Below are positions 1-64,000 of a DNA stretch of 64,000 bases, piece after piece. How positions within the stretch are numbered: the first letter of the stretch is position 1; the number at the start of each line of letters is the position of its first letter. The notes beneath the pieces are model-generated. The model searched no databases, was not told the origin of the DNA, and worked only from the letters and a program-made list of their open reading frames with translations. The position numbers and the translations under genes were made by a program. This DNA comes from Roseovarius sp. (GTDB taxonomy: Bacteria; Pseudomonadota; Alphaproteobacteria; Rhodobacterales; Rhodobacteraceae). Location: positions 263,569 through 327,568 of the forward strand of contig JACIYT010000001.1 in assembly GCA_014359765.1 (NCBI GenBank), in the 5' to 3' direction.

Positions 1-1
1 C

Positions 2-1921
2 GACGACCTCCTGACCACGATGGCGCGGGTGTTCGGGCCGCTGCCCGGCGGGCTCGCCGTGTCGGTGGTGGTGGTGGGGGCGTTTCTCGCCGCCTCGACG
101 GGCATCGTGGGCGCGACGGTGGTGACGATGGGCCTCCTGAGCCTGCCCACCATGCTGCGCAACGGCTATTCGCCGCAGCTGGCCACCGGGGTGATCTCGG
201 CCTCGGGCACGCTGGGGCAGATCATTCCGCCCTCCATCGTCATCGTGCTGCTGGGCACGCTGGCGGGCGATCTCTATTCGGTCTCGCAGGAAAAGCGCGC
301 CATCGCCGCGGGCTGCACCGACGCGCTCACCTATCTCGGCACGCCGGCGGTGGTCTCGGTCGGCACACTGTTTCAGGCGGCGCTGCTGCCCGGCATCCTG
401 CTGGCGCTGCTCTATGCGCTCTATGCCTTCGGCTATGCCCTCCTCTACCCGTCGCGGGCGCCGGCGGTGCAACTCGAAAGCGTGGCAGGCGGCGAGGTCA
501 TCACGCGGCGCGAGAGCTTTACCTGGTTTCTCGGTGTGCCGGTGGCGCTGATTGCCGGGGCGATGCTGCTCGGGCAGGTCAATATCATCGGCTCGCAGGA
601 TCTGAGCGTGGACACCTTCACCGATCAGGGGCAGATGGCATCCCTGCGCACCAATGTGAGCGACGAATGCCGCGCCTCGATGATCGCGCTCCACGGGCAG
701 GAGGCCTGGGATGCGGCGGTGGCGCAGCAGGCGGAGATCGACGCCTCCGGCGGCGTGACGGCGAGCGTCCGGCTCAGCCCCGAGGAAATCGCGGCGCAGC
801 GCCTCGAGAAGGCGGCGAATGCCCCCCCGATCGGCACCGGCGTGGCCACGCTCATGGTTCTCTTCGGGCTCACCCTCGCGGTGGCGCGTGGCGTGGCGCC
901 GTCGGCCGATCCGCGCCCGCTGCTCGTCGGGGCGCTCGGCATCGTGCTGGGCCTGCTGGCCGATATCGCGCTCATCGCGCCTTCGACCTCTCCCGGAGCG
1001 ACCTGGCTGATCATGGCGATCCCGGTCGCTCTCGCGCTCTACGGGGTGGGCCATGGCGCGATCCGCATGGCGCGCAACGATCTGATCCGCGTGGTCTTTC
1101 CGCCGCTGGTGCTGATCGTCGCGGTGCTCGGCTCGATCCTCGGCGGGATCACCAACCCGACGCCGGCCGCCGCGCTGGGCGCGGGCGGGGCGATCATGCT
1201 CGCGGCCTATCGCAAGCTGCGCGACCAGGATCGCTCGCCCCGGGTGATCCTGTTCTCGACGCTGGCGATCGTGCTGGCCATCCTCATCGGCATCAATTTC
1301 GATCTCAGGCTGAATCAGAGCGCGGCCGGTTTCGAGACCTGGATCATGTTCGGCCTTGCCTATGCCGCCTATCTCTACGCGATGTTCGGGCTGCTGTTTG
1401 CCTGCTGGGTGCTCTACACCGGGGGGGTTCTGACGCCGGTGGTGCGCGAGACGGCCAAGGTCACGAGCATGGTCTTTACCATCCTGATCGGCTCGCAGCT
1501 TCTCAATCTCGTGGTGATCTCCTTCGGTGGAGAGCATTACATCCAGGATTTCCTCATGTCCTTCGACAATGAGTTCAAGGTCTTCCTGATCGTGATGCTG
1601 GTGCTCTTCATCCTCGGCTTCGTGCTCGATTTCCTCGAGATCATCTATATCGTGGTCCCGATCGTCGGCCCGGTGATCTATGGCGGCAGTTTCGATCCGA
1701 AATGGGTCACGATCATGATCGCGGTCAATTTGCAGACCTCGTTCCTGACGCCGCCTTTCGGCTTCGCGCTCTTCTACCTGCGCGGGGTGGCGCCGCGGGG
1801 GGTGACGACGGGGCATATCTACAAGGGGGTGCTGCCCTTCGTGCTGATTCAGATGCTGGGGCTGGCGCTGCTGTGGTTCTTCCCCGATATCGTCACGATC
1901 CTGCCCGATCTGATGGGGTAG
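2..1921 (+). CDS. TRAP transporter large permease (DctM-like), 5'-partial, with a long hydrophilic insertion
   Basis: Open from position 2. DctM motifs ASTGIVGATVVTMG, SGTLGQIIPPS and NLQTSFLTPPFGFALFYLRG; many TM segments. Confidence 0.9.
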   Translation, partial: DDLLTTMARVFGPLPGGLAVSVVVVGAFLAASTGIVGATVVTMGLLSLPTMLRNGYSPQLATGVISASGTLGQIIPPSIVIVLLGTLAGDLYSVSQEKRAIAAGCTDALTYLGTPAVVSVGTLFQAALLPGILLALLYALYAFGYALLYPSRAPAVQLESVAGGEVITRRESFTWFLGVPVALIAGAMLLGQVNIIGSQDLSVDTFTDQGQMASLRTNVSDECRASMIALHGQEAWDAAVAQQAEIDASGGVTASVRLSPEEIAAQRLEKAANAPPIGTGVATLMVLFGLTLAVARGVAPSADPRPLLVGALGIVLGLLADIALIAPSTSPGATWLIMAIPVALALYGVGHGAIRMARNDLIRVVFPPLVLIVAVLGSILGGITNPTPAAALGAGGAIMLAAYRKLRDQDRSPRVILFSTLAIVLAILIGINFDLRLNQSAAGFETWIMFGLAYAAYLYAMFGLLFACWVLYTGGVLTPVVRETAKVTSMVFTILIGSQLLNLVVISFGGEHYIQDFLMSFDNEFKVFLIVMLVLFILGFVLDFLEIIYIVVPIVGPVIYGGSFDPKWVTIMIAVNLQTSFLTPPFGFALFYLRGVAPRGVTTGHIYKGVLPFVLIQMLGLALLWFFPDIVTILPDLMG

Positions 1922-2089
1922 GGGCGGGGCGATGCCTTGCGTGATTGGCCTGTTGCGGCCATTTTGCTGACGCCGCGCATCGACGGGCCGCGGTGCGGCG
2001 ATCCAACGTCAGTTTGGCAGCACTTTATCTCGCCAAGTCCGAAAAACCCCCAAACATCGCGCAAGCGGCAGCCAAATCGCCGTGCCGGG

Positions 2090-2135
2090 GGGCGGCCCGG
2101 CGATGCGCGGCGGCCTTCGGCCTCGATTCCGCGCA
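2090..2135. repeat. Intergenic repeat related to the interior of the MITE-like element
   Basis: 2090-2114 vs 29026-29050 match 22/25; 2120-2135 vs 29060-29075 match 14/16; a variable hairpin lies between the blocks. Confidence 0.65.
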
Positions 2136-2172
2136 AGTTTCGGTCCAACGTCCCCTTCAGGCCAAAACCCGC

Positions 2173-3780
2173 TTAAACCATCATCTCCTTGGTGGCGCTC
2201 AGCGTCACCTCGGGGTAATCGCGCGCCACGCGGTCGATATCCCATTGCAGCCGCGTCAGATAGACCACGTCGCCGTCATTGTCATGCGCGATATGCTGTT
2301 TGTTGGCGGCGATGAAGGTCTCGACCTTGTCCTTCGGCCCCGTGACCCAGCGGGCGGAGGTGAATTGCGACGGCTCGAACCGCACCGGCAGCCCGTATTC
2401 GAGCTCGATCCGGCTGCCCAGAACCTCGAATTGCAACTGCCCCACCACGCCCACGATGAAGCCAGAGCCGAAGGCCGGTTTGAACACCTTGGCAGCACCT
2501 TCCTCGGCGAATTGCATCAGCGCCTTTTCCAGATGCTTGGCCTTCATCGGATCGCCCGCGCGGCAGGTCTGCAACAGTTCGGGCGCGAAGGAGGGGATGC
2601 CGGTCACGCGCAAGTTTTCGCCCTCGGTCAGCGTGTCGCCGATGCGCAACTGCCCGTGGTTTGGAATGCCGATGATGTCGCCGGCCCAGGCCTCTTCCGC
2701 CAATTCCCGGTCGGCGGCGAGAAACAGCACCGGCGCCGAGACGGTGATCGGCTTTTTCGCCCGCACATGGGTCAGCTTCATGCCGCGCCGGAAATGCCCC
2801 GAGGCGAGCCGGACGAATGCCACCCGGTCGCGGTGCCTGGGGTCCATGTTGGCCTGTACCTTGAAGACGAAGCCCGCCACGCGGTCCTCCTCGGGGGCGA
2901 TCTGGCGCGGCTCGGCGCGTTGCGGCTGCGGCTCGGGGCCATAGGCGCCGATCCCCTCCATCAATTCGCGCACGCCGAAGGAATTGATCGCCGAGCCGAA
3001 CCAGATCGGCGTCATATGCCCCTCGCGCACCGCCGCCACATCGAGCGGCGGCAAAAGCTCGCGCGCCATGGCCACCTCCTCGCGCAGCGTCTCCAGAAGG
3101 GCGGGCGGCACGTGATCGGCCATTTTCGGATCGTCCAGCCCGTCGATGCTGATGCTTTCGGCCACGCGGTTGCGGTCGGCGCGGTCCATGAGTTCGAGCC
3201 GGTCGTGGATCATGTCATAGCAGCCGAGAAAATCGCGCCCCTGCCCGATGGGCCAGCTTGCCGGCGTGACATGGATGGCGAGCATCTCCTGGATCTCGTC
3301 GATGATCTCGAACGTGTCGCGGCTCTCGCGGTCCATCTTGTTGCAGAAGGTCAGGATCGGCAGATCGCGCATCCGGCAGACCTCGAAGAGCTTCTGCGTC
3401 TGGCTCTCCACCCCCTTCGCGCCGTCGATCACCATCACGGCGGCATCGACGGCCGTCAGCGTGCGATAGGTGTCCTCGGAGAAATCGCTATGGCCGGGCG
3501 TGTCCACCAGATTGAAGCGATATTTCCCGTAGTCGAAGGACATGGCCGAGGCCGAGACCGAAATGCCCCGATCCTTTTCCATCTGCATGAAATCCGAGCG
3601 CGTGCGCCGCGCCTCGCCCTTGGCGCGGACCTGCCCGGCCATCTGGATCGCCCCGCCATAGAGCAGGAATTTCTCCGTCAGCGTGGTCTTGCCCGCATCC
3701 GGGTGCGAGATGATGGCGAATGTGCGACGCCGCGCGATTTCGGGCGGAAGGGCGGGGCGGTTTGTGGTCTGGTCCAGCAT
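2173..3780 (-). CDS. prfC: Peptide chain release factor 3
   Basis: RRTFAIISHPDAGKTTLTEK, DTPGH and NKMD GTPase motifs. Start placed at MLDQTT (ATG 3780). Confidence 0.97.
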   Translation of the reverse strand: MLDQTTNRPALPPEIARRRTFAIISHPDAGKTTLTEKFLLYGGAIQMAGQVRAKGEARRTRSDFMQMEKDRGISVSASAMSFDYGKYRFNLVDTPGHSDFSEDTYRTLTAVDAAVMVIDGAKGVESQTQKLFEVCRMRDLPILTFCNKMDRESRDTFEIIDEIQEMLAIHVTPASWPIGQGRDFLGCYDMIHDRLELMDRADRNRVAESISIDGLDDPKMADHVPPALLETLREEVAMARELLPPLDVAAVREGHMTPIWFGSAINSFGVRELMEGIGAYGPEPQPQRAEPRQIAPEEDRVAGFVFKVQANMDPRHRDRVAFVRLASGHFRRGMKLTHVRAKKPITVSAPVLFLAADRELAEEAWAGDIIGIPNHGQLRIGDTLTEGENLRVTGIPSFAPELLQTCRAGDPMKAKHLEKALMQFAEEGAAKVFKPAFGSGFIVGVVGQLQFEVLGSRIELEYGLPVRFEPSQFTSARWVTGPKDKVETFIAANKQHIAHDNDGDVVYLTRLQWDIDRVARDYPEVTLSATKEMMV

Positions 3781-3787
3781 GGCGCCG

Positions 3788-3816
3788 CATATAGTGGGGC
3801 CGCGCGCGGGGCGCAA
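3788..3816 (-). promoter_or_regulatory. Sigma70-like promoter of prfC (probably leaderless)
   Basis: TTGCGC-17nt-TATATG-7nt-ATG; no SD in between. Confidence 0.6.
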
Positions 3817-3819
3817 CAT

Positions 3820-3839
3820 GGGGCGCGCGCGCGCGCCCC
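3820..3839 (-). terminator. Perfect 20-bp GC palindrome directly after the VWA gene stop
   Basis: GGGGCGCGCGCGCGCGCCCC is self-complementary. No U-tract, so a terminator role is uncertain. Confidence 0.35.
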
Positions 3840-5024
3840 TCAGCGCAGCAGCGTGCGCATCCCCCGGTCGAGCCCCTCCAGTGTCATCGGCACCATGCGC
3901 CCCTCGAAGATCTCGCGGATCATGCCGATGGACTGGGTGTGGGGCCAGAATTTCTCTCGCACGGGGTTGATCCACAGATGCGCGGGCCATTGCGCCCGCG
4001 CGCGTTCGAGCCAGACCTGCCCGGCCTCGGCGTTCCAGTGCTCGCCCGCGCCGCCGGGATAGGCGATCTCGTAGGGGGACATGCTGGCATCGCCCACGAA
4101 GATGCACTTGTAATCGGACCCGTAGGTATTGAGCACCTCCCAGGTCGGGGTCTGCGCGTCCCAGCGACGGCGATTGTCCCGCCAGACACCGTCATAGAGG
4201 CAGTTGTGGAAATAGTAGTGCTCCATGTGCTTGAATTCGGCGCGCGCGGCGCTGAACAGCTCTTCCACCACCTTCACATGGTCGTCCATCGAGCCGCCCA
4301 CGTCGAGAAACAGCAGCACCTTGACCGCGTTGCGCCGCTCGGGGCGCGTCTTGACGTCGAGCCAGCCCTGTTCGGCGGTGGCGCGGATCGTTCCGTCGAG
4401 GTCGAGCTCCTCCTCGGCCCCGTCGCGCGCCCATTGCCGCAGCCGTTTGAGCGCGACCTTGATGTTGCGCGTGCCAAGCTCCACATCGTCGGCGAAATCC
4501 TTGAAGTCGCGCCGGTCCCAGACCTTGACGGCGCGGCGATTGCGGCTCTCGTCCTGGCCGATGCGCACACCTTCGGGATTGTAGCCATGGGCGCCGAAGG
4601 GCGAGGTGCCGGCCGTGCCGATCCATTTGGAGCCGCCCTGGTGGCGGCCCTTCTGCTCGCGCAGCCGGTCGCGCAGCGTCTCCATCAGCTTCTCGAACCC
4701 GCCGAGCGCCTCGATCTCGGCCTTTTCCTCGGGGCTGAGATGCTTCTCGGCCATCTTTTCCAGCCAGTCGGCGGGCAGGTCGAGCGCCTCGAGCACCTGC
4801 TCGGCGGTGAGTTGTTCGAGCCCCGCGAAACTCTGGGCAAAGGCGCGGTCGAAACGATCGACATGGCGCTCGTCCTTCACCATGGCGGCGCGGGCGAGGT
4901 AATAGAACCCGTCCACGTCATAGGTCACAAGCCCCGCGCGCATCGCCTCGAGGAAGGTCAGGAATTCGCGCAGGGAGACCGGGACGCCGGACTTTCGCAG
5001 GGTATCGAAGAAGGGCAGGAACAT
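3840..5024 (-). CDS. VWA domain-containing protein (CoxE-like)
   Basis: LLFLDVGGSMDDH MIDAS-like motif, FVGDASMSPYE, ELDLDGTIRATA. Confidence 0.85.
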   Translation of the reverse strand: MFLPFFDTLRKSGVPVSLREFLTFLEAMRAGLVTYDVDGFYYLARAAMVKDERHVDRFDRAFAQSFAGLEQLTAEQVLEALDLPADWLEKMAEKHLSPEEKAEIEALGGFEKLMETLRDRLREQKGRHQGGSKWIGTAGTSPFGAHGYNPEGVRIGQDESRNRRAVKVWDRRDFKDFADDVELGTRNIKVALKRLRQWARDGAEEELDLDGTIRATAEQGWLDVKTRPERRNAVKVLLFLDVGGSMDDHVKVVEELFSAARAEFKHMEHYYFHNCLYDGVWRDNRRRWDAQTPTWEVLNTYGSDYKCIFVGDASMSPYEIAYPGGAGEHWNAEAGQVWLERARAQWPAHLWINPVREKFWPHTQSIGMIREIFEGRMVPMTLEGLDRGMRTLLR

Positions 5025-5031
5025 GGCCGCC

Positions 5032-5202
5032 TCAGATCAGGGCCGCGCGGTGCAGGATGAGCGTCAGGAACAGCCCGCAGAGCGCGAAAAGCAACATGTA
5101 AACAAATGAGTAGAGCGCGATGTCGGCGGGTTTGCCCTTGCGCCGCCAGGCGATCATCCCGCCCGCCGCCGCGCCCAGAACTGCCCCCAGGATGACGATC
5201 AT
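5032..5202 (-). CDS. 56-aa two-TM small membrane protein (below the ORF-track cutoff)
   Basis: Hand translation: MIVILGAVLGAAAGGMIAWRRKGKPADIALYSFVYMLLFALCGLFLTLILHRAALI. Purine-rich GGGGAAGAG upstream; fills the gap between two co-directional genes. Confidence 0.8.
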   Translation of the reverse strand: MIVILGAVLGAAAGGMIAWRRKGKPADIALYSFVYMLLFALCGLFLTLILHRAALI

Positions 5203-5213
5203 CGTCTCTTCCC

Positions 5214-6581
5214 CTACCTTCGCGGCGGGGTCAGCGATCCCGCCTCGCGCAGCCGGGCCTCCAGGGTCCGGTCCATGCCGTAGCCGTATCGCGCCCAGCC
5301 CAGACTGTCCAGCCTCGCCGCCTGCGCCTCGGCCAGCCGCCCCTCCATCGCGAGCGCCTCCGATTGCAGCATCATGAGCGTCGCCAGAAGCGCCGCGTTC
5401 TCATGGCGTTCGGCAATACCGATGAAGCGCGCGAGGCGCGCCAGCGCCGCCTCTCTGTCGCCGCGGGCGATTTCGTGGCTGGCCAGGTGCACGGCGACAA
5501 AGGCGCGATGCAGCTCGTTGCCGGGGGTCCTTGCGTGGATCCTGTCGGCCAGCACGAATTGCCGGAGCGCGAATGCCGGCTCGGTGGCCTGGGTGAGCCG
5601 CCCAAGCACGAAATGGCCAAAGGCGCGGCGGTGATCGTTCCAGCCCTCGGCCTGCGCGATCTGCACCGCCGCCACCGCTGCCGCCCGGCGCGCCCCCGCC
5701 CCCGCGTTCGGCCCGAGCGCGGTCTGGATCGCGGCGATCCAGGCGCGCGGGCTGGGCGGCAGAGGGTTCGGCGTGACCGTCTCGCCGCGCGGGTTGAGCC
5801 GCGCGAGGATCGCGGGAAGGCGCGCCGCCACCTCGGCGCGCGACATGCCCGGGCGCAATTCGGGCGCGTGATAGGCGCGCAGGATCAGCATGTCGAACCC
5901 GGTGAGCACCGAATGCACGTTGTCGTCGTTGAACACGCTGTCGGGGAGGCGGTAGAGATCGTTGAGCGGGCCGATGGCCTGGGCGATCTCCTCGTGGAGG
6001 CAGTCGCGGGTTTCCTGCGGGCTGGTGTCGTTGGGCACGAAGAGCGCGACCGTCTCGCGCCGGACGATCCGGGTCCAGTCGGTGCGCCGCGCGTTGCGGG
6101 CGCTGCGGTATTGCCCGAGGCTCGTGATCCCGGGCACCACGAAACAGGCCGCCGAGGGCAGGTGTCGGCGGATATCGGCGCTGCTCACCGCCTCGATGGT
6201 GATATTGGCGCTGCCGGTGGTGACGAGGCGGATATCGACGCCGGCCTCGGCGCGCAGCCGCGCGATCAGCCCGGTGAGATCGGACATGAGCATGTCCGGC
6301 AGGCGCCCCGCCACCCGCACCGTGATCGGCCCCTCGAAGCGCGAGAACTGTTCCAGCACCCGCCCCGATTCCATCTGGAAGGCGAGATCGAGAAAGTCGC
6401 GCGCGATATCGCGATTGGCGCGCTGCGGCGGGGTCGGGCGCGGCGCGGCAAAGCGCTTCATCGGCGGCAGGACGACCTGTTCGGGCATGGCCGAGCGCGC
6501 GCTGGCCGCCTCCCTCGGCAGGGTTCCGGGCGCGCAGGCCCCCAGGACAAGGCAGGACAATAGCAGGATGGTGCGGCGCAT
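5214..6581 (-). CDS. DUF2927-like lipoprotein with helical C-terminal extension
   Basis: Lipobox LGAC after MRRTILLLSCLV; DCLHEEIAQAIGPLND and SVFNDDN motifs. Confidence 0.75.
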   Translation of the reverse strand: MRRTILLLSCLVLGACAPGTLPREAASARSAMPEQVVLPPMKRFAAPRPTPPQRANRDIARDFLDLAFQMESGRVLEQFSRFEGPITVRVAGRLPDMLMSDLTGLIARLRAEAGVDIRLVTTGSANITIEAVSSADIRRHLPSAACFVVPGITSLGQYRSARNARRTDWTRIVRRETVALFVPNDTSPQETRDCLHEEIAQAIGPLNDLYRLPDSVFNDDNVHSVLTGFDMLILRAYHAPELRPGMSRAEVAARLPAILARLNPRGETVTPNPLPPSPRAWIAAIQTALGPNAGAGARRAAAVAAVQIAQAEGWNDHRRAFGHFVLGRLTQATEPAFALRQFVLADRIHARTPGNELHRAFVAVHLASHEIARGDREAALARLARFIGIAERHENAALLATLMMLQSEALAMEGRLAEAQAARLDSLGWARYGYGMDRTLEARLREAGSLTPPRR

Positions 6582-6723
6582 GGCCCCCCCGGATATGCTG
6601 TGGCGGTCCTGTCCGCGCGCCGCGCCGCCCGCATCGCGGCGCCGCCTGCCGGGGCGGGATGCGGGCAAGGTCGCACAGCGCCCGGGCACGATCAACCCCG
6701 CGCCCCGGCGATGACGCCCGCGC

Positions 6724-8367
6724 TCACACCAGGCGCGAGGTCTCGATCGCCGCGCGCACGAAATCAGCAAAGAGCGGGTGCGGCGCGAAGGGCTTGGATT
6801 TCAGCTCGGGGTGATATTGCACGCCGATGAACCACGGGTGATCGGACCATTCCACGATCTCGGGCAGGCGGCCATCGGGGGACATGCCCGAGAAGGCCAG
6901 CCCGCAGGCCTCGAGCCTTTCGCGATATTTCATATCCACCTCGTAGCGGTGGCGGTGGCGCTCGTCGATCCGCGTGGTGCCATAGACCTGCGCCACGCGC
7001 GATCCCTCCCTGAGCACGGCGTCATAGGCGCCAAGGCGCATGGTGCCGCCCTTGTCATCGCTGACATTGCGGCTCACCTTCTCGTTGCCCTGCACCCATT
7101 CCTTGAGGTGATAGACCACCGGCTCGAACCGTTTCCTGCCGGCCTCGTGGTCGAATTCCTCCGATCCGGCATCCCTGAGCCCGGCCACGTTGCGCGCCGC
7201 CTCGATCACCGCCATCTGCATCCCGAGGCAGATCCCGAGATAGGGGATCTTGCGGGTGCGGGCGAATTCGGCGGCGCGGATCTTGCCCTCGGTGCCGCGC
7301 TCGCCAAAGCCGCCGGGCACGAGAATGGCGTGAAATCCGGCGAGATGCGCGGCCGGGTCCTCGCGCTCGAAGATCTCGGCATCGACCCATTCGACCTGCA
7401 CGCGCACACGGTTGGCCATGCCGCCATGCACGAGCGCCTCCTTGATGGATTTGTAGGCGTCCTCGAGCTGAACGTATTTGCCGACGATGGCGATCCGCAC
7501 CTCGCCGTCGGTATTGTGGATGCGGTCCACCACGTCCTGCCACACGCTCAGATCGGGGCGCGGCGCGGGGCTGATCCGGAACACGTCGAGCACCGCCTGA
7601 TCGAGCCCCTCGCGGTGATAGGCCAGCGGCGCCTCGTAGATGGATTTCAGGTCATAGGCGGCGATCACATGTTCCTTGCGGACATTGCAGAAAAGCGCGA
7701 TCTTCTCGCGCTCCTTGTCGGGGATCGGCTGTTCGGAGCGGCAGACGAGGATATCGGGGGCGATGCCGATGGATTGCAGTTCCTTCACCGAATGCTGCGT
7801 CGGCTTGGTCTTGAGCTCGCCGCTCGCCGCCAGATAGGGCAGCAGCGTGAGATGCATGAACAGGCATTGCCCCTGCGGGCGGTCATGGCTGAATTGCCGG
7901 ATCGCCTCGAAGAAGGGCAGCCCCTCGATATCGCCCACGGTGCCACCGATCTCGCACAGCATGAAATCGACCTCATCCTCGCCGATGGCGAGGAAATCCT
8001 TGATCTCGTTGGTCACATGCGGGATCACCTGGATCGTCTTGCCCAGATAGTCGCCCCGGCGTTCGCGCTCCAGCACGTTGGAATAGATCCGCCCCGCCGA
8101 GATCGAGTCGGTCTGCCGGGCGGGCACGCCGGTAAAACGCTCGTAATGGCCGAGGTCGAGATCGGTCTCGGCCCCGTCATCGGTCACGAACACCTCGCCA
8201 TGTTCGAAGGGCGACATGGTGCCGGGATCGACGTTGAGATACGGATCGAGCTTGCGCAGCCGGACCGAAAAGCCGCGCGCCTGCAACAGCGCCCCGAGCG
8301 CCGCCGAGGCCAGCCCCTTGCCGAGCGAGGACACCACGCCGCCGGTGATGAAGATGTAACGCGCCAT
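6724..8367 (-). CDS. pyrG: CTP synthase
   Basis: [18 protein letters not shown]; GICLGMQ; HRHRYE; QYHPE. Confidence 0.98.
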
Positions 8368-8478
8368 GCGGCTGGCCTCCCGTGATGCCTGCGTGGTCCG
8401 GTCAAAGCCCCGGATGACCCCCGAAAAGCCACCCGATCACGGGATTTGACCCATAAAGGATTCGGCGCCCCCGTGCAA
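8368..8478 (-). promoter_or_regulatory. pyrG promoter and SD-sequestering leader hairpin
   Basis: TTGCAC(8478-8473)-17nt-TATGGG, then TCAAATCCCGTGAT. CCCGTGAT (8443-8436) is complementary to ATCACGGG (8386-8379), which overlaps the GGGAGG SD. Confidence 0.55.
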
Positions 8479-8529
8479 GGTGGCCCCAGATCATGGTGCG
8501 GGCGCGATGACGCCCGCAAGTCATGGTAT

Positions 8530-8898
8530 TCAGTCGGCGCGCGGCGTGAGCGGCGCGCTGTCGCCTGCCGGCGGCGGCAGGAGGCCTTCGGCATCCGGCA
8601 GCCCCGGTGCGACCGGGGCCGCAGGCGCCGGTGCGCCGGTCTCGCCCATCCGGTCGAGCACCGAGACGCCGGCCGCGTCCCTCGCCGCGATGATGGTGAG
8701 GGTGATCGAGGTCACGATGAAGGCGGCCGCGAGGATCCAGGTGAGCTTGCCGAGCGCGGTGGCCGCCGCGCGGCCGGTGATCGCGCCGCCGCCGCCCCCG
8801 CCAATGCCGAGCCCGCCCCCTTCGGAGCGCTGCATCAGCACCACGCCGATCAGGCCGAGCGCCAGCAGCAGGTGAATGGTCAGGACGACATTTTCCAT
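8530..8898 (-). CDS. secG: Preprotein translocase subunit SecG
   Basis: IGVVLMQRSEGGGLG; LGKLTWILAAAF. Confidence 0.95.
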   Translation of the reverse strand: MENVVLTIHLLLALGLIGVVLMQRSEGGGLGIGGGGGGAITGRAAATALGKLTWILAAAFIVTSITLTIIAARDAAGVSVLDRMGETGAPAPAAPVAPGLPDAEGLLPPPAGDSAPLTPRAD

Positions 8899-9113
8899 GG
8901 CGGCGGGGCCTCTGATTGCTCCTTGGTGTCGCGCGCTGTCTAGGCAATTCCGCGCCCGCCCGCAAGCCGGGAGTGGACGGCCCGTGCGCCCGCTCCATCT
9001 GGGGGTGCGAAATCCCCCCTACCCAAAACCTTGGGGGCAGCCTATAGTGCCTGTGGGTAAGGGGGCGACAGACCCACAATCCGAACGGCAGAGACGAGAG
9101 AGGGGAACGGCTC

Positions 9114-9587
9114 ATGCGCTGCCCGTTTTGCGGAAACATCGACACGCAGGTCAAGGATTCGCGCCCGGCCGAGGAACATGTCTCGATCCGGCGACGGCGG
9201 TTCTGTCCGGCCTGTGGCGGGCGGTTCACCACCTATGAGCGGGTGCAGCTGCGCGACCTGGTCGTGGTGAAATCGAACGGGCGGCGCGAGGAATTCGACC
9301 GCGACAAGCTGGAACGCTCGGTGCGCATCGCGCTCCAGAAACGCCCGATCGACCCCGATCGTATCGAGCAGATGATATCGGGCATCGTGCGCCGGCTCGA
9401 AAGCATGGGCGAGACCGACATCCCCTCCAAGGTGATCGGCGAGATCGTCATGGAGACGCTCGCGCGGATCGACACGGTGGCCTATGTGCGCTTTGCCAGC
9501 GTTTACAAGAATTTCCAGGAAGCCGACGATTTCGATCGGTTCGTGAGCGAGCTGCGCCCGGGCGAGGGCGCGGCGGCGCAAGACTGA
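9114..9587 (+). CDS. nrdR: Transcriptional repressor NrdR
   Basis: MRCPFCG zinc ribbon, [20 protein letters not shown]-cone, [10 protein letters not shown]. Confidence 0.97.
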
Positions 9588-9591
9588 GCGC

Positions 9592-10689
9592 GTGGCCGGC
9601 GAGGCCGATCGCCGCTTCATGGCGCTGGCTCTTGCGCTGGGCCGGCGTGGCATGGGGCAATGCGCGCCCAACCCGGCGGTGGGCTGCGTGATCGTCGCCG
9701 GGGGCCGGATCGTGGGGCGGGGCCATACCGCGCCGGGTGGCCGCCCCCATGCGGAGACGCAGGCGCTGGCGCAGGCGGGCGATCTGGCGCGCGGCGCCAC
9801 CGCCTATGTCTCGCTCGAGCCTTGCGCGCACCATGGTGAGACGCCGCCCTGCGCCGAGGCGCTGATCGCGGCGGGGGTGGCGCGGGTGGTGGCGCCTTTC
9901 GAGGATACCGACCCGCGCGTTTCGGGGCGGGGGCTGGCGATGCTGCGCGCGGCGGGGATCGCGGTGCAGACGGGCGTTCTGGCCGAGGAGGCCGCGCGCG
10001 ACCATGCCGGTTTTCTCATCCGCAACGAGGTGGGCCGCCCCTTTGTCACGCTCAAGCTCGCGGCCAGCTTCGACGGTCGCATCGCGACCGCCTCGGGCCA
10101 TAGCCAATGGATCACCGGGGCGCAGGCGCGGCGCGCGGTCCATGCCATGCGCGCGCGCCACGATGCGGTGATGGTCGGGGCGGGCACGGCGCGGGCCGAT
10201 GATCCGATGCTGACGGTGCGCGGCCTGGGCGTGACGCGCCAGCCGGTGCGCGTGGTGGTCTCGCGCCGCCTCGACCTGCCGCTCATGTCGCAGCTGGCGC
10301 GCAGCGCGCGCGAGGTGCCGCTCTGGCTCTGTCACGGGGCGGAGGTCGATGACGCCATCGCGGCGGCCTGGCGCGGGGTGGGGGCGCGGCTCCTGCCCTG
10401 CGATGTGGTGGCGGGGCAGGTCGATCCGGCCTCGCTCTTGCAGGCGCTGGGCGCGGCGGGGCTTTGCCGGGTGTTCTGCGAGGGCGGCGGGGCGCTGGCC
10501 GCCTCGCTGCTGGGGGCGGGGCTGGTGGATGAGCTGGTGGGCTTCACCGCCGGGCTCGCCATCGGGGCCGAGGGGCTGCCGGGGATCGGTGCGCTGGGTC
10601 TTGCGCGGCTTGACGAGGCGCCGCGCTTCGCGTTGATCGAGACGCGCGCCATCGGCGGCGATGTGCTGCACCGCTGGGCGCGCGCATAG
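9592..10689 (+). CDS. ribD: Riboflavin biosynthesis deaminase/reductase RibD
   Basis: PNPAVGC, HAE, SLEPCAHHGETPPC, LKLAASFDG; GTG start. Confidence 0.96.
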   Translation: MAGEADRRFMALALALGRRGMGQCAPNPAVGCVIVAGGRIVGRGHTAPGGRPHAETQALAQAGDLARGATAYVSLEPCAHHGETPPCAEALIAAGVARVVAPFEDTDPRVSGRGLAMLRAAGIAVQTGVLAEEAARDHAGFLIRNEVGRPFVTLKLAASFDGRIATASGHSQWITGAQARRAVHAMRARHDAVMVGAGTARADDPMLTVRGLGVTRQPVRVVVSRRLDLPLMSQLARSAREVPLWLCHGAEVDDAIAAAWRGVGARLLPCDVVAGQVDPASLLQALGAAGLCRVFCEGGGALAASLLGAGLVDELVGFTAGLAIGAEGLPGIGALGLARLDEAPRFALIETRAIGGDVLHRWARA

Positions 10690-10704
10690 GCGCGTCACCG
10701 GGCC

Positions 10705-10733
10705 TTGCCCTTGCCGCGCGCGGCGCCTAACAA
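10705..10733 (+). promoter_or_regulatory. Sigma70-like promoter of the YmdB-family gene (probably leaderless)
   Basis: TTGCCC-17nt-TAACAA-7nt-ATG(10741); no SD. Confidence 0.55.
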
Positions 10734-10740
10734 GGCGGCC

Positions 10741-11559
10741 ATGAAACTGCTTTTTCTCGGGGATGTGATGGGGCGCGCGGGGCGTGCGGCGGTAGCCGAG
10801 CGGCTGCCAGGGTTGCGCGTCGCGTGGAAGCTCGATTTCGTCGTGGTCAATGGCGAGAATGCCTCGGGGGGCATGGGCCTGACGGCGGCGCACGCGAAGG
10901 GGCTGTTCGAGGCGGGGGCCGATGTGGTCACGCTGGGCGATCATGCCTTCGACCAGAAGGACATGCTCCAGGAGGCCGAGCGCGAGCCGCGCATCATCCG
11001 CCCGCTCAACTATGCCAAGGCAGCGCCGGGGCGCGGCGCAAGGGTGTTTACCGACGGGCGCGGGCGGCGGGTGCTGGTGGCGCAGGTGCTGGGCAATGTC
11101 TTCATGCGTCGCGCCTATGACGACCCGTTCTCGGCGGTGGATGCGGTGCTGCGCACCCACCCCTTGGGCGGCGCGGTGCAGGCGGCGGTGGTCGATGTCC
11201 ATTGCGAGGCCACCAGCGAAAAGATGGCCATGGGCCATTTCTGCGATGGCCGCGCGAGCCTCGTGGTGGGCACGCATACCCATATTCCCACGGCGGATGC
11301 GCAGATCCTGCCCGGCGGCACGGCGTTTCAGGGCGATGCGGGCATGTGCGGCGATTACAATTCGGTGATCGGCATGGACCGCGCCGAGCCGATGCGCCGC
11401 TTTGTCACCGGCATGACCAGGGAGCGGTTCACCCCCGCCATGGGGGCGGTGACGCTCTCGGGAGTCTATGTCGAGACCGACGACGCCACCGGTCGCGCCA
11501 CGCGCATCGAGATGGTGCGCCAGGGCGGGCGGCTGGTGCCGGCAGGCCCCGGAGAGTGA
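10741..11559 (+). CDS. YmdB/TIGR00282-family metallophosphoesterase
   Basis: [33 protein letters not shown]. Confidence 0.92.
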
Positions 11560-11641
11560 ACCCGGCGACCGAGCCCGTTGCCCCCCGCGCGACAAGCGGA
11601 TAAAAGGCGCGAAATCTCAACGCATCCGACAAGAGGTCCTC

Positions 11642-12382
11642 ATGGCCGGCCATTCCAAATGGGCGAATATCCAGCATCGCAAGGGGCGGCAGGACGCCGT
11701 CCGCGCCAAGCTTTTCTCCAAGTTTTCCAAGGAGATCACCGTCGCCGCCAAGATGGGCGACCCGGACCCCGACAAGAACCCGCGCCTGCGCCTTGCTATC
11801 AAGGAGGCCAAGGCGCAATCCATGCCCAAGGACAATATCGAGCGCGCCATCAAGAAGGCGATGGGCGGCGATGCCGAGGATTACGAGGAAATCCGCTATG
11901 AGGGCTACGGCCCCGGCGGGGTCGCGGTGATCGTCGAGGCGATGACCGACAACCGCAATCGCACCGCCTCGAACGTGCGCTCGATCTTTGCCAAGAACGG
12001 CGGCAACCTGGGCGAGACGGGCTCGGTCGCCTTCATGTTCGAGCGCAAGGGCGAGATCACCTATCCGGCGGATGCGGGCGATGCCGACACGGTGATGATG
12101 GCCGCGATCGAGGCCGGCGCCGAGGATGTCGAGAGCAGCGAGGACGGCCATGTGATCTGGTGCGCCGATACCGACCTTTCCGAGGTTGCCTCGGCGCTCG
12201 AGGCGCAACTGGGCGAGAGCGAGTCGACCAGGCTCGTCTGGAAGCCCGTGACCACCGCCGAAATGGATCTCGAGGGGATGCAGAAGCTCATGAAGCTCAT
12301 CGAGGCGCTGGAGGATGACGACGACGTGCAGCGCGTCACCACCAATTTCGAGGCCAGCGACGAGACCATGGCACAGCTCTGA
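11642..12382 (+). CDS. yebC: YebC/PmpR-family protein
   Basis: [15 protein letters not shown]; YEGYGPGG; TDNRNRT. Confidence 0.95.
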
Positions 12383-12417
12383 GCCGCGGGCGCCGCGCAC
12401 GCGACATGGTTTGTGCT

Positions 12418-12446
12418 TTGACGGTTGCGCGCCCGGTCCCTATATC
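12418..12446 (+). promoter_or_regulatory. Sigma70-like promoter of the PBP1A gene
   Basis: TTGACG-17nt-TATATC; GAGGAG SD before GTG 12474. Confidence 0.6.
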
Positions 12447-12473
12447 GGGCGCAGCGTCGATGAGGAGAGTGCC

Positions 12474-14981
12474 GTGTTGCGCGCCATCATGAGCCTTCTG
12501 GGCACCGTCTTCAGCCTGATCACCCTCGTGGTGGTGATCGCAGGGCTGTCGGTCGGCGCGGTGCTGCATATCTACGGCAAGGATCTGCCGAGCCACGAGA
12601 GCCTCGCCAGTTACGCCCCGCCCACGATCAGCCGGATCTATTCCGCCGAAGGCCGCATCATCGACGAGTTCGCCCGCGAGCGCCGTCTCTTCACGCCCGC
12701 CGAGGAGATCCCCGATCTGGTGAAACAGGCCTTCATCAGCGCCGAGGACAAGAATTTCTATACCCATCACGGCTATGACGCCATGGGCATCGCCTCGGCG
12801 ATCTATGACGCGGTGAAGTCACGCGGGCGAAACGTGCGCGGCGCCTCGACCATCACGCAGCAGGTGATGAAGAATTTCCTGCTCTCGGGCGACCGGCAGA
12901 TGGAGCGCAAGATCAAGGAGATCATCCTCGCCACCCGGATCGAGGAGACGTTGAGCAAGGAAAAGATCCTCGAGCTCTATCTCAACGAGATCTTCCTCGG
13001 GCAGAACAGCTATGGCGTGACCGCCGCCGCGCAGACCTATTTCAACAAGCCCCTGCGCGCGCTGGCGCCCCACGAGGCCGCCATGCTGGCCGCGATGCCC
13101 AAGGCGCCGAGCGATTATCACCCCGTGCGCGAGAAGGAGCGGCTGCTCGACCGGCGCAATTTCGTGCTGCGGGAGATGTGGGAGAACGGCTATCTCGACG
13201 AGGCCACATATCGCGCCGAACGCGCGATGCCGCTTCGCAGCGTGCAGAACGGCGATTTCGCCCCGTTCAGCGCCGAATTGCCGCCGCGCGACTATTTCAC
13301 CGACGAGATCCGCCGCCAGCTGAGCGAGGTCTATGGCGAGGGAGAGTTCTTTACCGGCGGGCTGAGCGTGCGCGCCACGATCGACCCCGAGATGCAGGTT
13401 CATGCCGCGCGCGCGCTGCGCCGTCAGCTGGAGGCCTATGATCGCGGGCAGGGGCGCTGGCGCGGCACCGGGCAGAGCCTGCCCGAGGAGGTGCTGGGCA
13501 CCGAGGCCGGGTGGCGCGCCGCACTCGCCGCGCTGAGCGTGCCGCGCGATATCGATCTCGATGGCAAATGGCTCCCGGCGGTGGTGCTGGAGACCGGCGA
13601 TCAGGCGATGCGCATCGGCATCGAGGGTGTGGACGGCGTGCAGGAGGTGCCGCGCAGCGATATCAAGTGGCTGCCCGGCGATTTCCGCGCCACATTCCGG
13701 CGCGGCGAGGTGGTCCATGTGCGCGCCGTCACCGCCGAGGACGGCACATTCGCCAACTGGAGCCTGCGCCAGGTGCCCGAGGTGCAGGGCGCCTTCATGG
13801 CGATGGATGTCAATACCGGCCGCGTGATCGCCATGCAGGGCGGGTTCTCCTACCAGCATTCGGTGTTCAACCGTGCCACCCAGGCGATGCGCCAGCCGGG
13901 ATCGAGCTTCAAGCCCTTCGTCTATGCCGCCGCGCTCGACAGCGGCTACAGCCCTGCCACCATCGTCGTCGATGCGCCCATCGAGATCAACACGCCGCAG
14001 GGTCTGTGGCGGCCGCGCAATTCGTCCAACAAGTTCTACGGCCCCACGCCGCTGCGGACGGGCATCGAGCAATCGCGCAACCTGATGACCATCCGCCTCG
14101 CGCAGGAGGTGGGGATGGATGTGGTCGCGCGCTATGCCGAGCGGTTCGGCGTCTATCAGAACATGGGCCAGTATCTCGCCAATTCGCTGGGGTCGGAGGA
14201 GACGACGCTCTTCAACATGGTGGCGGCCTATGCGATGTTCGCCAATGGCGGCGAGCGGGTGCGCCCGAGCCTCGTGGACCGGGTGCAGGACCGCTACGGG
14301 CGCACCGTCTATCGGCAGGATACGCGCAACTGCGTCGATTGCGGCGATCCGGGGCTGCCGCGCGACCGTGGCCCGCGCATCGTGTCGGACCGCGAGCGGG
14401 TGATGGATGCGATCACCGCCTATCAGCTCACCTCGATGATGCAGGGGGTTGTCGAACGCGGCACCGCGCGCAGCGCCATCAACCTGCCGGTGCCGGTGGC
14501 GGGCAAGACCGGCACCACCAACGATGCGCGCGACGTGTGGTTCGTGGGCTTTACCAGCAATATCGCCGCGGGCTGCTATATCGGCCATGACCAGCCGCGC
14601 GGGCTGGGGCGGTCGGCCTATGGCTCGTCGCTCTGCGCGCCGGTGTTCCAGGAATTCATGCAGGAGGCCGTGAAGAAATTCGGCGGCGGCCCCTTCGAGA
14701 TCCCCCCGGGCGGGCATTTCATCAAGATCGACCGTTTCACCGGTGCGCGTCTGCCCGATGACGCGGAGGGAGAGCACGTCGTGGCCGAGTATTTCCGCGA
14801 TGGCGAGGAGCCGTTCTTTGGCGTGACCTATGACGGCGGCTTTGCCATGGGGCGCGATCTCGATCTTTTCGCCCCCGGCGAGAGCGAGCATCTGCGCGAG
14901 GTCACCACCTCGACCGGCGCGACGACGACGGTCGGGGGCAGGGCGACCTTTGGCTCGATGAGTTCGGGCGGGCTCTATTGA
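12474..14981 (+). CDS. mrcA: Penicillin-binding protein 1A (class A PBP)
   Basis: TG motifs EDKNF and GASTITQQ; TP motifs SSFK, SRN and KTG; N-terminal TM anchor. Confidence 0.93.
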   Translation: MLRAIMSLLGTVFSLITLVVVIAGLSVGAVLHIYGKDLPSHESLASYAPPTISRIYSAEGRIIDEFARERRLFTPAEEIPDLVKQAFISAEDKNFYTHHGYDAMGIASAIYDAVKSRGRNVRGASTITQQVMKNFLLSGDRQMERKIKEIILATRIEETLSKEKILELYLNEIFLGQNSYGVTAAAQTYFNKPLRALAPHEAAMLAAMPKAPSDYHPVREKERLLDRRNFVLREMWENGYLDEATYRAERAMPLRSVQNGDFAPFSAELPPRDYFTDEIRRQLSEVYGEGEFFTGGLSVRATIDPEMQVHAARALRRQLEAYDRGQGRWRGTGQSLPEEVLGTEAGWRAALAALSVPRDIDLDGKWLPAVVLETGDQAMRIGIEGVDGVQEVPRSDIKWLPGDFRATFRRGEVVHVRAVTAEDGTFANWSLRQVPEVQGAFMAMDVNTGRVIAMQGGFSYQHSVFNRATQAMRQPGSSFKPFVYAAALDSGYSPATIVVDAPIEINTPQGLWRPRNSSNKFYGPTPLRTGIEQSRNLMTIRLAQEVGMDVVARYAERFGVYQNMGQYLANSLGSEETTLFNMVAAYAMFANGGERVRPSLVDRVQDRYGRTVYRQDTRNCVDCGDPGLPRDRGPRIVSDRERVMDAITAYQLTSMMQGVVERGTARSAINLPVPVAGKTGTTNDARDVWFVGFTSNIAAGCYIGHDQPRGLGRSAYGSSLCAPVFQEFMQEAVKKFGGGPFEIPPGGHFIKIDRFTGARLPDDAEGEHVVAEYFRDGEEPFFGVTYDGGFAMGRDLDLFAPGESEHLREVTTSTGATTTVGGRATFGSMSSGGLY

Positions 14982-15050
14982 GGGCTCCCTTGTCGGGCCG
15001 GGCGTGCTGCGCTATCAGGCGCATCTGAGCAGCCGAGGACACAGAAGACG

Positions 15051-16178
15051 ATGCGCGCCGAAACCCAGACCCTCGTTTCCGAGATCGAAAAATCGCTGGA
15101 ATTGCTGCGCCAGCGTCTCGGATGGGAGACCGCCCGCCACCGGCTCGAGGAATTCAATGCGCGGGTCGAGGATCCGACGCTCTGGGATGATCCCGCGCGC
15201 GCGCAGACGCTCATGCGCGAGCGGCAGGCGCTGCTGGACGCGCTCGAAACCCACGATTCGATCCGCCAGCAGCTCGATGATAATCTCGGGCTGATCGAGC
15301 TGGGCGAGGCCGAGGGCGATGCCGAGGTCGTGGCCGAGGCCGAGGACGCGATCCGTGCGCTGGCCAAGGTCGCCGCCGCGCGCGAGCTCGAGGCGCTGCT
15401 CGACGGCGAGGCCGATGCCAACGACACCTTCCTCGAGATCAACGCCGGCGCAGGCGGCACCGAGAGCTGCGACTGGGCGGCGATGCTGGCGCGGATGTAT
15501 GTTCGCTGGGCCGAGAAACGCGGCTACACGGTGGAATTGCAGTCCGAAACGCCCGGCGATGAGGCCGGGATCAAATCCGCCGCCTACAAGATTTCCGGCC
15601 ACAACGCCTATGGCTGGCTCAAGTCCGAATCGGGCGTGCACCGCCTCGTGCGGATCTCGCCCTTCGATTCGGCGGCCAAGCGGCACACGTCCTTCTGCTC
15701 GGTCTGGGTCTATCCGGTGGTGGACGACAATATCGAGATCGAGGTAAACCCCTCGGATATCCGCATCGACACGTTCCGTTCCTCCGGCGCGGGCGGCCAG
15801 CATGTCAACACCACCGATTCGGCGGTGCGCATCACCCATATCCCCACCGGCATCGTCACCACCTCGAGCCAGAAATCCCAGCACCAGAACCGCGATATCG
15901 CCATGAAGGCGCTCAAATCGCGGCTCTACGAGCTGGAATTGCGCAAGCGCACCGAGGCGATCGAGGCTGCCCACGAGGCCAAGGGCGATGCCGGCTGGGG
16001 CAACCAGATCCGGTCCTACGTCCTGCACCCCTACCAGATGGTGAAGGACCTGCGCACCGGGGTCGAGACCTCGGACACCAGGGGCGTTCTCGATGGCGAT
16101 CTCGATCAGTTCATGGCCGCGACGCTGGCGCAGAAGGTCTCGGGCAAGAGCCGCGCCGAGGCCCGCGCCGAGGACTGA
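15051..16178 (+). CDS. prfB: Peptide chain release factor 2 (no programmed frameshift)
   Basis: SPF anticodon motif and GGQ motif; continuous frame. Confidence 0.97.
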
Positions 16179-16295
16179 GCCGCACGATCTGCGCGCGGGG
16201 CGCGGCGGATTGGTCCTTTCATCAGGTGCCGCGAATGGCTAGATAAGGGCAATGGACGTTCCGGGGACATTGGCCCCGAGCCAGGGAGAGAAGAC

Positions 16296-16517
16296 ATGCT
16301 CAACAATATCGGCCTTCCCGGCCTCCTGCTTATCGCCGTGGTGGTGCTGGTGCTCTTCGGGCGCGGCAAGATCTCGGCGTTGATGGGCGAGGTCGGCAAG
16401 GGCATCACCTCGTTCAAGAAGGGCATCGCCGAGGGCAACAAGGAGCTCGAGGATGCCAGCGAGGGCGGCGAGACCGCGCATGACGTGACGCAGGCGCACG
16501 AAAAAGACAAGGCCTGA
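16296..16517 (+). CDS. tatA: Twin-arginine translocase TatA
   Basis: [25 protein letters not shown]. Confidence 0.95.
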
Positions 16518-16524
16518 GACCTGA

Positions 16525-16926
16525 ATGTTCGACCTTGGCTGGACCGAGCTCCTGGTCATCGGGATCGTGGCGCTGATCGTCGTCGGCCCCAGGGACCTGC
16601 CGGGCATGTTCCGCACCGTCGGCCGCTTTGTCGGCAAGGCGCGGGGCATGGCGCGCGAGTTCAGTCGCGCCATGAATGACGCCGCCGACCAGTCCGGCGT
16701 CAGCGATCTGCAAAAGACCCTCAAGGCCGCCTCCGACCCGATGAAGACCGCCATGAACGAGGTTCGCAAGACCACCGGGGACGTGGCGCGCGATCTCGAT
16801 CGCGCCGCAAGCCTGCCGCGCGATCCCGAGGGGCCGACAGCCACCACGGAGAGCGGCGCGCGCGCCGCACCGCCCGCGTCGGCGGAGGATCGCACGCCCG
16901 CGCCCGGGGCAGGGGACAAGCCATGA
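16525..16926 (+). CDS. tatB: Twin-arginine translocase TatB
   Basis: [26 protein letters not shown]. Confidence 0.95.
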
Positions 16927-17861
16927 GCACCCCCGACGACGAGATCGACGATTCCAGCGCGCCGCTGATCGAGCATCTGGCGGAATTGCGCACCCGGCTC
17001 ATCCGCTCGGTCATGGCCTTTGCCGTGGGCATCGTGCTGGCCTTCGTCGTGGCCGAACCGATCCTGCAATTCCTGCTCGGCCCGATCGAGGCCACCCTGC
17101 GCGAACTGGGCGATCCCTCGCCCACGATGCAATATACCAGCCCGCAGGAATATCTCTTTACCCTCTTTCGCATTTCGATGGTGTTCGGCTTTGCGCTCGC
17201 CTTTCCGGTGATCGGCTATCAGCTGTGGCGCTTCGTGGCGCCGGGGCTCTACCGGCAGGAGAAAAATGCCTTTCTGCCCTTCATGATCGCCTCGCCGGTG
17301 ATGTTCCTGCTGGGCGCTACATTCGCGCATTTCGTGGTCACGCCGCTGGCGATGGCGTTTTTCCTGGGCTTTGCCGATGTGCCCTCGATCATTGCCGATC
17401 TGATGGGCGGGCTTGTCGGGGCGGATGCCGTCCCGCCTGTTGCCGGCGCCCCCGGGATGCCGGGGACCAGCGAGGGCATTCGCATCACCTTTTTCGGAAA
17501 GGTCAACGAGAGCCTCGATATCACGCTGAAATTCATCATCGCCTTCGGCCTCTGCTTTCAGCTTCCCGTGTTGCTCACGCTCATGGGCAAGGCCGGGCTG
17601 GTGAGCGCCGGTGGTCTCAAATCGGTGCGCAAGTTCGCGGTGGTGGGCATCCTCGTGCTGGCCGCGCTGGTCACGCCGCCCGATGTGATCACCCAGATGA
17701 TCCTCTTCGTGGTGGTCTATGGCCTCTACGAGATGTCGATCCAGCTTGTCGCGCGGGTCGAGAAGCAGCGCGAGAAGGCATTGCGCGCGCAGGGGCTGTG
17801 GTTCGAGGAGGAGGCCGAGGAGGACGCGGCCGACCACGCCGACGAGGCCAGGAGGAGCTAG
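16923..17861 (+). CDS. tatC: Twin-arginine translocase TatC
   Basis: [13 protein letters not shown]; FVAPGLY; VTPPD. Confidence 0.96.
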
Positions 17862-17864
17862 ACG

Positions 17865-18698
17865 ATGGACCCGCTTGACCGTATCGCCGCCGCGCTCGAG
17901 CGGATGAGCCCGGCGCCGCTCACCGCGCCCGATTTCGACGCGGCCGATGCCTTTGTCTGGCACGTCTCCCCCGACCGGCTCGTGCCGGTGCCGGACGTGT
18001 CCCGCGTCGATATGGGCCTGCTGCGCGGCATCGACCGGGCGCGCGACACGCTGCTGGCCAATACCCGCCAGTTCGCCCGCGGCCTGCCCGCCAACAACGC
18101 GCTCCTGTGGGGCGCGCGCGGCATGGGCAAGTCGAGCCTCGTCAAGGCGGTGCACGCCGCCGTTCTGGCCGAGGGCTGGCCGCTCAAGATCGTCGAGTTG
18201 CAGCGCGAGGACCTGCCCTCGGTGGGCCGTCTGCTCAACCTGCTGCGCGGGTCATCGGCGCGCTTCGTGCTGTTCTGCGACGACCTGTCGTTCAGCCATG
18301 ACGACCAGCATTACAAATCGCTCAAGGCGGTGCTCGATGGCGGCATCGAGGGGCGGCCCGCGAACGTGGTGTTCTACGCCACGTCCAACCGGCGTCACCT
18401 CATGCCGCGCGACATGATCGAGAACGAGCGCTCCTCGGCGATCAACCCCTCCGAGGCGGTGGAGGAAAAGGTCTCGCTCTCGGACCGGTTCGGGCTGTGG
18501 CTGGGCTTCCATCCCTGCGACCAGGAGGAATACCTGTCGATGATCCGGGGCTATTGCGCAGCCTATGGCGTGGCGATCGACGAGGCCACGCTGCGCGCCG
18601 AGGCGATCGAGTGGCAGGCCACGCGCGGCGCGCGCTCGGGCCGGGTGGCGTGGCAGTTCTTCACCGATCTGGCGGGGCGTCGCGGCGTTCGCGTCTGA
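17865..18698 (+). CDS. DUF815-family AAA+ ATPase
   Basis: Walker A GARGMGKS, Walker B LFCDD, YATSNRRHL, EEKVSLSDRFGLWL. Confidence 0.88.
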   Translation: MDPLDRIAAALERMSPAPLTAPDFDAADAFVWHVSPDRLVPVPDVSRVDMGLLRGIDRARDTLLANTRQFARGLPANNALLWGARGMGKSSLVKAVHAAVLAEGWPLKIVELQREDLPSVGRLLNLLRGSSARFVLFCDDLSFSHDDQHYKSLKAVLDGGIEGRPANVVFYATSNRRHLMPRDMIENERSSAINPSEAVEEKVSLSDRFGLWLGFHPCDQEEYLSMIRGYCAAYGVAIDEATLRAEAIEWQATRGARSGRVAWQFFTDLAGRRGVRV

Positions 18699-19731
18699 GC
18701 TTCGCCATCGCACCGATCACCAGCACGGTGAGCAGGATGCGATAGATGTGGTGCAGCGTGACAAAGGCCGGGTTGGCCGAGAGGCTCAGCGCCACCAGCG
18801 CCATTTCCGCCACCCCGCCCGGCGCGAGGCTGATCACCAGCACATCGACCGGCTCGCCGGTCATCCCGTGCAGCGCCACGGCCAGCCCGAGGCCAACCGC
18901 CATCATCCCCGTGGCCGAGACCAGCGCCAGCCCCGCCCCCTGCACGATCAGCGCCCGGCTCAGCCCGGTAAAGCGCATCCCGAGCGCGGTGCCGAGGACC
19001 ACCTGCGCAAGGTTCACCAGCCATTGCGGGATCTCGAAGCCGAGAAGCCCCGTGAGCGACAGCACCGCCGCCACCGCCAGCGGTCCTGTCAACTGTCCCG
19101 CCGGCAGCCGCAGCACATGCCCGATCCCCAGCCCCGCCAGCCCCGCCAGCGCGATCAGCGGCAGGTCCGACCAGGGCACGTCGGGCCGCGCGAGGCTCAC
19201 GCCTGCGGCGCTCCCCACCGGCGCCCCGAGCCACAGCGAGAGGCCGAAGGGCAGGAGCGTCACCACCGCGATGATGCGCAGGAATTGCTGCATGATCAGC
19301 CGCGTCAGATCCGCACCCGCCGCCGATCCCATCTCGATCGCCTCATAGAGGCCGCCGGGCGTGCTCGCATAGAAGGCGGTGGTGTGGTCATAGCCGCCCA
19401 GCCGGCGAAACACCGTGTAGCCGATGCCATGCGCCAGCCCGACAAAGACCGTCACCGCCCCCAATGTCAGCGCATAGTGATGCGCCTCGGAAAAGAGCGC
19501 CGGCGTCACCTGCGCCCCGATCATCAGCCCGATGATGGCAATGAACCCGAGCCGCACCGGCTCGGGAAAGCGATAGCCCTCGGGCAGCCGCCCGGGCAGC
19601 GCGGTGGCGATCAGCGCCGAGACGATGAGCGGCCCGAGAAGATAGGGCAGCGGCATGCCGATCGCCTGTGCCCCGGCCCCCGACAGGCCGGCGAGCGCCA
19701 GCAGACCCAGGGTGAGCGCGGCGTGTTTCAT
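18661..19731 (-). CDS. AbrB-family duplicated membrane protein (putative ammonia monooxygenase family)
   Basis: Two internal repeats with TPGG/APGG motifs; about 10 TM segments. 3' end overlaps the DUF815 gene by 38 bp. Confidence 0.85.
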   Translation of the reverse strand: MKHAALTLGLLALAGLSGAGAQAIGMPLPYLLGPLIVSALIATALPGRLPEGYRFPEPVRLGFIAIIGLMIGAQVTPALFSEAHHYALTLGAVTVFVGLAHGIGYTVFRRLGGYDHTTAFYASTPGGLYEAIEMGSAAGADLTRLIMQQFLRIIAVVTLLPFGLSLWLGAPVGSAAGVSLARPDVPWSDLPLIALAGLAGLGIGHVLRLPAGQLTGPLAVAAVLSLTGLLGFEIPQWLVNLAQVVLGTALGMRFTGLSRALIVQGAGLALVSATGMMAVGLGLAVALHGMTGEPVDVLVISLAPGGVAEMALVALSLSANPAFVTLHHIYRILLTVLVIGAMAKLRRERRDAPPDR

Positions 19732-19738
19732 GGCCCCG

Positions 19739-19766
19739 TTGATACATTGTCTGCGGCCATGGGCAA
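19739..19766 (-). promoter_or_regulatory. Sigma70-like promoter of the AbrB-family gene (probably leaderless)
   Basis: TTGCCC-16nt-TATCAA-7nt-ATG. Confidence 0.5.
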
Positions 19767-19836
19767 GGGATGTCGCGACATACCCGATCGTCTCGTCGCG
19801 CGCTGCGCCGGCGCGACCGACAGGGGGCGGCCCGCC

Positions 19837-21021
19837 TCAGAGCGGCAGGTATTCGACCGTCTCGCCCGCCTCGCGTGCCCCGTCGTGCGGCGGGCGCACC
19901 AGCAGCGCATCGGCCCGGGCGAGGATGCTCAGCAGCGCGCTGTCCTGACGTTCTTCGGGCAGGATCCCCTCCGCGGTCAGCCGCGCGCGCATGTAATGCT
20001 CGCGCGGGCCGTTGGCGGGCAGCGGCGCGGCGAGACGCGCCGTGCGGCGCGGCGAGCGCGCGGCCCCCAGCCCCAGCATCTTGCGCAGCATCGGGACAAG
20101 GAACACCTGCCCGCAGACCATGGCCGAGACCGGGTTGCCCGGCAGCCCCACCATCGCGGCAAGCCCCATGCGCCCGGCCATCAGCGGCTTGCCGGGGCGC
20201 ATGGCGACCTTGTGAAAGGCGCGCTCGAGGCCAAGCTCGGAGCCGAGCCGCGCCACGAGGTCGTGATCGCCCACCGAGGCGCCGCCGATGGTCACGATCA
20301 GGTCATTGCCCCCGGCCAGCCCCAGCACGGTTTCCAGCGCCGCGCGCGTGTCCCGCGCGATCGGCAGGATACGCACCATCGCGCCCTGGCTCTCCAGCAG
20401 CGCCTTCAGGCCGAAGGCGTTGGAGGCGATGATCTGGTCGGGGCCGGGGGCCTCGCCGGGCATCACCAGTTCGTCGCCGGTGGCGATGAGCGCCACCTCC
20501 GGGCGGCGATGCACCGGCACGCGCGCGACATTCATCGCCGCCAGCAGCGCCAGGTCGGCCGGGCGCAGGCGGCGCGGCGCGGCGATCGTGTCGCCCGCGT
20601 GGAAATCGCTGCCCCGGGGGCGGATATTGTCGCCGGCGCCGATATTCTCGCCGAGGATGATCGTGTCGCCCGCGCGGCGCACATCCTCCTGAATGATGAC
20701 GCGCGTGGCGCCCTCGGGCACCGGAGCGCCGGTGAAGATGCGCACCGCCTCTCCCGGGCCCACACGGCCTGCGAAACCATGCCCTGCCGCCACCTCGCCG
20801 ATGACCTGCAGGAGGGCACCGGGCGCAGGGCTCCCGGCCACCGCGTAGCCGTCCATCGCCGCGGCGGCAAAGGGCGGCTGATCGCGCCCTGCCGCCACCT
20901 CGCGCGCCAGCACCCGGCCCGCCGCGCAGGCCAGCGGCACCTCCTCCGCGTCGAGCGGTTCGACCAGCGCGAAGAGCGCGGCCAGGGCCTCTTCCACCGG
21001 GATCATGTCATCGGACATCAT
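19837..21021 (-). CDS. moeA: Molybdopterin molybdenumtransferase MoeA
   Basis: [29 protein letters not shown]; ATGA overlap with moaC. Confidence 0.95.
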
Positions 21022-21494
21022 GTCGCTTCATACCGTCCCGATTTCCCCCCCTCCTTGAGCAGCAGCCGGATGCCGCCGATCTCCATCGCCTTGTCCACGG
21101 CCTTGGCCATGTCATAGACGGTGAGCGCCGCCACCGACACGGCGGTGAGCGCCTCCATCTCCACCCCGGTCTGTCCGGTGGTCCGGACGGTGGCCTTGAT
21201 CCGCACGCCGGGCAAGTCCGCGTCGAGCACGAGATCCACCGCCACCTTGGTCACCGGCAGCGGATGGCAGAGCGGGATCAGATCGGGTGTCCGCTTTGCC
21301 CCCATGATCCCCGCGAGCCGCGCCACGGCGAGCACGTCACCCTTCTGCGCGCGGCCCTCGGCGATCGTGTCATGGGTGGCGCGCGCCATGCGCACATGCC
21401 CCTCGGCCACGGCGGTGCGATGGGTTGCGGGCTTGTCCGAGACATCGACCATATGGGCGTGGCCCTCGGTGTCGAAATGGCTGAGCCCGGCCAT
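21018..21494 (-). CDS. moaC: Cyclic pyranopterin monophosphate synthase MoaC
   Basis: [31 protein letters not shown]. Confidence 0.97.
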
Positions 21495-22310
21495 TCACAT
21501 GCCCCCGGCGGTGAGCGGATTGGCCAGCAGCGCGCGCGTCGCCGCCGCCACGTCATCGGCGCGCATCAGCGTCTCGCCGACGAGGAAGGCGCGCGCGCCA
21601 TAGCGGGCCATCTCGGCCAGGTCGTCGGGCGTGGCCAGGCCGCTCTCGGAGACGATCACCCGGTCGGGGGGGACGAATTTCGACAGGCTGCGGGTGGTGT
21701 CGAGCGAGGTCTCGAAGGTGGCGAGATCGCGGTTGTTGATCCCGATGAGCGTCGAGGAGAGCGCCGCCGCGCGGTCAAGTTCCTCGCGGTTATGCACCTC
21801 GATGAGCGCATCCATCCCCCATTCGCCCGCCGCCGCCTCGAGCTCGGCGGCCTGCGCGTCCGACACGGTCGCCATGATGATCAGGATGCAATCTGCCCCC
21901 CAGACGCGCGCCTCGGTGACCTGATAGGGATCATAGAGGAAATCCTTGCGCAGCACCGGCAATTCGCAGGCCTTGCGCGCCTCGGTGAGATATTCGGGCG
22001 CGCCCTGAAAGCTCGGCCCGTCGGTCAGCACCGAGAGGCAGGCGGCGCCGCCCTCCTCATAGGCCTGTGCCAGCGCGGCCGGGTCGAAATCGGCCCGGAT
22101 AAGGCCCTTGGAGGGGCTTGCCTTCTTGATTTCGGCGATGAGGCCATAGCCGGTTTTCGACGCCGCGATCAGCGCCTCGGCAAAGGGGCGCACGGTGGGG
22201 GCCTCACGGGCCAGCGCCTCCAGTTCCTCGATTGGGTGTTCGGCGCGGGCCGTCTCGATCTCCTCGAGCTTGTAGGCTTTGATCTTTTCCAGGATGGTCG
22301 GGGTGCTCAT
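21495..22310 (-). CDS. trpC: Indole-3-glycerol phosphate synthase
   Basis: [29 protein letters not shown]. Confidence 0.97.
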
Positions 22311-23326
22311 GGGGCCTCCGATGTCAGTTTCGCCAATGCGTCGAGCCGTGCGCGCGCGGCCCCGCTGTCGATGCTCTCGGCGGCCATGGCGACGCCCTCG
22401 CGCAAATCGTCCACGCGCCCCGCCACGGTCAGCGCGGCGGCGGCATTCAGAAGCACCGCGTCGCGATAGGCCCCTGTCGCACCGTCGAGCAGCGCCTTGA
22501 GCGCGGCGGCGTTCTCCTCCGGTGTGCCGCCGAGAATGGCCTCGAACGGGTGCACCGGCAGGCCGAAATCCTCGGGGTGCAGTTCTGCCTCGCGGATGGT
22601 GCCATCCTCTTCCAGCGCGGCGAGCCAGGTGACGCCGGTGATGGTCATTTCGTCGGTCCCGTCGGAGCCATGCACGAGCCAGGCGCGCTCGGATCCCAAC
22701 TGCCCCAGCGTCTCGGCCATGGGGCGGATCAGATCGCGCGAGAACGCGCCGGTGAGCTGCCGCTTGACGCCTGCCGGGTTGGTGAGGGGCCCCAGGATGT
22801 TGAAGATCGTGCGCGTGCCCAGCTCGGCGCGCACGGGGCCGACATGGGCCATCGCCGGGTGGTGCATCGGCGCCATCATGAAGGCGATGCCCGCCTCGGC
22901 CAGCACCTTCTCCACCGCTTCGGCACTCAGCATCACCTTGACGCCAAGCGCCGAGAGCGCATCGGCCGCGCCGGATTTGGACGACAGGTTGCGGTTGCCA
23001 TGCTTGGCCACCACCACGCCCGCACCTGCCACGACCAGCGCCGCCGCCGTCGAGATGTTGAGCGTGCCCTTGCCGTCGCCGCCCGTGCCCACGATGTCCA
23101 TGGCCCCTTCGGGGGCGCGCACGTGATGGCATCTGGCCCGCATCACGGCGGCGGCGGCGGCGTATTCGTCCACCGTCTCGCCGCGCGTCCTGAGCGCCAT
23201 GAGAAAGCCGCCGGTCTGTGCCGGCGTGGCCTCGCCCTCGAACAGGATCCCGAAGGCCGCCTCGGCCTCCTCGCGCGAGAGCGGGCGGTCGGCGGCGGCA
23301 CCGATCAGGGTGCGGATATCGCTCAT
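22307..23326 (-). CDS. trpD: Anthranilate phosphoribosyltransferase
   Basis: [32 protein letters not shown]. Confidence 0.97.
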
Positions 23327-23904
23327 GCCGGCACCTTCAGACGCTTGAGGAAATTCCCCAGCAGGGCATGGCCGTGCTGGGAGGCGATGGATTCGGGGTG
23401 AAACTGCACGCCATGGATGTCATGATCGCGGTGGCGCAGCCCCATGATCGTGCCATCCGCCAGCTCGGCGGTGATCTCGAGACAGTCGGGCAGGCTCTCG
23501 CGCTCCACCACCAGCGAATGATAGCGCGTGGCCTCGAAGGGCGAGGGCAGCCCCTCGAACACGCTGGTGCCGTTGTGATGGATCACCCCCATCTTGCCAT
23601 GCACGATCTCCGAGTGGCGCACCACCCGCCCGCCAAAGGCCTGGCCGATGGTCTGATGCCCGAGACACACCCCCAGCAGCGGGACCCCTGCCTCCGCCGC
23701 GGCGAGCGTCAGCGGCAGGCAGATTCCCGCCCGATCCGGGTCACAGGGCCCGGGCGAGAGGACGATCCCCGCGGGCCGCAGCGCCAATGCCGCCTGCACG
23801 TCCATCGCATCGTTGCGGATGACGCGCGTCTCGGCCCCCAGCTCGCCCATGTAATGCACGAGATTATATGTGAAACTGTCGTAATTGTCGATCAAGAGCA
23901 GCAT
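23323..23904 (-). CDS. trpG: Anthranilate synthase component II (glutamine amidotransferase)
   Basis: [27 protein letters not shown]. Confidence 0.95.
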
Positions 23905-24037
23905 CTGCGCCTGTCCTTCGGTCAGGGGGCTTCGGGCCTCGGGGGCGGTCGGCCTATACTTGTTCAGGCTTGCGCGGCACCGTCAAGGGGCGCTAGGCCG
24001 GAACCCGACGGACGCGCAGCAACCAGGGGGCAGGGCG

Positions 24038-25117
24038 GTGATACGCGGGGCATTGGCGGGAATGGTGACGGGGCTGGCGCTGTCGGGGCTGGTCCTGGGC
24101 GCGGTATCGGTGGTGAGCGACCTGACCGGATCGCACGCGCCCGACGCGGGCGGGGCGGGCGCGTCGGCTGTGGCCGTGCCCGGGCATGACGATCAGGGCC
24201 CGCGTTCCGCGCCCGACACGGCGCCGGCCGCCGCGCCCCGGACCGGTGAGGCGGCCGTGCTCGGCGCGCCGCCGCTCGATGATCCGGGCGTCGGGCATGT
24301 CCCGGCGCTCGCCGTCGATCCGCGCCCGGTGCCGCAGGTGCCGCCGCGCCCGGCGCCGGAACGGCCCGAGGGCTCGGCGCGGCCGGCCATCCCGGCGGTG
24401 CTCGCCCCGCCCGCGCCCGAGGCGGGGCAGGCCAATGCCCAGCCGGTCCCCGTCTCGCCCGAGCCGGCAGAGGCGCCCGCGCCCGAGGCGCGACAAGCGG
24501 TGAGCCAGCCACCCGCGGCGCCCCGGACGGATCGCGCCGCGCCCGGCACGGTCCCGGAGGCCGCGGCGCCCGCCATTGACGCCACCGGCCATGCGGCGCC
24601 CGCGCCGCAGGGGCCGCGCATGGCGATCGTGCTCCTCGACGGGGGAGAGGGCGCGACCGGGCCCGCGCTGGTGCAGGGCTTTGCTCACCCGCTGGGCCTT
24701 GTCATCCCCGCAGGTCGCCCCGACGCCGCCGAGGCCGCCGCGCGCTATCGCGATGCGGGGTTCGAGGTGCTCGTCACCGCCGATATGCCGGGCAATGCCG
24801 CTGCTTTCGGCAACGCCATCGTCCTGCTGCCCGAGGCCCGCGCCGGCGCGCAGACGCCGCCCGACAGCAAGGGGCTTCGCGCGGGGGAGGGCCGGGCGGC
24901 GGTGGTTCGGGATTTCGACGCGCAGGACCTCACGGTCGAGGCGATGCGTCACCTGCTCGACGAGGGGGCGCGCCGTGCCGCCGAAGCGACCGGAGGCGTG
25001 ATCATGTATGGAAGGCTGCGCCCCGACACGATCCGGGCGCTGCGCCTCTGGGTTCAGGAAGACCGGCCGCCGGGGCTTGTGCTGGTGCCGGTCTCGGCAT
25101 TGCTGGCGGGGCCGTAG
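24038..25117 (+). CDS. Divergent polysaccharide deacetylase-family (YibQ-like) membrane-anchored protein
   Basis: N-terminal TM, long Pro/Ala linker, C-terminal VRDFD...GGVIMYGRLRPDTI...LVPVSALL. GTG start assumed. Confidence 0.6.
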   Translation: MIRGALAGMVTGLALSGLVLGAVSVVSDLTGSHAPDAGGAGASAVAVPGHDDQGPRSAPDTAPAAAPRTGEAAVLGAPPLDDPGVGHVPALAVDPRPVPQVPPRPAPERPEGSARPAIPAVLAPPAPEAGQANAQPVPVSPEPAEAPAPEARQAVSQPPAAPRTDRAAPGTVPEAAAPAIDATGHAAPAPQGPRMAIVLLDGGEGATGPALVQGFAHPLGLVIPAGRPDAAEAAARYRDAGFEVLVTADMPGNAAAFGNAIVLLPEARAGAQTPPDSKGLRAGEGRAAVVRDFDAQDLTVEAMRHLLDEGARRAAEATGGVIMYGRLRPDTIRALRLWVQEDRPPGLVLVPVSALLAGP

Positions 25118-25146
25118 CCGCCGACCGCCCCCCCCCGGGGGAGGGG

Positions 25147-25557
25147 TCAGCGCAGCTTTGGCACGCCGCCGGGATGGGTGTCGCGCTCGACCACGCCGGC
25201 GCGCAGGCTGCGCCCGATGCGGTGCGCAAGGCGCGACCAGGCGGCGGCCTGATCGGGCGCGAGTTCGCGCGCGAGAACCTGATCGAAGAGCGCAAGCCAG
25301 GTCGAGAACATCCCCGGCCGCACATTGCCCGCCCGCACATGGGCGGTCATCGGCGAGCCATCATAACAGCGCTCGTGCAGGATCGTGTTCGCCCAGAAAT
25401 CGGTGATCTTCGCCTCATGCGCGGGCCAGTCGGTGACATGCACGGCAAAGACCGGCCCGAGGCCCGGATGCGCGCGCACGGCCGCGTAGAAGGCGGCGAC
25501 GACGCGGGCGATCTCGGGCCGGGTGACGGCAAAGCGCGGGGGCAGGGCGGTGCTCAT
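25147..25557 (-). CDS. Group III truncated hemoglobin
   Basis: FYAAVRAHPGLGPVF (B10 Tyr), WPAHEAKITDFW (E7 His), PMTAH (F8 His), FSTWLALF (G8 Trp). Confidence 0.88.
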   Translation of the reverse strand: MSTALPPRFAVTRPEIARVVAAFYAAVRAHPGLGPVFAVHVTDWPAHEAKITDFWANTILHERCYDGSPMTAHVRAGNVRPGMFSTWLALFDQVLARELAPDQAAAWSRLAHRIGRSLRAGVVERDTHPGGVPKLR

Positions 25558-25563
25558 GGCCCT

Positions 25564-25592
25564 GAGATGCGACAGCGCCCGCGCACATGCAA
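25564..25592 (-). promoter_or_regulatory. Promoter candidate for the truncated hemoglobin gene (probably leaderless)
   Basis: TTGCAT-17nt-CATCTC-6nt-ATG. Confidence 0.4.
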
Positions 25593-25683
25593 GAGGGCGT
25601 CCCGCCGCATGGCGGCCGCGCCCGAAATCTTCAAAAGATTTCGGACCGCTTTCTTTCCAAGAAAGCGGTGCCCCGCGCCCTCT
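25592..25683. repeat. Cloverleaf-like element containing twin back-to-back palindromes
   Basis: Basal stem 25592-25599/25676-25683; hairpins at 25602-25615, 25622-25644 (10 bp) and 25645-25669 (11 bp). Confidence 0.75.
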
Positions 25684-25711
25684 GGACGGCTGCCGGGTGC
25701 GCGCCTATAAG
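25683..25711 (+). promoter_or_regulatory. Promoter of the ileS leader
   Basis: TGGACG-17nt-TATAAG-7nt-ATG(25719). Confidence 0.6.
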
Positions 25712-25718
25712 GCGGGCC

Positions 25719-25769
25719 ATGATGCTTGATGCCGCGATCATCATTCGAATTACATGCCCGGCGCTCTGA
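25719..25769 (+). CDS. Putative ileS leader peptide MMLDAAIIIRITCPAL
   Basis: ATC ATC ATT CGA ATT gives four Ile in five codons, 85 nt upstream of ileS; its ATG sits at the predicted TSS. Confidence 0.7.
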   Translation: MMLDAAIIIRITCPAL

Positions 25770-25854
25770 GAGATTCGAGCCGCCGGGACAAGGCGCTCGA
25801 GCCATCGCGCCGCCCCTCATCCCACCCGTTCAAGACCTGACGAAGGACGCCCCC

Positions 25855-28758
25855 ATGTGCGCCGACCTGCCCGATTACAAGGACACGCTCAACCTGCCCG
25901 AAACCGATTTCCCGATGCGCGCGGGCCTGCCTTCGCGCGAGCCTGACTGGCTCGCCCGCTGGGAGCGGATCGGGGTCTATGACCGGCTGCGCGCGCGCGC
26001 CGCGGGCAGGGCGCCCTTCACCCTCCATGACGGCCCGCCCTATGCCAACGGCCATCTGCATATCGGGCACGCGCTCAACAAGATCCTCAAGGACATGGTG
26101 GTGCGCTCGCAGCAGATGATGGGGCGCGACGCGCGTTATATCCCCGGCTGGGACTGTCACGGCCTGCCGATCGAATGGAAGATCGAGGAGGAATACCGCA
26201 AGAAGGGCCGCAACAAGGACGAGGTCGATATCGTCGATTTCCGGCAGGAATGCCGCAAGTTCGCCGAGGGCTGGATCGACATTCAGCGCGAGGAGTTCAA
26301 GCGCCTCGGCGTCACCGGCTGCTGGGATCGCCCTTACCTGACCATGGATTTCCGCGCCGAGCGGATCATCGCGGAGGAGTTTCAGAAATTCCTCATGTCG
26401 GGTCTGCTCTACCGGGGCTCCAAGCCGGTGATGTGGTCGCCGGTGGAGAAGACCGCGCTCGCCGAGGCGGAGGTGGAATATCACGACAAGGAGAGCTTTA
26501 CCGTCTGGGTGAAATTCGAGGTTGTGGGCGGCGATCTCGCGGGCGCGCATGTGGTGATCTGGACCACCACGCCCTGGACCATGCCCTCCAACAAGGCGGT
26601 CGTTTACGGTTCCGAAATCTCTTACGGGTTATACGAGGTGACGGACACGCCCGCGGAGTGCTGGGCGCGGGTTGGAGAGCGTTACGTGCTGGCGGACAAA
26701 CGGGCAGAGGATGTGATGACACGCGCGCGGCTCGAGCCGTCGATGTATCGCCGTGTCCGCGATGTGAGCGCCGGGGAACTGGCGGGGCTGTCGCTGCTGC
26801 ACCCGCTGGCGGGGGCCGAGGGCGCGGGCGGCGAATGGGACGCGCCGCGCGATTTCCGCGCCGCCGATTTCGTCACCGACGAGGAGGGCACCGGGTTCGT
26901 GCATTGCGCGCCCTCGCACGGGATGGAGGAATACGAGCTGTACCGCGATCTGGGGATGCTGGATCAGGTCATTACCTATAACGTGATGGACGATGGCTCC
27001 TTCCGGCCCGATCTGCCGTTCTTTGGCGGCAAATACATCCTTGATCGCAAGGGAAAAGAGGGCAATGCCAACAAGGCCGTCATCGACAAGCTGATCGAGG
27101 TGGGCGGCCTTCTGGCGCGCGGCAAGATCAAGCACTCCTACCCGCATTCCTGGCGCTCCAAGGCGCCGGTGATCTATCGCAACACGCCGCAATGGTTCGC
27201 CGCCATCGACCGGCCCGTGGGCGACGGGCAGGACCAATACGGCACGACGATCCGCGAGCGCGCGCTCAGATCCATCGACGAGCTGGTGACATGGACGCCG
27301 AAAACCGGGCGCAACCGGCTCTATTCCATGATCGAGGCGCGGCCCGACTGGGTGCTTTCGCGTCAGCGTGCCTGGGGCGTGCCGCTCACCTGTTTCGTGA
27401 AGAAAGGCGCGCAACCGAACGATCCGGATTACCTCTTGCGGAATGAGGAGGTGAACGCCCGGATCCTTGCCGCCTTCGAGGCCGAGGGCGCGGATGCCTG
27501 GTACAAGGCGGGGGCCAAGGAGCGGTTCCTGGGCGGAATCGTCAACCCGGACGATTGGGAAAAGGTCGATGACATTCTCGATGTGTGGTTCGACAGCGGC
27601 TCCACCCATGCCTTCGTGCTGCGCGACCGCGCCGACGGGTCCGAGGACGGCATCGCGGACCTTTACCTCGAAGGCACCGATCAGCATCGCGGCTGGTTTC
27701 ATTCCTCGATGTTGCAGGCCTGCGGCACGATCGGCCACGCGCCTTATCGCGGTGTGCTGACCCACGGCTTCACGCTGGACGAGAAGGGCAACAAGATGTC
27801 CAAATCGCTCGGCAATACCGTGGCCCCCGAGGAGGTGATCCGCCAATATGGCGCCGATATCCTGCGGCTCTGGGTGGCGCAGGCGGATTACACCACCGAT
27901 CTGCGGATCGGGCCGGAGATCCTCAAGGGCGTCGCAGACAGCTATCGGCGGCTGCGCAACACGATGCGTTTCATGCTCGGCGCGCTCGGCCATTTCCGCG
28001 AGGAGGATCGCGTCGCGCCGGGCGAGATGCCCGAACTCGAACGCTGGGTGCTGCACCGGCTGGCCGAACTCGATCACCGGGTCAGGACCGGCTATGCCGC
28101 CTATGATTTCCAGGGGGTGTTCCGCCAGCTCTTCGATTTCTGCACCGGCGATCTCTCGGCCTTCTATTTCGACATCCGCAAGGACGTGCTCTATTGCGAC
28201 GGCGACACCGCGCGCCGGCGCGCCGCGCGCACGGTGATGGACCTGCTCTTTCACCGCCTGACCACCTGGCTTGCGCCGGTGCTGGTCTTTACCATGGAGG
28301 ATGTGTGGCTTGCGCGCTTCCCCGGCGAGGAGAGCTCGGTTCATCTCGTGGACATGCCCGAGACGCCCGCCGACTGGCTCGACGAGCCGCTGGCGGCGAA
28401 ATGGGCGGCGGTGCGGCAGGCGCGGCGCGTCGTGACGGCCGCGCTCGAAGTGCAGCGCAGCAACAAGGTCATCGGCGCGAGCCTCGAGGCCGCGCCCATC
28501 GTCCATGTGCGCGATCCCGAGATGCTCGCGGCGCTGAAATCGGTCGATTTTGCGGATGTCTGCATCACTTCGGACCTGATCCTGAGCGCCGATCCACGCC
28601 CGGCCGAGGCGTTCCGCCTGCCCGAGGTGGAGACGGTGGGCGTGGTCTTCGCGCGGGCCGAGGGCGAGAAATGCCAGCGCTGCTGGAAGATCCTGCCCGA
28701 TGTGGGCAGGCACAAGCATCCCGGCACCTGCAAGCGGTGCTCTGACGCACTTGGCTGA
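25855..28758 (+). CDS. ileS: Isoleucine--tRNA ligase (type 1)
   Basis: DGPPYANGHLHIGH, WVLSRQRAWG, KMSKS, C-terminal CQRCWK zinc motif. Confidence 0.98.
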   Translation: MCADLPDYKDTLNLPETDFPMRAGLPSREPDWLARWERIGVYDRLRARAAGRAPFTLHDGPPYANGHLHIGHALNKILKDMVVRSQQMMGRDARYIPGWDCHGLPIEWKIEEEYRKKGRNKDEVDIVDFRQECRKFAEGWIDIQREEFKRLGVTGCWDRPYLTMDFRAERIIAEEFQKFLMSGLLYRGSKPVMWSPVEKTALAEAEVEYHDKESFTVWVKFEVVGGDLAGAHVVIWTTTPWTMPSNKAVVYGSEISYGLYEVTDTPAECWARVGERYVLADKRAEDVMTRARLEPSMYRRVRDVSAGELAGLSLLHPLAGAEGAGGEWDAPRDFRAADFVTDEEGTGFVHCAPSHGMEEYELYRDLGMLDQVITYNVMDDGSFRPDLPFFGGKYILDRKGKEGNANKAVIDKLIEVGGLLARGKIKHSYPHSWRSKAPVIYRNTPQWFAAIDRPVGDGQDQYGTTIRERALRSIDELVTWTPKTGRNRLYSMIEARPDWVLSRQRAWGVPLTCFVKKGAQPNDPDYLLRNEEVNARILAAFEAEGADAWYKAGAKERFLGGIVNPDDWEKVDDILDVWFDSGSTHAFVLRDRADGSEDGIADLYLEGTDQHRGWFHSSMLQACGTIGHAPYRGVLTHGFTLDEKGNKMSKSLGNTVAPEEVIRQYGADILRLWVAQADYTTDLRIGPEILKGVADSYRRLRNTMRFMLGALGHFREEDRVAPGEMPELERWVLHRLAELDHRVRTGYAAYDFQGVFRQLFDFCTGDLSAFYFDIRKDVLYCDGDTARRRAARTVMDLLFHRLTTWLAPVLVFTMEDVWLARFPGEESSVHLVDMPETPADWLDEPLAAKWAAVRQARRVVTAALEVQRSNKVIGASLEAAPIVHVRDPEMLAALKSVDFADVCITSDLILSADPRPAEAFRLPEVETVGVVFARAEGEKCQRCWKILPDVGRHKHPGTCKRCSDALG

Positions 28759-28760
28759 CG

Positions 28761-28783
28761 GGGGACGGGCGCACCCCGTCCCC
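28761..28783 (+). terminator. Hairpin after ileS
   Basis: GGGGACGGG-cgcac-CCCGTCCCC; no clear U-tract. Confidence 0.5.
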
Positions 28784-28789
28784 GCTGTC

Positions 28790-29197
28790 CTAGTGTTCGA
28801 CACCTGACACAACGCGCCTGCTTCTGCACGGTCACCCGTCGGGGCCACGCGCGGCCACTTGGCACGCCGCGCAGCGCCCGACCGCGGGTGGGCGCAAGAT
28901 CGCGCGTGGTCCTCGATTTATGGTGCCAGATTCTGCAACGATTGAGCGCGCGTTGACGTTGCAAAAGCGCCCGCCCGTCACGCCGAAGGCGTGCCGCTTG
29001 AATTGGCGCACCTCCGGTGCGACCCGGGCGGTCGGGCGCTGCGCGGCGGCGCGTGCCGCGCCTTGACTCCGCGCATTTGGAGCAAGACCTGAACGCCCGC
29101 GCGCCCCGGGCCATTCCGAAGCGCCTCGTGCACCGCAGCCCGCTGCATCCTGTGCGACGCCCTCATTGGGCACCATCCGTGAGATGTCGAACACTAG
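28790..29197. mobile_element. MITE-like non-autonomous element (408 bp) bounded by CTAG-containing inverted repeats
   Basis: Left end CTAGTGTTCGACACCTGAC vs reverse complement of right end CTAGTGTTCGACATCTCAC (17/19). Internal perfect 21-bp IR at 28865-28885/29028-29048. No transposase. Confidence 0.75.
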
Positions 29198-30099
29198 CCG
29201 CGAATGAAGGTGCCGTTGCGCAGATCGCGCATGGCCTGGCGCAGCTCGTCCTTCGTGTTCATCACGATCGGCCCGTGCCAGGCCACCGGCTCCTGAAGGG
29301 GCGCGCCCGACACGAGCAGAAAGCGGATGCCCTCGGGGCCGGCCACAACGGTGATTTCGTCGCCGGTTCCGAAGCGCACCAGCGTGCGGTCGCCCGATGG
29401 GTCGCGCAGATGGACCTCCTGGCCCGCCACCGCCTTTTCGAGGAGCACGCCGGTCGGGGCGGAGGCATCGGCAAAGCGCCCGCTGCCCGCGAAGATATAG
29501 GCAAAGCTGCGGCGGTAGGTATCCACCCTGAACACCTTGCGCCGCCCCGGCGGCACCGAAATGTCGAGATACAAAGGATCGGCCGCGATCCCGTCCACCG
29601 GGCCGCGCGCGCCCCGGAAAATGCCGGTGATCACACGCACGCGGGTGCCGTCATCGTCCACCACCTCGGGGATATCGGCGGCCTTCACGTCCTGATAGCG
29701 CGGCGCGCACATCTTCTGCGCGGCGGGCAGGTTGGCCCAGAGCTGAAAGCCGTGCATCCGCCCGCGCGCATCGCCGCGTGGCATTTCCTGGTGCAGGATG
29801 CCCGATCCGGCGGTCATCCACTGCACATCGCCCGCGCCGAGCGTGCCGGCATTGCCGAGGCTGTCGCCGTGATCGACCTCGCCGGCGAGCACATAGGTGA
29901 TCGTCTCGATCCCGCGATGGGGATGCCAGGGAAATCCCCCGGCATAGCGCGCCGGATCGTCGTTGCGGAAATCGTCGAAGAGCAGGAACGGGTCGAGCTC
30001 GGTCGGATCGTGAAAGCCGAAGGCGCGGTGCAGGTGCACGCCCGCGCCCTCGAGCGTGGGCGTGGCCTGGCGGGTTTCGAGAACAGGTCTGATGGACAT
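29194..30099 (-). CDS. Pirin-family protein
   Basis: DPFLLFDDF, FPWHPHRGIETITY, VQWMTAGSGILHQE, GPIVMN; AGGAG SD. Confidence 0.95.
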   Translation of the reverse strand: MSIRPVLETRQATPTLEGAGVHLHRAFGFHDPTELDPFLLFDDFRNDDPARYAGGFPWHPHRGIETITYVLAGEVDHGDSLGNAGTLGAGDVQWMTAGSGILHQEMPRGDARGRMHGFQLWANLPAAQKMCAPRYQDVKAADIPEVVDDDGTRVRVITGIFRGARGPVDGIAADPLYLDISVPPGRRKVFRVDTYRRSFAYIFAGSGRFADASAPTGVLLEKAVAGQEVHLRDPSGDRTLVRFGTGDEITVVAGPEGIRFLLVSGAPLQEPVAWHGPIVMNTKDELRQAMRDLRNGTFIRG

Positions 30100-30213
30100 G
30101 GTCACTCTCCTTTGTGAAGGATATAGGAGAGCGGGGCGCGCGCGGGCAGGGGCAATCCGTGTTCGCCGGTGCAAGGGCGCTGTGCGCGGGCGCGAAACGG
30201 GGAGGGACAGGCC

Positions 30214-30690
30214 GTGACGGAAGGGCGGATCGACGCGGTGCTCGCGGCGTCGCCGGGGCGACGGATCATCGGGACGGGGTCGCTCGCGGGGCTGGGGGTG
30301 ATCCTGCTCTACATGGGGCTGGCCTTTTCGCCGGGGGCGGGCTGGCGCGTGTTCCAGCTGGGGATCGGCCTTGTCGCGCTCTGGGCGGCGTGGCGGATGT
30401 GGCGGGCGACCGCCGCGCGGCTCGAGCTGGGGCCTGAGGGGCTCCGTTCGAGCGACGGGCGCCTTGTCGCGCCGATGGAGGCGATCGTGGCGGTGGATCG
30501 CGGCGTCTTTGCCTTCAAGCCCTCGAACGGGTTCATCCTGACGCTGCGCAGAAGCGCACCCTTCGCCTGGGAGCCGGGGCTTTGGTGGCGGGTCGGGCGC
30601 CGGGTGGGCGTGGGCGGCGTCACCCCGGGGACCCCGGCCCGATACATGGCCGAGATCATCCAGGAGCGGATCGCGCGGCGCGCCGGCTGA
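30214..30690 (+). CDS. Hypothetical membrane protein (2 TM plus soluble domain)
   Basis: GGAGG SD before GTG; two hydrophobic helices; DRGVFAFKPSNGF and WWRVGRRVGVGGVT look like conserved-type motifs. Confidence 0.7.
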   Translation: MTEGRIDAVLAASPGRRIIGTGSLAGLGVILLYMGLAFSPGAGWRVFQLGIGLVALWAAWRMWRATAARLELGPEGLRSSDGRLVAPMEAIVAVDRGVFAFKPSNGFILTLRRSAPFAWEPGLWWRVGRRVGVGGVTPGTPARYMAEIIQERIARRAG

Positions 30691-30695
30691 GCGTC

Positions 30696-33452
30696 TCAGC
30701 CGGTTGCCTCCTCTCCCTCTTCCTCTCCTGCGTCCTCGCCGGATTGTTCGGCGATTCGCGCCACCGAGACGACCACCTCGTCCGCGCCGGTGTTGAACAC
30801 CCGCACACCGCCCGCCGCGCGCGAGCGGAAGGAAATCCCCTCGACCGGCACGCGGATCGACTGGCCGGTGGAGGTGGCGAGCATGATCTGGTCCTCGCGC
30901 GCGACCGGGAAGGAGGCGACCAGCGGGCCGCCGCGCATCGCCTTGTCGATGGCCGTCACGCCCATCCCGCCGCGCCCGCGCACGGGGTAGTCATGGCTGG
31001 ACGAGAGCTTGCCCGTGCCGCGCGCGGTGATGGTGAGGATGAGATCCTGCGCCGCCAGCATCTCCTGATAGCGCGGCTCGGGCAGGGCGGCATCGGCATC
31101 GCCGCCGCCGTCGGGATCGGTCGTCTCCTCCTCGGGATCGGCGCCGAACTCGGCGCGGAACCGCTTGAGAAAGGCCGCGCGCTCGTCCGGCGTGGCCTCG
31201 AAATGGCGGATCACGGACATCGACACCACACGGTCGCCGTTCATCAGCCGGATGCCGCGCACGCCGGTGGACTTGCGCCCCTTGAACACACGCACATCAC
31301 CCACCGAAAAGCGGATCGCGCGGCCGGAATCCGTGACGAGCATGACGTCATCCTCGTCCGAGCAGATCCGCGCATCGACCAGCTCGACGCCTTCGGGCAG
31401 GTCCATGGCGATCTTGCCGTTGCGCTTGACGTTGACGAAATCGCTGAGCGCATTGCGCCGCACATCGCCCGCCGAGGTGGCAAAGACGATGTGCAGGTCG
31501 TCCCATTCCGCCTCGTCGCGGTCCACGGGCAGAAGGGCCGCCACCGACACGCCCGCCGGGATCGGCAGGATGTTCACGATGGCCTTGCCCCTGGAGGTGC
31601 GCCCGCCCTGCGGCAGGCGCCAGGTCTTGAGCTTGTAAACCATGCCATCGGTGGTGAAGACCAGCAGCGGCGTGTGCGTGTTGGCGACAAAGAGCGCGGT
31701 GACCACGTCCTCGTCCTTGGTGGCCATGCCCGAGAGGCCCTTGCCGCCGCGCTTCTGCGCGCGGAAATCGGCGAGCGCGGTGCGCTTGATATAGCCGCCC
31801 TGCGTGATCGTGACGACCATCTCCTCGCGCTCGATGAGGTCTTCGTCTTCCATGTCGCCGGACCAGTCCACGATCTCGGTGCGGCGTGGCACGGCGAAAA
31901 GCTCGCGCACCTCGCGCAGCTCGTCGGCGATGATCGCCATGATCCGCTCGCGCGAGGCGAGGATGGCGAGGTAGTCCTTGATCTTGCCGGCAAGCTCCTG
32001 AAGCTCGTCCGTCACCTCCTTCACGCCCAGTTGCGTGAGGCGTTGCAGGCGCAGATCGAGGATGGCGCGGGCCTGCACCTCGGAGAGGTTATAGGTGCCG
32101 TCCTCGTTGGCGCGGTGGCTGGGATCGTCGATGAGCGCGATATAGGGCAGGATCTCGCCCGCCGGCCAGCGGCGCGTCATCAGCCGCTCGCGCGCCTCGG
32201 CGGCATCAGTCGAGGCGCGGATCGTGGCCACCACCTCATCGACGTTCGAGACCGCGACCGCCAGGCCGCAGAGCACATGGGCGCGTTCGCGCGCGCGGCG
32301 CAGGTCAAAAGCGGTGCGCCGCGCGACCACCTCTTCGCGGAACTGGATGAAGAGCGACAGGAAGCGGTGCAGCGTCAGTTGTTCGGGCTTGCCGCCATTC
32401 AGCGCCAGCATGTTGCAGCCAAAGGAGGTCTGCATCGGCGTGAAGCGGAAAAGCTGGTTGAGCACGACCTCGGCGGTGGCGTCGCGCTTGAGCTCGATGA
32501 CCACGCGCACGCCGTTGCGGTCGCTCTCGTCCTGGACATGGGCGATGCCCTCGATGCGACGCTCGCGCGCGGCCTCCGCGATGCGCTCGATCATCGTGGC
32601 CTTGTTCACCTGATAGGGGATCTCGTCGATGACGATGGCAAAGCGATCCTTGCGCAATTCCTCGACATGGGTGCGGGCGCGGATGATGACGCTGCCGCGC
32701 CCCTCCAGATAGGCCTTGCGCGCGCCCGAGCGGCCCAGCATCAGCCCGCCGGTGGGGAAATCGGGGCCGGGGATGTAGCGGATCAGATCCTCGGTCTCGA
32801 GCTCGGGATCGTCGATCAGCGCGAGCGTGGCATCGACCACCTCGCCCAGATTGTGCGGCGGAATGTTGGTCGCCATGCCGACGGCGATGCCGCCCGCGCC
32901 ATTGACCAGCATGTTGGGGAAACGCGCGGGCAGGACGGTGGGCTCGCGGTCCTTGCCGTCGTAATTGTCCTGGAAATCGACGGTTTCCTTCTCGATATCG
33001 GCCAGGAGATAGGCGGCCGGCCGGGCCATGCGCACCTCGGTATAGCGCATGGCCGCCGCGTTATCGCCGTCCATCGAGCCGAAATTGCCCTGCCCATCCA
33101 GAAGCGGCAGCGACATCGAGAAATCCTGCGCCATGCGCACCAGCGCGTCATAGATCGCGCTGTCGCCATGGGGGTGGTATTTGCCCATCACGTCGCCGAC
33201 GGCACGCGCCGATTTGCGATAGGGCTTGTCATGGGTGTTGCCGCCCTCGTGCATGGCATAGAGGATGCGGCGATGCACGGGCTTGAGCCCGTCGCGCAGG
33301 TCAGGGATCGCGCGGCTCACGATCACGCTCATCGCGTAATCGAGATAGGAGGTCTTCATCTCCTGGGTGATCGAGATGTGAGGCCCGTGATGCGCGGGCG
33401 GCTCGGCGGGGATTCCCCCGGTGATTTCAGGGGGTTGGGGCGTATCGCTCAC
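30696..33452 (-). CDS. gyrA: DNA gyrase subunit A
   Basis: [45 protein letters not shown], GyrA-box QKRGGKG. Confidence 0.97.
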
Positions 33453-33474
33453 GTTTTGATGGTCCTGTGATCTG

Positions 33475-33525
33475 CCGCTATATCTTGTTGGGGGGGTTAT
33501 AACAGTTCCATGATATGGGGTGCAA
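33475..33525 (-). promoter_or_regulatory. gyrA promoter overlapped by two NrdR-like boxes
   Basis: TTGCAC(33525-33520)-18nt-TATAAC. Box cores CTATATCTTG (33478) and CATGATATGG (33509) start 31 bp apart. Confidence 0.55.
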
Positions 33526-33643
33526 TGGCGCCGGGCCGGGCGCGGTGGCAGCCTTGGATCGAGAGTGATAACATACTGTTTTCATTGAAAAGTAATTTCT
33601 TCATGGCAAACTCACCTTGTCAGGCAATGACAGGAGCAGAGAC

Positions 33644-33913
33644 ATGGAGACATCAGAGACCGAACTCTTGCTGAAAGGCTATGGGCTGACCACGGCGGAA
33701 TTCTTCTACCGGATGCCCGATTATCGCAACGTGCTCAACAGCTATATCTGGCAGGATTACGATATCGCGCCCGATCACCCGAGGCTCTTCGGCTTTATCG
33801 AATTCTGGCAGCGCGAGATCGAGGGGCCGCTGCATTCGGTGCGCTTTACCCATCGCAAGATGATCGCGCCCGGCGAATGGCGCAACGTGACCGGGGAATT
33901 CACCCTGCATTGA
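33644..33913 (+). CDS. usg: Usg-family protein
   Basis: GYGLTTAEFFYRMPD...WQDYDIAPDHPRL..F..FW..EIEGPLHSV; GGAG SD. Confidence 0.88.
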   Translation: METSETELLLKGYGLTTAEFFYRMPDYRNVLNSYIWQDYDIAPDHPRLFGFIEFWQREIEGPLHSVRFTHRKMIAPGEWRNVTGEFTLH

Positions 33914-34065
33914 GGCGCTGATCGGGGCGGCCACCCGTGTTCCCCGTGCCATGGCGGACGGAATTTCGCGTGCGCGGGGAATGATTTCCCACTTGCCGGT
34001 TGAAATCCGGGGGTGTCCTGCTGTTACTGCGCGGTGCCGCGTGGTTTGAAAAGGTGCCATCGCCG

Positions 34066-35841
34066 ATGACATTCGAGCAGATTTTCGTGTTGCTGCTGCT
34101 GGCGGTGGTCTTTGTCGGCTTCTTCAAGGAGGTCTACCCGCCCGAAGTGACGGCGCTCGGGGCCTCGGCGGCGCTGCTGGCGACGGGGATCATCGAGACG
34201 GGCGATTTCCTGAAGGTGTTCGGCTCTTCGGCGCCCATCACCATCGCCATGATGTTCATCATCTCGGCGGCGCTCGAGCGCACCGGCGTGCTCGAGATGA
34301 TCGGCGGTTTCCTGCGGGCGCAGGCGCGCGGATCGTTCCTGCGCACGATCCTCTTCATGATGCTGGGGGCGATGGGGGCCTCGGCCTTCATGAACAACAC
34401 GCCGGTGGTGATCCTGCTCACGCCGGTGATGATCTCGGTCGCCTCCTCGATCGGGGTCTCCTCGTCCAAGCTGCTCATTCCGCTGAGTTTTTCCGCCATT
34501 TTCGGGGGCACGCTGACGCTGGTGGGCACCTCGACCAACATCCTGATGAGCGGGGTGGCGCGCGATGCGGGACAGCCCCCGATCACCATGTTCGAGATGA
34601 CGCTGCCGGGGCTCGTCTTTGCCACGGTGGGGCTGCTCTACATGCTCCTTGCCGGGCGCTACCTGCTGCCCGATCGCGCCTCGCTGGCCAGCGTTCTGGG
34701 GCAGGAGACCAAGCGCAAGTTCCTCGCCCGCCTGCTCATCCCGCACGGATCGAAATATGTCGGCAAGCGGCTCGCGGATCTGCCGTTCAACCGCGCCGGC
34801 GCGCGGATCATCGACGTGGTGCGCGGCGAGGTGTCGATGCGCCGGCACCTCGACGAGCTCACGCTCGAGGCGGGCGACCGGGTGGTGATCAAGACCGACA
34901 CGGGCGAGATCCTCGGCCTCAAGGAAAACGGCGAGATCGAGTTTCGCGGCATGGATGACAGCGGCTTCGAGCCGGTGACGGCCGATCGCACGATCACCAT
35001 GGAGGCCAGTGTCGGGCCCAATTCGCACCTGCGCGGGCGGGCGATCAAGGATCTCAAGCTGCGGCGCAAATACGGTGTCTATCTCATGGCCGTGCACCGC
35101 CAGGAGCAGAATATCAGCCAGGACCTGCCCGAGGTGCGGCTGCAATTTGCCGATACGCTGCTGCTCGAAGGGCCGCCCGAGGGCATCCAGCGGCTGATGG
35201 AGGATGGCGGCATCGTCAACCTGAGCGCGCCTTCGGAACAGGCGATGCGCCGCACCAAGGCGCCGATCGCGATTCTCACGATCTTCGCGGTGATGGGCCT
35301 TGCCGCGTTCAACGTCATGCCGATTGCCGGGCTGGCGGTGATTGGCGCGGTGGTGGTGATGATCACCGGCTGCATCGACCCCGAAGAGGCGTTCGACGCG
35401 ATTGACTGGCACATCCTCTTTCTCATCTTCGGGATGCTCGGCGTCAGCCTCGGGATGGAGCAGACCGGCACCGCGCGCCTCATCGTCGAGACGGTGGTGG
35501 GGCTGCTCGACGGGTTCGGCCCGCTGGTGATCCTGGCCGCGGTCTATGTGCTGACGAGCGTGCTGACCGAGATGGTCACCAACAACGCGGTGGCGATCCT
35601 GATCGGCCCCATCGTGATCGGGGTGGCGGTGCAGCTCGGCCTCGATCCGCGCCCCTTCATCATGGCGGTGATGTTCGCGGCCTCGGCGAGCTTTGCCACC
35701 CCGATCGGCTATCAGACCAACACCTTCGTCTACAGCGCGGGCGGCTACAGGTTCCGCGATTTCCTCGTCGTGGGGCTGCCGCTCAACGTGATCTTCGCGG
35801 TGGTGGCGGTGCTGGTGATCCCGATCTTCTTCCCGTTCTGA
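34066..35841 (+). CDS. SLC13/DASS-family permease with TrkA-C (RCK_C) domains
   Basis: SAFMNNTPVV, GGTLTLVGTSTN, TEMVTNNA, FATPIGYQTN; central soluble domains. Confidence 0.9.
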   Translation: MTFEQIFVLLLLAVVFVGFFKEVYPPEVTALGASAALLATGIIETGDFLKVFGSSAPITIAMMFIISAALERTGVLEMIGGFLRAQARGSFLRTILFMMLGAMGASAFMNNTPVVILLTPVMISVASSIGVSSSKLLIPLSFSAIFGGTLTLVGTSTNILMSGVARDAGQPPITMFEMTLPGLVFATVGLLYMLLAGRYLLPDRASLASVLGQETKRKFLARLLIPHGSKYVGKRLADLPFNRAGARIIDVVRGEVSMRRHLDELTLEAGDRVVIKTDTGEILGLKENGEIEFRGMDDSGFEPVTADRTITMEASVGPNSHLRGRAIKDLKLRRKYGVYLMAVHRQEQNISQDLPEVRLQFADTLLLEGPPEGIQRLMEDGGIVNLSAPSEQAMRRTKAPIAILTIFAVMGLAAFNVMPIAGLAVIGAVVVMITGCIDPEEAFDAIDWHILFLIFGMLGVSLGMEQTGTARLIVETVVGLLDGFGPLVILAAVYVLTSVLTEMVTNNAVAILIGPIVIGVAVQLGLDPRPFIMAVMFAASASFATPIGYQTNTFVYSAGGYRFRDFLVVGLPLNVIFAVVAVLVIPIFFPF

Positions 35842-35956
35842 TCGCCGCGTCGTGGCAGGGGAAATCCATGAAGACGCGGTGAGGCTGTCAGTCTGCATTC
35901 AGAACTGACCCGGAATGATCATTTGAAAACGATCCCTGCGCGATGCGAAGATTCCG

Positions 35957-36406
35957 GATTGCGCAACCTGGGGTCTGGAAATCTTGCTGCGAGCGGGTCA
36001 CGTATCCTGGCATTCCCACGTGATGCGGGTTCTTGTGGCCGAGGCCCGTTTTTCGTCTATTTCCAAGAGGATGGCGCTGACAGGGCGCAGGAGGAAATCC
36101 TCGCTGGGGAGACCCTCACCCCGGCCGTTCGGCGCTCTGGCTCCTGCTGGACGGCGCGCACCATCCGGTTCGATCAGCGCGGCCCGGCGTGGTCGTCGGA
36201 GGTGATGAACGCGCCGCCCCGCAGCACGCCAGCATGGCGTATCTTCTCGTGGCGCGCATCGAGGATGAGGTATTTCACCTCGCCAAACCGATTCAACCGC
36301 CCTATCCTGCGCCTGTCCGTTTGCTTCTCTGCGTGGTTGATCAGCAACCCCATGGAATACCACAATGGGCGCAGCGCCCAAGCCTGGAGCGAATTTCGAG
36401 GCCTCA
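35957..36406 (-). mobile_element. Highly decayed IS256-family element (transposase pseudogene with internal deletions)
   Basis: Fragments YLILDARHEKIRHAG, FITSDDHAG and (after a frameshift) RAVQQE..RRTA.VRV.PSED.LLR.VSAILLEIDEK...WECQD-stop. Degenerate IR 35969-35982/36393-36406 (11/14). Lower GC than flanks. Confidence 0.8.
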
Positions 36407-36446
36407 AGGGACAGGGCGACATGGCACATGGGGCGCGCGCGCGCCG

Positions 36447-36622
36447 GATCTGGCCCATATCGACGCGGCGGCGCGCGCCCATCACCTCGCGGTCGTGGTC
36501 GCGCTTGCGCTTGTGCCGGGCACGTCCTGCGCCAGCCGGCCCCGCCTCCCGGCCGGCCCGATCCGTCGGCAACATGCCGGCAAGAGGCGCAATCGGAGTT
36601 TCACATGGGGTATTTCGCATGA
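36447..36622 (+). pseudogene. Collapsed remnant of the 'ferredoxin'-annotated gene that precedes sixA in Rhodobacteraceae
   Basis: DLAHIDAAARAHHLAV in one frame and QSEFHMGYFA-stop in another, with ATGA overlap onto sixA. Resembles the N- and C-termini of that family as recalled, not searched. Confidence 0.4.
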
Positions 36623-37116
36623 AGCGCCTGATCCTGATGCGCCACGCCAAATCCGACTGGGGCGATCCCTCGCTCCCCGATCATGCCCGCCCTCTCAACA
36701 AGCGCGGGCGGCGGTCGGCAAGGGCGCTGGGCGACTGGCTGCGGGCCGAGGGGCTGATGCCTGGGGAAATCCTCTGCTCGACGGCCTCCCGCGCGCAGGA
36801 GACCTGCGCGCGGCTCGGCCTGCCGCTCGCGCCGCGCCTGATTGCCAGCCTCTACATGGCCGAACCCGAGGACATGCTGGCGGCTTTGCGCATGGCAGAG
36901 GCCGAAACGGTGCTGATGATCGGCCACAATCCCGGCATCGCGGAATTCGCCGCGCGCCTTCTGGTCGAACCGCCCGCGCATCCGCGCTTTGACGACTTTC
37001 CGACCGGGGCGACGCTGGTGGCGGGTTTTCCCCTCGCGGACTGGGGCGGGCTCGGCTGGCATGAGGGGCGGGCCCTGCGCTTTGTCATCCCGCGTGAATT
37101 GCTGGCCGGGGGATGA
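36619..37116 (+). CDS. sixA: SixA-like histidine phosphatase
   Basis: LILMRHAKS (RHG-type motif), CSTASRAQET, MIGHNPG. Confidence 0.88.
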   Translation: MKRLILMRHAKSDWGDPSLPDHARPLNKRGRRSARALGDWLRAEGLMPGEILCSTASRAQETCARLGLPLAPRLIASLYMAEPEDMLAALRMAEAETVLMIGHNPGIAEFAARLLVEPPAHPRFDDFPTGATLVAGFPLADWGGLGWHEGRALRFVIPRELLAGG

Positions 37117-37247
37117 GCCGGCACGGCGCCGCTCTGCCCGGGCCGGGGCGGTCGCGCGATTGCCCCGGAGCGACAGAGCGGCTAGGCTCGGGCCATCGTC
37201 GCGCAGTGACGCGGTGAGACGGCAAGGTGACGTAGAAGGAGAAACCC

Positions 37248-38486
37248 ATGTCCCGCTTCACGGCGCTTGTCGGGCTCATCGTTTTCCTGAATGCGCCGGC
37301 GCTGCTGGCCGAGGATGCACGAAGCCGCGTGATCACCGGCGCAATCGACTACCCGCAACGCATCGCCCTGCCGCCCGCGGCCGATTTGCAGGTGGCGGTA
37401 GAAGGGCGATTCGGGGCCATTCTCGGCGAAACGCAGGTCCGCGCGGGCGGCCAGCAGGAGGTGCTGCCCTTTGCGCTCACCATTCCCGCGGGGCTGCGCG
37501 GCGATCTGGCGGCGGTGGTCCGCCTCGATGGTGCGGTGCGCTGGATCGTGCGGGATGTGGTCATCGCGGCGGGCAGCGAGCCGGTCGATCTGGGGGCGAT
37601 TCCGGTTGCGCCGGTGACGCCGCTGGACTTTGTCACCGAGGTGAGCTGCGCGGAGCAGGATGTCACGCTGGGTATCCTCGGCGAGGAGATGGTGCTGCGC
37701 GCAGAGGGGCGGGAGATCGCGCTGCGCGCGGCGGTCGCGGCATCGGGCGCGCGCTACACGGCAGTGGCCGAACCCGAAACCGAAGTCTGGTCCAGGGGCG
37801 ATGCCTTCACGATCCGGCTCGCGGGGCAGGATCTGACGGCCTGCCATGCGGTTTCCCCGCCCGAGCGCCGCCCCTACCGGGCGCGCGGGATCGAGCCGGG
37901 CTGGCATGTCGATCTGGGCGAGGAGCGCGCCGAGATCGTCGCCGATTACGGCGAGCTGCGCCGTGAGGCGGCGCGCCCGCAGGTCGGGGTGGTGCCCGGC
38001 GCCTATGTCTTCGACATGCCCGAGGCCGAGGCGAGCCTGCGCATCACCGAGACGCTCTGCCGTGATGCCGCCACCGGGATGCCGCATCCCGACAAGGCGG
38101 TGCTCACCCTCGGGGAGCGCGTGCTCGACGGTTGCGGCGGCGATCCGCGTGACCTTCTGACCGGGGCGACCTGGCAGGTCACCGCGATCGGCGGGGAGGC
38201 GCCCGAGGCGGCCGAGCGTGTCTCCATCACCTTCCTCGCGCCCGCGCGCGTGGCCGGCAGCACCGGCTGCAATCGCTTCGTGGGCGGGTTCACGCTGACC
38301 GGGGAGGGGCTTCAGTTCGGGGCGCTCGGCTCGACGCTGATGGCCTGTCCCGAAACGCTGATGGCGCAGGAACGCGCGATGCTCGACGCGCTCGAACAGG
38401 TGCGGCGATTCGATGTCGCCGGGGATGGCGCGCTGCGGCTGATCGGCGGGGCCGGGGATGAGGTTCTGATCGAGGCCATGCGCTGA
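37248..38486 (+). CDS. Secreted multidomain YbaY/MliC-like/COG3650/META protein
   Basis: Signal peptide; Y.QRIALPP (YbaY-like), AASGARY..VWSRG (MliC-like), ARGIEPGW, GSTGCNRF..STLMAC (META). Confidence 0.75.
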   Translation: MSRFTALVGLIVFLNAPALLAEDARSRVITGAIDYPQRIALPPAADLQVAVEGRFGAILGETQVRAGGQQEVLPFALTIPAGLRGDLAAVVRLDGAVRWIVRDVVIAAGSEPVDLGAIPVAPVTPLDFVTEVSCAEQDVTLGILGEEMVLRAEGREIALRAAVAASGARYTAVAEPETEVWSRGDAFTIRLAGQDLTACHAVSPPERRPYRARGIEPGWHVDLGEERAEIVADYGELRREAARPQVGVVPGAYVFDMPEAEASLRITETLCRDAATGMPHPDKAVLTLGERVLDGCGGDPRDLLTGATWQVTAIGGEAPEAAERVSITFLAPARVAGSTGCNRFVGGFTLTGEGLQFGALGSTLMACPETLMAQERAMLDALEQVRRFDVAGDGALRLIGGAGDEVLIEAMR

Positions 38487-38496
38487 GGCGCGGGGC

Positions 38497-39237
38497 TCAG
38501 GCGGGGGTCAGTTCGAAATCCGGCAGCCCGTCGAGCGCCTCCCGCAACGCCGCGCCCCATCGTTCGGCGATGTCGCGGTAATATGGATCGTCGAGCTCGA
38601 TCCGGCCTTGTGGCCCGGCCCGCAGACTGTCTGTCTCGTAGAGGTGATAATCGAAGGGCGCGCCGACCGAGAGATTGGCCTTGAGCGTCGAATCGAAGCT
38701 CACCAGAAGAAGTTTCATCGCCGCCGCAAAGCTCATTTCGGGATCGTAGGCCCGCACGAGGATGGGGCGGCCGTATTTCGTCTCGCCGATCTGGAAAAAC
38801 GGCGTGTCCTCGCTTGCCTCGATGAAATTGCCCTCGGGATAGATCAGGAACAGGCGCGGCGCGCCGCCGGCGATCTGCCCACCGAGGATGAGGGTGGCGC
38901 GAAACGCGCTGTCGGCTTCCTGCCCGGCCTCGCGGTGCAGGGCGATCACCTCGCGCAGCGTGTCGGCCACCAGCCGCGCGGCCTGGAACATCGTGGGCAC
39001 GCCGAGCAGCGTCGGCGCACGGTCCTCATGGGCCTTGGTGCGTTCGTCCAGAAGGCTCACCACCGCCTGCGTGGTGGCGAGATTGCCCGAGGACAGCAGC
39101 GTGATCACCCGCTCGCCCGGCGCCTCCCAGACGGTCATCTTCCGGAACGTCGAAATATTGTCGAGCCCGGCATTGGTCCGGGTGTCGGACATGAACACGA
39201 GCCCCCGCCGGAGCATCATGCCAACGCAATAGGTCAT
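38497..39237 (-). CDS. Anbu proteasome-type protease (Ntn hydrolase)
   Basis: M-TYCVG with Thr1 nucleophile, SDTRTNAG, GNLATTQ, QIGETKYGRP, SFDSTLKANLSVG. Confidence 0.92.
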   Translation of the reverse strand: MTYCVGMMLRRGLVFMSDTRTNAGLDNISTFRKMTVWEAPGERVITLLSSGNLATTQAVVSLLDERTKAHEDRAPTLLGVPTMFQAARLVADTLREVIALHREAGQEADSAFRATLILGGQIAGGAPRLFLIYPEGNFIEASEDTPFFQIGETKYGRPILVRAYDPEMSFAAAMKLLLVSFDSTLKANLSVGAPFDYHLYETDSLRAGPQGRIELDDPYYRDIAERWGAALREALDGLPDFELTPA

Positions 39238-39244
39238 CGGGGCC

Positions 39245-40042
39245 TCACTGCTGCGAAACGTCGATCCGGACCTCGAGAACCTCGGCGGCCCCCCCGATCC
39301 GCATCCCCGATACCGGAGCGGCGTCGCCATAGTCCAGCCCCGTCGCCACGCGCACATAGCGCGTATCGGGGGAAATCCCGTTCGAGACATCAAATCCGAC
39401 CCATCCCAGCCCCTCGACATGCGCCTCGGCCCAGGCGTGCATGGCGTCCTGTGTGCTGCGGTCGTCGAGCATGAGATAACCCGAGACATAGCGCGCCGGG
39501 ATGTCCGCCTGCCGCGCGCAGGCGACAAGGACATGGGCGTGATCCTGACAGACGCCGCGCCCCGCCTCGAGAGCCTCCTCCGCGCCCCAGTCGGGATGCG
39601 AGGCGCCGATCTCGTAGGCCACGGCCTCGCGGATGCGCGCCGAGAGCGCGTGCAGCCGCTCAAGCGTGGTCTCGCCGGGGATGCCCTGCACGATCTCGCG
39701 CACGCGCGGCCCCGGCCGGGTGCGTGCGGTCTGCGTCAGATAGAGCCAGAGCGGCGCAGGCCCGCGATGCCGCCCGACGATGCCGTGATTGTCCTCGAGC
39801 GCCACGCGCCCGCGCGAGGTGACGGTGATTTCGGTGGTGTCGCGTTCGAGGCTCACGAGCTCGACCACGTTGTTGTGGTGGTCCTCGAAGATCAGTTGCC
39901 GGGTGCCGCCGGTGATCTCGGTGCTCCAGTCGCGCACGCTCTGGTGGGGCGTGCTCTTGGGGGTCTTGCGCACCTGTTGCAGCGCAAAGGTGACGGGGGC
40001 GGCAAAGCGGTAGCGCGTGGCGTGGTGGATCTCGAGCTGCAT
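39245..40042 (-). CDS. Transglutaminase-family protein
   Basis: HATRYRF N-terminus; intact triad in GVCQDHAH, HAWAE and GFDVSN. Confidence 0.92.
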   Translation of the reverse strand: MQLEIHHATRYRFAAPVTFALQQVRKTPKSTPHQSVRDWSTEITGGTRQLIFEDHHNNVVELVSLERDTTEITVTSRGRVALEDNHGIVGRHRGPAPLWLYLTQTARTRPGPRVREIVQGIPGETTLERLHALSARIREAVAYEIGASHPDWGAEEALEAGRGVCQDHAHVLVACARQADIPARYVSGYLMLDDRSTQDAMHAWAEAHVEGLGWVGFDVSNGISPDTRYVRVATGLDYGDAAPVSGMRIGGAAEVLEVRIDVSQQ

Positions 40043-40047
40043 CGTTC

Positions 40048-40983
40048 TCACTCATAGAATCGGAAATCGCGTTCGATCTGCACCGCCACATCGCCAAGCG
40101 CCGAAAGGACGCTCTGGATGAACTCGTGCAGCCCGTAATCAAAGACCGCCGCGACATCGTGCGACAGATACTGCGCCCTGAGCGCGCGCACCTTCTGCAA
40201 CGAGTCCGTGCGCCCCTCGGGGTCGAGATAGCGCAGGTTGTCCTCGATCTTGCCGACGCAGAAGGCGAGGCTGCGCGGCATCCGCCGGTCGAGCACGAGG
40301 AAATGCACGATCTCGCGCGGCCCGCCGCTGGCCCCGTATTCCACGCGGAACCCGCCGCGCCCCGAAACCGCGCGCAGGATGCTTTCCCAGTGGACATTGT
40401 CGAGGGTGGAGCCGACCGCGCTGACCGAGGGGAGCAGCACGTAATATTTCACGTCGAGGATCCGCGCGGTGTAATCGGCGCGCTCGAGAAAGGTGCCGAT
40501 GCGCTGGAAATCGAAGGCCTCGGTGCGCATCATCGTGCCCAGGATCATGCCGCGCACCAGCGCGGTGCCCTGCCGCAGCCGTTGCAGCACCTCGGGCAGG
40601 TCGCGATCGGTCACCTTGCGCGCGAGGCTCTCCCTGGCGGTCATGTAGGCGGCGTTGATCGCCTCCCACGCCTCTCCGGTGATCGCCGTGCGCACCAGCC
40701 GGGCATTCTGGCGGGCCGATTCGATGCAGGCGCGGATCGAGGACGGGTTGTCCCGGTCGCGCAGCATCCAGTTGATCGCCGCCTCCTTGGTCAGCTCCTC
40801 ATGCGAGGCCATGAAGGCCGGGTAGCTGCCCGCGGATTGCAGCACCGAGGCCCATTCGCGCGCATCGTCGCCGAGCCGGGTCAGCGCGAGGCGCTGTCCG
40901 GTCTCGATCAGGCGGGTGGTGTTCTCGGCGCGCTCGAGATAGCGCGACATCCAGAACAGGCCATTGGCGGTTTTTCCCAGCAT
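40048..40983 (-). CDS. Alpha-E domain protein
   Basis: LFWMSRYLERAEN and GTFLERAD (ER motifs), ARQNAR. Confidence 0.92.
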   Translation of the reverse strand: MLGKTANGLFWMSRYLERAENTTRLIETGQRLALTRLGDDAREWASVLQSAGSYPAFMASHEELTKEAAINWMLRDRDNPSSIRACIESARQNARLVRTAITGEAWEAINAAYMTARESLARKVTDRDLPEVLQRLRQGTALVRGMILGTMMRTEAFDFQRIGTFLERADYTARILDVKYYVLLPSVSAVGSTLDNVHWESILRAVSGRGGFRVEYGASGGPREIVHFLVLDRRMPRSLAFCVGKIEDNLRYLDPEGRTDSLQKVRALRAQYLSHDVAAVFDYGLHEFIQSVLSALGDVAVQIERDFRFYE

Positions 40984-40988
40984 CGCGC

Positions 40989-42413
40989 TCAGTCCTCCAG
41001 CACCCAGGTGTCCTTGGTGCCCCCGCCCTGCGACGAGTTGACCACGAGCGATCCCTTCTTGAGCGCCACCCGTGTGAGCCCTCCGGGGGTGACGTTGATC
41101 CGGCCCGGGCTGACCAGCACGAAGGGGCGCAGGTCCACATGGCGCGGCGCGAGCCCCGCGCGCGAGAAGACCGGCACCGTCGAGAGGCTGAGCGTGGGCT
41201 GCGCGATGTAATTGCCGGGCCGCGCCGTGAGCTTGCGGCGAAAGGTGGCGATTTCCTTGCGGCTCGCGGTGGGGCCGATCAACATGCCGTAGCCGCCCGA
41301 TCCGTGCACCTCCTTGACCACCAGATCCTCGAGATGGTCGAGCACATAGGCCAGGGCGTCGGCCTCCGAACAGCGCCAGGTCTGGACGTTCTGCAGGATC
41401 GGCCGCTCGCCGGTGTAGAATTCGACGATTTCGGGCATGTAGCTGTAGATCGCCTTGTCGTCGGCGATGCCCGTGCCCGGCGCATTGGCGATGGTGATGC
41501 CGCCGGCGCGATAGACATCCATGATGCCCGGCACGCCAAGCGCGCTCTCGGGGTTGAAATTGAGCGGGTCGAGAAAATCGTCGTCCACCCGGCGATAGAG
41601 CACGTCGATGGGCTTGTATCCGCGGGTCGTGCGCATCGCCACGCGGCCATCGACCACCCGCAGGTCGTGCCCCTCGACCAGTTCCACCCCCATCTGATCG
41701 GCGAGGAAGGCGTGTTCGAAATAGGCCGAATTGAAGATCCCCGGCGTCAGCACCGCGACCACCGGATCGCCCTCGGCGCAGGCGGGCGCACAGGCGGCGA
41801 GCGAGCGGCGCAGATCGAACGGATAGGTCTGCACCGGCCGCACCCGGTTGCGCAGGAAAAGCTCGGGGAACATGCGCAGCATGGTCTCGCGGTTTTCCAG
41901 CATGTAGCTCACGCCCGAGGGCGTGCGGGCATTGTCCTCGAGCACGAAGAACTCGCCCGGCCCGGTGCGCACGAGGTCGATGCCGACGATATGGGTATAG
42001 ACGCCGCCGGGTGGCTCCACCCCGATCATGTGCGGCAGGAAGGCTGCGTTGCGGCGGATCATCTCCTCGGGGATGCGCCCCGCCTTGACGATTTCCTGGC
42101 GGTGGTAGATGTCGTGGAGGAATGCGTTGATGGCGCGGACGCGCTGCTCGATCCCGCGCGAGAGGCGGGTCCATTCCAGCCCCGAGATGATCCGCGGGAT
42201 GATGTCGAAGGGAATCAGCCGTTCCTCGGCCTCGGCCTTGCCATAGACGTTGAAGGTGATGCCGGTGAGGCGGAACAGCTCCTCGGCCTCGCGCTGCTTG
42301 GCGCGCAGGCGCCCGGGATCCTCGTTGTCGAACCAGTCGTGAAAACCGCTATAGGGCGCGCGAAGCTGCCCGTCCGTTCCCCACATCTCGTCGAAGATTT
42401 CCGTCGCGCTCAT
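40989..42413 (-). CDS. Circularly permuted type 2 ATP-grasp protein
   Basis: LEDNARTPSGVSY, YRRVDDDFLDP, KEVHGSGGYG, HVDLRPF, VVNSSQGGGTKDTWV. Confidence 0.93.
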   Translation of the reverse strand: MSATEIFDEMWGTDGQLRAPYSGFHDWFDNEDPGRLRAKQREAEELFRLTGITFNVYGKAEAEERLIPFDIIPRIISGLEWTRLSRGIEQRVRAINAFLHDIYHRQEIVKAGRIPEEMIRRNAAFLPHMIGVEPPGGVYTHIVGIDLVRTGPGEFFVLEDNARTPSGVSYMLENRETMLRMFPELFLRNRVRPVQTYPFDLRRSLAACAPACAEGDPVVAVLTPGIFNSAYFEHAFLADQMGVELVEGHDLRVVDGRVAMRTTRGYKPIDVLYRRVDDDFLDPLNFNPESALGVPGIMDVYRAGGITIANAPGTGIADDKAIYSYMPEIVEFYTGERPILQNVQTWRCSEADALAYVLDHLEDLVVKEVHGSGGYGMLIGPTASRKEIATFRRKLTARPGNYIAQPTLSLSTVPVFSRAGLAPRHVDLRPFVLVSPGRINVTPGGLTRVALKKGSLVVNSSQGGGTKDTWVLED

Positions 42414-42554
42414 CGGCTCTCCCCGTGTTGTCCCTCAGGGAAACACGAGACGGGCGCGCGCTTCCAGCGGGATGCGGGGACAGGCCCGGTCGCGGGTCAT
42501 CACCGCCTGAAAATCGAGCATATACGCAACCCTTGCACAATTCCCAGACTTTTC

Positions 42555-42580
42555 GACATCGCCGTGACATCGCCGTGACA
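42555..42580. repeat. 11-bp tandem direct repeat
   Basis: GACATCGCCGT x2 plus GACA, in the divergent ATP-grasp/serC intergenic region. Confidence 0.8.
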
Positions 42581-42682
42581 GGCGCGCGGCGCGGCGGGGC
42601 GGTCGCGCCCGCGTTCCAAGATGCCGCAGGGCGGGTTTTCGCTTGCCTTCGCGGGCAGCCTCGATTAGGGGCGCAGGCGGGA

Positions 42683-42725
42683 CACCCCTCCCCAACGAGG
42701 GGCGCTTATCTGGAAGGGTAGCTAC
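42683..42725 (+). promoter_or_regulatory. serC leader element (alphaproteobacterial serC motif-like)
   Basis: Hairpin CCCCTC/GAGGGG (42685-42702) followed by CGCTTATCTGGAAGGG just before the serC ATG; loop CCC could pair with AGGG at the RBS. Confidence 0.55.
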
Positions 42726-43880
42726 ATGGCTATTGCAAAGCCCGGCGCGCGGCCGGTCAATCCGCGTTTCTCCTCTGGCCCCTGTGCCAAGTTCCCCGGA
42801 TACGCGCTGGACATGCTCGCCGATGCCCCGCTCGGGCGTTCGCACCGGGCCGCTGTCGGCAAGGCGCGGCTCAAGGCGGCGATCGAGGGCACGCGCGAGA
42901 TCCTCGGCATCCCCGACGACTATCGCATCGGCATCGTGCCCGCCTCCGACACGGGTGCCGTGGAAATGGCGATGTGGTCGCTCCTGGGCGCGCGGCCCGT
43001 GGAAATGCTGGCCTGGGAGAGCTTTGGCGCGGGCTGGGTCACCGATGTGGTCAAGCAGCTCAAGCTCGACGCGAAGGTGAAGACCGCCGATTATGGCGAG
43101 ATCGTCGATCTGGCCTCGGTCGATACCGACAATGACGTGGTGTTCACCTGGAACGGCACCACTTCGGGCGTGCGGGTCCCGAATGGCGACTGGATCAAGG
43201 CGGAGCGCGCGGGGCTGACGATCTGCGACGCCACCTCGGCCGCCTTCGCGCAGGACCTGCCCTGGGACAAGCTCGATGTGACCACGTTCAGCTGGCAGAA
43301 GGTGCTGGGCGGCGAGGCGGCGCACGGGATGCTGGTGCTCAGCCCGCGCGCGGTGGAACGGCTGGAAAGCTACACGCCGGCCTGGCCGCTGCCGAAGATC
43401 TTCCGCCTGACCAAGGGCGGCAAGCTCATCGAGGGCATTTTCGTGGGCGAGACGATCAACACGCCGTCGATGCTGGCGGTCGAGGATTACCTTGTCGCGC
43501 TCGACTGGGCGCGGTCGGTGGGCGGGCTTGCGGGCCTCAAGGCGCGCGCCGATGCCAATCTCGCGGCGGTGGCGGATTTCGTGGCCGGGCGCGACTGGCT
43601 CGGCTTTCTCGCGGCCGATCCGGCGATCCGCTCCAACACCTCGGTGTGCCTGAGGTTCACCGATGCGCGCATCACGGACGGCGCGGGCTTTGCCAAGGCG
43701 GTGGCCAAGCGGCTCGAGGCGGAGGGCGTGGCCCTCGATATCGGGGCCTATCGCGACGCACCGCCGGGGCTGCGCATCTGGTGCGGCGGCACGGTCGAGA
43801 CGGCGGATGTGGCCGCCCTCATGCCCTGGATCGAATGGGCCTTTGAGGCTGAAATCGCGGCGCAGTCCGGGACGACGTGA
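42726..43880 (+). CDS. serC: Phosphoserine transaminase (alphaproteobacterial type)
   Basis: FSSGPC, GRSHR, WNGTTSG, DATSAAF, FSWQK (PLP lysine), TINTPS. Confidence 0.95.
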
Positions 43881-43882
43881 CG

Positions 43883-43930
43883 CCGATTTCCTGAAAAGAA
43901 ATCGGTCCGAATTCCCCCCCGGGAATTCGG
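43883..43930. repeat. Twin back-to-back palindromes (same architecture as 25622-25669)
   Basis: CCGATTTC/GAAATCGG then CCGAATTCCC/GGGAATTCGG, separated by 1 nt. Confidence 0.75.
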
Positions 43931-43967
43931 GCCCTTCCCCGAAATGTTTCATCAAAGGACCAGAACA

Positions 43968-45563
43968 ATGGCTCCCAGGGTTCTCGTATCCGACAAGCTC
44001 TCCGAGACCGCCGTGCAGATCTTTCGCGATCGCGGCGTCGAGGTGGATTATCTGCCCGATCTGGGCAAGGACAAGGATCGCCTCGCCGAGGTGATCGGCC
44101 AGTATGACGGCCTCGCCATCCGCTCGGCCACCAAGGTCACCGAGAAGATCCTCGACGCTGCCACCAATCTCAAGGTGATCGGCCGTGCCGGGATCGGCAC
44201 CGACAATATCGACAAGGACGCGGCCTCGCGCAAGGGCGTGATCGTGATGAACACGCCGTTTGGCAACATGATCACCACCGCCGAACATGCCATCGCGCTG
44301 ATGTTCGCCGTGGCGCGCCAGATCCCCGAGGCGAGCGCCTCCACCCATGCCGGCAAGTGGGAGAAATCGCGCTTCATGGGGGTGGAACTCACCGGCAAGG
44401 TGCTGGGCGTGATCGGCGCCGGCAATATCGGCGGCATCGTCTGCGACCGGGCGCGGGGCCTGAAGATGAAGGTCATCGCCTATGATCCCTATCTCGGGCA
44501 GGAAAAGGCCGACCAGATGCAGGTGGAGAAGGTCGAACTCGATGAGTTGCTCAGGCGCGCGGATTTCATCACCCTGCACGTGCCGCTGACCGATCAGACC
44601 CGCAATATCCTCAGCCGCGAGGCGCTCGGGAAGACGAAGAAGGGCGTGCGCGTCATCAACTGTGCGCGCGGCGGGCTGGTGGACGAGGAGGCGCTCGCCG
44701 AGCTGCTGAAATCCGGCCATGTGGCGGGGGCGGGGTTCGACGTGTTCAGCGTCGAGCCCGCGATCGAGAACCCGCTCTTCGGCCTGCCCAATGTGGTCTG
44801 CACGCCGCATCTGGGCGCGGCCACCACCGAGGCGCAGGAAAACGTGGCGCTACAGGTGGCCGAGCAGATGTCGGATTACCTGCTGACCGGCGCCGTGACC
44901 AATGCGCTCAACATGCCCTCGGTGACGGCCGAGGAGGCAAAGGTCATGGGGCCGTGGATCAAGCTGGCCGGGCATCTGGGCAATTTCGTGGGCCAGATGA
45001 CCGACGAGCCGATCAAGGCCGTCAACATCCTCTTTGACGGGGTGGCCTCGGAGATGAATCTCGGCGCGCTGACCTCGGCGGCCATGGCGGGGATCATGAA
45101 ATCGGTGAACCCGGAGGTGAACATGGTCTCCGCGCCGATCGTCGCGCGCGAACGCGGGGTGAAGATTTCGACCACACGGCAGGACAAGTCGGGCGCCTTC
45201 GAGGGCTATGTCAAGATCACCGTGGTGACCGACAAGCGCGAGCGTTCGGTCGGCGGCACGGTGTTCAGCGATGGCAAGCCGCGCTTTATCCAGATCAAGG
45301 GCATCAACATCGATGCCGAGATCGGGCGGCACATGGTCTATACCACCAATGTGGACGTGCCGGGCATCATCGGCACGCTGGGGCAGATCATGGGCGAGAA
45401 CGGCGTCAACATCGCCAATTTCACCCTCGGCCGCGCCGAGGCCGGCGGCGAGGCGATCGCGCTGCTCTACGCGGACGAGCCGGTGCCCGCCGAGGCGCTT
45501 GCGGCGCTCGAGGCGACCGGCAAGTTCCAGCAGATCCGCCCCCTCGAATTCGACGTGGACTGA
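43968..45563 (+). CDS. serA: D-3-phosphoglycerate dehydrogenase
   Basis: GRAGIG.DN, GVIGAGNIG, INCARGG, TPHLGA; C-terminal ASB and ACT domains. Confidence 0.97.
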   Translation: MAPRVLVSDKLSETAVQIFRDRGVEVDYLPDLGKDKDRLAEVIGQYDGLAIRSATKVTEKILDAATNLKVIGRAGIGTDNIDKDAASRKGVIVMNTPFGNMITTAEHAIALMFAVARQIPEASASTHAGKWEKSRFMGVELTGKVLGVIGAGNIGGIVCDRARGLKMKVIAYDPYLGQEKADQMQVEKVELDELLRRADFITLHVPLTDQTRNILSREALGKTKKGVRVINCARGGLVDEEALAELLKSGHVAGAGFDVFSVEPAIENPLFGLPNVVCTPHLGAATTEAQENVALQVAEQMSDYLLTGAVTNALNMPSVTAEEAKVMGPWIKLAGHLGNFVGQMTDEPIKAVNILFDGVASEMNLGALTSAAMAGIMKSVNPEVNMVSAPIVARERGVKISTTRQDKSGAFEGYVKITVVTDKRERSVGGTVFSDGKPRFIQIKGINIDAEIGRHMVYTTNVDVPGIIGTLGQIMGENGVNIANFTLGRAEAGGEAIALLYADEPVPAEALAALEATGKFQQIRPLEFDVD

Positions 45564-45586
45564 GCTGCGCCTGCCCCATGGACGGC

Positions 45587-45616
45587 ATCGCCCGCCTGCG
45601 CTATCAGGCGGGCGAT
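45587..45616 (+). terminator. 12-bp hairpin after serA
   Basis: ATCGCCCGCCTG/CAGGCGGGCGAT; weak U-tail. Confidence 0.5.
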
Positions 45617-45635
45617 TGTCATTGCAGGAGCGCCC

Positions 45636-46985
45636 ATGTCCGGCCACGGCACCCCGATCCCCATGACCTCGCAGCGCGGCGGTCCGCTTGTCGGCACGGC
45701 GGAGGTGCCGGGGGACAAGTCGATCTCGCATCGCGCGCTCATTCTCGGCGCGCTCGCGGTGGGCGAGACGGTGATCACCGGGCTGCTGGAAGGGCAGGAC
45801 GTGCTCGATACCGCCAAGGCGATGCGCGTCTTCGGGGCCGGGGTGACGCGCGACGCGGGTGGCACATGGCGCGTGCATGGCGTGGGCGTGGGTGGCTTTG
45901 CCGAGCCGGATCAGGTGATCGACTGCGGCAATTCCGGCACCGGCGTGCGGCTCATCATGGGGGCGATGGCGACATCACCCGTCACCGCCACCTTTACCGG
46001 GGATGCCAGCCTCAACAAGCGCCCGATGGCGCGCGTGACCGATCCGCTGGCGCGCTTTGGCGCGCGGGCGGTGGGGCGGTCGGGCGGGCGGCTGCCGATG
46101 ACCATCGTCGGCGCCGAAGACCCCGTGCCGGTGCGCTACGCGGTGCCGGTGCCCTCGGCGCAGGTGAAATCGGCGGTGCTGCTGGCGGGGCTGAACGCGC
46201 CGGGCGAGACGGTGGTGATCGAGCGCGAGGCGACGCGCGATCATACCGAGCGGATGCTCGCGGGTTTCGGGGCCACGATCACCACCGAGGACACGCCCGA
46301 GGGCCGGGTCATCACGCTCACCGGCCAGCCCGAATTGCGCCCGCAAACCATCGCCGTGCCACGCGATCCCTCTTCGGCGGCCTTTCCGGTCTGCGCGGCG
46401 CTGATCGTGCCGGGATCGGATGTGCTGGTGCCCAATATCGGGCTCAATCCCACGCGCGCGGGCCTGTTCGAGACGCTGCGCGAGATGGGGGCGGACCTTG
46501 CTTACGAGAACCTGCGCGAGGAGGGCGGCGAGCCGGTGGCCGATCTGCGCGCGCGTTTCTCCCCGGACCTCAAGGGTATCGAGGTGCCGCCCGGACGCGC
46601 GGCGAGCATGATCGACGAATACCCGGTGCTGTCGGTGGTGGCGGCCTTTGCCGAAGGGCCGACCGTCATGCGCGGGGTCAGGGAATTGCGCGTCAAGGAA
46701 AGCGACCGGATCGCCGTCATGGCGGCGGGGCTGCGCGCGGGCGGTGTCGAGGTCGAGGACGGGCCCGACTGGTGGATCGTGCATGGGCTGGGGCATGGCA
46801 ACGTGCCGGGCGGGCAGAGCTGCGCCAGCCATCTCGATCACCGCATCGCCATGTCATTCCTGGTGATGGGCATGGCCGCGCAGGCCCCGGTCAGCGTCGA
46901 TGACGCCAGCCCCATCGCCACCTCGTTCCCGGGCTTCGAGGCGCTCATGGCGGGGCTGGGCGCGGATATCCGGCGGGGGTCCTGA
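45636..46985 (+). CDS. aroA: EPSP synthase
   Basis: [40 protein letters not shown]. Confidence 0.97.
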
Positions 46986-46999
46986 ACCCCGCCGCCGGA

Positions 47000-47036
47000 G
47001 CCTCCGGCGGGAGTATTTCGGGAAAGATGAAGCCGC
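47000..47036. repeat. 37-bp dispersed intergenic repeat, copy 1
   Basis: GCCTCCGGCGGGAGTATTTCGGGAAAGATGAAGCCGC; 33/37 identical to 62468-62504. Confidence 0.85.
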
Positions 47037-47037
47037 T

Positions 47038-47913
47038 TCAGTCGAGCAGGCCGGCGTGGCGCAGCGCGTCCTTGACCAGCGCCCGGGTCGTGTCGCCGAG
47101 GCCCGTGAGCGGCAGGCGCACCTCCTCGTGGCACAGGCCGAGGAGCGACATGGCGTATTTCACGCCGACGACTCCCGGTTCGACGAAGATCGCGCGATGC
47201 AGCGGCATGAGCCGGTCCTGCAATTCGAGTGCGGTGGCATAGTCGCCCGCAAGCGTCGCCTCCTGCACCTGCGCCACCAGTTTCGGCGCGACATTGGCGG
47301 TGACCGAGATCACGCCGACGCCGCCCTGGGCGTTGAATCCATGCGCGGTCGCATCCTCGCCCGAGATCTGGAGGAAGTCCTTGCCGCAGGTGATGCGCTG
47401 GGCGCAGACGCGGGCGAGATCGCCGGTTGCGTCCTTGACCCCGATGATGCGCGGCAGTTGCGCGAGGCGGCCCAGCGTTTCGGGGGTCATGTCCACCGCC
47501 GAGCGGCCGGGAATGTTGTAGATGATGATCGGCAGGTCGCAGCAATCGTGCAGCGCGGTGAAATGCGCGATGAGGCCCGCCTGTGTCGGCTTGTTGTAAT
47601 AGGGTGTGACGACGAGGGCGGCATCGGCGCCCACCTCCGCCGCGTGGCGCATGAAGCGAATCGCCTCGAGCGTGTTGTTCGAGCCCGCCCCCGCGATCAC
47701 CGGGAGGCGGCCGGCGGCCACGCGCACGACTTCCTCGATCACGCGCTCGTGCTCTTCATGGGTGAGCGTTGGGCTCTCGCCGGTGGTGCCCACGGGCACG
47801 AGGCCATGGCTCCCCTCGCCGATATGCCATTCCACGAGTTTGCCGAGCGTGTCCCAATCGACTTTGCCGTTCGTGAACGGCGTGACGAGGGCGGGAAAGG
47901 ATCCTCTGAACAT
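47038..47913 (-). CDS. dapA: 4-hydroxy-tetrahydrodipicolinate synthase
   Basis: [34 protein letters not shown]; AGGAG SD. Confidence 0.97.
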
Positions 47914-48048
47914 GGCACGCTCCTTGGGGTCGCAGGATAGGGTCGGGTTCGCAAGAAATGGCCCCTGGCCCGATCGTGAGTGGACCATGGGCGCGGGGCC
48001 GATTAGGCTGGGGTCGTCTATCCCCATTCGTGGCGAAAAAGGCAAGAG

Positions 48049-49992
48049 ATGTTGCGCATCCTGCTGATGGTTTTGATGCTTGGCGCGGCGCCTGTCACGG
48101 CATATGCCGCCGATCTGCCGCGTGTGGCCCCGCGTCCGCTGGCCTCGGCTCTGGTTGCGATGCAGGGCGGGCGCTGGGAGGTGGCGGCGCGGCTGGCCGC
48201 GCGCGAGGGGCCGGCGGCGGTGACGCTGATCGAATGGCATCGGCTGCGCGCGGGGCTGGGAGAGCCTGCTGAAATCCTCGATTTTCTTGCGCGTTTCGGG
48301 CACTGGCCGGGCCTCGACCACCTGCGCGCGCAGAGCGAGGCGGCGATGGCCGCTGGCGGTTCGGACGAGGTGCTCGCCTTCTATGAGGGCGCCGTGCCGC
48401 AGACCGGGACCGGCGCGCTCAGCCTCGCGCGCGCGCTCCTGGCGCGGGGGCGGGTGGGCGAGGCGGAGGCGGGCATCGTGCTGGCCTGGCGCACGCTCGA
48501 CCTGACCGAGGCGGAACATGACGATTTCCTGCGCGAATTCGGCCCGCTTCTGGCCCCCCATCACGCGGCGCGGCTGGATATGGCGCTCTGGCGCGGGCTG
48601 AGCGATGTGGCCCTCATGCTGCCGCTCGTCGATGAGGCGGCGCGCCTGCGCGCCGAGACGCGCCTGCGCGTGGCGCGCGAGGGGGTGCGCGATATCCCCG
48701 CCGCGCTGCGTGACGATCCCGGCATCGCCTTCGAGAGCTTCACCCACCATCTCAAGGGCGCGGCCGAGGATGCGATTGCCGTGCTCCTGCGCCAGAGCCG
48801 GATCAGGGGCGGGCTGGGCGAGCCCGAGCGCTGGGCAAGCTGGCGGCGCGCGCTGGCGCGGCAGATGATGCGCGCGGGCGAGGTGACGCTCGCCTATGAG
48901 CTGGCGGCGCTGCACCAGCTTGCCGAGGGGGCGAACCATGCCGATCTGGAATGGCTCGCCGGCTATATCGCGCTGCGCCATCTCGCTGCGCCCGATCTCG
49001 CGCTCGATCATTTCCAGCGGTTTCGCGCCGCCGTCTCGACGCCGATCTCGCTGGGGCGGGCGGGCTACTGGCTGGGCCGCGCGCTCGAGGCCGGGGGCGA
49101 CGCCGAGGCCGCGCAGCACGCCTATGAAGAAGGGGCCGCGCACGCCACGAGCTTTTACGGGCTGCTGGCCGCAGAGCGCGCGGGCGTGGACGTGACCGCG
49201 CCGCTCGCGGGGCAAGAGGCATTTGCCGACTGGCGCGGGGCGGATTTCGTGGCAAGCGATCTGCACGAGATCGCCACGCTGGCCCTGCGCATGGGCGATA
49301 CGGGGCTTGCGCGGCGGTTCTTTCTTCACCTCGCCGAGGGGCTCGACCGGCGGGGTATTGGCCAGATGGGCGCGATGCTCGACGAGCTGGGGCAGCCCCA
49401 TCTTCAGGTCCTGCTGGCCAAGGCGGCGGCGGAGCGCGGGATCGTCGTCGCCGCCCCCTATTACCCGCTCCACCCGATGACGGCGATGGACCTGGCGGCG
49501 CCGATGGAATGGGCGCTCGCCATCGCGCGGCGCGAGAGCGAATTCAACCCCGCGGCAATCAGCCCGGCCGGCGCGCGGGGTCTCATGCAGATCATGCCGG
49601 CCACGGCGCGCGAGGTGGCGGCGGAGCTTGGCCTTGCCCATGATCCCGCGCGGCTCATCGATGACTGGGCCTATAACGCGCGGCTGGGCGCTGCCTATCT
49701 CGCGGGACTTGCCGCGCGGTTCGGCGGCAATCCGGTGCTGATCGCGGTGGGCTACAATGCCGGGCCGCAGCGCGCGGCGCGGTGGATCGACGAATTCGGC
49801 GATCCGCGCGCCCTCGATGCGGAGGGGGTGATCGACTGGATCGAGCACATCCCATTTCGCGAGACGCGCAACTATGTCATGCGCGTGACCGAGAGCCTGC
49901 CCGCCTATCGCGCGCGGCTCGGCCGGGCAGCCCTGCCGCGGTCATTTCCGCAGGAGCTGCGCGGCAGCGGATTCGCCGTTGCGATCGACTGA
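48049..49992 (+). CDS. Soluble lytic transglycosylase (Slt70-like)
   Basis: Signal peptide, helical body, [26 protein letters not shown]. Confidence 0.92.
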
Positions 49993-50008
49993 GCCGCGCG
50001 CGCGGGGG

Positions 50009-50875
50009 TCATCGCGCCACCCGCTGCCGCCAGAGCGTGAACAGCCCCGCCGCCACGATCAGCGCCGCGCCGAGCGCCACGTTGAGGCGGATCGTCTCGG
50101 CAAAGACCAGCAGGCCGATGGCGCCGGAAAACACCAGTTGCAGATAGGCAAAGGGCTGCACCGCGCTTGCCTCGGCGACCTCGTAGCACTTGATCAGGGT
50201 GAAATGCCCCGCCGCCCCGGTGATGCAGAGCGCGCCCATCCAGGCCCAGTCGGGGCCGCTCATCGGTTCCCAGAACCAGGCGCCCACGGCGGTCGTGGCC
50301 AGCGCGCCGACGGTGCCGGTCCAGAAGAACGAGGTCGCCGCCGTGTCGCGCCGCGCGACAAACCGCGTGAGCAACCCGTAGAGCGCGAACATGAGCGCCG
50401 CGATGAACGGCACGACGGCCGCGGGCTGGAACACGCCGAAGCCCGGCTCCAGAATGATCACCACCCCGACAAAGCCCACCGCGATCGCCGCCCAGCGCCG
50501 CCAGCCCACGCGCTCGCCCAGCACCGGCCCCGAGAGCGCGGCCACCAGCAGCGGATAGCAGGCGAAAACCGCGTGGCTCTCGACCAGGCCCAGCAGGGTA
50601 AAGCCGGTGATCATCACGCAGATCTCGGCCACCAGCAGCAACGCCCGGAATCCCTGCATCACCGGCTGTGCGGTGGTGGCCGCGGCGCGCAGCCCGCCCG
50701 CCTTGCGCGCCGCGATCGCAACGACGAAGGCGGCGAAGAACCAGTAGCGGATCATCACCACCATGAAGACATTGTATTCCGCCGCCAGATGGCGCGAGAT
50801 GCCGTCCTGCACCGCAAAGATGAGGGTGGTGAGCACCATGAGCCCGATGCCGAGGCGAATGTTCTGATCGGTCAT
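50009..50875 (-). CDS. DMT/EamA-family transporter
   Basis: 10 TM segments in two repeats; LGERVGWRRW. Confidence 0.88.
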   Translation of the reverse strand: MTDQNIRLGIGLMVLTTLIFAVQDGISRHLAAEYNVFMVVMIRYWFFAAFVVAIAARKAGGLRAAATTAQPVMQGFRALLLVAEICVMITGFTLLGLVESHAVFACYPLLVAALSGPVLGERVGWRRWAAIAVGFVGVVIILEPGFGVFQPAAVVPFIAALMFALYGLLTRFVARRDTAATSFFWTGTVGALATTAVGAWFWEPMSGPDWAWMGALCITGAAGHFTLIKCYEVAEASAVQPFAYLQLVFSGAIGLLVFAETIRLNVALGAALIVAAGLFTLWRQRVAR

Positions 50876-51549
50876 CGTCCTGCCAGTCTTGCCTGTGTCA
50901 TGTGGCGTTTGCGCCCGTAGCCCGGAACACGGCTGACAGAAAATCCCGCCGCCTCCAGGCCCCGCCGCACGAAACCGGCCGCCGTATAGGTGGCGGCCGT
51001 GCCGCCCGGCGCGGTGTGGTGGGCGACCTCGGCCATGAGATCGGGCTGCCACATCTCGGGGTTCTTCGCGGGGGAGAAACCATCGAGAAACCACGCATCG
51101 GCCTCATGCGGCCAATCCCTGAGCGTGATGCGCGCGTCGCCTTTGATCAGCGTGAAATGCAGGTCCGGCAGGACGATCTCCTGCGCGCCCCCCCGCCAAT
51201 GAGGGGCCAGTTCGGCGGCGAGTTCGGCAAGCTCGGCAAAACGGGCCTGCGCACGGCGCATGTCCTGCGGGGCCATGGGAAAGGCCTCGAAGGAGGTAAG
51301 GCGCAACCGCCCCGCCACGCCAGCGGCCCGCCAGGCGTGAAGCGTGGCCAGCAGGTTGAGGCCGGTGCCGAATCCCAGTTCGGCGATGTGAAACCCGTCC
51401 CTGAACCGCGCAGGCAGATCGTTGCCCGCGAGAAACACATGCCGCGTTTCGGCCAGCCCGTTCTCGAGGCTGAAATAGGGATCGTCAAAGCGCGCCGAGA
51501 CCGGCACCTCGCCATCGCGCCACAGAAGGGGGGCGTGCTGGTCCTGCAT
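50872..51549 (-). CDS. mnmD: tRNA mnm5s2U34 methyltransferase (MnmC N-terminal domain)
   Basis: FDDPYFS..GLAETRHVF, ELGFGTGLN, AWFLDGFSPAKNPEMW. Confidence 0.9.
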   Translation of the reverse strand: MQDQHAPLLWRDGEVPVSARFDDPYFSLENGLAETRHVFLAGNDLPARFRDGFHIAELGFGTGLNLLATLHAWRAAGVAGRLRLTSFEAFPMAPQDMRRAQARFAELAELAAELAPHWRGGAQEIVLPDLHFTLIKGDARITLRDWPHEADAWFLDGFSPAKNPEMWQPDLMAEVAHHTAPGGTAATYTAAGFVRRGLEAAGFSVSRVPGYGRKRHMTQARLAGR

Positions 51550-51603
51550 CGGACACTCCGCTAGAACGCGCGGGCAGCATGACGGCGGGCGAGGGATTTG
51601 GCA

Positions 51604-52632
51604 ATGACCGACATCACGGTGATGGGGGCGGGGATCATCGGGCTGGCCACTGCCTGGGTTTGTGCGCGGCGCGGCGCGCGCGTGCGGGTGATCGACCCGG
51701 CCGGGCCCGGTGCGGGGGCCTCGGGCGGGCTGGTCGGCGCGCTCGCCCCGCATGTGCCGGAAAACTGGAACGCCAAGAAGGCGTTCCAGTTCGAGAGCCT
51801 GATGATGGCCGAGGCGTTCTGGGCCGGGGTGGAGGCGGCGGGGGGCGTCTCGCCGGGCTATGCGCGGCTCGGGCGGGTGCAGCCGGTGGCCGACGCGGCG
51901 GCGCTGGCGCTGGCGCGGGGGCGGGAGGTGAGCGCCGCGGCGCTCTGGCAGGGCAAGGCCCTCTGGCGGGTGGAACCGGCCGCGGGCGGCTGGTGCCCCG
52001 AGAGCGCGACCGGGTTTGTCATCCGCGACACGCTGAGCGCGCGGCTCCATCCGCGCCGGGCCTGTGCCGCGCTGGTGGCGGCCCTGCGCAGCAAGGGGGC
52101 CGAGGTGGTCCGTGAGGGCACGCAGGAGGGGCGCATCCTCTGGGCCACGGGGGTGGCGGGGCTGGAAGAGATGAACGCCGGGCGCGCGCGCATCGTCGGC
52201 AGCGGCGTGAAGGGACAGGCGGCGCTTTTGCAATTCGACGCGCGCGACCTGCCGCAGGTCTTTGCGAATGGCGTCCATATCGTGCCACATGCGGACGGGA
52301 CCGTGGCCATCGGCTCCACCTCCGAGCGTGACTGGACCGACGCCCACGCCACCGATGCCCGTCTCGACGCGGTGATCGCCGCCGCGCGCGCCGCCCTGCC
52401 GGTGCTGGCCCGGGCGCCGGTGATCGAGAGATGGGCGGGGCTGCGCCCGCGCACCCGCAGCCGCGCGCCGATGCTGGGGGCGCATCCCTTGCGCGCGGGT
52501 CAGTTCATCGCCAATGGCGGGTTCAAGATCGGCTTTGGCATGGCGCCCGGGGTGGCCGAGGTCATGGCCGATCTGATGCTCGACGGGATCGACCGCATCC
52601 CCGAGGGTTTCCGACCCGAGGACTCGCCATGA
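51604..52632 (+). CDS. FAD-dependent oxidoreductase (MnmC C-terminal/DAO-like)
   Basis: GAGIIG dinucleotide-binding motif, GASGG, VKGQAA, WAGLRP, GGFKIG. Confidence 0.8.
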   Translation: MTDITVMGAGIIGLATAWVCARRGARVRVIDPAGPGAGASGGLVGALAPHVPENWNAKKAFQFESLMMAEAFWAGVEAAGGVSPGYARLGRVQPVADAAALALARGREVSAAALWQGKALWRVEPAAGGWCPESATGFVIRDTLSARLHPRRACAALVAALRSKGAEVVREGTQEGRILWATGVAGLEEMNAGRARIVGSGVKGQAALLQFDARDLPQVFANGVHIVPHADGTVAIGSTSERDWTDAHATDARLDAVIAAARAALPVLARAPVIERWAGLRPRTRSRAPMLGAHPLRAGQFIANGGFKIGFGMAPGVAEVMADLMLDGIDRIPEGFRPEDSP

Positions 52633-52657
52633 CCCGAGCGCAATGCGCGCGCGGGCC

Positions 52658-54175
52658 TCACCCGGCCGCAAACAGCCCGCGATATTCCGCGCGCAGCACG
52701 TTCTTTTGCACCTTGCCCATCGTGTTGCGGGGCAATTCGTCGAGCACGATGAGACGGCGGGGATGCTTGAACCGCGCAAGGCGCGGCCCCACCGCCGCCA
52801 TGATCGCGTCAGGATCGGGCGCGGCCCCCTTCTGCGGCACGATGAAGCCCAGCACCGCCTCGCCGAAATCGGGATGCGGCACGCCCACCACCGCGCTTTC
52901 CAGAACGCCGGGCTGTTCGTCGAGCAGCAGCTCGATCTCCTTGGGGTAGATGTTGTAGCCGCCCGAGATGATGAGATCCTTTGCGCGGCCCACGATCGAG
53001 ACATAGCCGCGCGCGTCGATCACGCCGATATCGCCGGTGATGAAGAAACCGTTCTCGCGCAATTCCTCGGCGGTCTTTTCGGGCATGTTCCAGTAGCCCT
53101 TGAACACGTTCGGCCCCCGCACCTCGATCATGCCGACCTCGCCCTGGGGCAATTCGGCGCCGGTCTCGGGATCGGTGATCCTGAGTTCCACCCCCGGCAG
53201 CGGAAAGCCCACGGTGCCCGCGCGCCGCGCGCCCTCATAGGGGTTGGAGGTGTTCATGTTGGTCTCGGTCATGCCGTAGCGTTCGAGGATGCGATGGCCG
53301 GTGCGCGCCGCGAAGGCCTCATGCGTTTCCGCCAGAAGCGGGGCGGAACCCGAGATGAAGAGCCGCATATGCGCCACCAGATCGCGGGTCAGGCGCGGAT
53401 CATCCAGCAGGCGGGTGTAGAAGGTGGGCACGCCCATCATCGCGGTGGCGCGCGGCAGGTGCGCAATCACCTGGTCGAGATCGAATTTCGGCAGAAAGAT
53501 CATCGGCCCGCCCGCCAGCAGCATCACGTTGGTCGCGACGAACAGGCCATGGGTGTGAAAGATCGGCAGCGCGTGGAGCAGAACATCCGCCTCGGTGAAG
53601 CGCCAGTAATCCACCAGCACCTCGGCGTTGGACAGGAGGTTCGTCTGCGTCATCATCGCCCCCTTGGAGCGGCCGGTCGTGCCCGAGGTGTAGAGCAGGC
53701 CGGCCAGGTCCTCCCCGCGCCGCGCCACCGTGTCGAAGCTCTCGGGCTGGCCTGCCGCGGCCTCGGCCAGCGTGCCCGCCCCGTCCGCCCCCAGCGTCAG
53801 CATCGCCGCGCCCGCCCCCGCCGCCACGGGTCGCAGCGCCTCGGCGCGGGCGGGATCGCAGATCAGCAGCCGCGCGCCGCTGTCGGAGACGAAATAGCCC
53901 AGCTCATCGGCGGTATAGGCGGGGTTGAGCGGCAGGAATACGATCCCCGCCTGCACGGCGGCGGCATAGATGGCCAGCGCCTGCGGCGATTTCTCCACCT
54001 GCAGGGCGAGCCGGTCGCCGGGCCGGAGACCGGCCGCGACAAAGGCATGGGCATAGCGCGCCGCCAGCCGCAGAAAGGCATCATGGCTGAGCGTCGCACC
54101 ATCGGGCAGGTGCAGGAAGGGGGTGTCCTTGCCTGCATGGCGTCCGAACAGGCGGTCATGGAGGGGGTTGGCCAT
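52658..54175 (-). CDS. matB: Malonyl-CoA synthetase
   Basis: YTSGTTGRSKG, LPIFHTHGLFVATN, ERYGMTET, RNTMGKVQK. Confidence 0.92.
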   Translation of the reverse strand: MANPLHDRLFGRHAGKDTPFLHLPDGATLSHDAFLRLAARYAHAFVAAGLRPGDRLALQVEKSPQALAIYAAAVQAGIVFLPLNPAYTADELGYFVSDSGARLLICDPARAEALRPVAAGAGAAMLTLGADGAGTLAEAAAGQPESFDTVARRGEDLAGLLYTSGTTGRSKGAMMTQTNLLSNAEVLVDYWRFTEADVLLHALPIFHTHGLFVATNVMLLAGGPMIFLPKFDLDQVIAHLPRATAMMGVPTFYTRLLDDPRLTRDLVAHMRLFISGSAPLLAETHEAFAARTGHRILERYGMTETNMNTSNPYEGARRAGTVGFPLPGVELRITDPETGAELPQGEVGMIEVRGPNVFKGYWNMPEKTAEELRENGFFITGDIGVIDARGYVSIVGRAKDLIISGGYNIYPKEIELLLDEQPGVLESAVVGVPHPDFGEAVLGFIVPQKGAAPDPDAIMAAVGPRLARFKHPRRLIVLDELPRNTMGKVQKNVLRAEYRGLFAAG

Positions 54176-54186
54176 GGGGTTTTCCT

Positions 54187-55431
54187 TCAGTCGGTCTTCT
54201 TGTCGGCGCTCGCGGCGAGGGCCCGGACCGCCGGAGAGGCGGCGATCTGCCCCGTCGTGGCAAAGCGCTCGTGGTTCCGGACAATCCGGGCGCGATCGTA
54301 GAGGTAATTCACCATTACCCCGCCCGACTGGCGCAGGCCATTGGCCGAACGATCGGCCCCGGCATGGATGGCATGGATCAGGGCGCCGTTGCCGAGATGG
54401 AAGCGCGCCACCGGGTCGAAGGGCGTGCCGTCGGCGCGGCGCGCCTCGAGCAGGTAGCGCGCGGCGATTGCCCGCCTCGCCTCGGGCTCTTCGGGCAGGG
54501 GACGCCCGGTCTCCGACAGCCAGCGCGCCAGCCCGGGAATCGGCGACAGCGTGACGAAGGTTCCGAGGTCGGGCAGTTCCTGCGCCAGGTCGGCCACCAC
54601 CTGCTTGATCAGCGAATTGCCAAAGGAAATCCCGGCAAGCCCCGGCTGGCAGTTGGAGATCGAGTAGAACACCGCCGTGTCGGCCTCCTGCGCGCGGATC
54701 GTCTCGCGCGGCTCCGAGAGCAGGTCGTGGATCGCGCCGGGAATGCCGCGCGTCAGCGCCACCTCGACGAAGATCAGCGGCTCGTCGGGCATCGCCGGGT
54801 GGAAGAAGGCGAAACAGCGCCGGTCCTGCGGGGCAAGGCGGCGGCGCAGGTCATCCCAGCTGTCGATGGCATGGACCGCCTCGTAGGCGATGATCTTTTC
54901 CAGCACGTCGGCGGGCGAAGACCAGCTGATCGGGCGCAGCACCAGAAAGCCGCGATTGAACCATGACGAAAACAGGTGCCTGAGGTCGAGATCGACCACC
55001 CCGAGGCCCGGATCCTCGCGCATCAGCCGCAAGAGATCGGCGCGCATCGCCACCAGCTGCCCGGTCGCCCCCGGCACCTGGTTGAGGCGCCGCGCCAGCT
55101 CCTGGCGGGGCGGCTCGGCTGCGGCCATGACGGCGGCGTAGCTCTCGCGCGAGGGCGCGGCCTCGAACGCCTGGAGCGCCGCGCGCAGTGCCTCCGCGTC
55201 GAGGCTCAGATCGCGGGCGAGAAAGCCGAAGAATGCGGCCTTGTCCGCGTCCCCGAGACCGGCATAGCGATCGAGCATGTGCCGCGCGAGCGCCATGCCG
55301 GAGATTTCCCCGGAACTGCCCAAGAGGTCGCGCGCCAGCTCCTCGAGCGAGCGGTTGCGCGGATCGGGGTCGCCAGCCGCAAGATAGCGCCGCTCGAACA
55401 GCGCCGCGAGAAGATCGGCCAGAACGCTCAT
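54187..55431 (-). CDS. Malonyl-CoA decarboxylase
   Basis: YEAVH, FVEVALT, FYSISNCQPGLAGISFGN, TLSPIPG, DPVARFHLGNGA. Confidence 0.93.
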   Translation of the reverse strand: MSVLADLLAALFERRYLAAGDPDPRNRSLEELARDLLGSSGEISGMALARHMLDRYAGLGDADKAAFFGFLARDLSLDAEALRAALQAFEAAPSRESYAAVMAAAEPPRQELARRLNQVPGATGQLVAMRADLLRLMREDPGLGVVDLDLRHLFSSWFNRGFLVLRPISWSSPADVLEKIIAYEAVHAIDSWDDLRRRLAPQDRRCFAFFHPAMPDEPLIFVEVALTRGIPGAIHDLLSEPRETIRAQEADTAVFYSISNCQPGLAGISFGNSLIKQVVADLAQELPDLGTFVTLSPIPGLARWLSETGRPLPEEPEARRAIAARYLLEARRADGTPFDPVARFHLGNGALIHAIHAGADRSANGLRQSGGVMVNYLYDRARIVRNHERFATTGQIAASPAVRALAASADKKTD

Positions 55432-55603
55432 TGCGCCGCCCCCATCAGCGCCCCGGGCAGGCGCGGGGCGGCGCGCGCGGCTCTGGCACGCGGGACAGGG
55501 GGCTTGGCGATGTGCGCGACGGCGCCGGGGCTGTGCCTGATCATGGCCGGACCTCATCACGTTGTCGGTCCGGACGCAAGCGGGCCGCTGCCCCGCGCCG
55601 GGC

Positions 55604-56254
55604 TCAGCCCAATGCGGCGATGGCGGCGCGCAGGGTGGCCAGACCTTCGCCCTTTTCCGAGGAGGTCAGGATCAGCTCGGGATAGGCGGCGGGGTGCGGG
55701 GCAAGGCGCGCGCGCACCTGGGCGAGCACCTTTTGCTGCGTCGCCGCGCTGATCTTGTCGGTCTTGGTCAGCACGCATTGAAACGGCACGGCGGCGCGGT
55801 CGAGCAGCGTCATGATTTCCTCGTCCACCGGCTTGATCCCGTGGCGCGCATCGACCAGCACGAAGGCGCGGCGCAGGCTCGGGCGGCCCGAGAGATAGGC
55901 CTTGAGCAGGGCCTGCCATTTCGCCACCACCGCCACCGGCGCATTGGCAAAGCCATAGCCGGGCAGGTCCACGAGGTAATGGCTCTCGCCCAGGGTGAAG
56001 AAATTGATCTCCTGCGTGCGGCCGGGCGTGTTGGAGGCGCGCGCGAGCGCCCGGCGCCCGGTGAGCGCGTTGATCAGGCTCGACTTGCCCACATTGGAGC
56101 GGCCCGCGAAACAGACCTCGGCGCGGTCGGCAGGTGGCAGGCCGGACATGGCCACCACCCCCTTGAGGAACGCCACCGGCCCGGCAAACAGCCTGCGCCC
56201 GGCCTCGGCGGCGGTGCTGTCGGGGGGCTCGGCCACGGGAAAGGCAAGCTGCAT
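55604..56254 (-). CDS. engB: Ribosome biogenesis GTP-binding protein YihA/EngB
   Basis: GRSNVGKSSLINAL, TPGRTQ, DLPGYG, TKTDK. Confidence 0.96.
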   Translation of the reverse strand: MQLAFPVAEPPDSTAAEAGRRLFAGPVAFLKGVVAMSGLPPADRAEVCFAGRSNVGKSSLINALTGRRALARASNTPGRTQEINFFTLGESHYLVDLPGYGFANAPVAVVAKWQALLKAYLSGRPSLRRAFVLVDARHGIKPVDEEIMTLLDRAAVPFQCVLTKTDKISAATQQKVLAQVRARLAPHPAAYPELILTSSEKGEGLATLRAAIAALG

Positions 56255-56287
56255 GTCGCTACTCCGGGGTGACGCGGGCGGGCCGCG

Positions 56288-58117
56288 TCACTTCTTCTTG
56301 CCCGGCCTGGCCTCGGGGGCGGGCTTGTTGCGCCTGAAGCTCGACTTGATGTTGCCGAACACGTCGGGCTTGTGCCCATGGCTGCGCATGATCGCGTATT
56401 GCTGGGTGAAGGTGATCATGTTGTTGGCGATCCAGTAGAGCACGAGCCCGCTGGCAAAGCTGCCCAGCATGAACATGAAAACCCAGGGCATCCAGGCAAA
56501 GATCATCTTTTGCGTCGGATCGGTCGGCGACGGGTTGAGCTTCTGTTGCAGCCACATCGAGATCCCGAGGCAGAGAGGCAGGATCCCGATGAAGATCATC
56601 GCCAGGATCGAGCCCGGCTCGGGCGCGGGCCAGGGCAGCAGCCCCCAGAGGTTCAGAAGCGACGAGGGATCGGGCGCCGAAAGGTCGCGGATCCAGCCGA
56701 TCCAGGGCGCATGGCGCAATTCCAGCGTGACGAAGATCACCTTGTAGAGCGAGAAGAAGATCGGGATCTGCAACAGGATCGGCAGGCAGCCGGCGGCCGG
56801 GTTGACCTTTTCCTTCTTGTAGAGCGCCATCATCTCCTGCTGGAGCTTCTGGCGGTCGTCGCCTGCGATCTCCTTGATCTTCTCCATCTGCGGCTGGAGT
56901 TCCTTCATCTTCGCCATGGAGACGTAGGATTTATAGGCGAGCGGCAGCACCAGCGCCTTGATCAGCAGCGTGAGCGCGATGATCGCCCAGCCCATGTTGC
57001 CGATCATCTGGTTGAGCCAGTGCAGCGCCGCAAAGATCGGCTTGGTCAGGAAGAAGAACCAGCCCCAGTCGATCGAATCGAGGAAGCGGTCCACGTTCTC
57101 CTCGTTCTGGTAGCGGCGGATCGTGGCCCATTCCTTTGCCCCGGCAAAGAGGCGGCTGTCGGCGCTGACGGTCGCGCCGGGCGCGAGGCTGAGCGTGGCC
57201 TGCACGGTCTCGGTCTGGTAGATGCCGCGCTGCGGATCGAATTTGGTCACGGCCTTGAAGGGCGTGCCGGGGTCGGGGATGAGCGTGGTCATCCAGTAAT
57301 GGTCGGTAAAGCCGAGCCAGCCGCGGTCGCCGACCTGCTCCACCTTGGCGGGCGCGCCCTCGCGCGGGTTGAAATCGAGTTTCTCGAGATCCTTGTAGCC
57401 CATTTCGAGGAGCGTGCCGTCGAGCATGCCGACGACACCCTCGTGCAGGATGAAGAAATTCTTGAGATCGGGGGGGCGGCCATGCCGGGCGATGATGCCG
57501 TAAGGTGCAAGGCTGACCGTGGCCTCGCCCCGGTTCTCGACCGATTGGCGCACCGAGAACATGTAATCGGCGTCGATGCCGATTTCCCGGCGAAAGATCA
57601 GCCCCGCGCCATTGTCCCAGACCAGCGTCACAGGGGTCCCGGGGGTGAGCGTGGTGCCGCTCTCGATCTCCCAGAGGGTATTGGCCCCGGGGACCTCCGC
57701 AGGCGCGAGGCCGGTGCCGGCCGCCCAGCCGTGCAGCGTGTAATAGGGTGTCGGCGCGCCGACGGGATTGAGCAGGTGCACGGTGCCGGAATCGGGCTCG
57801 ATGGTCTCGCGATAGTCCTTGAGCACGAGATCGTCGATCCGCCCCCCAAGAAGCGAGATCGAGCCACTGACGCGGGGCGTCTCGATGGCCAGCCGCGGTG
57901 TTTCGGCGCCGGTCTCGGTGGCGAGATCGACGGTGCCGGCGGGATCGTCGGTCCCGGGTCCGGCCCTCGGCGCGGGGGCGGTGAGGCTCTCCTGCGCCAC
58001 CGGCGCGTCGGGGTCGGCGGGCGTGCGGTCGGGCGGCGGGAACAGCACGAACCACAGCAGGATCACGACAAAGCTGAGCGCCGTCGCGAGAATGAGGTTC
58101 TTGTTCTGATCGTCCAT
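56288..58117 (-). CDS. yidC: Membrane protein insertase YidC
   Basis: N-terminal TM, periplasmic domain, IDWGWFF, NPAAGCLP, LVLYWIANN. Confidence 0.97.
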   Translation of the reverse strand: MDDQNKNLILATALSFVVILLWFVLFPPPDRTPADPDAPVAQESLTAPAPRAGPGTDDPAGTVDLATETGAETPRLAIETPRVSGSISLLGGRIDDLVLKDYRETIEPDSGTVHLLNPVGAPTPYYTLHGWAAGTGLAPAEVPGANTLWEIESGTTLTPGTPVTLVWDNGAGLIFRREIGIDADYMFSVRQSVENRGEATVSLAPYGIIARHGRPPDLKNFFILHEGVVGMLDGTLLEMGYKDLEKLDFNPREGAPAKVEQVGDRGWLGFTDHYWMTTLIPDPGTPFKAVTKFDPQRGIYQTETVQATLSLAPGATVSADSRLFAGAKEWATIRRYQNEENVDRFLDSIDWGWFFFLTKPIFAALHWLNQMIGNMGWAIIALTLLIKALVLPLAYKSYVSMAKMKELQPQMEKIKEIAGDDRQKLQQEMMALYKKEKVNPAAGCLPILLQIPIFFSLYKVIFVTLELRHAPWIGWIRDLSAPDPSSLLNLWGLLPWPAPEPGSILAMIFIGILPLCLGISMWLQQKLNPSPTDPTQKMIFAWMPWVFMFMLGSFASGLVLYWIANNMITFTQQYAIMRSHGHKPDVFGNIKSSFRRNKPAPEARPGKKK

Positions 58118-58240
58118 GGTCCGGAACCGTCCGTCATTGCAGTGTCACCGGGCCTTCAACAGAGTGCCGCCCCAAAGGTCAAGGGGTTTCCGGGATCGAC
58201 CCCGGGCAGGCGGGATTCATGCCTGCGCGCGGTCGCGCGT

Positions 58241-58972
58241 TCAGGGCATCGGGTCATCGCGGGACCGGTTGCGGGTCCGCAGCCGCGCAGGCGGCGATGA
58301 TTCGTGGCGGGGCGGCGGGGTGGCCGGCGGCGCGCCGAGTGCGCCGAGCGCCTGCGCGAGCGTCTCGATGATGGCGGGGTGCGCGCGGGGCGGGATCATC
58401 GTGACGGTCGTGGTCACGCGGTGCGCGTCACCCGGCAGAATCGACCGGAGCGCGGTTTCCGCCGCGACCCCGAGCCGCTGCGCGACCCGCTGCGCCGCAT
58501 CCTCGTCCAGCGCCCCCTCCGTTGCGAGCAGGGCCCCGAACCGCCCCTCGCCCAGATCGAAAAGCCGGTCCTCGGCGCGCAGGGCGCGGTCGATCTGGTC
58601 GAGGCAGGCCGTCACCAGCCGCGCGGGTATCTCCGGGCCGTGCCGCGCGCGGATCGCGGCAAAATCGTCGATCCCGAGAAACACGCAGGGCGCGGCGGCA
58701 GAATCGTGCCGCGTGGCGCCCGGGCGTTGCTGGATCGCGCGCGCCATTTCGGCCAGCTGCCGGGGGGGCGCGTCATGCCCGGGCCGCGCCCTTGCCATGT
58801 GGCGCGGCAGACCGACGATCAGCCCGAAGGGCAGCAAGAGCCAGAGCGCCGCGATGCCGAACCATGCCAGCGCCAGCAGAAACGCCAGCGCGAACACGAG
58901 GAGTTGCGGTCCCAGCAACGCCTCCGACAGGGCCGCGACCCAGCCGCGCCGGGGGGTGATGACAGGGCGCAT
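58241..58972 (-). CDS. Membrane protein with a degenerate GGDEF-like domain and no EAL domain
   Basis: TM hairpin, then FLGIDDFAAIRARHG and DLGEGRFG at the A-site position; GGAGG SD before ATG 58972. Confidence 0.6.
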   Translation of the reverse strand: MRPVITPRRGWVAALSEALLGPQLLVFALAFLLALAWFGIAALWLLLPFGLIVGLPRHMARARPGHDAPPRQLAEMARAIQQRPGATRHDSAAAPCVFLGIDDFAAIRARHGPEIPARLVTACLDQIDRALRAEDRLFDLGEGRFGALLATEGALDEDAAQRVAQRLGVAAETALRSILPGDAHRVTTTVTMIPPRAHPAIIETLAQALGALGAPPATPPPRHESSPPARLRTRNRSRDDPMP

Positions 58973-59030
58973 TCCAACCTCCATGCCGTGCCGAACGCCA
59001 TTGCGTCAGCACCATCATGCGCGCGGGAGG

Positions 59031-59900
59031 TTAACGAAGCCTTGGCGGCGCCGGGATATCTGTCGCGGATTTTATCGATTCGCGCGAAAGCCCCACGAAA
59101 TCGAACAGTTTCGGATCCAGCAGATGTGACGGCCGCGCGTTCATCAGCGCGCGGAACATGACCTGGCGGCGGCCGGGGGAATTGGCCTCCCAGCCGTCGA
59201 GAATGCGCTTGACCTGCTGACGCTGGAGCCCGTCCTGCGAGCCGCAGAGATCGCAGGGGATGACCGGATAGTTCATCGCCCGCGCGAATCGCGCGCAATC
59301 GTCCTCGGACACATGGGCCAAGGGCCTGTAAACAAAGAGATCTCCCTCTTCGTTCACCAGTTTCGGTGGCATCGTCGCCAGCCGCCCGCCGTGGAACAGG
59401 TTCATGAAGAAGGTCTCGAGGATGTCGTCGCGGTGATGGCCGAGCACCACCGCTGAACAGCCCTCCTCGCGCGCCACGCGGTAGAGATGGCCGCGCCGGA
59501 GCCGTGAGCAGAGCGCGCAATAGGTGCGCCCCTGCGGCACCTTGTCCACGACGATGGAATAGGTGTCCTGATACTCGACCCGGTGCGGCACGCCCATGCG
59601 TTCGAGAAACTCCGGCAGCACCGTCGCGGGAAATCCGGGCTGCCCCTGGTCGAGATTGCAGGCAAGCAGGTCCACGGGCAGAAGGCCGCGCCATTTCAGC
59701 TCATGGAGCGCGGCCAGAAGCGTATAGCTATCCTTGCCCCCCGACAGGCAGACGAGCCAGCGCGCGCCCGGCTCGATCATGCCGTATTGCCCGATCGCCT
59801 CGCGCACGTTGCGCACGATGCGTTTGCGCAGCTTGCGGAATTCGGTGCTGGTGGGGGCACCGTGAAAGAGCGGGTGAATCTCGTCCTCGACCTCTGACAT
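59031..59900 (-). CDS. ttcA: tRNA 2-thiocytidine(32) synthetase TtcA
   Basis: SGGKDS PP-loop, [23 protein letters not shown]. Confidence 0.96.
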
Positions 59901-59907
59901 GGCCCGC

Positions 59908-59936
59908 GCTTTAGGGGCTTTCGCGCGCCCGGGCAA
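59908..59936 (-). promoter_or_regulatory. Sigma70-like promoter of ttcA (probably leaderless)
   Basis: TTGCCC-17nt-TAAAGC-7nt-ATG. Confidence 0.55.
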
Positions 59937-60035
59937 GGGGCGGCGGACCGCCGCTATCTTGGGGGCAAAGGTCACTTCTCCACAACTATTTGCGGCGACC
60001 ATCAACAAATTGCTTTACACGCCACCCGTGACCCA

Positions 60036-60051
60036 TCACCATATCTTGTAG
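60036..60051 (+). promoter_or_regulatory. NrdR-box-like site upstream of the YbjN-proC-csaA operon
   Basis: TCACCATATCTTGTAG fits the core CnAnATnTnG. Confidence 0.4.
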
Positions 60052-60141
60052 GGGCGGACGGATCGACCGCCGTCTCTGGAGCAGGCACCAAGCGCTTGGG
60101 GTGCAAGGCCCCCGATGCGCTACAGCAAATGAGGCGGCGCC

Positions 60142-60642
60142 ATGGCACTTTCCGAAGCATATCTCAGCGACGATCTGCACCCGATCGACATCGTCGAGCA
60201 TATCGCCGAGCACCACGACTGGGAGTTCGACCGCATCGGCGACGATCAGATCGCCATGGCCATCGAGGGCCAGTGGCGCACCTATGCGATCACGCTCGCC
60301 TGGTCGGGCCATGACGAGACGTTGCGGCTGGTCTGCACCTACGAGATGGAGCCGCCCGAGGATCGCATGGCGGTGCTCCACGAGATGCTCAACGCGGTCA
60401 ATGACCAGTGCTGGAACGGCGCGTTTGCCTGGTGGGACGAGCAGAAGCTGATGATCTGGCGCTATGGCCTCGTGCTCTCGGGCACGCCGGGGGCGAGCCC
60501 CGAGCAGATCGACAGGATGCTGAACGCGGCGGTGACGGCGGCGGAACGCTACTACCCGGCCTTCCAGCTGGCGATCTGGGGTGGCAAGACCCCGCGCGAG
60601 GCGCTGCAGGTCGCCATTGCAGAGGCCTACGGGCGCGCGTAA
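60142..60642 (+). CDS. YbjN-domain protein
   Basis: HPIDIVEHIAEHHDWEFDR..DDQIAM..EGQWRTY; AAERYYPAFQL. Confidence 0.82.
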   Translation: MALSEAYLSDDLHPIDIVEHIAEHHDWEFDRIGDDQIAMAIEGQWRTYAITLAWSGHDETLRLVCTYEMEPPEDRMAVLHEMLNAVNDQCWNGAFAWWDEQKLMIWRYGLVLSGTPGASPEQIDRMLNAAVTAAERYYPAFQLAIWGGKTPREALQVAIAEAYGRA

Positions 60643-60675
60643 ACCTGACCCCCGCAACAACCGGCGGGGGCGATC

Positions 60676-61491
60676 ATGGACATGGCGGAAATGGCCGGGC
60701 GCGGCCTGGTCCTTCTGGGCTGCGGCAAGATGGGGGGCGCGATGCTGCGCGGCTGGCTCGAGGGCGGGCTGGCGGCGGGCGCGGTGCATGTGATCGACCC
60801 GCACCCCGCCGACTGGCTGCGCGACGCGGGTGTGCATGTCAACGAAACGCTGCCCGAGAGCCCGTCAATCGTGATTGTCGCGGTCAAGCCGCAGATGATG
60901 GGCGCGGCGCTGCCCACGCTCAAGGGCTATGGCGGGGGCGAGACGCTCTTTGTCTCGGTGGCCGCCGGCACGACCATCGCCACCTATGAGGCGATGCTGG
61001 GCGCGGCCACGCCGGTGGTGCGCGCCATGCCCAACACGCCCGCGGCCATCGGCAAGGGGATCACGGCGCTCATCGGCAACGGTGCGGCGGAGCCTGCGCA
61101 TCTCGACGCGGCAGAGGCGCTTTTGCGCGCGGTCGGGCAGGTGGTGCGGCTCGACACCGAGGATCAGATGGACGCGGTGACGGGGCTTTCCGGCTCTGGC
61201 CCGGCCTATGTATTCCACATGATCGAATGTCTGGCAGCGGCGGGCGAGGCCGAGGGATTGCCGCCCGATCTGGCGATGCAACTGGCCAAGGCGACGGTGG
61301 CGGGCGCGGGCGCGCTGGCCGAAGCCGCAGAGGAGACGCCCGCACAACTGCGCGCGAACGTCACGAGCCCGAACGGCACGACGCAGGCCGGCCTCGCGGT
61401 GCTGATGGACGAGGGCACGGGACTGCCGCCGCTGATGGCGCGCACGGTGGCGGCGGCGGCGGCCCGCTCGCGGGAGTTGCGCAATGGCTGA
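60676..61491 (+). CDS. proC: Pyrroline-5-carboxylate reductase
   Basis: GCGKMG, AVKPQ, RAMPNTP, SGSGPAY, VTSPNGTT. Confidence 0.96.
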   Translation: MDMAEMAGRGLVLLGCGKMGGAMLRGWLEGGLAAGAVHVIDPHPADWLRDAGVHVNETLPESPSIVIVAVKPQMMGAALPTLKGYGGGETLFVSVAAGTTIATYEAMLGAATPVVRAMPNTPAAIGKGITALIGNGAAEPAHLDAAEALLRAVGQVVRLDTEDQMDAVTGLSGSGPAYVFHMIECLAAAGEAEGLPPDLAMQLAKATVAGAGALAEAAEETPAQLRANVTSPNGTTQAGLAVLMDEGTGLPPLMARTVAAAAARSRELRNG

Positions 61492-61822
61492 GATCGGGTT
61501 TGACGATTTCCTGAAGGTCGATATCCGCGCCGGCCGCGTGATCCGGGCCGAGCCCTACCCGGAGGCGCGCAAGCCCGCGATCAAGCTCTGGATCGATTTC
61601 GGCCCCGAGATCGGCGAGAAGAAATCGAGCGCGCAGATCACCGCGCATTACACGCCCGAGGCCCTGATCGGGCGGCAGGTGCTGGCGGTGGTGAATTTCC
61701 CGCCCCGCCAGATCGGCAGGTTCGTCTCGGAGGTGCTGGTTCTGGGGGTGAGTGACGCGGCGGGGGGGATTGTCCTCGTCGGGCCGGACCGTGAGGTGCC
61801 TGCCGGCGGCAGGCTGCATTGA
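61484..61822 (+). CDS. csaA: tRNA-binding/secretion chaperone CsaA
   Basis: KVDIRAG, DFGPEIGEKKSSAQIT, VVNFPPRQIG. Confidence 0.9.
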   Translation: MAEIGFDDFLKVDIRAGRVIRAEPYPEARKPAIKLWIDFGPEIGEKKSSAQITAHYTPEALIGRQVLAVVNFPPRQIGRFVSEVLVLGVSDAAGGIVLVGPDREVPAGGRLH

Positions 61823-61844
61823 GGCGGCGCCGGGGGACCGGCTG

Positions 61845-62438
61845 TCAGAAGACCTTGCGCGCCGCGAGGGCCGCGCTGATCGTGCCGTCGTCGAGATAGT
61901 CGAGCTCGCCGCCGATCGGCACCCCCTGCGCGAGCGAGGTGATCGTGACGCGCCCCTCCAGCTGATCGGCGATGTAATGGGCGGTGGTCTGGCCATCGAC
62001 GGTGGCGTTGAGCGCGAGGATCACCTCGGTGATGTCCTCGGCGGCGATGCGGTCCACCAGATCGGGGATGCGCAGCATCTCGGGGCCGACCTGATCGAGC
62101 GCCGAGAGCGTGCCGCCAAGGACGTGATAGCGGCCCCTGAAGGCCCCCCCGCGCTCCATCGCCCAGAGATCGGCCACGTCCTCGACCACGCAGATCTGGC
62201 CGTTGGCACGCTTGTCGCTCCGGCAGATGTCGCAGACCTCCGCCGTGCCGATATTGCCGCAGATGCGGCATTCGCGCGCGGTGGCGGCGACGGTCTGCAT
62301 CAGATCGGCGAGCGGGGAGAGCAGCAGCGCGCGCTTGCGGATGAGGTGGAGGACCGCGCGCCGCGCCGAGCGCGGCCCGAGGCCCGGCAGGCGGGCCATC
62401 AGGTCGATCAGGGCGTCGATGTCGCGGGTGCTGCTCAA
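61845..62438 (-). CDS. recR: Recombination mediator RecR
   Basis: [12 protein letters not shown]4 zinc finger, TOPRIM domain, [12 protein letters not shown]; TTG start. Confidence 0.97.
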
Positions 62439-62467
62439 TAGGGGGCTCCGGCGGCAAGGGGGGGAAC

Positions 62468-62504
62468 GCCTTCGGCGAGAGTATTTGGAGAAAGATGAAG
62501 CCGC
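62468..62504. repeat. 37-bp dispersed intergenic repeat, copy 2
   Basis: GCCTTCGGCGAGAGTATTTGGAGAAAGATGAAGCCGC; 33/37 identical to 47000-47036. Confidence 0.85.
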
Positions 62505-62505
62505 C

Positions 62506-62850
62506 TCAGAACGGCAGTTTCATGTCCTTGGGCAGGCCCATCGATTCGGTGAGCTTGCCCATCTCTTCCTTGATCCTGTCCTGCGCGCGCGATTGCGCGT
62601 CCTTGATCGCGGCGAGGATCAGATCCTCGACCACTTCCTTGTCATCGGCGTTGAAGATCGACGGGTCGATGTCGAGCGCCTTGAGCTCGCCCTTGGCGGT
62701 GCAGGTGGCCTTGACGAGGCCCGCGCCCGATTCGCCGGTGACGGTGATCTGGTGCATCTCTTCCTGGAGCGCGGCCATCTTCTGCTGCATTTCCTGGGCA
62801 GCCTTCATCATCTTGGCCATGTCGCCCATCTGTCCCAGCCCCTTGAACAT
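62506..62850 (-). CDS. ybaB: YbaB/EbfC nucleoid-associated protein
   Basis: [31 protein letters not shown]; dnaX-ybaB-recR gene order. Confidence 0.95.
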
Positions 62851-62917
62851 GTCGGTCGTCTCCTGCTGAAAGGTTCGGCGCGGCTTTAACCATATCGCGC
62901 GCGGTTTGGCGAGGCGC

Positions 62918-64000
62918 TCAGTCCTCCTCGAACGGGTCCCATTCCTCATCCACCTCGGGCAGCGCCTGCGCCTCTGCCTCGGTGGCGATGTCCTGCGCGC
63001 TGCGGATGTCACGGATCGCGGCGCGGGGAAAGACCTCGAACACGGCGCGCACCAGCGGGTGATCGCGGGCCTCCGCCGCGAGCGCGGATTGCACCGCCTC
63101 GCGCGCTTCGGCGATGGTGGGGGTGGTGGCGGAATTGACGAGGCTCACCGCCCAGCGTTGGCCGGTCCAGCGTTGCAGGCTCGAGCCGAGGCGCTGGGCG
63201 AGATCGGCGGGCGCGTCGGGCGTGGGGGTGAACTCGATCCGGCCCGGGCGGTAGGCGGCGAGGCGCAGGCCGGTTTCGACATCGATCAGCATCTTGGCGT
63301 CGCGCTGGGCACGGATGAGGTCGAGCACATGCTCGAAGCTCGGATAGGCGGCCAGCGCCACCGCCTGCGCGGGCGCGGCGGCGGTGACTGGGCCGCCGGC
63401 CTGTCCGCCGGTCCCGCCCGGGGCCGTGGCGCGCGGCGCGGCCCCGGGCGGGGCGGTGCGCGGCGCGCTGCCGCCGGGTCCGGAGCCGGTGGGCGGGGTG
63501 CGCTGCAACTGCCGCACGAGATCCTCGGGCGCGGGCAGGTCGGCGACATGGGTGAGGCGGATCACCGCCATTTCGGCGGCCATCATGGCGTTGGGGGCCT
63601 GGGCCACCTCGTCGAGCGCCTTGAGGAGCATCTGCCACATGCGCGTAAGCACGCGCATCGGCAGCGAGTCCGCCATGGCGAGGCCGCGCGCGCGCTCGTC
63701 GGGGCCGGTGGTCGGATCCTCGGCGGCGTCGGGCGTGATCTTGACCACCGAGACCCAATGGGTGATCTCGGCGAGATCGCGCAGCACGGCGAGCGGATCG
63801 GCACCCTCGGCATATTGCGCGCCCAGTTCGGTGAGCGCGCCCGCCGCATCGCCCTTCATGATCAGGTCGAAGAGGTCGAGCACGCGGCCCCGGTCGGCGA
63901 GGCCGAGCATGGCGCGGACCTGTTCGGCGGTGGTCTCGCCCGCGCCATGCGAAATCGCCTGATCGAGAAGCGAGGTGGCATCGCGCGCCGAGCCTTCGGC
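62918..64000 (-). CDS. dnaX: DNA polymerase III subunit gamma/tau, 5'-partial
   Basis: AEGSARDATSLLDQA, Pro/Ala linker, C-terminal tau domain, EEWDPFEED. Confidence 0.93.
   Translation of the reverse strand, partial: AEGSARDATSLLDQAISHGAGETTAEQVRAMLGLADRGRVLDLFDLIMKGDAAGALTELGAQYAEGADPLAVLRDLAEITHWVSVVKITPDAAEDPTTGPDERARGLAMADSLPMRVLTRMWQMLLKALDEVAQAPNAMMAAEMAVIRLTHVADLPAPEDLVRQLQRTPPTGSGPGGSAPRTAPPGAAPRATAPGGTGGQAGGPVTAAAPAQAVALAAYPSFEHVLDLIRAQRDAKMLIDVETGLRLAAYRPGRIEFTPTPDAPADLAQRLGSSLQRWTGQRWAVSLVNSATTPTIAEAREAVQSALAAEARDHPLVRAVFEVFPRAAIRDIRSAQDIATEAEAQALPEVDEEWDPFEED

Follow-up and report, generated by a model that had tools for sequence, protein, structure and literature searches.

In our judgement, the chance is a little better than even that the pyrG leader of Roseovarius, and of almost all Rhodobacteraceae, senses CTP by a start-site switch, in which the choice between a C and a G as the first transcribed base would decide whether the Shine-Dalgarno (SD) sequence is buried in a 5'-terminal hairpin. 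This reading is built on the geometry of the promoter, a covarying helix that begins at the first C, a dispensable helix interior and a stepwise release of the SD sequence in calculated folds. The window, a stretch of 64,000 nucleotides from a Roseovarius genome (2.65 Mb, 68% G+C), carries pyrG on its minus strand (6724-8367, ATG at 8367-8365), encoding a CTP synthase of 547 aa with Pfam matches to CTP_synth_N (3e-118) and GATase (2e-38). The gene upstream of pyrG, and outside the proposed switch, is secG (8530-8898, minus strand; Pfam SecG, 6e-17), and the spacer between the two genes is 162 nt long on the minus strand.

We infer from these features that the start is heterogeneous and lies in a short C tract, that it depends on the CTP:GTP ratio and that it affects translation. 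The first transcribed base may be any one of three C's (8443-8441) or the G that comes next (8440). With CTP plentiful relative to GTP, C starts would dominate, and the 5' end of the transcript, CCCGUGAU, would pair with AUCACGGG and bury the first three G's of the SD sequence, allowing little CTP synthase to be made. With CTP scarce, starts would move to the G and give a transcript without the C's, in which a weak GUGAU/AUCAC stem would remain, the SD sequence would be free and CTP synthase would be translated. RNA polymerase would be the sensor and the 5'-terminal hairpin the read-out, with no repressor or ligand-binding RNA, as for pyrC and pyrD of E. coli and Salmonella.

CTP synthase sets the CTP pool, and roseobacters are an abundant family in the oceans. 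If the proposal is true, these bacteria control pyrG by a protein-free start-site switch, through which the end product CTP would regulate its own synthase directly via RNA polymerase. To our knowledge, such a switch has so far been known only from enteric pyrC and pyrD, and we know of control of pyrG only in Gram-positives (Bacillus and Lactococcus, by polymerase stuttering). A literature search returned no paper on a Rhodobacteraceae pyrG leader. The element has no Rfam entry and in kind belongs to the pyrC/pyrD class. A pyrC-like mechanism acting on CTP synthase had been put forward in the preliminary description of this leader; those of its predictions that can be examined in sequence were all borne out, while the inner helices that it drew are not the conserved ones.

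The predicted pyrG promoter and start-site tract

A sigma-70-type promoter of its own is predicted for pyrG in the secG-pyrG spacer. On the minus strand of the window, the -35 element TTGCAC (8473-8478) is followed after 17 nt by the predicted -10 hexamer TATGGG (8450-8455), with a CGAATCC block (8458-8464) between the two, and the discriminator tcaaat (8444-8449) leads into the start-site tract CCCG (8440-8443). Counted from the -10 hexamer, C7, C8 and C9 (initiating with CTP) and G10 (initiating with GTP) are the predicted alternative starts. The bases that the preliminary description had named for the promoter, the CCCG tract and the SD sequence were all found where it had placed them.

For comparison, pyrG upstream sequences were collected from 24 Roseovarius genomes, from 80 named Rhodobacteraceae genomes of about 40 genera and from 60 genera that fail a strict pattern. 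Anchoring of 103 leaders on the tract gave a gap-free alignment from -62 to +15, numbered from the first C. Conserved columns are TTGC at -35 to -32 (TTG in 101 and the C in 98 of the 103), CGAATCC at -21 to -15 (88-100 of 103 per position, and specific to pyrG), T at -12 (85/103), A or T at -11 and at -10, T at -6 (97/103), A at -3 (92/103), T at -1 (88/103) and CCCGTG, the discriminator being conserved as T..AAR-T. The -10 element occurs in two registers in the family, namely TAnnnn at -12 to -7, the type found in the window, and an extended -10, TGnTAnnnT at -14 to -6, which lies one base downstream and is found in about one third of the genera. An alternative register in the window itself, ATGGGT (8454-8449, minus strand), takes in the near-invariant T8449. 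The canonical +1, 11 nt past the A at -11, falls on the first or second C of the tract.

The CCCG tract stands at a constant distance from the conserved -35 and -10 elements in more than 150 genera. The pattern TTG-N12-GAWTS-N15-CCCGTG has matches in 172 of the 301 genera of the family, roughly one per genome, whereas a reversed control gives almost none, and within the genome of the window it matches at pyrG only. Where the pattern fails, the blocks largely persist: 55 of the 60 pattern-negative genomes whose pyrG upstream region was examined still have CCCGT/CACGGG-like blocks and belong to the aligned set, and L163 has neither block. A few genera, such as L164, lack CGAATCC but have the remainder of the motif. 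Since the pyrG motif is single-copy per genome, there is no regulon that would point to a protein.

A strict sigma-70 scan of the window called no promoter at the pyrG leader because TATGGG, a poor match, lacks the final T; the promoter call therefore relies on the family-wide TTGC-N17/18-TA...T arrangement at a fixed register. A second candidate -10, CTTTAT (8458-8453, minus strand), lies 3 nt further upstream and, if real, would place the start at the conserved A8446, in which case all transcripts would carry the C's. The G at position 10 of window-type promoters is also far from the optimum. Among metagenome contigs, a search with the 3'-block pattern gave 80 loci, 49 of them real leaders and none with an end at the tract, and no pyrG entry was found in the published transcription start site (TSS) tables of S. 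meliloti, B. japonicum and agrobacteria.

It seems improbable to us that transcription starts elsewhere, at an upstream promoter or by read-through from secG, and that the helix described below serves inside a longer transcript, in processing, stability or factor binding. A GC-rich hairpin (GCGGGCG, a 6-nt loop and CGCCCGC; 8498-8517, minus strand) lies 13 nt beyond the stop codon of secG; as it lacks a U tract, transcription of secG may run on into the pyrG leader, and the conserved purines at -3 and -2 (A and R) could be taken as starts. These purines, however, are only 3-5 nt past the -10, and the conserved bases 5' of the C's show no pairing. Moreover, the leader stays with pyrG at loci with a different upstream neighbour and the TTGC-N17/18-TA..T geometry moves with it, and pyrG of M. 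extorquens, which adjoins secG, has a TSS of its own.

Helix P1 and its conservation

The 5' strand of the closing helix P1, CCCGUGAU (8436-8443, minus strand), is the exact complement of AUCACGGG (8379-8386, minus strand), with 8443-8436 facing 8386-8379, so that the pairing between 5' end and SD sequence that had been claimed holds base for base. The 3' strand overlaps the SD sequence GGGAGG (8376-8381, minus strand), which stands 8 bases before the ATG and whose first three G's pair with C8441-C8443. The family consensus of this strand is UCACGGGRG, with CAC-GGG near invariant, and in 78 of 100 sequences the distance from the first G of the CACGGG block to the ATG is 14-16 nt.

Pairing was counted in 153 non-identical leaders, with the 3' strand anchored on its G-run only and the partner bases left free. 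Pair 3 is G-C in 151 of the 153; pair 4 is U-A in 139 and U-G in 13; pair 5 is G-C in 139, G-U in 6, A-U in 5 and A-C in 2; and pair 6 is paired in 69% (A-U, G-U or G-C). The association at pair 5 gave a Fisher p of 1.4e-4 with the out-of-family locus L029 omitted, which leaves four A-U. In register, the free pairs were complementary at a rate of 0.926 (93%), against 0.26-0.60 with the partner slid by 1-3 nt. The comparison of Rhodobacteraceae leaders that the preliminary description had named as a check on the stem thus found P1 both conserved and covarying. Positions -2 and -3 are unpaired, which puts the helix boundary at the first C. A pair at -1 (U with R) was considered as part of the helix, but it showed no association beyond base frequencies (p = 0.58) and is therefore not counted.

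A protein tree of pyrG from 130 loci implies at least seven origins of U-G at pair 4, at least four of G-U at pair 5 and no fewer than three of G-C at pair 6, and wobble-preserving changes in P1 have at least 11 origins. Compensated changes from G-C to A-U are found in L121 and in the CCCGUAG group (L155, L165 and L168), only about two compensated double changes being clearly independent, and an uncompensated A-C occurs in two lineages (L003 and L083). It is this comparison across leaders, and not folding energy, that leads us to judge P1 as more than chance: folding of the window's leader by itself was unremarkable against dinucleotide shuffles (z = -1.18 for the C start and -1.82 for the G start). 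The aligned leaders indicate that P1 is a real helix of 7-8 bp starting exactly at the first C.

The two strands differ in what they tolerate. The 3' strand accepts wobble freely, while CCGU on the 5' strand is found unchanged, and in a constant promoter register, in 161 of the 162 family loci examined. As a C-to-U change would still pair, this invariance suggests an extra constraint on the start-site DNA, and the asymmetry points to a constraint there beyond base pairing.

This evidence bears on the alternative of a fixed start, probably at the first C, with a constitutive hairpin that protects the 5' end and keeps basal translation low, or that is opened by temperature, an sRNA or a protein, the polymerase not being a CTP sensor. 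The helix does start with the predicted +1, fold predictions have it form in most species, and pairing with the G's of the SD sequence would account for the C's; that the three C's might be conserved simply through this pairing counts against the switch. E. coli pyrG, too, starts in CCC without a known switch, and since its start, CCCGU, has no SD pairing, the C tract may serve another purpose. A fixed start nevertheless does not account for the constancy of G4 and U5 or for the lack of C-to-U changes, both seen in 161 of 162 loci, when wobble is free on the 3' strand. It likewise gives no account of the exact pyrC geometry of the tract, or of a CC-purine sequence at an equal promoter distance in other Alphaproteobacteria, where the read-out differs. 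We regard a fixed start as rather unlikely, though with a probability that deserves notice. What probability remains beyond the start-site switch, the fixed start, a start elsewhere and the two further alternatives weighed below belongs to chance or to something unforeseen.

Calculated release of the Shine-Dalgarno sequence

The cost of opening the SD sequence, taken as the free energy needed to make its six bases single-stranded, was calculated for each start position in 100 leaders. The median cost was 7.5 kcal/mol for a start at the first C, 5.4 at the second, 4.1 at the third and 3.3 at the G (n = 100), and it was flat beyond the G; the cost falls by more than 1 kcal/mol in 84% of the leaders. 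The claim that a G start shortens the stem and frees the SD sequence is thus upheld in silico, with a fall of the median from 7.5 to 3.3 kcal/mol. For the leader in the window the calculated cost drops from 9.5 kcal/mol (C start) to 5.8 kcal/mol (G start), and the cost that the G-start transcript retains counts against the switch.

Over 100 C-start leaders, the median probability of P1 is 0.99. In an 84-nt construct of the window, the MFE structure uses GGCUUUUCG with the SD sequence, not P1, the probability of which is 0.01 in this short construct; with 38 nt of coding sequence added, P1 is in the MFE structure or at most 0.3 kcal/mol from it.

The same calculation for E. coli pyrC gave 5.4, 3.35 and 2.45 kcal/mol. 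Moving from a C to a G start lowers the opening cost by about 4 kcal/mol in Rhodobacteraceae, compared with 2.9 kcal/mol in pyrC, suggesting that, by this one yardstick, the modelled switching amplitude of the Rhodobacteraceae leader equals or exceeds that of the validated pyrC system.

Some further pairings involve the start codon. GCC is common between the SD sequence and the start codon (8365-8375 in the window, and in most leaders; 55-64% per position), a GCCA/UGGC mini-hairpin over the AUG is predicted in many leader folds, and in the window the 5'-CCGUG is also able to pair with CAUGG at the start codon.

The interior of the leader

The region enclosed by P1 is 7-91 nt long (median 51) and has no conserved core. 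In one genus, L164, the leader is just an 8-bp stem closed by 3 nt, the bare hairpin CCCGUGAU-CGC-AUCACGGG, 19 nt overall, and the whole element, located about 45 nt before the ATG, reads TTGCCG-N17-TATCAC-tcgact-CCCGUGAU-CGC-AUCACGGGGG-ccgggc-ATG. The loops of L156 and L144 are 17 and 23 nt. L164 thus has a natural, pyrC-like minimal form of the element.

In the window, the interior contains a local hairpin, P2 (8412-8434, minus strand), made of GGGUGGC, a 9-nt loop and GUCAUCC. P2 is lineage-specific, the region being otherwise variable in the family. The inner helices that had been proposed to extend the stem, GUGG/CCAC and GGUCA/UGACC, can form and are part of the MFE structure of a 115-nt transcript, but the two nearest relatives, L002 and L031, do not keep them and support instead the GGGUGGC/GYCRUCC hairpin (8434-8428 with 8418-8412 in the window), in which P2 is kept with G-C/G-U and U-A/U-G changes.

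A leader whose enclosed region binds CTP, another nucleotide or a PyrR-like protein would be expected to keep such a region, and the partly conserved RUGCUGCGG after the tract, together with a hairpin at that place in many leaders, could be read in this way. Yet the interior of 7-91 nt lacks a conserved core and is nearly absent from L164, L156 and L144, and this variability, with the bare hairpin in one genus, argues against an aptamer. Furthermore, a search of Rfam with E up to 10 gave three weak and unrelated matches, none in the leader core and none to a pyrimidine leader, and a terminator scan found its only terminator-like site inside pyrG, with no U tract after the helix. We hold a riboswitch or protein-binding leader to be very improbable.

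A degenerate class-wide pattern, CCCGTG-N30-60-CRYGGG-N10-14-ATGRC, gave mostly chance matches in GC-rich genomes and was uninformative.

The bases after the C's read GUG-RUG-CUG-CGG (8428-8440 in the window; +3 to +14 in the family), so that a G-start transcript would open with two start-like codons in one frame. The frame from the GUG of the tract runs for 4 to more than 120 codons and in some species continues in frame into pyrG. A leaderless uORF from GUG or RUG was considered and rejected, as its length and the position of its stop vary and a control frame is at least as open; this argues against a leader peptide.

Comparison with enteric and Bacillus systems

In E. coli pyrC, C starts at a high CTP/GTP ratio add two C's that complete an SD-blocking hairpin (PMC6524683). 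The E. coli pyrC promoter reads TATCCT-ttgtgt-CCGG and the window TATGGG-tcaaat-CCCG; in both, a six-base stretch with a final T separates the -10 from C7 and C8, and a G comes after the C's. As in pyrC and pyrD, the 5' C's would pair with the G's of the SD sequence, no protein or aptamer would be needed, and the SD release calculated from C to G start is similar to that of pyrC. Unlike pyrC and pyrD, the target here is pyrG, encoding the CTP-making enzyme, the host belongs to the Alphaproteobacteria and the start shift is a proposal. The leader also differs from pyrC in having three C's, with three graded steps, where pyrC has two, and a stem of 7-8 bp that usually closes a variable domain of 40-90 nt, where pyrC has 5-6 bp and a 15-nt loop.

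The E. coli pyrG promoter (L312:3711-3745, minus strand) reads TTGTGG-N17-TATACT-gcttt-CCCGUCUUGG. It shares with the leader studied here the gene and a T-CCCGU sequence 5-6 nt past the -10, the E. coli start having been mapped in the C tract, and its spacing, with T-CCCGU 5 nt past the -10, is exactly that of the TGnTAnnnT-type promoters of Rhodobacteraceae. By contrast with the window, the 5' end of E. coli pyrG has no SD complement, and its SD sequence lies in a local hairpin whatever the start. In the fold, that 5' end pairs with GGCGGG at codons 9-10. No description of a CTP control mechanism for E. coli pyrG was found in the literature.

Reiterative transcription at pyrimidine genes is well established: at pyrBI, codBA and upp, UTP-dependent slippage releases non-productive transcripts, and pyrG of Bacillus subtilis and Lactococcus is controlled by CTP-sensitive reiterative transcription with antitermination. 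The Rhodobacteraceae leader shares with these pyrG systems the gene, the effector CTP, the initiating polymerase as (here putative) sensor and a homopolymer run of three. It departs from Bacillus in having CCCG in place of GGGC, in lacking the intrinsic terminator read-out, whose 5' strand in Bacillus is the complement of poly-G, and in a mirrored sign logic.

These systems suggest a further alternative, in which the polymerase slips on CCC at high CTP or low GTP, either releasing poly-C or adding extra C's to the 5' end. Such added C's would extend pairing into the G-run of the SD sequence (CACGGGGG), a mirror of the poly-G of Bacillus pyrG. The run of three identical bases is present at the predicted pyrG start of the window, and a G rather than an A follows CACGGG in two thirds of the leaders, with a G one base further in 93%. 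Slippage on a template-strand GGG has been shown structurally (PMC8812562), and in E. coli pyrG, where the initiation region, that is, the first three transcribed bases, is CCC, 5'TNET-seq recorded 10.1% slippage (PMC12709180). On the other hand, C/G tracts slip poorly compared with A/T tracts (PMC12709180), the A that follows GGG in one third of the leaders, including the window, would mismatch an added C, and the non-productive version leaves the SD complement unexplained. CTP-dependent slippage, in either version, is in our view a quite unlikely basis for the leader, and the start-site switch, strengthened by the comparison of leaders, is to our mind the best interpretation at hand.

pyrG start regions in other Alphaproteobacteria

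One genome was taken from each of 29 alphaproteobacterial families outside Rhodobacteraceae. CC directly precedes the pyrG start codon in 18 of the 29 families, and the exact arrangement TAnnnT-N6-CC-ATG, giving C7, C8 and the A of the AUG, is found at pyrG in 15 of them; only six other sites with this arrangement occur in 265 kb of the same loci. In the loci concerned (L313, L316-L318, L320-L323, L325-L329, L332, L336 and L028), the element is found about 20 nt upstream of the pyrG start codon. Mapping in Methylorubrum extorquens DM4 placed the primary TSS of the gene 2 nt ahead of the ATG (positional uncertainty, 3; PMC9320726, supplement). The experimental 5' ends from E. coli and Methylorubrum show that promoters of pyrG built in this way fire at C's, in DM4 by the position of the TSS alone.

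Like the window, these near-leaderless pyrG genes have C7 and C8 followed by a purine at the same distance from the -10. Unlike in the window, the purine in these genes is the first base of the ATG itself, and they have neither an SD sequence nor a long hairpin. A purine start would there give a leaderless mRNA beginning with 5'-AUG, while a C start would put one or two C's before the AUG, and the presumed read-out is loss of the 5'-terminal AUG. The comparison shows that the layout of C's followed by a purine recurs with quite different read-outs.

On these grounds we suggest, tentatively and as a possibility we would not rate as even, that a C tract with a purine 6-9 nt past the -10 is a general hallmark of pyrG in Alphaproteobacteria and perhaps in Proteobacteria. 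The polymerase would be the CTP sensor throughout and the read-outs would be lineage-specific: an SD hairpin in Rhodobacteraceae and a leaderless AUG in many other families, with the same T-CCCGU start surviving in E. coli. If true, this wider reading would explain how Gram-negative bacteria control pyrG, for which we found no mechanism described. Such parallels between Rhodobacteraceae, other Alphaproteobacteria and E. coli suggest a more general principle, and also a compact CTP-responsive expression part for synthetic biology.

Elements upstream of the promoter

The palindrome GCAACAnCATnTTGC and the CGAATCC block were also considered as marks of a regulon, which was rejected because both are essentially single-copy and found at pyrG only; a pyrG-specific factor may still act at either site. 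In most genera a 17-bp palindrome, CGCAACAnCATnTTGCG, lies just upstream of the -35 element and is intact in, for example, L008, L011 and L014. At 8486-8500 (minus strand) of the window it is degenerate (CGCACCATGATCTGG), as it is in the nearest relatives. The palindrome is conserved in sequence, not in pairing alone, is approximately single-copy per genome, and could be an activator or UP-like site, or a 3' hairpin of secG.

Follow-up and report, generated by a model that had tools for sequence, protein, structure and literature searches.

A predicted leaderless leader ORF and conserved hairpin upstream of ileS in Rhodobacteraceae, a candidate ribosome-mediated sensor of charged tRNA-Ile

To our knowledge, the regulation of aminoacyl-tRNA synthetases in Gram-negative bacteria beyond the enterics is largely unknown, and the textbook control of ileS, the T-box, is lacking in Alphaproteobacteria. 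In Firmicutes and Actinobacteria, the T-box upstream of ileS binds uncharged tRNA directly, with no need for translation. Escherichia coli pheST is instead subjected to ribosome-mediated attenuation at the pheM leader, which carries a Shine-Dalgarno sequence (SD), several Phe codons and a canonical U-tract terminator. Leader peptides also control Rho-dependent termination, as in enterobacterial tnaC, mgtL and speFL, TnaC and SpeFL being ligand-sensing arrest peptides. In Rhodobacterales, the conserved Cys-codon uORF uORFC-8-2, located upstream of cysS, was proposed to act by ribosome-mediated attenuation (Brewer et al. 2021, PMC8632094); its codons fall within the first stem, and in some representatives a terminal U run is consistent with an intrinsic terminator stem (PMC8632094). 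In the alphaproteobacterium Sinorhizobium meliloti, duf1127 displays uORF-dependent premature termination, with a C-rich element within the first uORF codons (PMC12218461). Neither ileS nor isoleucine is mentioned in the text of Brewer et al. 2021 or its text supplement (PMC8632094). CCNA_03934, an 'ileS leader CDS' of Caulobacter crescentus from a reannotation based on ribosome profiling (Schrader et al. 2014, PMC4117421), served there as a negative control, with no codon, structure or mechanism described (PMC4117421). This is the only mention found in the literature searched, which yielded no account of leader-peptide control of ileS in Alphaproteobacteria, in agreement with an earlier sequence-only reading of the locus that knew of no characterised system of this kind in the group. 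The ileS control element analysed here appears to be undescribed so far.

The locus lies in a 64,000-nucleotide stretch of a Roseovarius sp. contig (the window, to which all coordinates refer). The sequence-only reading had placed a TGGACG-17-TATAAG promoter and a leaderless, Ile-rich leader peptide upstream of ileS; the promoter is found at these coordinates, and the uORF, including ATC ATC ATT CGA ATT, is present exactly where claimed. The leader comprises the following features.

25683-25688, + strand: -35 element TGGACG, of a hexamer type conserved across family leaders
25706-25711, + strand: -10 element TATAAG, with a predicted transcription start at A25719
25719-25769, + strand: leader ORF, predicted to be leaderless, 16 codons plus TGA, MMLDAAIIIRITCPAL, with conserved frame, start and stop
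25737-25745, + strand: accessory Ile codons ATC ATC ATT, the three codons just before the Arg codon (-3 to -1)
25746-25752, + strand: invariant core CGA-AUU-A, made of a rare Arg codon, a rare Ile codon and an A, from pattern scans
25757-25766, + strand: 5' arm of hairpin P1, CCCGGCGCTC (uORF codons C-P-A-L), from folding and covariation
25777-25787, + strand: 3' arm of P1, GAGCCGCCGGG, with one bulged C, on the same basis as the 5' arm
25775-25800, + strand: alternative hairpin (P1 3' arm with P2 5' arm), which excludes both P1 and P2
25792-25811, + strand: hairpin P2 (GGCGC ... GCGCC), arms 25792-25796 and 25807-25811, -7.7 kcal/mol
25812-25842, + strand: C-rich, G-poor unstructured spacer, rut-like by composition
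25843-25848, + strand: ileS SD AAGGAC, invariant in 20 sequences of the genus
25855-28758, + strand: ileS, isoleucyl-tRNA synthetase, 967 aa (Pfam tRNA-synt_1, 1.9e-124; Anticodon_1; zf-FPG_IleRS)

Like pheM/pheST, this arrangement combines a cognate-codon leader peptide before a synthetase gene with hairpins that would read ribosome position, and a stall is expected to yield more synthetase. By contrast to pheM, the ileS leader is predicted to be leaderless, displays one invariant CGA-AUU 11 nt from the hairpin, and lacks both a U-tract (3/45 family leaders have one) and, outside the family, a conserved antiterminator. By its description, uORFC-8-2 comes from the same bacterial order and follows the same principle, a conserved cognate-codon uORF before the cognate synthetase gene, and differs in gene, codons and RNA. 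By its annotation, CCNA_03934 is likewise a small alphaproteobacterial CDS located upstream of ileS. As in tnaC, mgtL, speFL and duf1127, there is no intrinsic terminator and a C-rich, G-poor region follows the uORF, which would be compatible with a role of Rho at ileS; unlike that of duf1127, the ileS uORF itself has no C>G skew, and a rut element within the uORF was therefore rejected. With the T-box, the element would share the gene and the signal, tRNA-Ile charging, but it would need translation. When positions 25400-26000 were compared by cmscan with 4227 Rfam families, E-values up to 10 being allowed, there were only three weak chance matches (Pxr, L-myc IRES and npcTB_6715), and thus no match to a T-box (stem I, specifier loop, T-box sequence, terminator/antiterminator) or to the Leu, His, Thr, Trp and Phe leader families. 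Mimicry of tRNA-Ile, or a T-box-like specifier, was discarded because P1 loops are variable and devoid of GAU.

We then compared the promoter across the family. In the window, TGGACG is separated by 17 nt from TATAAG, which is followed after 7 nt by the ATG at 25719. A T[GT][GT]AC[CG]-type -35 hexamer is located 17 nt 5' of the -10 box in 54/57 family leaders, and CTCTGGACG is kept within the genus. The TATAA[GC]-type box was detected in 57/62 genera; among 57 leaders, the -10 is TATAAG or TATAAC in 50, and it ends 6-7 nt 5' of the uORF ATG in 48. None of the 62 family leaders examined has an SD 5' of the uORF. A consensus promoter scan of the window made no call for the ileS leader promoter, because TATAAG does not have the T at position 6 that the scan demands. 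The scan hence gives this promoter no backing, and it is its conservation that argues that it is real. The predicted transcription start is the A of the ATG at 25719, which would make the uORF leaderless.

The uORF reads ATG ATG CTT GAT GCC GCG ATC ATC ATT CGA ATT ACA TGC CCG GCG CTC TGA, with four Ile among its 16 codons and the stop codon at 25767-25769. It was found in 22/22 species of the genus, with in-frame indels and synonymous wobble changes (ACA/ACC/ACT, ATC/ATT). An in-frame ATG is present in 63/63 family loci, and, over 107 loci, the ATGs located 15-60 nt 5' of CGA are in frame in 141 cases and out of frame in 15, far more than expected by chance. The ATG is positioned 9 codons before CGA in 48/62 family leaders, and the stop codon 21 nt after CGA in 58/62, with TGA used in 59/62. 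From these data we infer that the uORF is translated, and the Ribo-seq-based CDS call at the probably orthologous Caulobacter leader points the same way. Its N-terminal residues are variable. At its C-terminal end, Pro is lost whenever the P1 stem covaries, Pro-Ala-Leu then giving way to Ala, Ser or Thr, indicating that only [Ile]n-Arg-Ile is constrained as coding sequence.

The core pattern CGAATTANNNNCCCGG was detected in 271/301 genera (~90%) of GTDB Rhodobacteraceae, and near-variants of the core in 13 further genera; comparison of the ileS upstream regions bears out the conserved Ile-codon uORF that the sequence-only reading had proposed to look for. Across the class Alphaproteobacteria, the same pattern is present in 78/251 genomes; for the family as for the class, the reversed-pattern control is near zero. 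Out of 80 regions retrieved from pattern matches, 63 are upstream of ileS. Named matches upstream of ileS include those of Ruegeria, Sulfitobacter, Paracoccus, Roseomonas, Brevundimonas, Asticcacaulis, Zhengella and Sneathiella, and other groups with the core before ileS are Acetobacteraceae, Azospirillum, Caulobacterales, Hyphomicrobiales and further ones. As the core is present in Brevundimonas and Asticcacaulis, CCNA_03934 of Caulobacter is probably orthologous to the ileS leader element. Other contexts were found: the gene of threonine dehydratase (threonine ammonia-lyase, ilvA) in Azospirillum oryzae (NF005600, 1.2e-100), the gene of a small ACT-like protein, followed at one locus by cimA (citramalate synthase, TIGR00977, 1.6e-75), and, in four genera, the gene of an AAA_33 P-loop kinase of unassigned function. 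Within this genome, the exact pattern occurs in the ileS leader and, by chance, in the rho coding sequence (ANYLPGP). Further copies were sought with a relaxed scan, and, of its 81 matches, only the ileS leader was judged to have a promoter-like context.

Ile codons are concentrated around the core. In 63 genera, Ile is encoded at positions -3, -2, -1, +1 and +2 relative to the Arg codon in 54, 76, 63, 100 and 38% of the leaders, compared to a background of ~4%; the frequency drops to 6% at -4 and 2% at +3, and is 2-8% elsewhere in the uORFs. The same local excess surrounds the core in other families and in the ACT-gene class. Orthologous uORFs are thus enriched in Ile, an enrichment whose absence would have counted against the sequence-only reading. 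Rare ATT or ATA makes up 53% of the accessory Ile codons, versus 3/38 in the ileS coding sequence. In this genome, that coding sequence uses CGA for 0/85 Arg codons and ATT for 3/38 Ile codons. The Arg and Ile codons of the core are fixed as CGA and AUU instead of varying synonymously; the variants seen include AUA, CGG, CCA and UCG. CGAAUUA, with its rare codons, is fixed in a genome of 68% G+C. The conserved layout consists of a 5'-terminal AUG, ~9 codons, CGA-AUU-A, 4 nt, and hairpin P1, which starts 11 nt after the C of CGA. Many genera have a single Ile codon in the leader, the AUU of the core. The Ile-rich leader of the sequence-only reading is therefore only partly upheld: four Ile codons are present in the window and Ile is in excess from -3 to +2, but richness itself is not the conserved part. 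As judged from the alignments, the conserved determinant is one CGA-AUU-A codon pair at a set distance from P1, without Ile-richness.

These coding data bear on the possibility that the nascent peptide ...R-I-x-x-P-A-L halts its own ribosome on sensing a small molecule, for example free Ile or a natural inhibitor of IleRS, in the manner of TnaC or SpeFL and independently of tRNA charging. The seemingly conserved C-terminal peptide (RI[TIS]xPAL), the UGA stop in 59/62 leaders and the presence of the same leader before the AAA_33 P-loop kinase in four genera would fit such an arrest. However, the loss of Pro-Ala-Leu when P1 covaries shows that this motif reflects the RNA and not the peptide, and the 6-9 N-terminal residues are unconserved. 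Only Arg-Ile is left, too little for known arrest peptides (TnaC, SecM, SpeFL), in which about eight or more residues are conserved independently of codon choice. In addition, synonymous variation and a bias to rare codons are seen among the extra Ile codons, as the sensing of decoding rate would predict. We consider arrest by the peptide very improbable.

We next examined the RNA structure. P1 (25757-25766 with 25777-25787) folds at -18.0 kcal/mol, and 0/200 shuffles were as good. Over 47 genera, the cells of the P1 and P2 helices are 95.7% paired, versus 32-45% in slid controls, and six P1/P2 pairs show double changes. Compensatory variants of the outer P1 stem were found at loci L152, L157, L160 and L170, and, for the inner P1 pairs of 86 hairpins, the mean is 4.8, compared to 2.7 with partners swapped between loci. 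The CCGGG of the P1 3' arm, which is outside the pattern CGAATTANNNNCCCGG used for the family and class scans and was included in the genome-contig scan pattern, pairs fully in columns 69-72, and in 46/47 genera in column 73. P2 varies in a compensatory manner as well, its pair 82:98 (alignment A2) being C-G in 30 genera and U-A in 14. P1 and P2 are thus supported by covariation in the aligned leaders. P1, the loops of which are variable, is the sole structure kept class-wide; P2 is confined to the family, other alphaproteobacterial ileS leaders lacking it.

The alternative hairpin, in which the P1 3' arm pairs with the P2 5' arm, reaches -13.8 kcal/mol in the window (1/200 shuffles as good), and 78% of its cells are paired in the 47 genera versus 29-48% in slid controls, without covariation. 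No locus-specific equivalent was found in other classes or families. The mutually exclusive hairpins of the sequence-only reading hence both fold in the window at the positions given, but it had missed P2, and the covariation that it suggested looking for is seen for P1 and P2 and not for the alternative. Compared with a classical attenuator (trpL, pheM, ilvL), the excess of cognate codons in a short leader ORF is present; in the 1:2, 2:3 and 3:4 helix scheme, P1 and P2 covary and the 2:3 helix is compatible in sequence without covarying; a 3:4 helix acting as a U-tract intrinsic terminator is absent from the window and rare in the family. Further pairings were tried and rejected. When a conserved partner of the P1 3' arm was sought across all classes, the duplex energies were the same as in swapped controls, and pairing of the uORF GCGAU with AUCGC of the P2 3' arm (59% paired) is no better than in shuffles. 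A second ORF starting at the conserved NUG of the P2 loop was discarded by inspection, frame and stop not being conserved.

The conservation of P1 alone across the class raises the question of whether there is a sensor at all. The uORF and P1 could constitute a constitutive 5' element (leaderless start, pause or stability hairpin) or a protein site, for example for IleRS autoregulation, with incidental Ile codons. A near-invariant G in the P2 loop (column 87 of A2), mostly after U and 11-12 nt past P1, would in our reading fit a hairpin-dependent RNA polymerase pause. By contrast, the positional Ile excess is up to 18-fold, the +1 Ile codon is invariant in >270 genera, and the genes to which the element is linked include ileS, ilvA and a neighbour of cimA. 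The variable P1 loops, without an anticodon-like GAU, and the lack of a T-box or other Rfam family match in the scanned region also argue against it. Of the readings considered, this is the least probable.

Downstream of P2, the sequence-only reading had noted a C-rich, G-poor tract, no U-tract terminator and then the ileS SD, all of which are borne out. Positions 25811-25838 contain 15 C and 3 G in 28 nt, and 45 family spacers average 41% C and 16% G (skew +0.45), a C>G skew (+0.4) that persists to ~+70 of ileS. A rut-like composition is thus found downstream of the uORF, as a matter of composition only. The terminator scan of the window identified no U-tract terminator-like site, and only 3/45 family leaders have a run of at least four U within 12 nt of P2. 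The GGG:CCC extension of P2 is 83% paired, without covariation, and an intrinsic terminator after P2 or extended P2 was rejected on both grounds. The SD, AAGGAC, follows the tract, with the ileS ATG at 25855. Constrained partition-function folding of 62 family leaders gave an unpaired probability for the SD to AUG region of 0.44 in the free RNA, 0.47 with the uORF masked by a stalled ribosome, and 0.44 with a terminating ribosome. No consistent accessibility change being seen, folding lends no support to an unmasking of the SD by the ribosome. In many members of the genus, the ileS SD is within the loop of its own small hairpin.

These values weigh against an ermC-like translational attenuation, in which a stalled ribosome and one queued at the 5' AUG would cover the 5' strands of the leader and free the ileS ribosome-binding site. 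In its favour, the predicted fold of the ACT-gene class pairs the 5' end (AUGAC...) with the downstream SD/AUG (...GUCAUG), helix P0 (CGAAU with AUUCG) is present in 15/18 ACT-gene loci, and, in 48/62 leaders, CGA is the tenth codon and thus stands roughly a ribosome's length away from the AUG. However, P0-type pairing is absent from Rhodobacteraceae ileS leaders, so that P0 was also rejected as the cause of the CGAAUUA invariance, and both the flat accessibility and the separate SD hairpin run counter to this model, which we regard as improbable.

Another reading retains the sensor and places its output in mRNA stability. A ribosome on CGA-AUU would shield a putative RNase E entry site, the invariant, single-stranded and AU-rich GA↓AUU beside the stable hairpin, and slow Ile decoding would stabilise the ileS mRNA. 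RNase E prefers RN↓WUU, which G-A↓A-U-U matches. This reading accounts for the nucleotide-level conservation of CGAAUUA with rare codons in a 68% G+C genome, and for an element that precedes unrelated downstream sequences without a conserved competing helix; it also fits the absent terminator and the lack of SD switching. Against it, the variants CCA-AUU, UCG-AUU and CGA-AUA break the fit to RN↓WUU, and P2 and the fixed stop codon in the P1 loop are left without a role. We give it a low probability, similar to that of the ermC-like model.

Taken together, our analyses favour, as a probable reading, that ileS expression is set in cis by a sensor in which the ribosome monitors charged tRNA-Ile. 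Sensing of Ile-tRNA by the ribosome appears well supported, being suggested by the conserved frame, start and stop, the positional Ile excess, the rare Ile and Arg codons, and the recurrence of the element at genes of the Ile pathway (ilvA, and cimA after the ACT-like gene). Transcription would begin at the A of the ATG at 25719, allowing a ribosome to load straight onto the 5' end, read ~9 codons, and meet three accessory Ile codons and then CGA and AUU. The decoding of CGA relies on I:A wobble and that of AUU on G:U wobble. When CGA and AUU occupy the P and A sites, respectively, P1 would start, 11 nt past the C of CGA, right at the mRNA entrance of the ribosome, so that a ribosome waiting at any codon beyond AUU would no longer leave P1 closed. 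When Ile-tRNA-Ile is scarce, the ribosome would dwell at these codons, P1 would stay closed and P2 would form. When it is plentiful, the ribosome would unwind P1 and halt at the UGA in the P1 loop; with the P1 5' arm buried in the terminating ribosome, the P1 3' arm would be free, in this window, to pair with the P2 5' arm. The position of the ribosome would thereby choose between two RNA states, and these would set the share of transcripts reaching ileS. The direction of control, a stall giving more IleRS, is the one we infer.

For the output of the sensor, we favour, by elimination, that Rho ends transcription prematurely, within the C-rich spacer or the early part of ileS: U-tracts are rare, SD accessibility is unchanged, and the spacer has a C>G skew. 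This preference is tentative and falls somewhat short of an even chance. Control of ileS translation, shielding of the AU-rich GA↓AUU site from RNase E with an effect on mRNA stability, and some other output are each unlikely, to the same degree. Base composition is the only basis of the Rho model, and the rut-like spacer is just ~31-45 nt before the SD. Several observations also speak against the sensor. The single Ile codon of many leaders makes a thin sensor by textbook standards, and the nucleotide-level invariance of CGA-AUU-A exceeds the needs of codon sensing alone. With P1 and P2 both folded when the ribosome is stalled, the trigger that turns ileS on is not obvious. Finally, since there is no conserved competing helix outside the family and the alternative hairpin does not covary, the structural switch may not be the general mechanism.

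A broader and more doubtful proposal is that of an undescribed alphaproteobacterial attenuator design, in which a leaderless mini-ORF would park the ribosome on a single sensitised codon pair at the foot of P1, and ribosome entry into P1 would itself be the read-out, with no competing strand or intrinsic terminator, acting via Rho or RNase E. It would define an isoleucine regulon comprising ileS, threonine dehydratase, the ACT-like protein (sometimes with cimA) and the AAA_33 kinase. If true, unannotated ACT-like small proteins and the AAA_33 kinase would be tied to isoleucine or IleRS stress, giving a clue to what they do and, possibly, to how cells naturally respond to IleRS inhibitors. If the sensor is confirmed, ileS would be controlled in response to tRNA charging in a very large group, comprising marine roseobacters, Paracoccus, Rhodobacter relatives, Acetobacteraceae, Azospirillum and Caulobacter relatives. 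Being compact, with codon pair, 4-nt spacer and hairpin arranged in a geometry that does not vary by a nucleotide, such a sensor would make the rules of ribosome-hairpin sensing directly testable.

The leader of ileS in the window contains a predicted leaderless ORF (uORF) and three possible helices, with the following parts.

Elements of the ileS leader (window positions, strand, feature)
25683-25688, +, -35 element TGGACG, 17 nt before the -10
25706-25711, +, -10 element TATAAG, 7 nt before the ATG at 25719
25719-25769, +, uORF ATG ATG CTT GAT GCC GCG ATC ATC ATT CGA ATT ACA TGC CCG GCG CTC TGA, peptide MMLDAAIIIRITCPAL, stop at 25767-25769
25757-25766 : 25777-25787, +, hairpin P1, -18.0 kcal/mol, equalled by 0/200 shuffles
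25775-25800, +, alternative hairpin (P1 3' arm with P2 5' arm), -13.8 kcal/mol, equalled by 1/200 shuffles
25792-25796 : 25807-25811, +, hairpin P2, -7.7 kcal/mol
25811-25838, +, C-rich tract, 15 C and 3 G
25843-25848, +, ileS Shine-Dalgarno (SD) sequence AAGGAC
25855, +, ileS start (Pfam tRNA-synt_1, 1.9e-124)

An earlier sequence-only reading had described the promoter, uORF, SD, hairpins, C-rich tract and lack of a U-tract, and this description proved correct. P1 and the alternative hairpin fold as it proposed, but P2, a third helix, had been overlooked. No U-tract terminator was found by a terminator scan of this leader, its promoter was not called by a simple promoter scan, and Rfam returned nothing for it, even at E up to 10; by the Rfam scan, the leader is not a T-box. 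The gene upstream (25147-25557) is divergent and matched no protein family. Between it and the promoter, two perfect AT-rich palindromes lie side by side, GAAATCTT-CAA-AAGATTTC (25624-25642) and ACCGCTTTCTT-TCC-AAGAAAGCGGT (25645-25669). They recur four times and twice in this genome, respectively, and their order is reversed on contig C5. Other members of the genus have paired palindromes at this position, with similar (loci L002, L012, L018) or different sequences (L008, L015, L156). The arrangement resembles a small REP-like repeat or some bidirectional element.

Our search for the IleRS N-terminus in 40 related genomes recovered 22 ileS loci of the same genus, each of them with the leader element. 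Their uORF ATG lies 6-10 nt past TATAA[GCA] and is followed by 4-5 variable codons, then A-I-[I/L/G]-I-R-I-[T/I/M]-[C/G]-P-A-L-TGA, with wobble changes (ACA/ACC/ACT, ATC/ATT) and in-frame indels. Measured from 5 nt past the -10 box up to the ATG of ileS, leaders of the genus are 140-147 nt long, compared with 258 nt in one species (L012, genome G004), where about 115 nt are inserted in the C-rich spacer between P2 and the SD, the other parts being intact. Across Rhodobacteraceae, with each genus represented by a single genome, 271 of 301 contain the pattern CGAATTANNNNCCCGG; the reversed-pattern control is almost empty. Eighty matching regions were fetched, 63 of them directly upstream of ileS, each with a predicted leaderless ORF of 14-18 codons. 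Among the 30 genera without the exact pattern, 13 carry near-variants, whereas about 12 lack a leader at ileS, several of these having AT-rich genomes. Because family and class scans demanded the core pattern, the invariance figures describe pattern-matched loci; the 22 loci of the genus and the 26 from pattern-negative genera form the unbiased samples. By its named records (Ruegeria, Sulfitobacter, Roseobacter, Roseovarius, Paracoccus and Gemmobacter, among others), the family belongs to Rhodobacterales; its leader also precedes ileS in Acetobacteraceae, Aliidongia, Caulobacterales (Brevundimonas, Asticcacaulis), Zhengella, Sneathiella and others. The second match in this genome is a chance one inside rho (contig C23, about 77865-77880, outside the window), an exact 16-nt core match (GCGAATTACCTGCCCGG) encoding ANYLPGP; the same match in rho of many genomes contaminates pattern scans. 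The ileS start itself (25855-25863) is almost always AUG UGC/UGU GCC (Met-Cys-Ala) in leader-bearing genera, and codon 2 is often Ser or Pro in genera that lost the leader (L146, L150, L162).

The conserved core consists of a predicted 5'-terminal AUG, about nine codons, CGA-AUU-A, four free nucleotides and a hairpin opening with CCCGG and closing with CCGGG. A TATAA[GC]-type -10 box is present in 57 of 62 family leaders; in 48 of them its end lies 6-7 nt 5' of the AUG, and in 54 of these 57 the -35 lies at 17 nt; no SD precedes the uORF in any of the 62. About nine codons separate AUG from CGA in 48/62. The stop sits in the hairpin loop; it falls 21 nt past CGA in 58/62 and is UGA in 59/62. 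ATGs located 15-60 nt 5' of CGA are in frame in 141 cases versus 15 out of frame, indicating that the reading frame is constrained. The P-A-L tail of the peptide is a by-product of the P1 stem, in that covarying stem versions (CGCGG/CCGCG, UCCGGUG/CACCGGA, CUCGG/CCGAG, CCCGACG/CGUCGGG) encode Ala or Ser instead of Pro. Natural core variants comprise the synonymous changes AUU to AUA and CGA to CGG, as well as CCA-AUU and UCG-AUU; in one variant, the Ile is lost and the upstream III run retained. Both invariant codons are rare, since the ileS coding sequence of this genome uses CGA for 0/85 Arg and AUU for 3/38 Ile.

The sequence-only reading had proposed an Ile-rich uORF, and the uORF in the window indeed has four Ile; however, Ile-richness is common, not universal, some genera having a single Ile (MTWHMRLMHRITGPAL, MFRTRAQTFRITAPAG, MRTGGQRRISGPAS). 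Orthologous uORFs are enriched in Ile around the Arg codon (position 0), against a background of about 4%.

Ile frequency by position in pattern-matched leaders
ileS, 63 family genera: -3 54%, -2 76%, -1 63%, +1 100%, +2 38%, elsewhere 2-8%
ileS, other Alphaproteobacteria: -3 3%, -2 17%, -1 17%, +1 100%, +2 40%
ACT-like gene class (small ACT-like protein genes behind the same core): -3 21%, -2 37%, -1 5%, +1 100%, +2 5%

The enrichment stops sharply at +2, although the scan pattern permits AUC at +3, and rare AUU or AUA make up half of the accessory Ile codons.

In an alignment of 47 family leaders, one per genus, P1 and P2 are 95.7% paired, compared with 32-45% when partners are slid, with both-side changes in six P1/P2 pairs. 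At the P2 pair 82:98, 30 genera have C-G and 14 have U-A, possibly one clade. Among 86 P1 hairpins drawn from all classes, with 82 different inner sequences, an average of 4.8 extra pairs form inside CCCGG:CCGGG versus 2.7 with arms swapped between loci. The alternative helix, strong in the window, is 78% paired in family leaders versus 29-48% slid, but shows no covariation there and has no locus-specific counterpart in the other classes. A GGG:CCC extension of P2 and a uORF:P2 pairing were unsupported. The leader of the ACT-like class is predicted to fold into a long rod that joins CGAAU to an AUUCG farther downstream, and the 5' end to the start region of the gene; the CGAAU:AUUCG pairing is absent from Rhodobacteraceae ileS leaders. 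Pairing does not account for a P2-loop G that is almost invariant (alignment column 87; columns 86-87 are window 25798-25799), usually preceded by U and 11-12 nt past P1.

From these patterns, the leader probably senses Ile-tRNA-Ile by means of the ribosome. P1 starts 11 nt past the C of CGA; for a ribosome holding CGA in its P site and AUU in its A site, this is where the mRNA entrance and helicase lie. AUU would therefore be the final codon where a ribosome can wait without opening P1. The Ile positions that would be productive reach upstream to -3, where a ribosome would be too far away to touch P1, and end at +2, suggesting that the signal is failed entry into P1 and not masking of its 5' arm. 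A ribosome reading through to the UGA in the window would bury the P1 5' arm and free the 3' arm, allowing the alternative hairpin to form at the expense of P2. The P2-loop G may mark a hairpin-stabilised polymerase pause that synchronises transcription with the uORF ribosome.

As to how the signal would reach ileS, a U run of at least four near P2 occurs in 3/45 leaders, excluding an intrinsic terminator for most. The spacer is 41% C versus 16% G, a skew that runs about 70 nt into ileS, which favours Rho-dependent premature termination; this output, also suggested by the sequence-only reading, is our leading candidate, held tentatively. In Sinorhizobium, uORF-dependent premature termination has been described (PMC12218461). 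If the dwelling ribosome shielded an RNase E site, the nucleotide-level invariance of GA|AUU would be accounted for, yet we consider this output unlikely. Translational control appears equally improbable: predicted SD/AUG accessibility in 62 leaders did not change (0.44 versus 0.47 with the uORF masked, p = 0.06). The word CUGAC/UGACA recurs in the spacer (25812-25842) of many genera.

In function, this would be a leader-peptide attenuator of a tRNA synthetase gene, a kind represented by pheM-pheST in E. coli and, as proposed, by a cysS uORF motif reported for Rhodobacterales (PMC8632094). By contrast with the classical attenuator family, the defining intrinsic terminator is missing, and no covariation backs an antiterminator. 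A Caulobacter Ribo-seq study annotated an "ileS leader CDS", used solely as a control (PMC4117421), and our full-text literature search retrieved no mechanistic description of ileS leader peptide control, in line with the earlier remark that no characterised system was known for ileS in this group.

Genes of three further kinds have this core before them, again with an in-frame AUG close to the promoter. The first, found in many families, encodes an unannotated ACT-like protein of about 90-125 aa with weak ACT/AHAS-small-subunit similarity (sub-threshold ACT_AHAS_ss and ACT_5 matches only) and the motif CFSVxAxADPGxxPRVLELFAKRGLVP (L117-L120, L126, L136-L144, L172-L178, L189-L195, L201, L205, L208, L227, L233-L236 and L249, in other alphaproteobacterial genomes). 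The uORF of this class often extends to overlap the gene start, and the next gene is often NUDIX/DUF4743 and once HisZ-like (by eye); in one locus it is citramalate synthase (cimA; TIGR00977, 1.6e-75). The second is an AAA_33 P-loop kinase of unassigned function (PF13671, 5e-31) in four Rhodobacterales genera (L111 in G232, L112 in G049, L113 in G229 and L245 in Shimia aestuarii). The uORFs there end in RRITVPA, KRIMVPA, QRITTPA and ARITVPA before the stop, followed in L111-L113 by a hairpin CCCGGCCUGAC..GCCGGGCCGGG, and the kinase may be linked to IleRS or Ile stress. The third is an ilvA-type threonine ammonia-lyase gene of Azospirillum oryzae (NF005600, 1.2e-100; L250, NZ_VTTM01000016.1), behind a 12-codon uORF, MCGSARIIHPVR and stop. 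Since ilvA and cimA are isoleucine-biosynthetic, these links independently support Ile as the signal.
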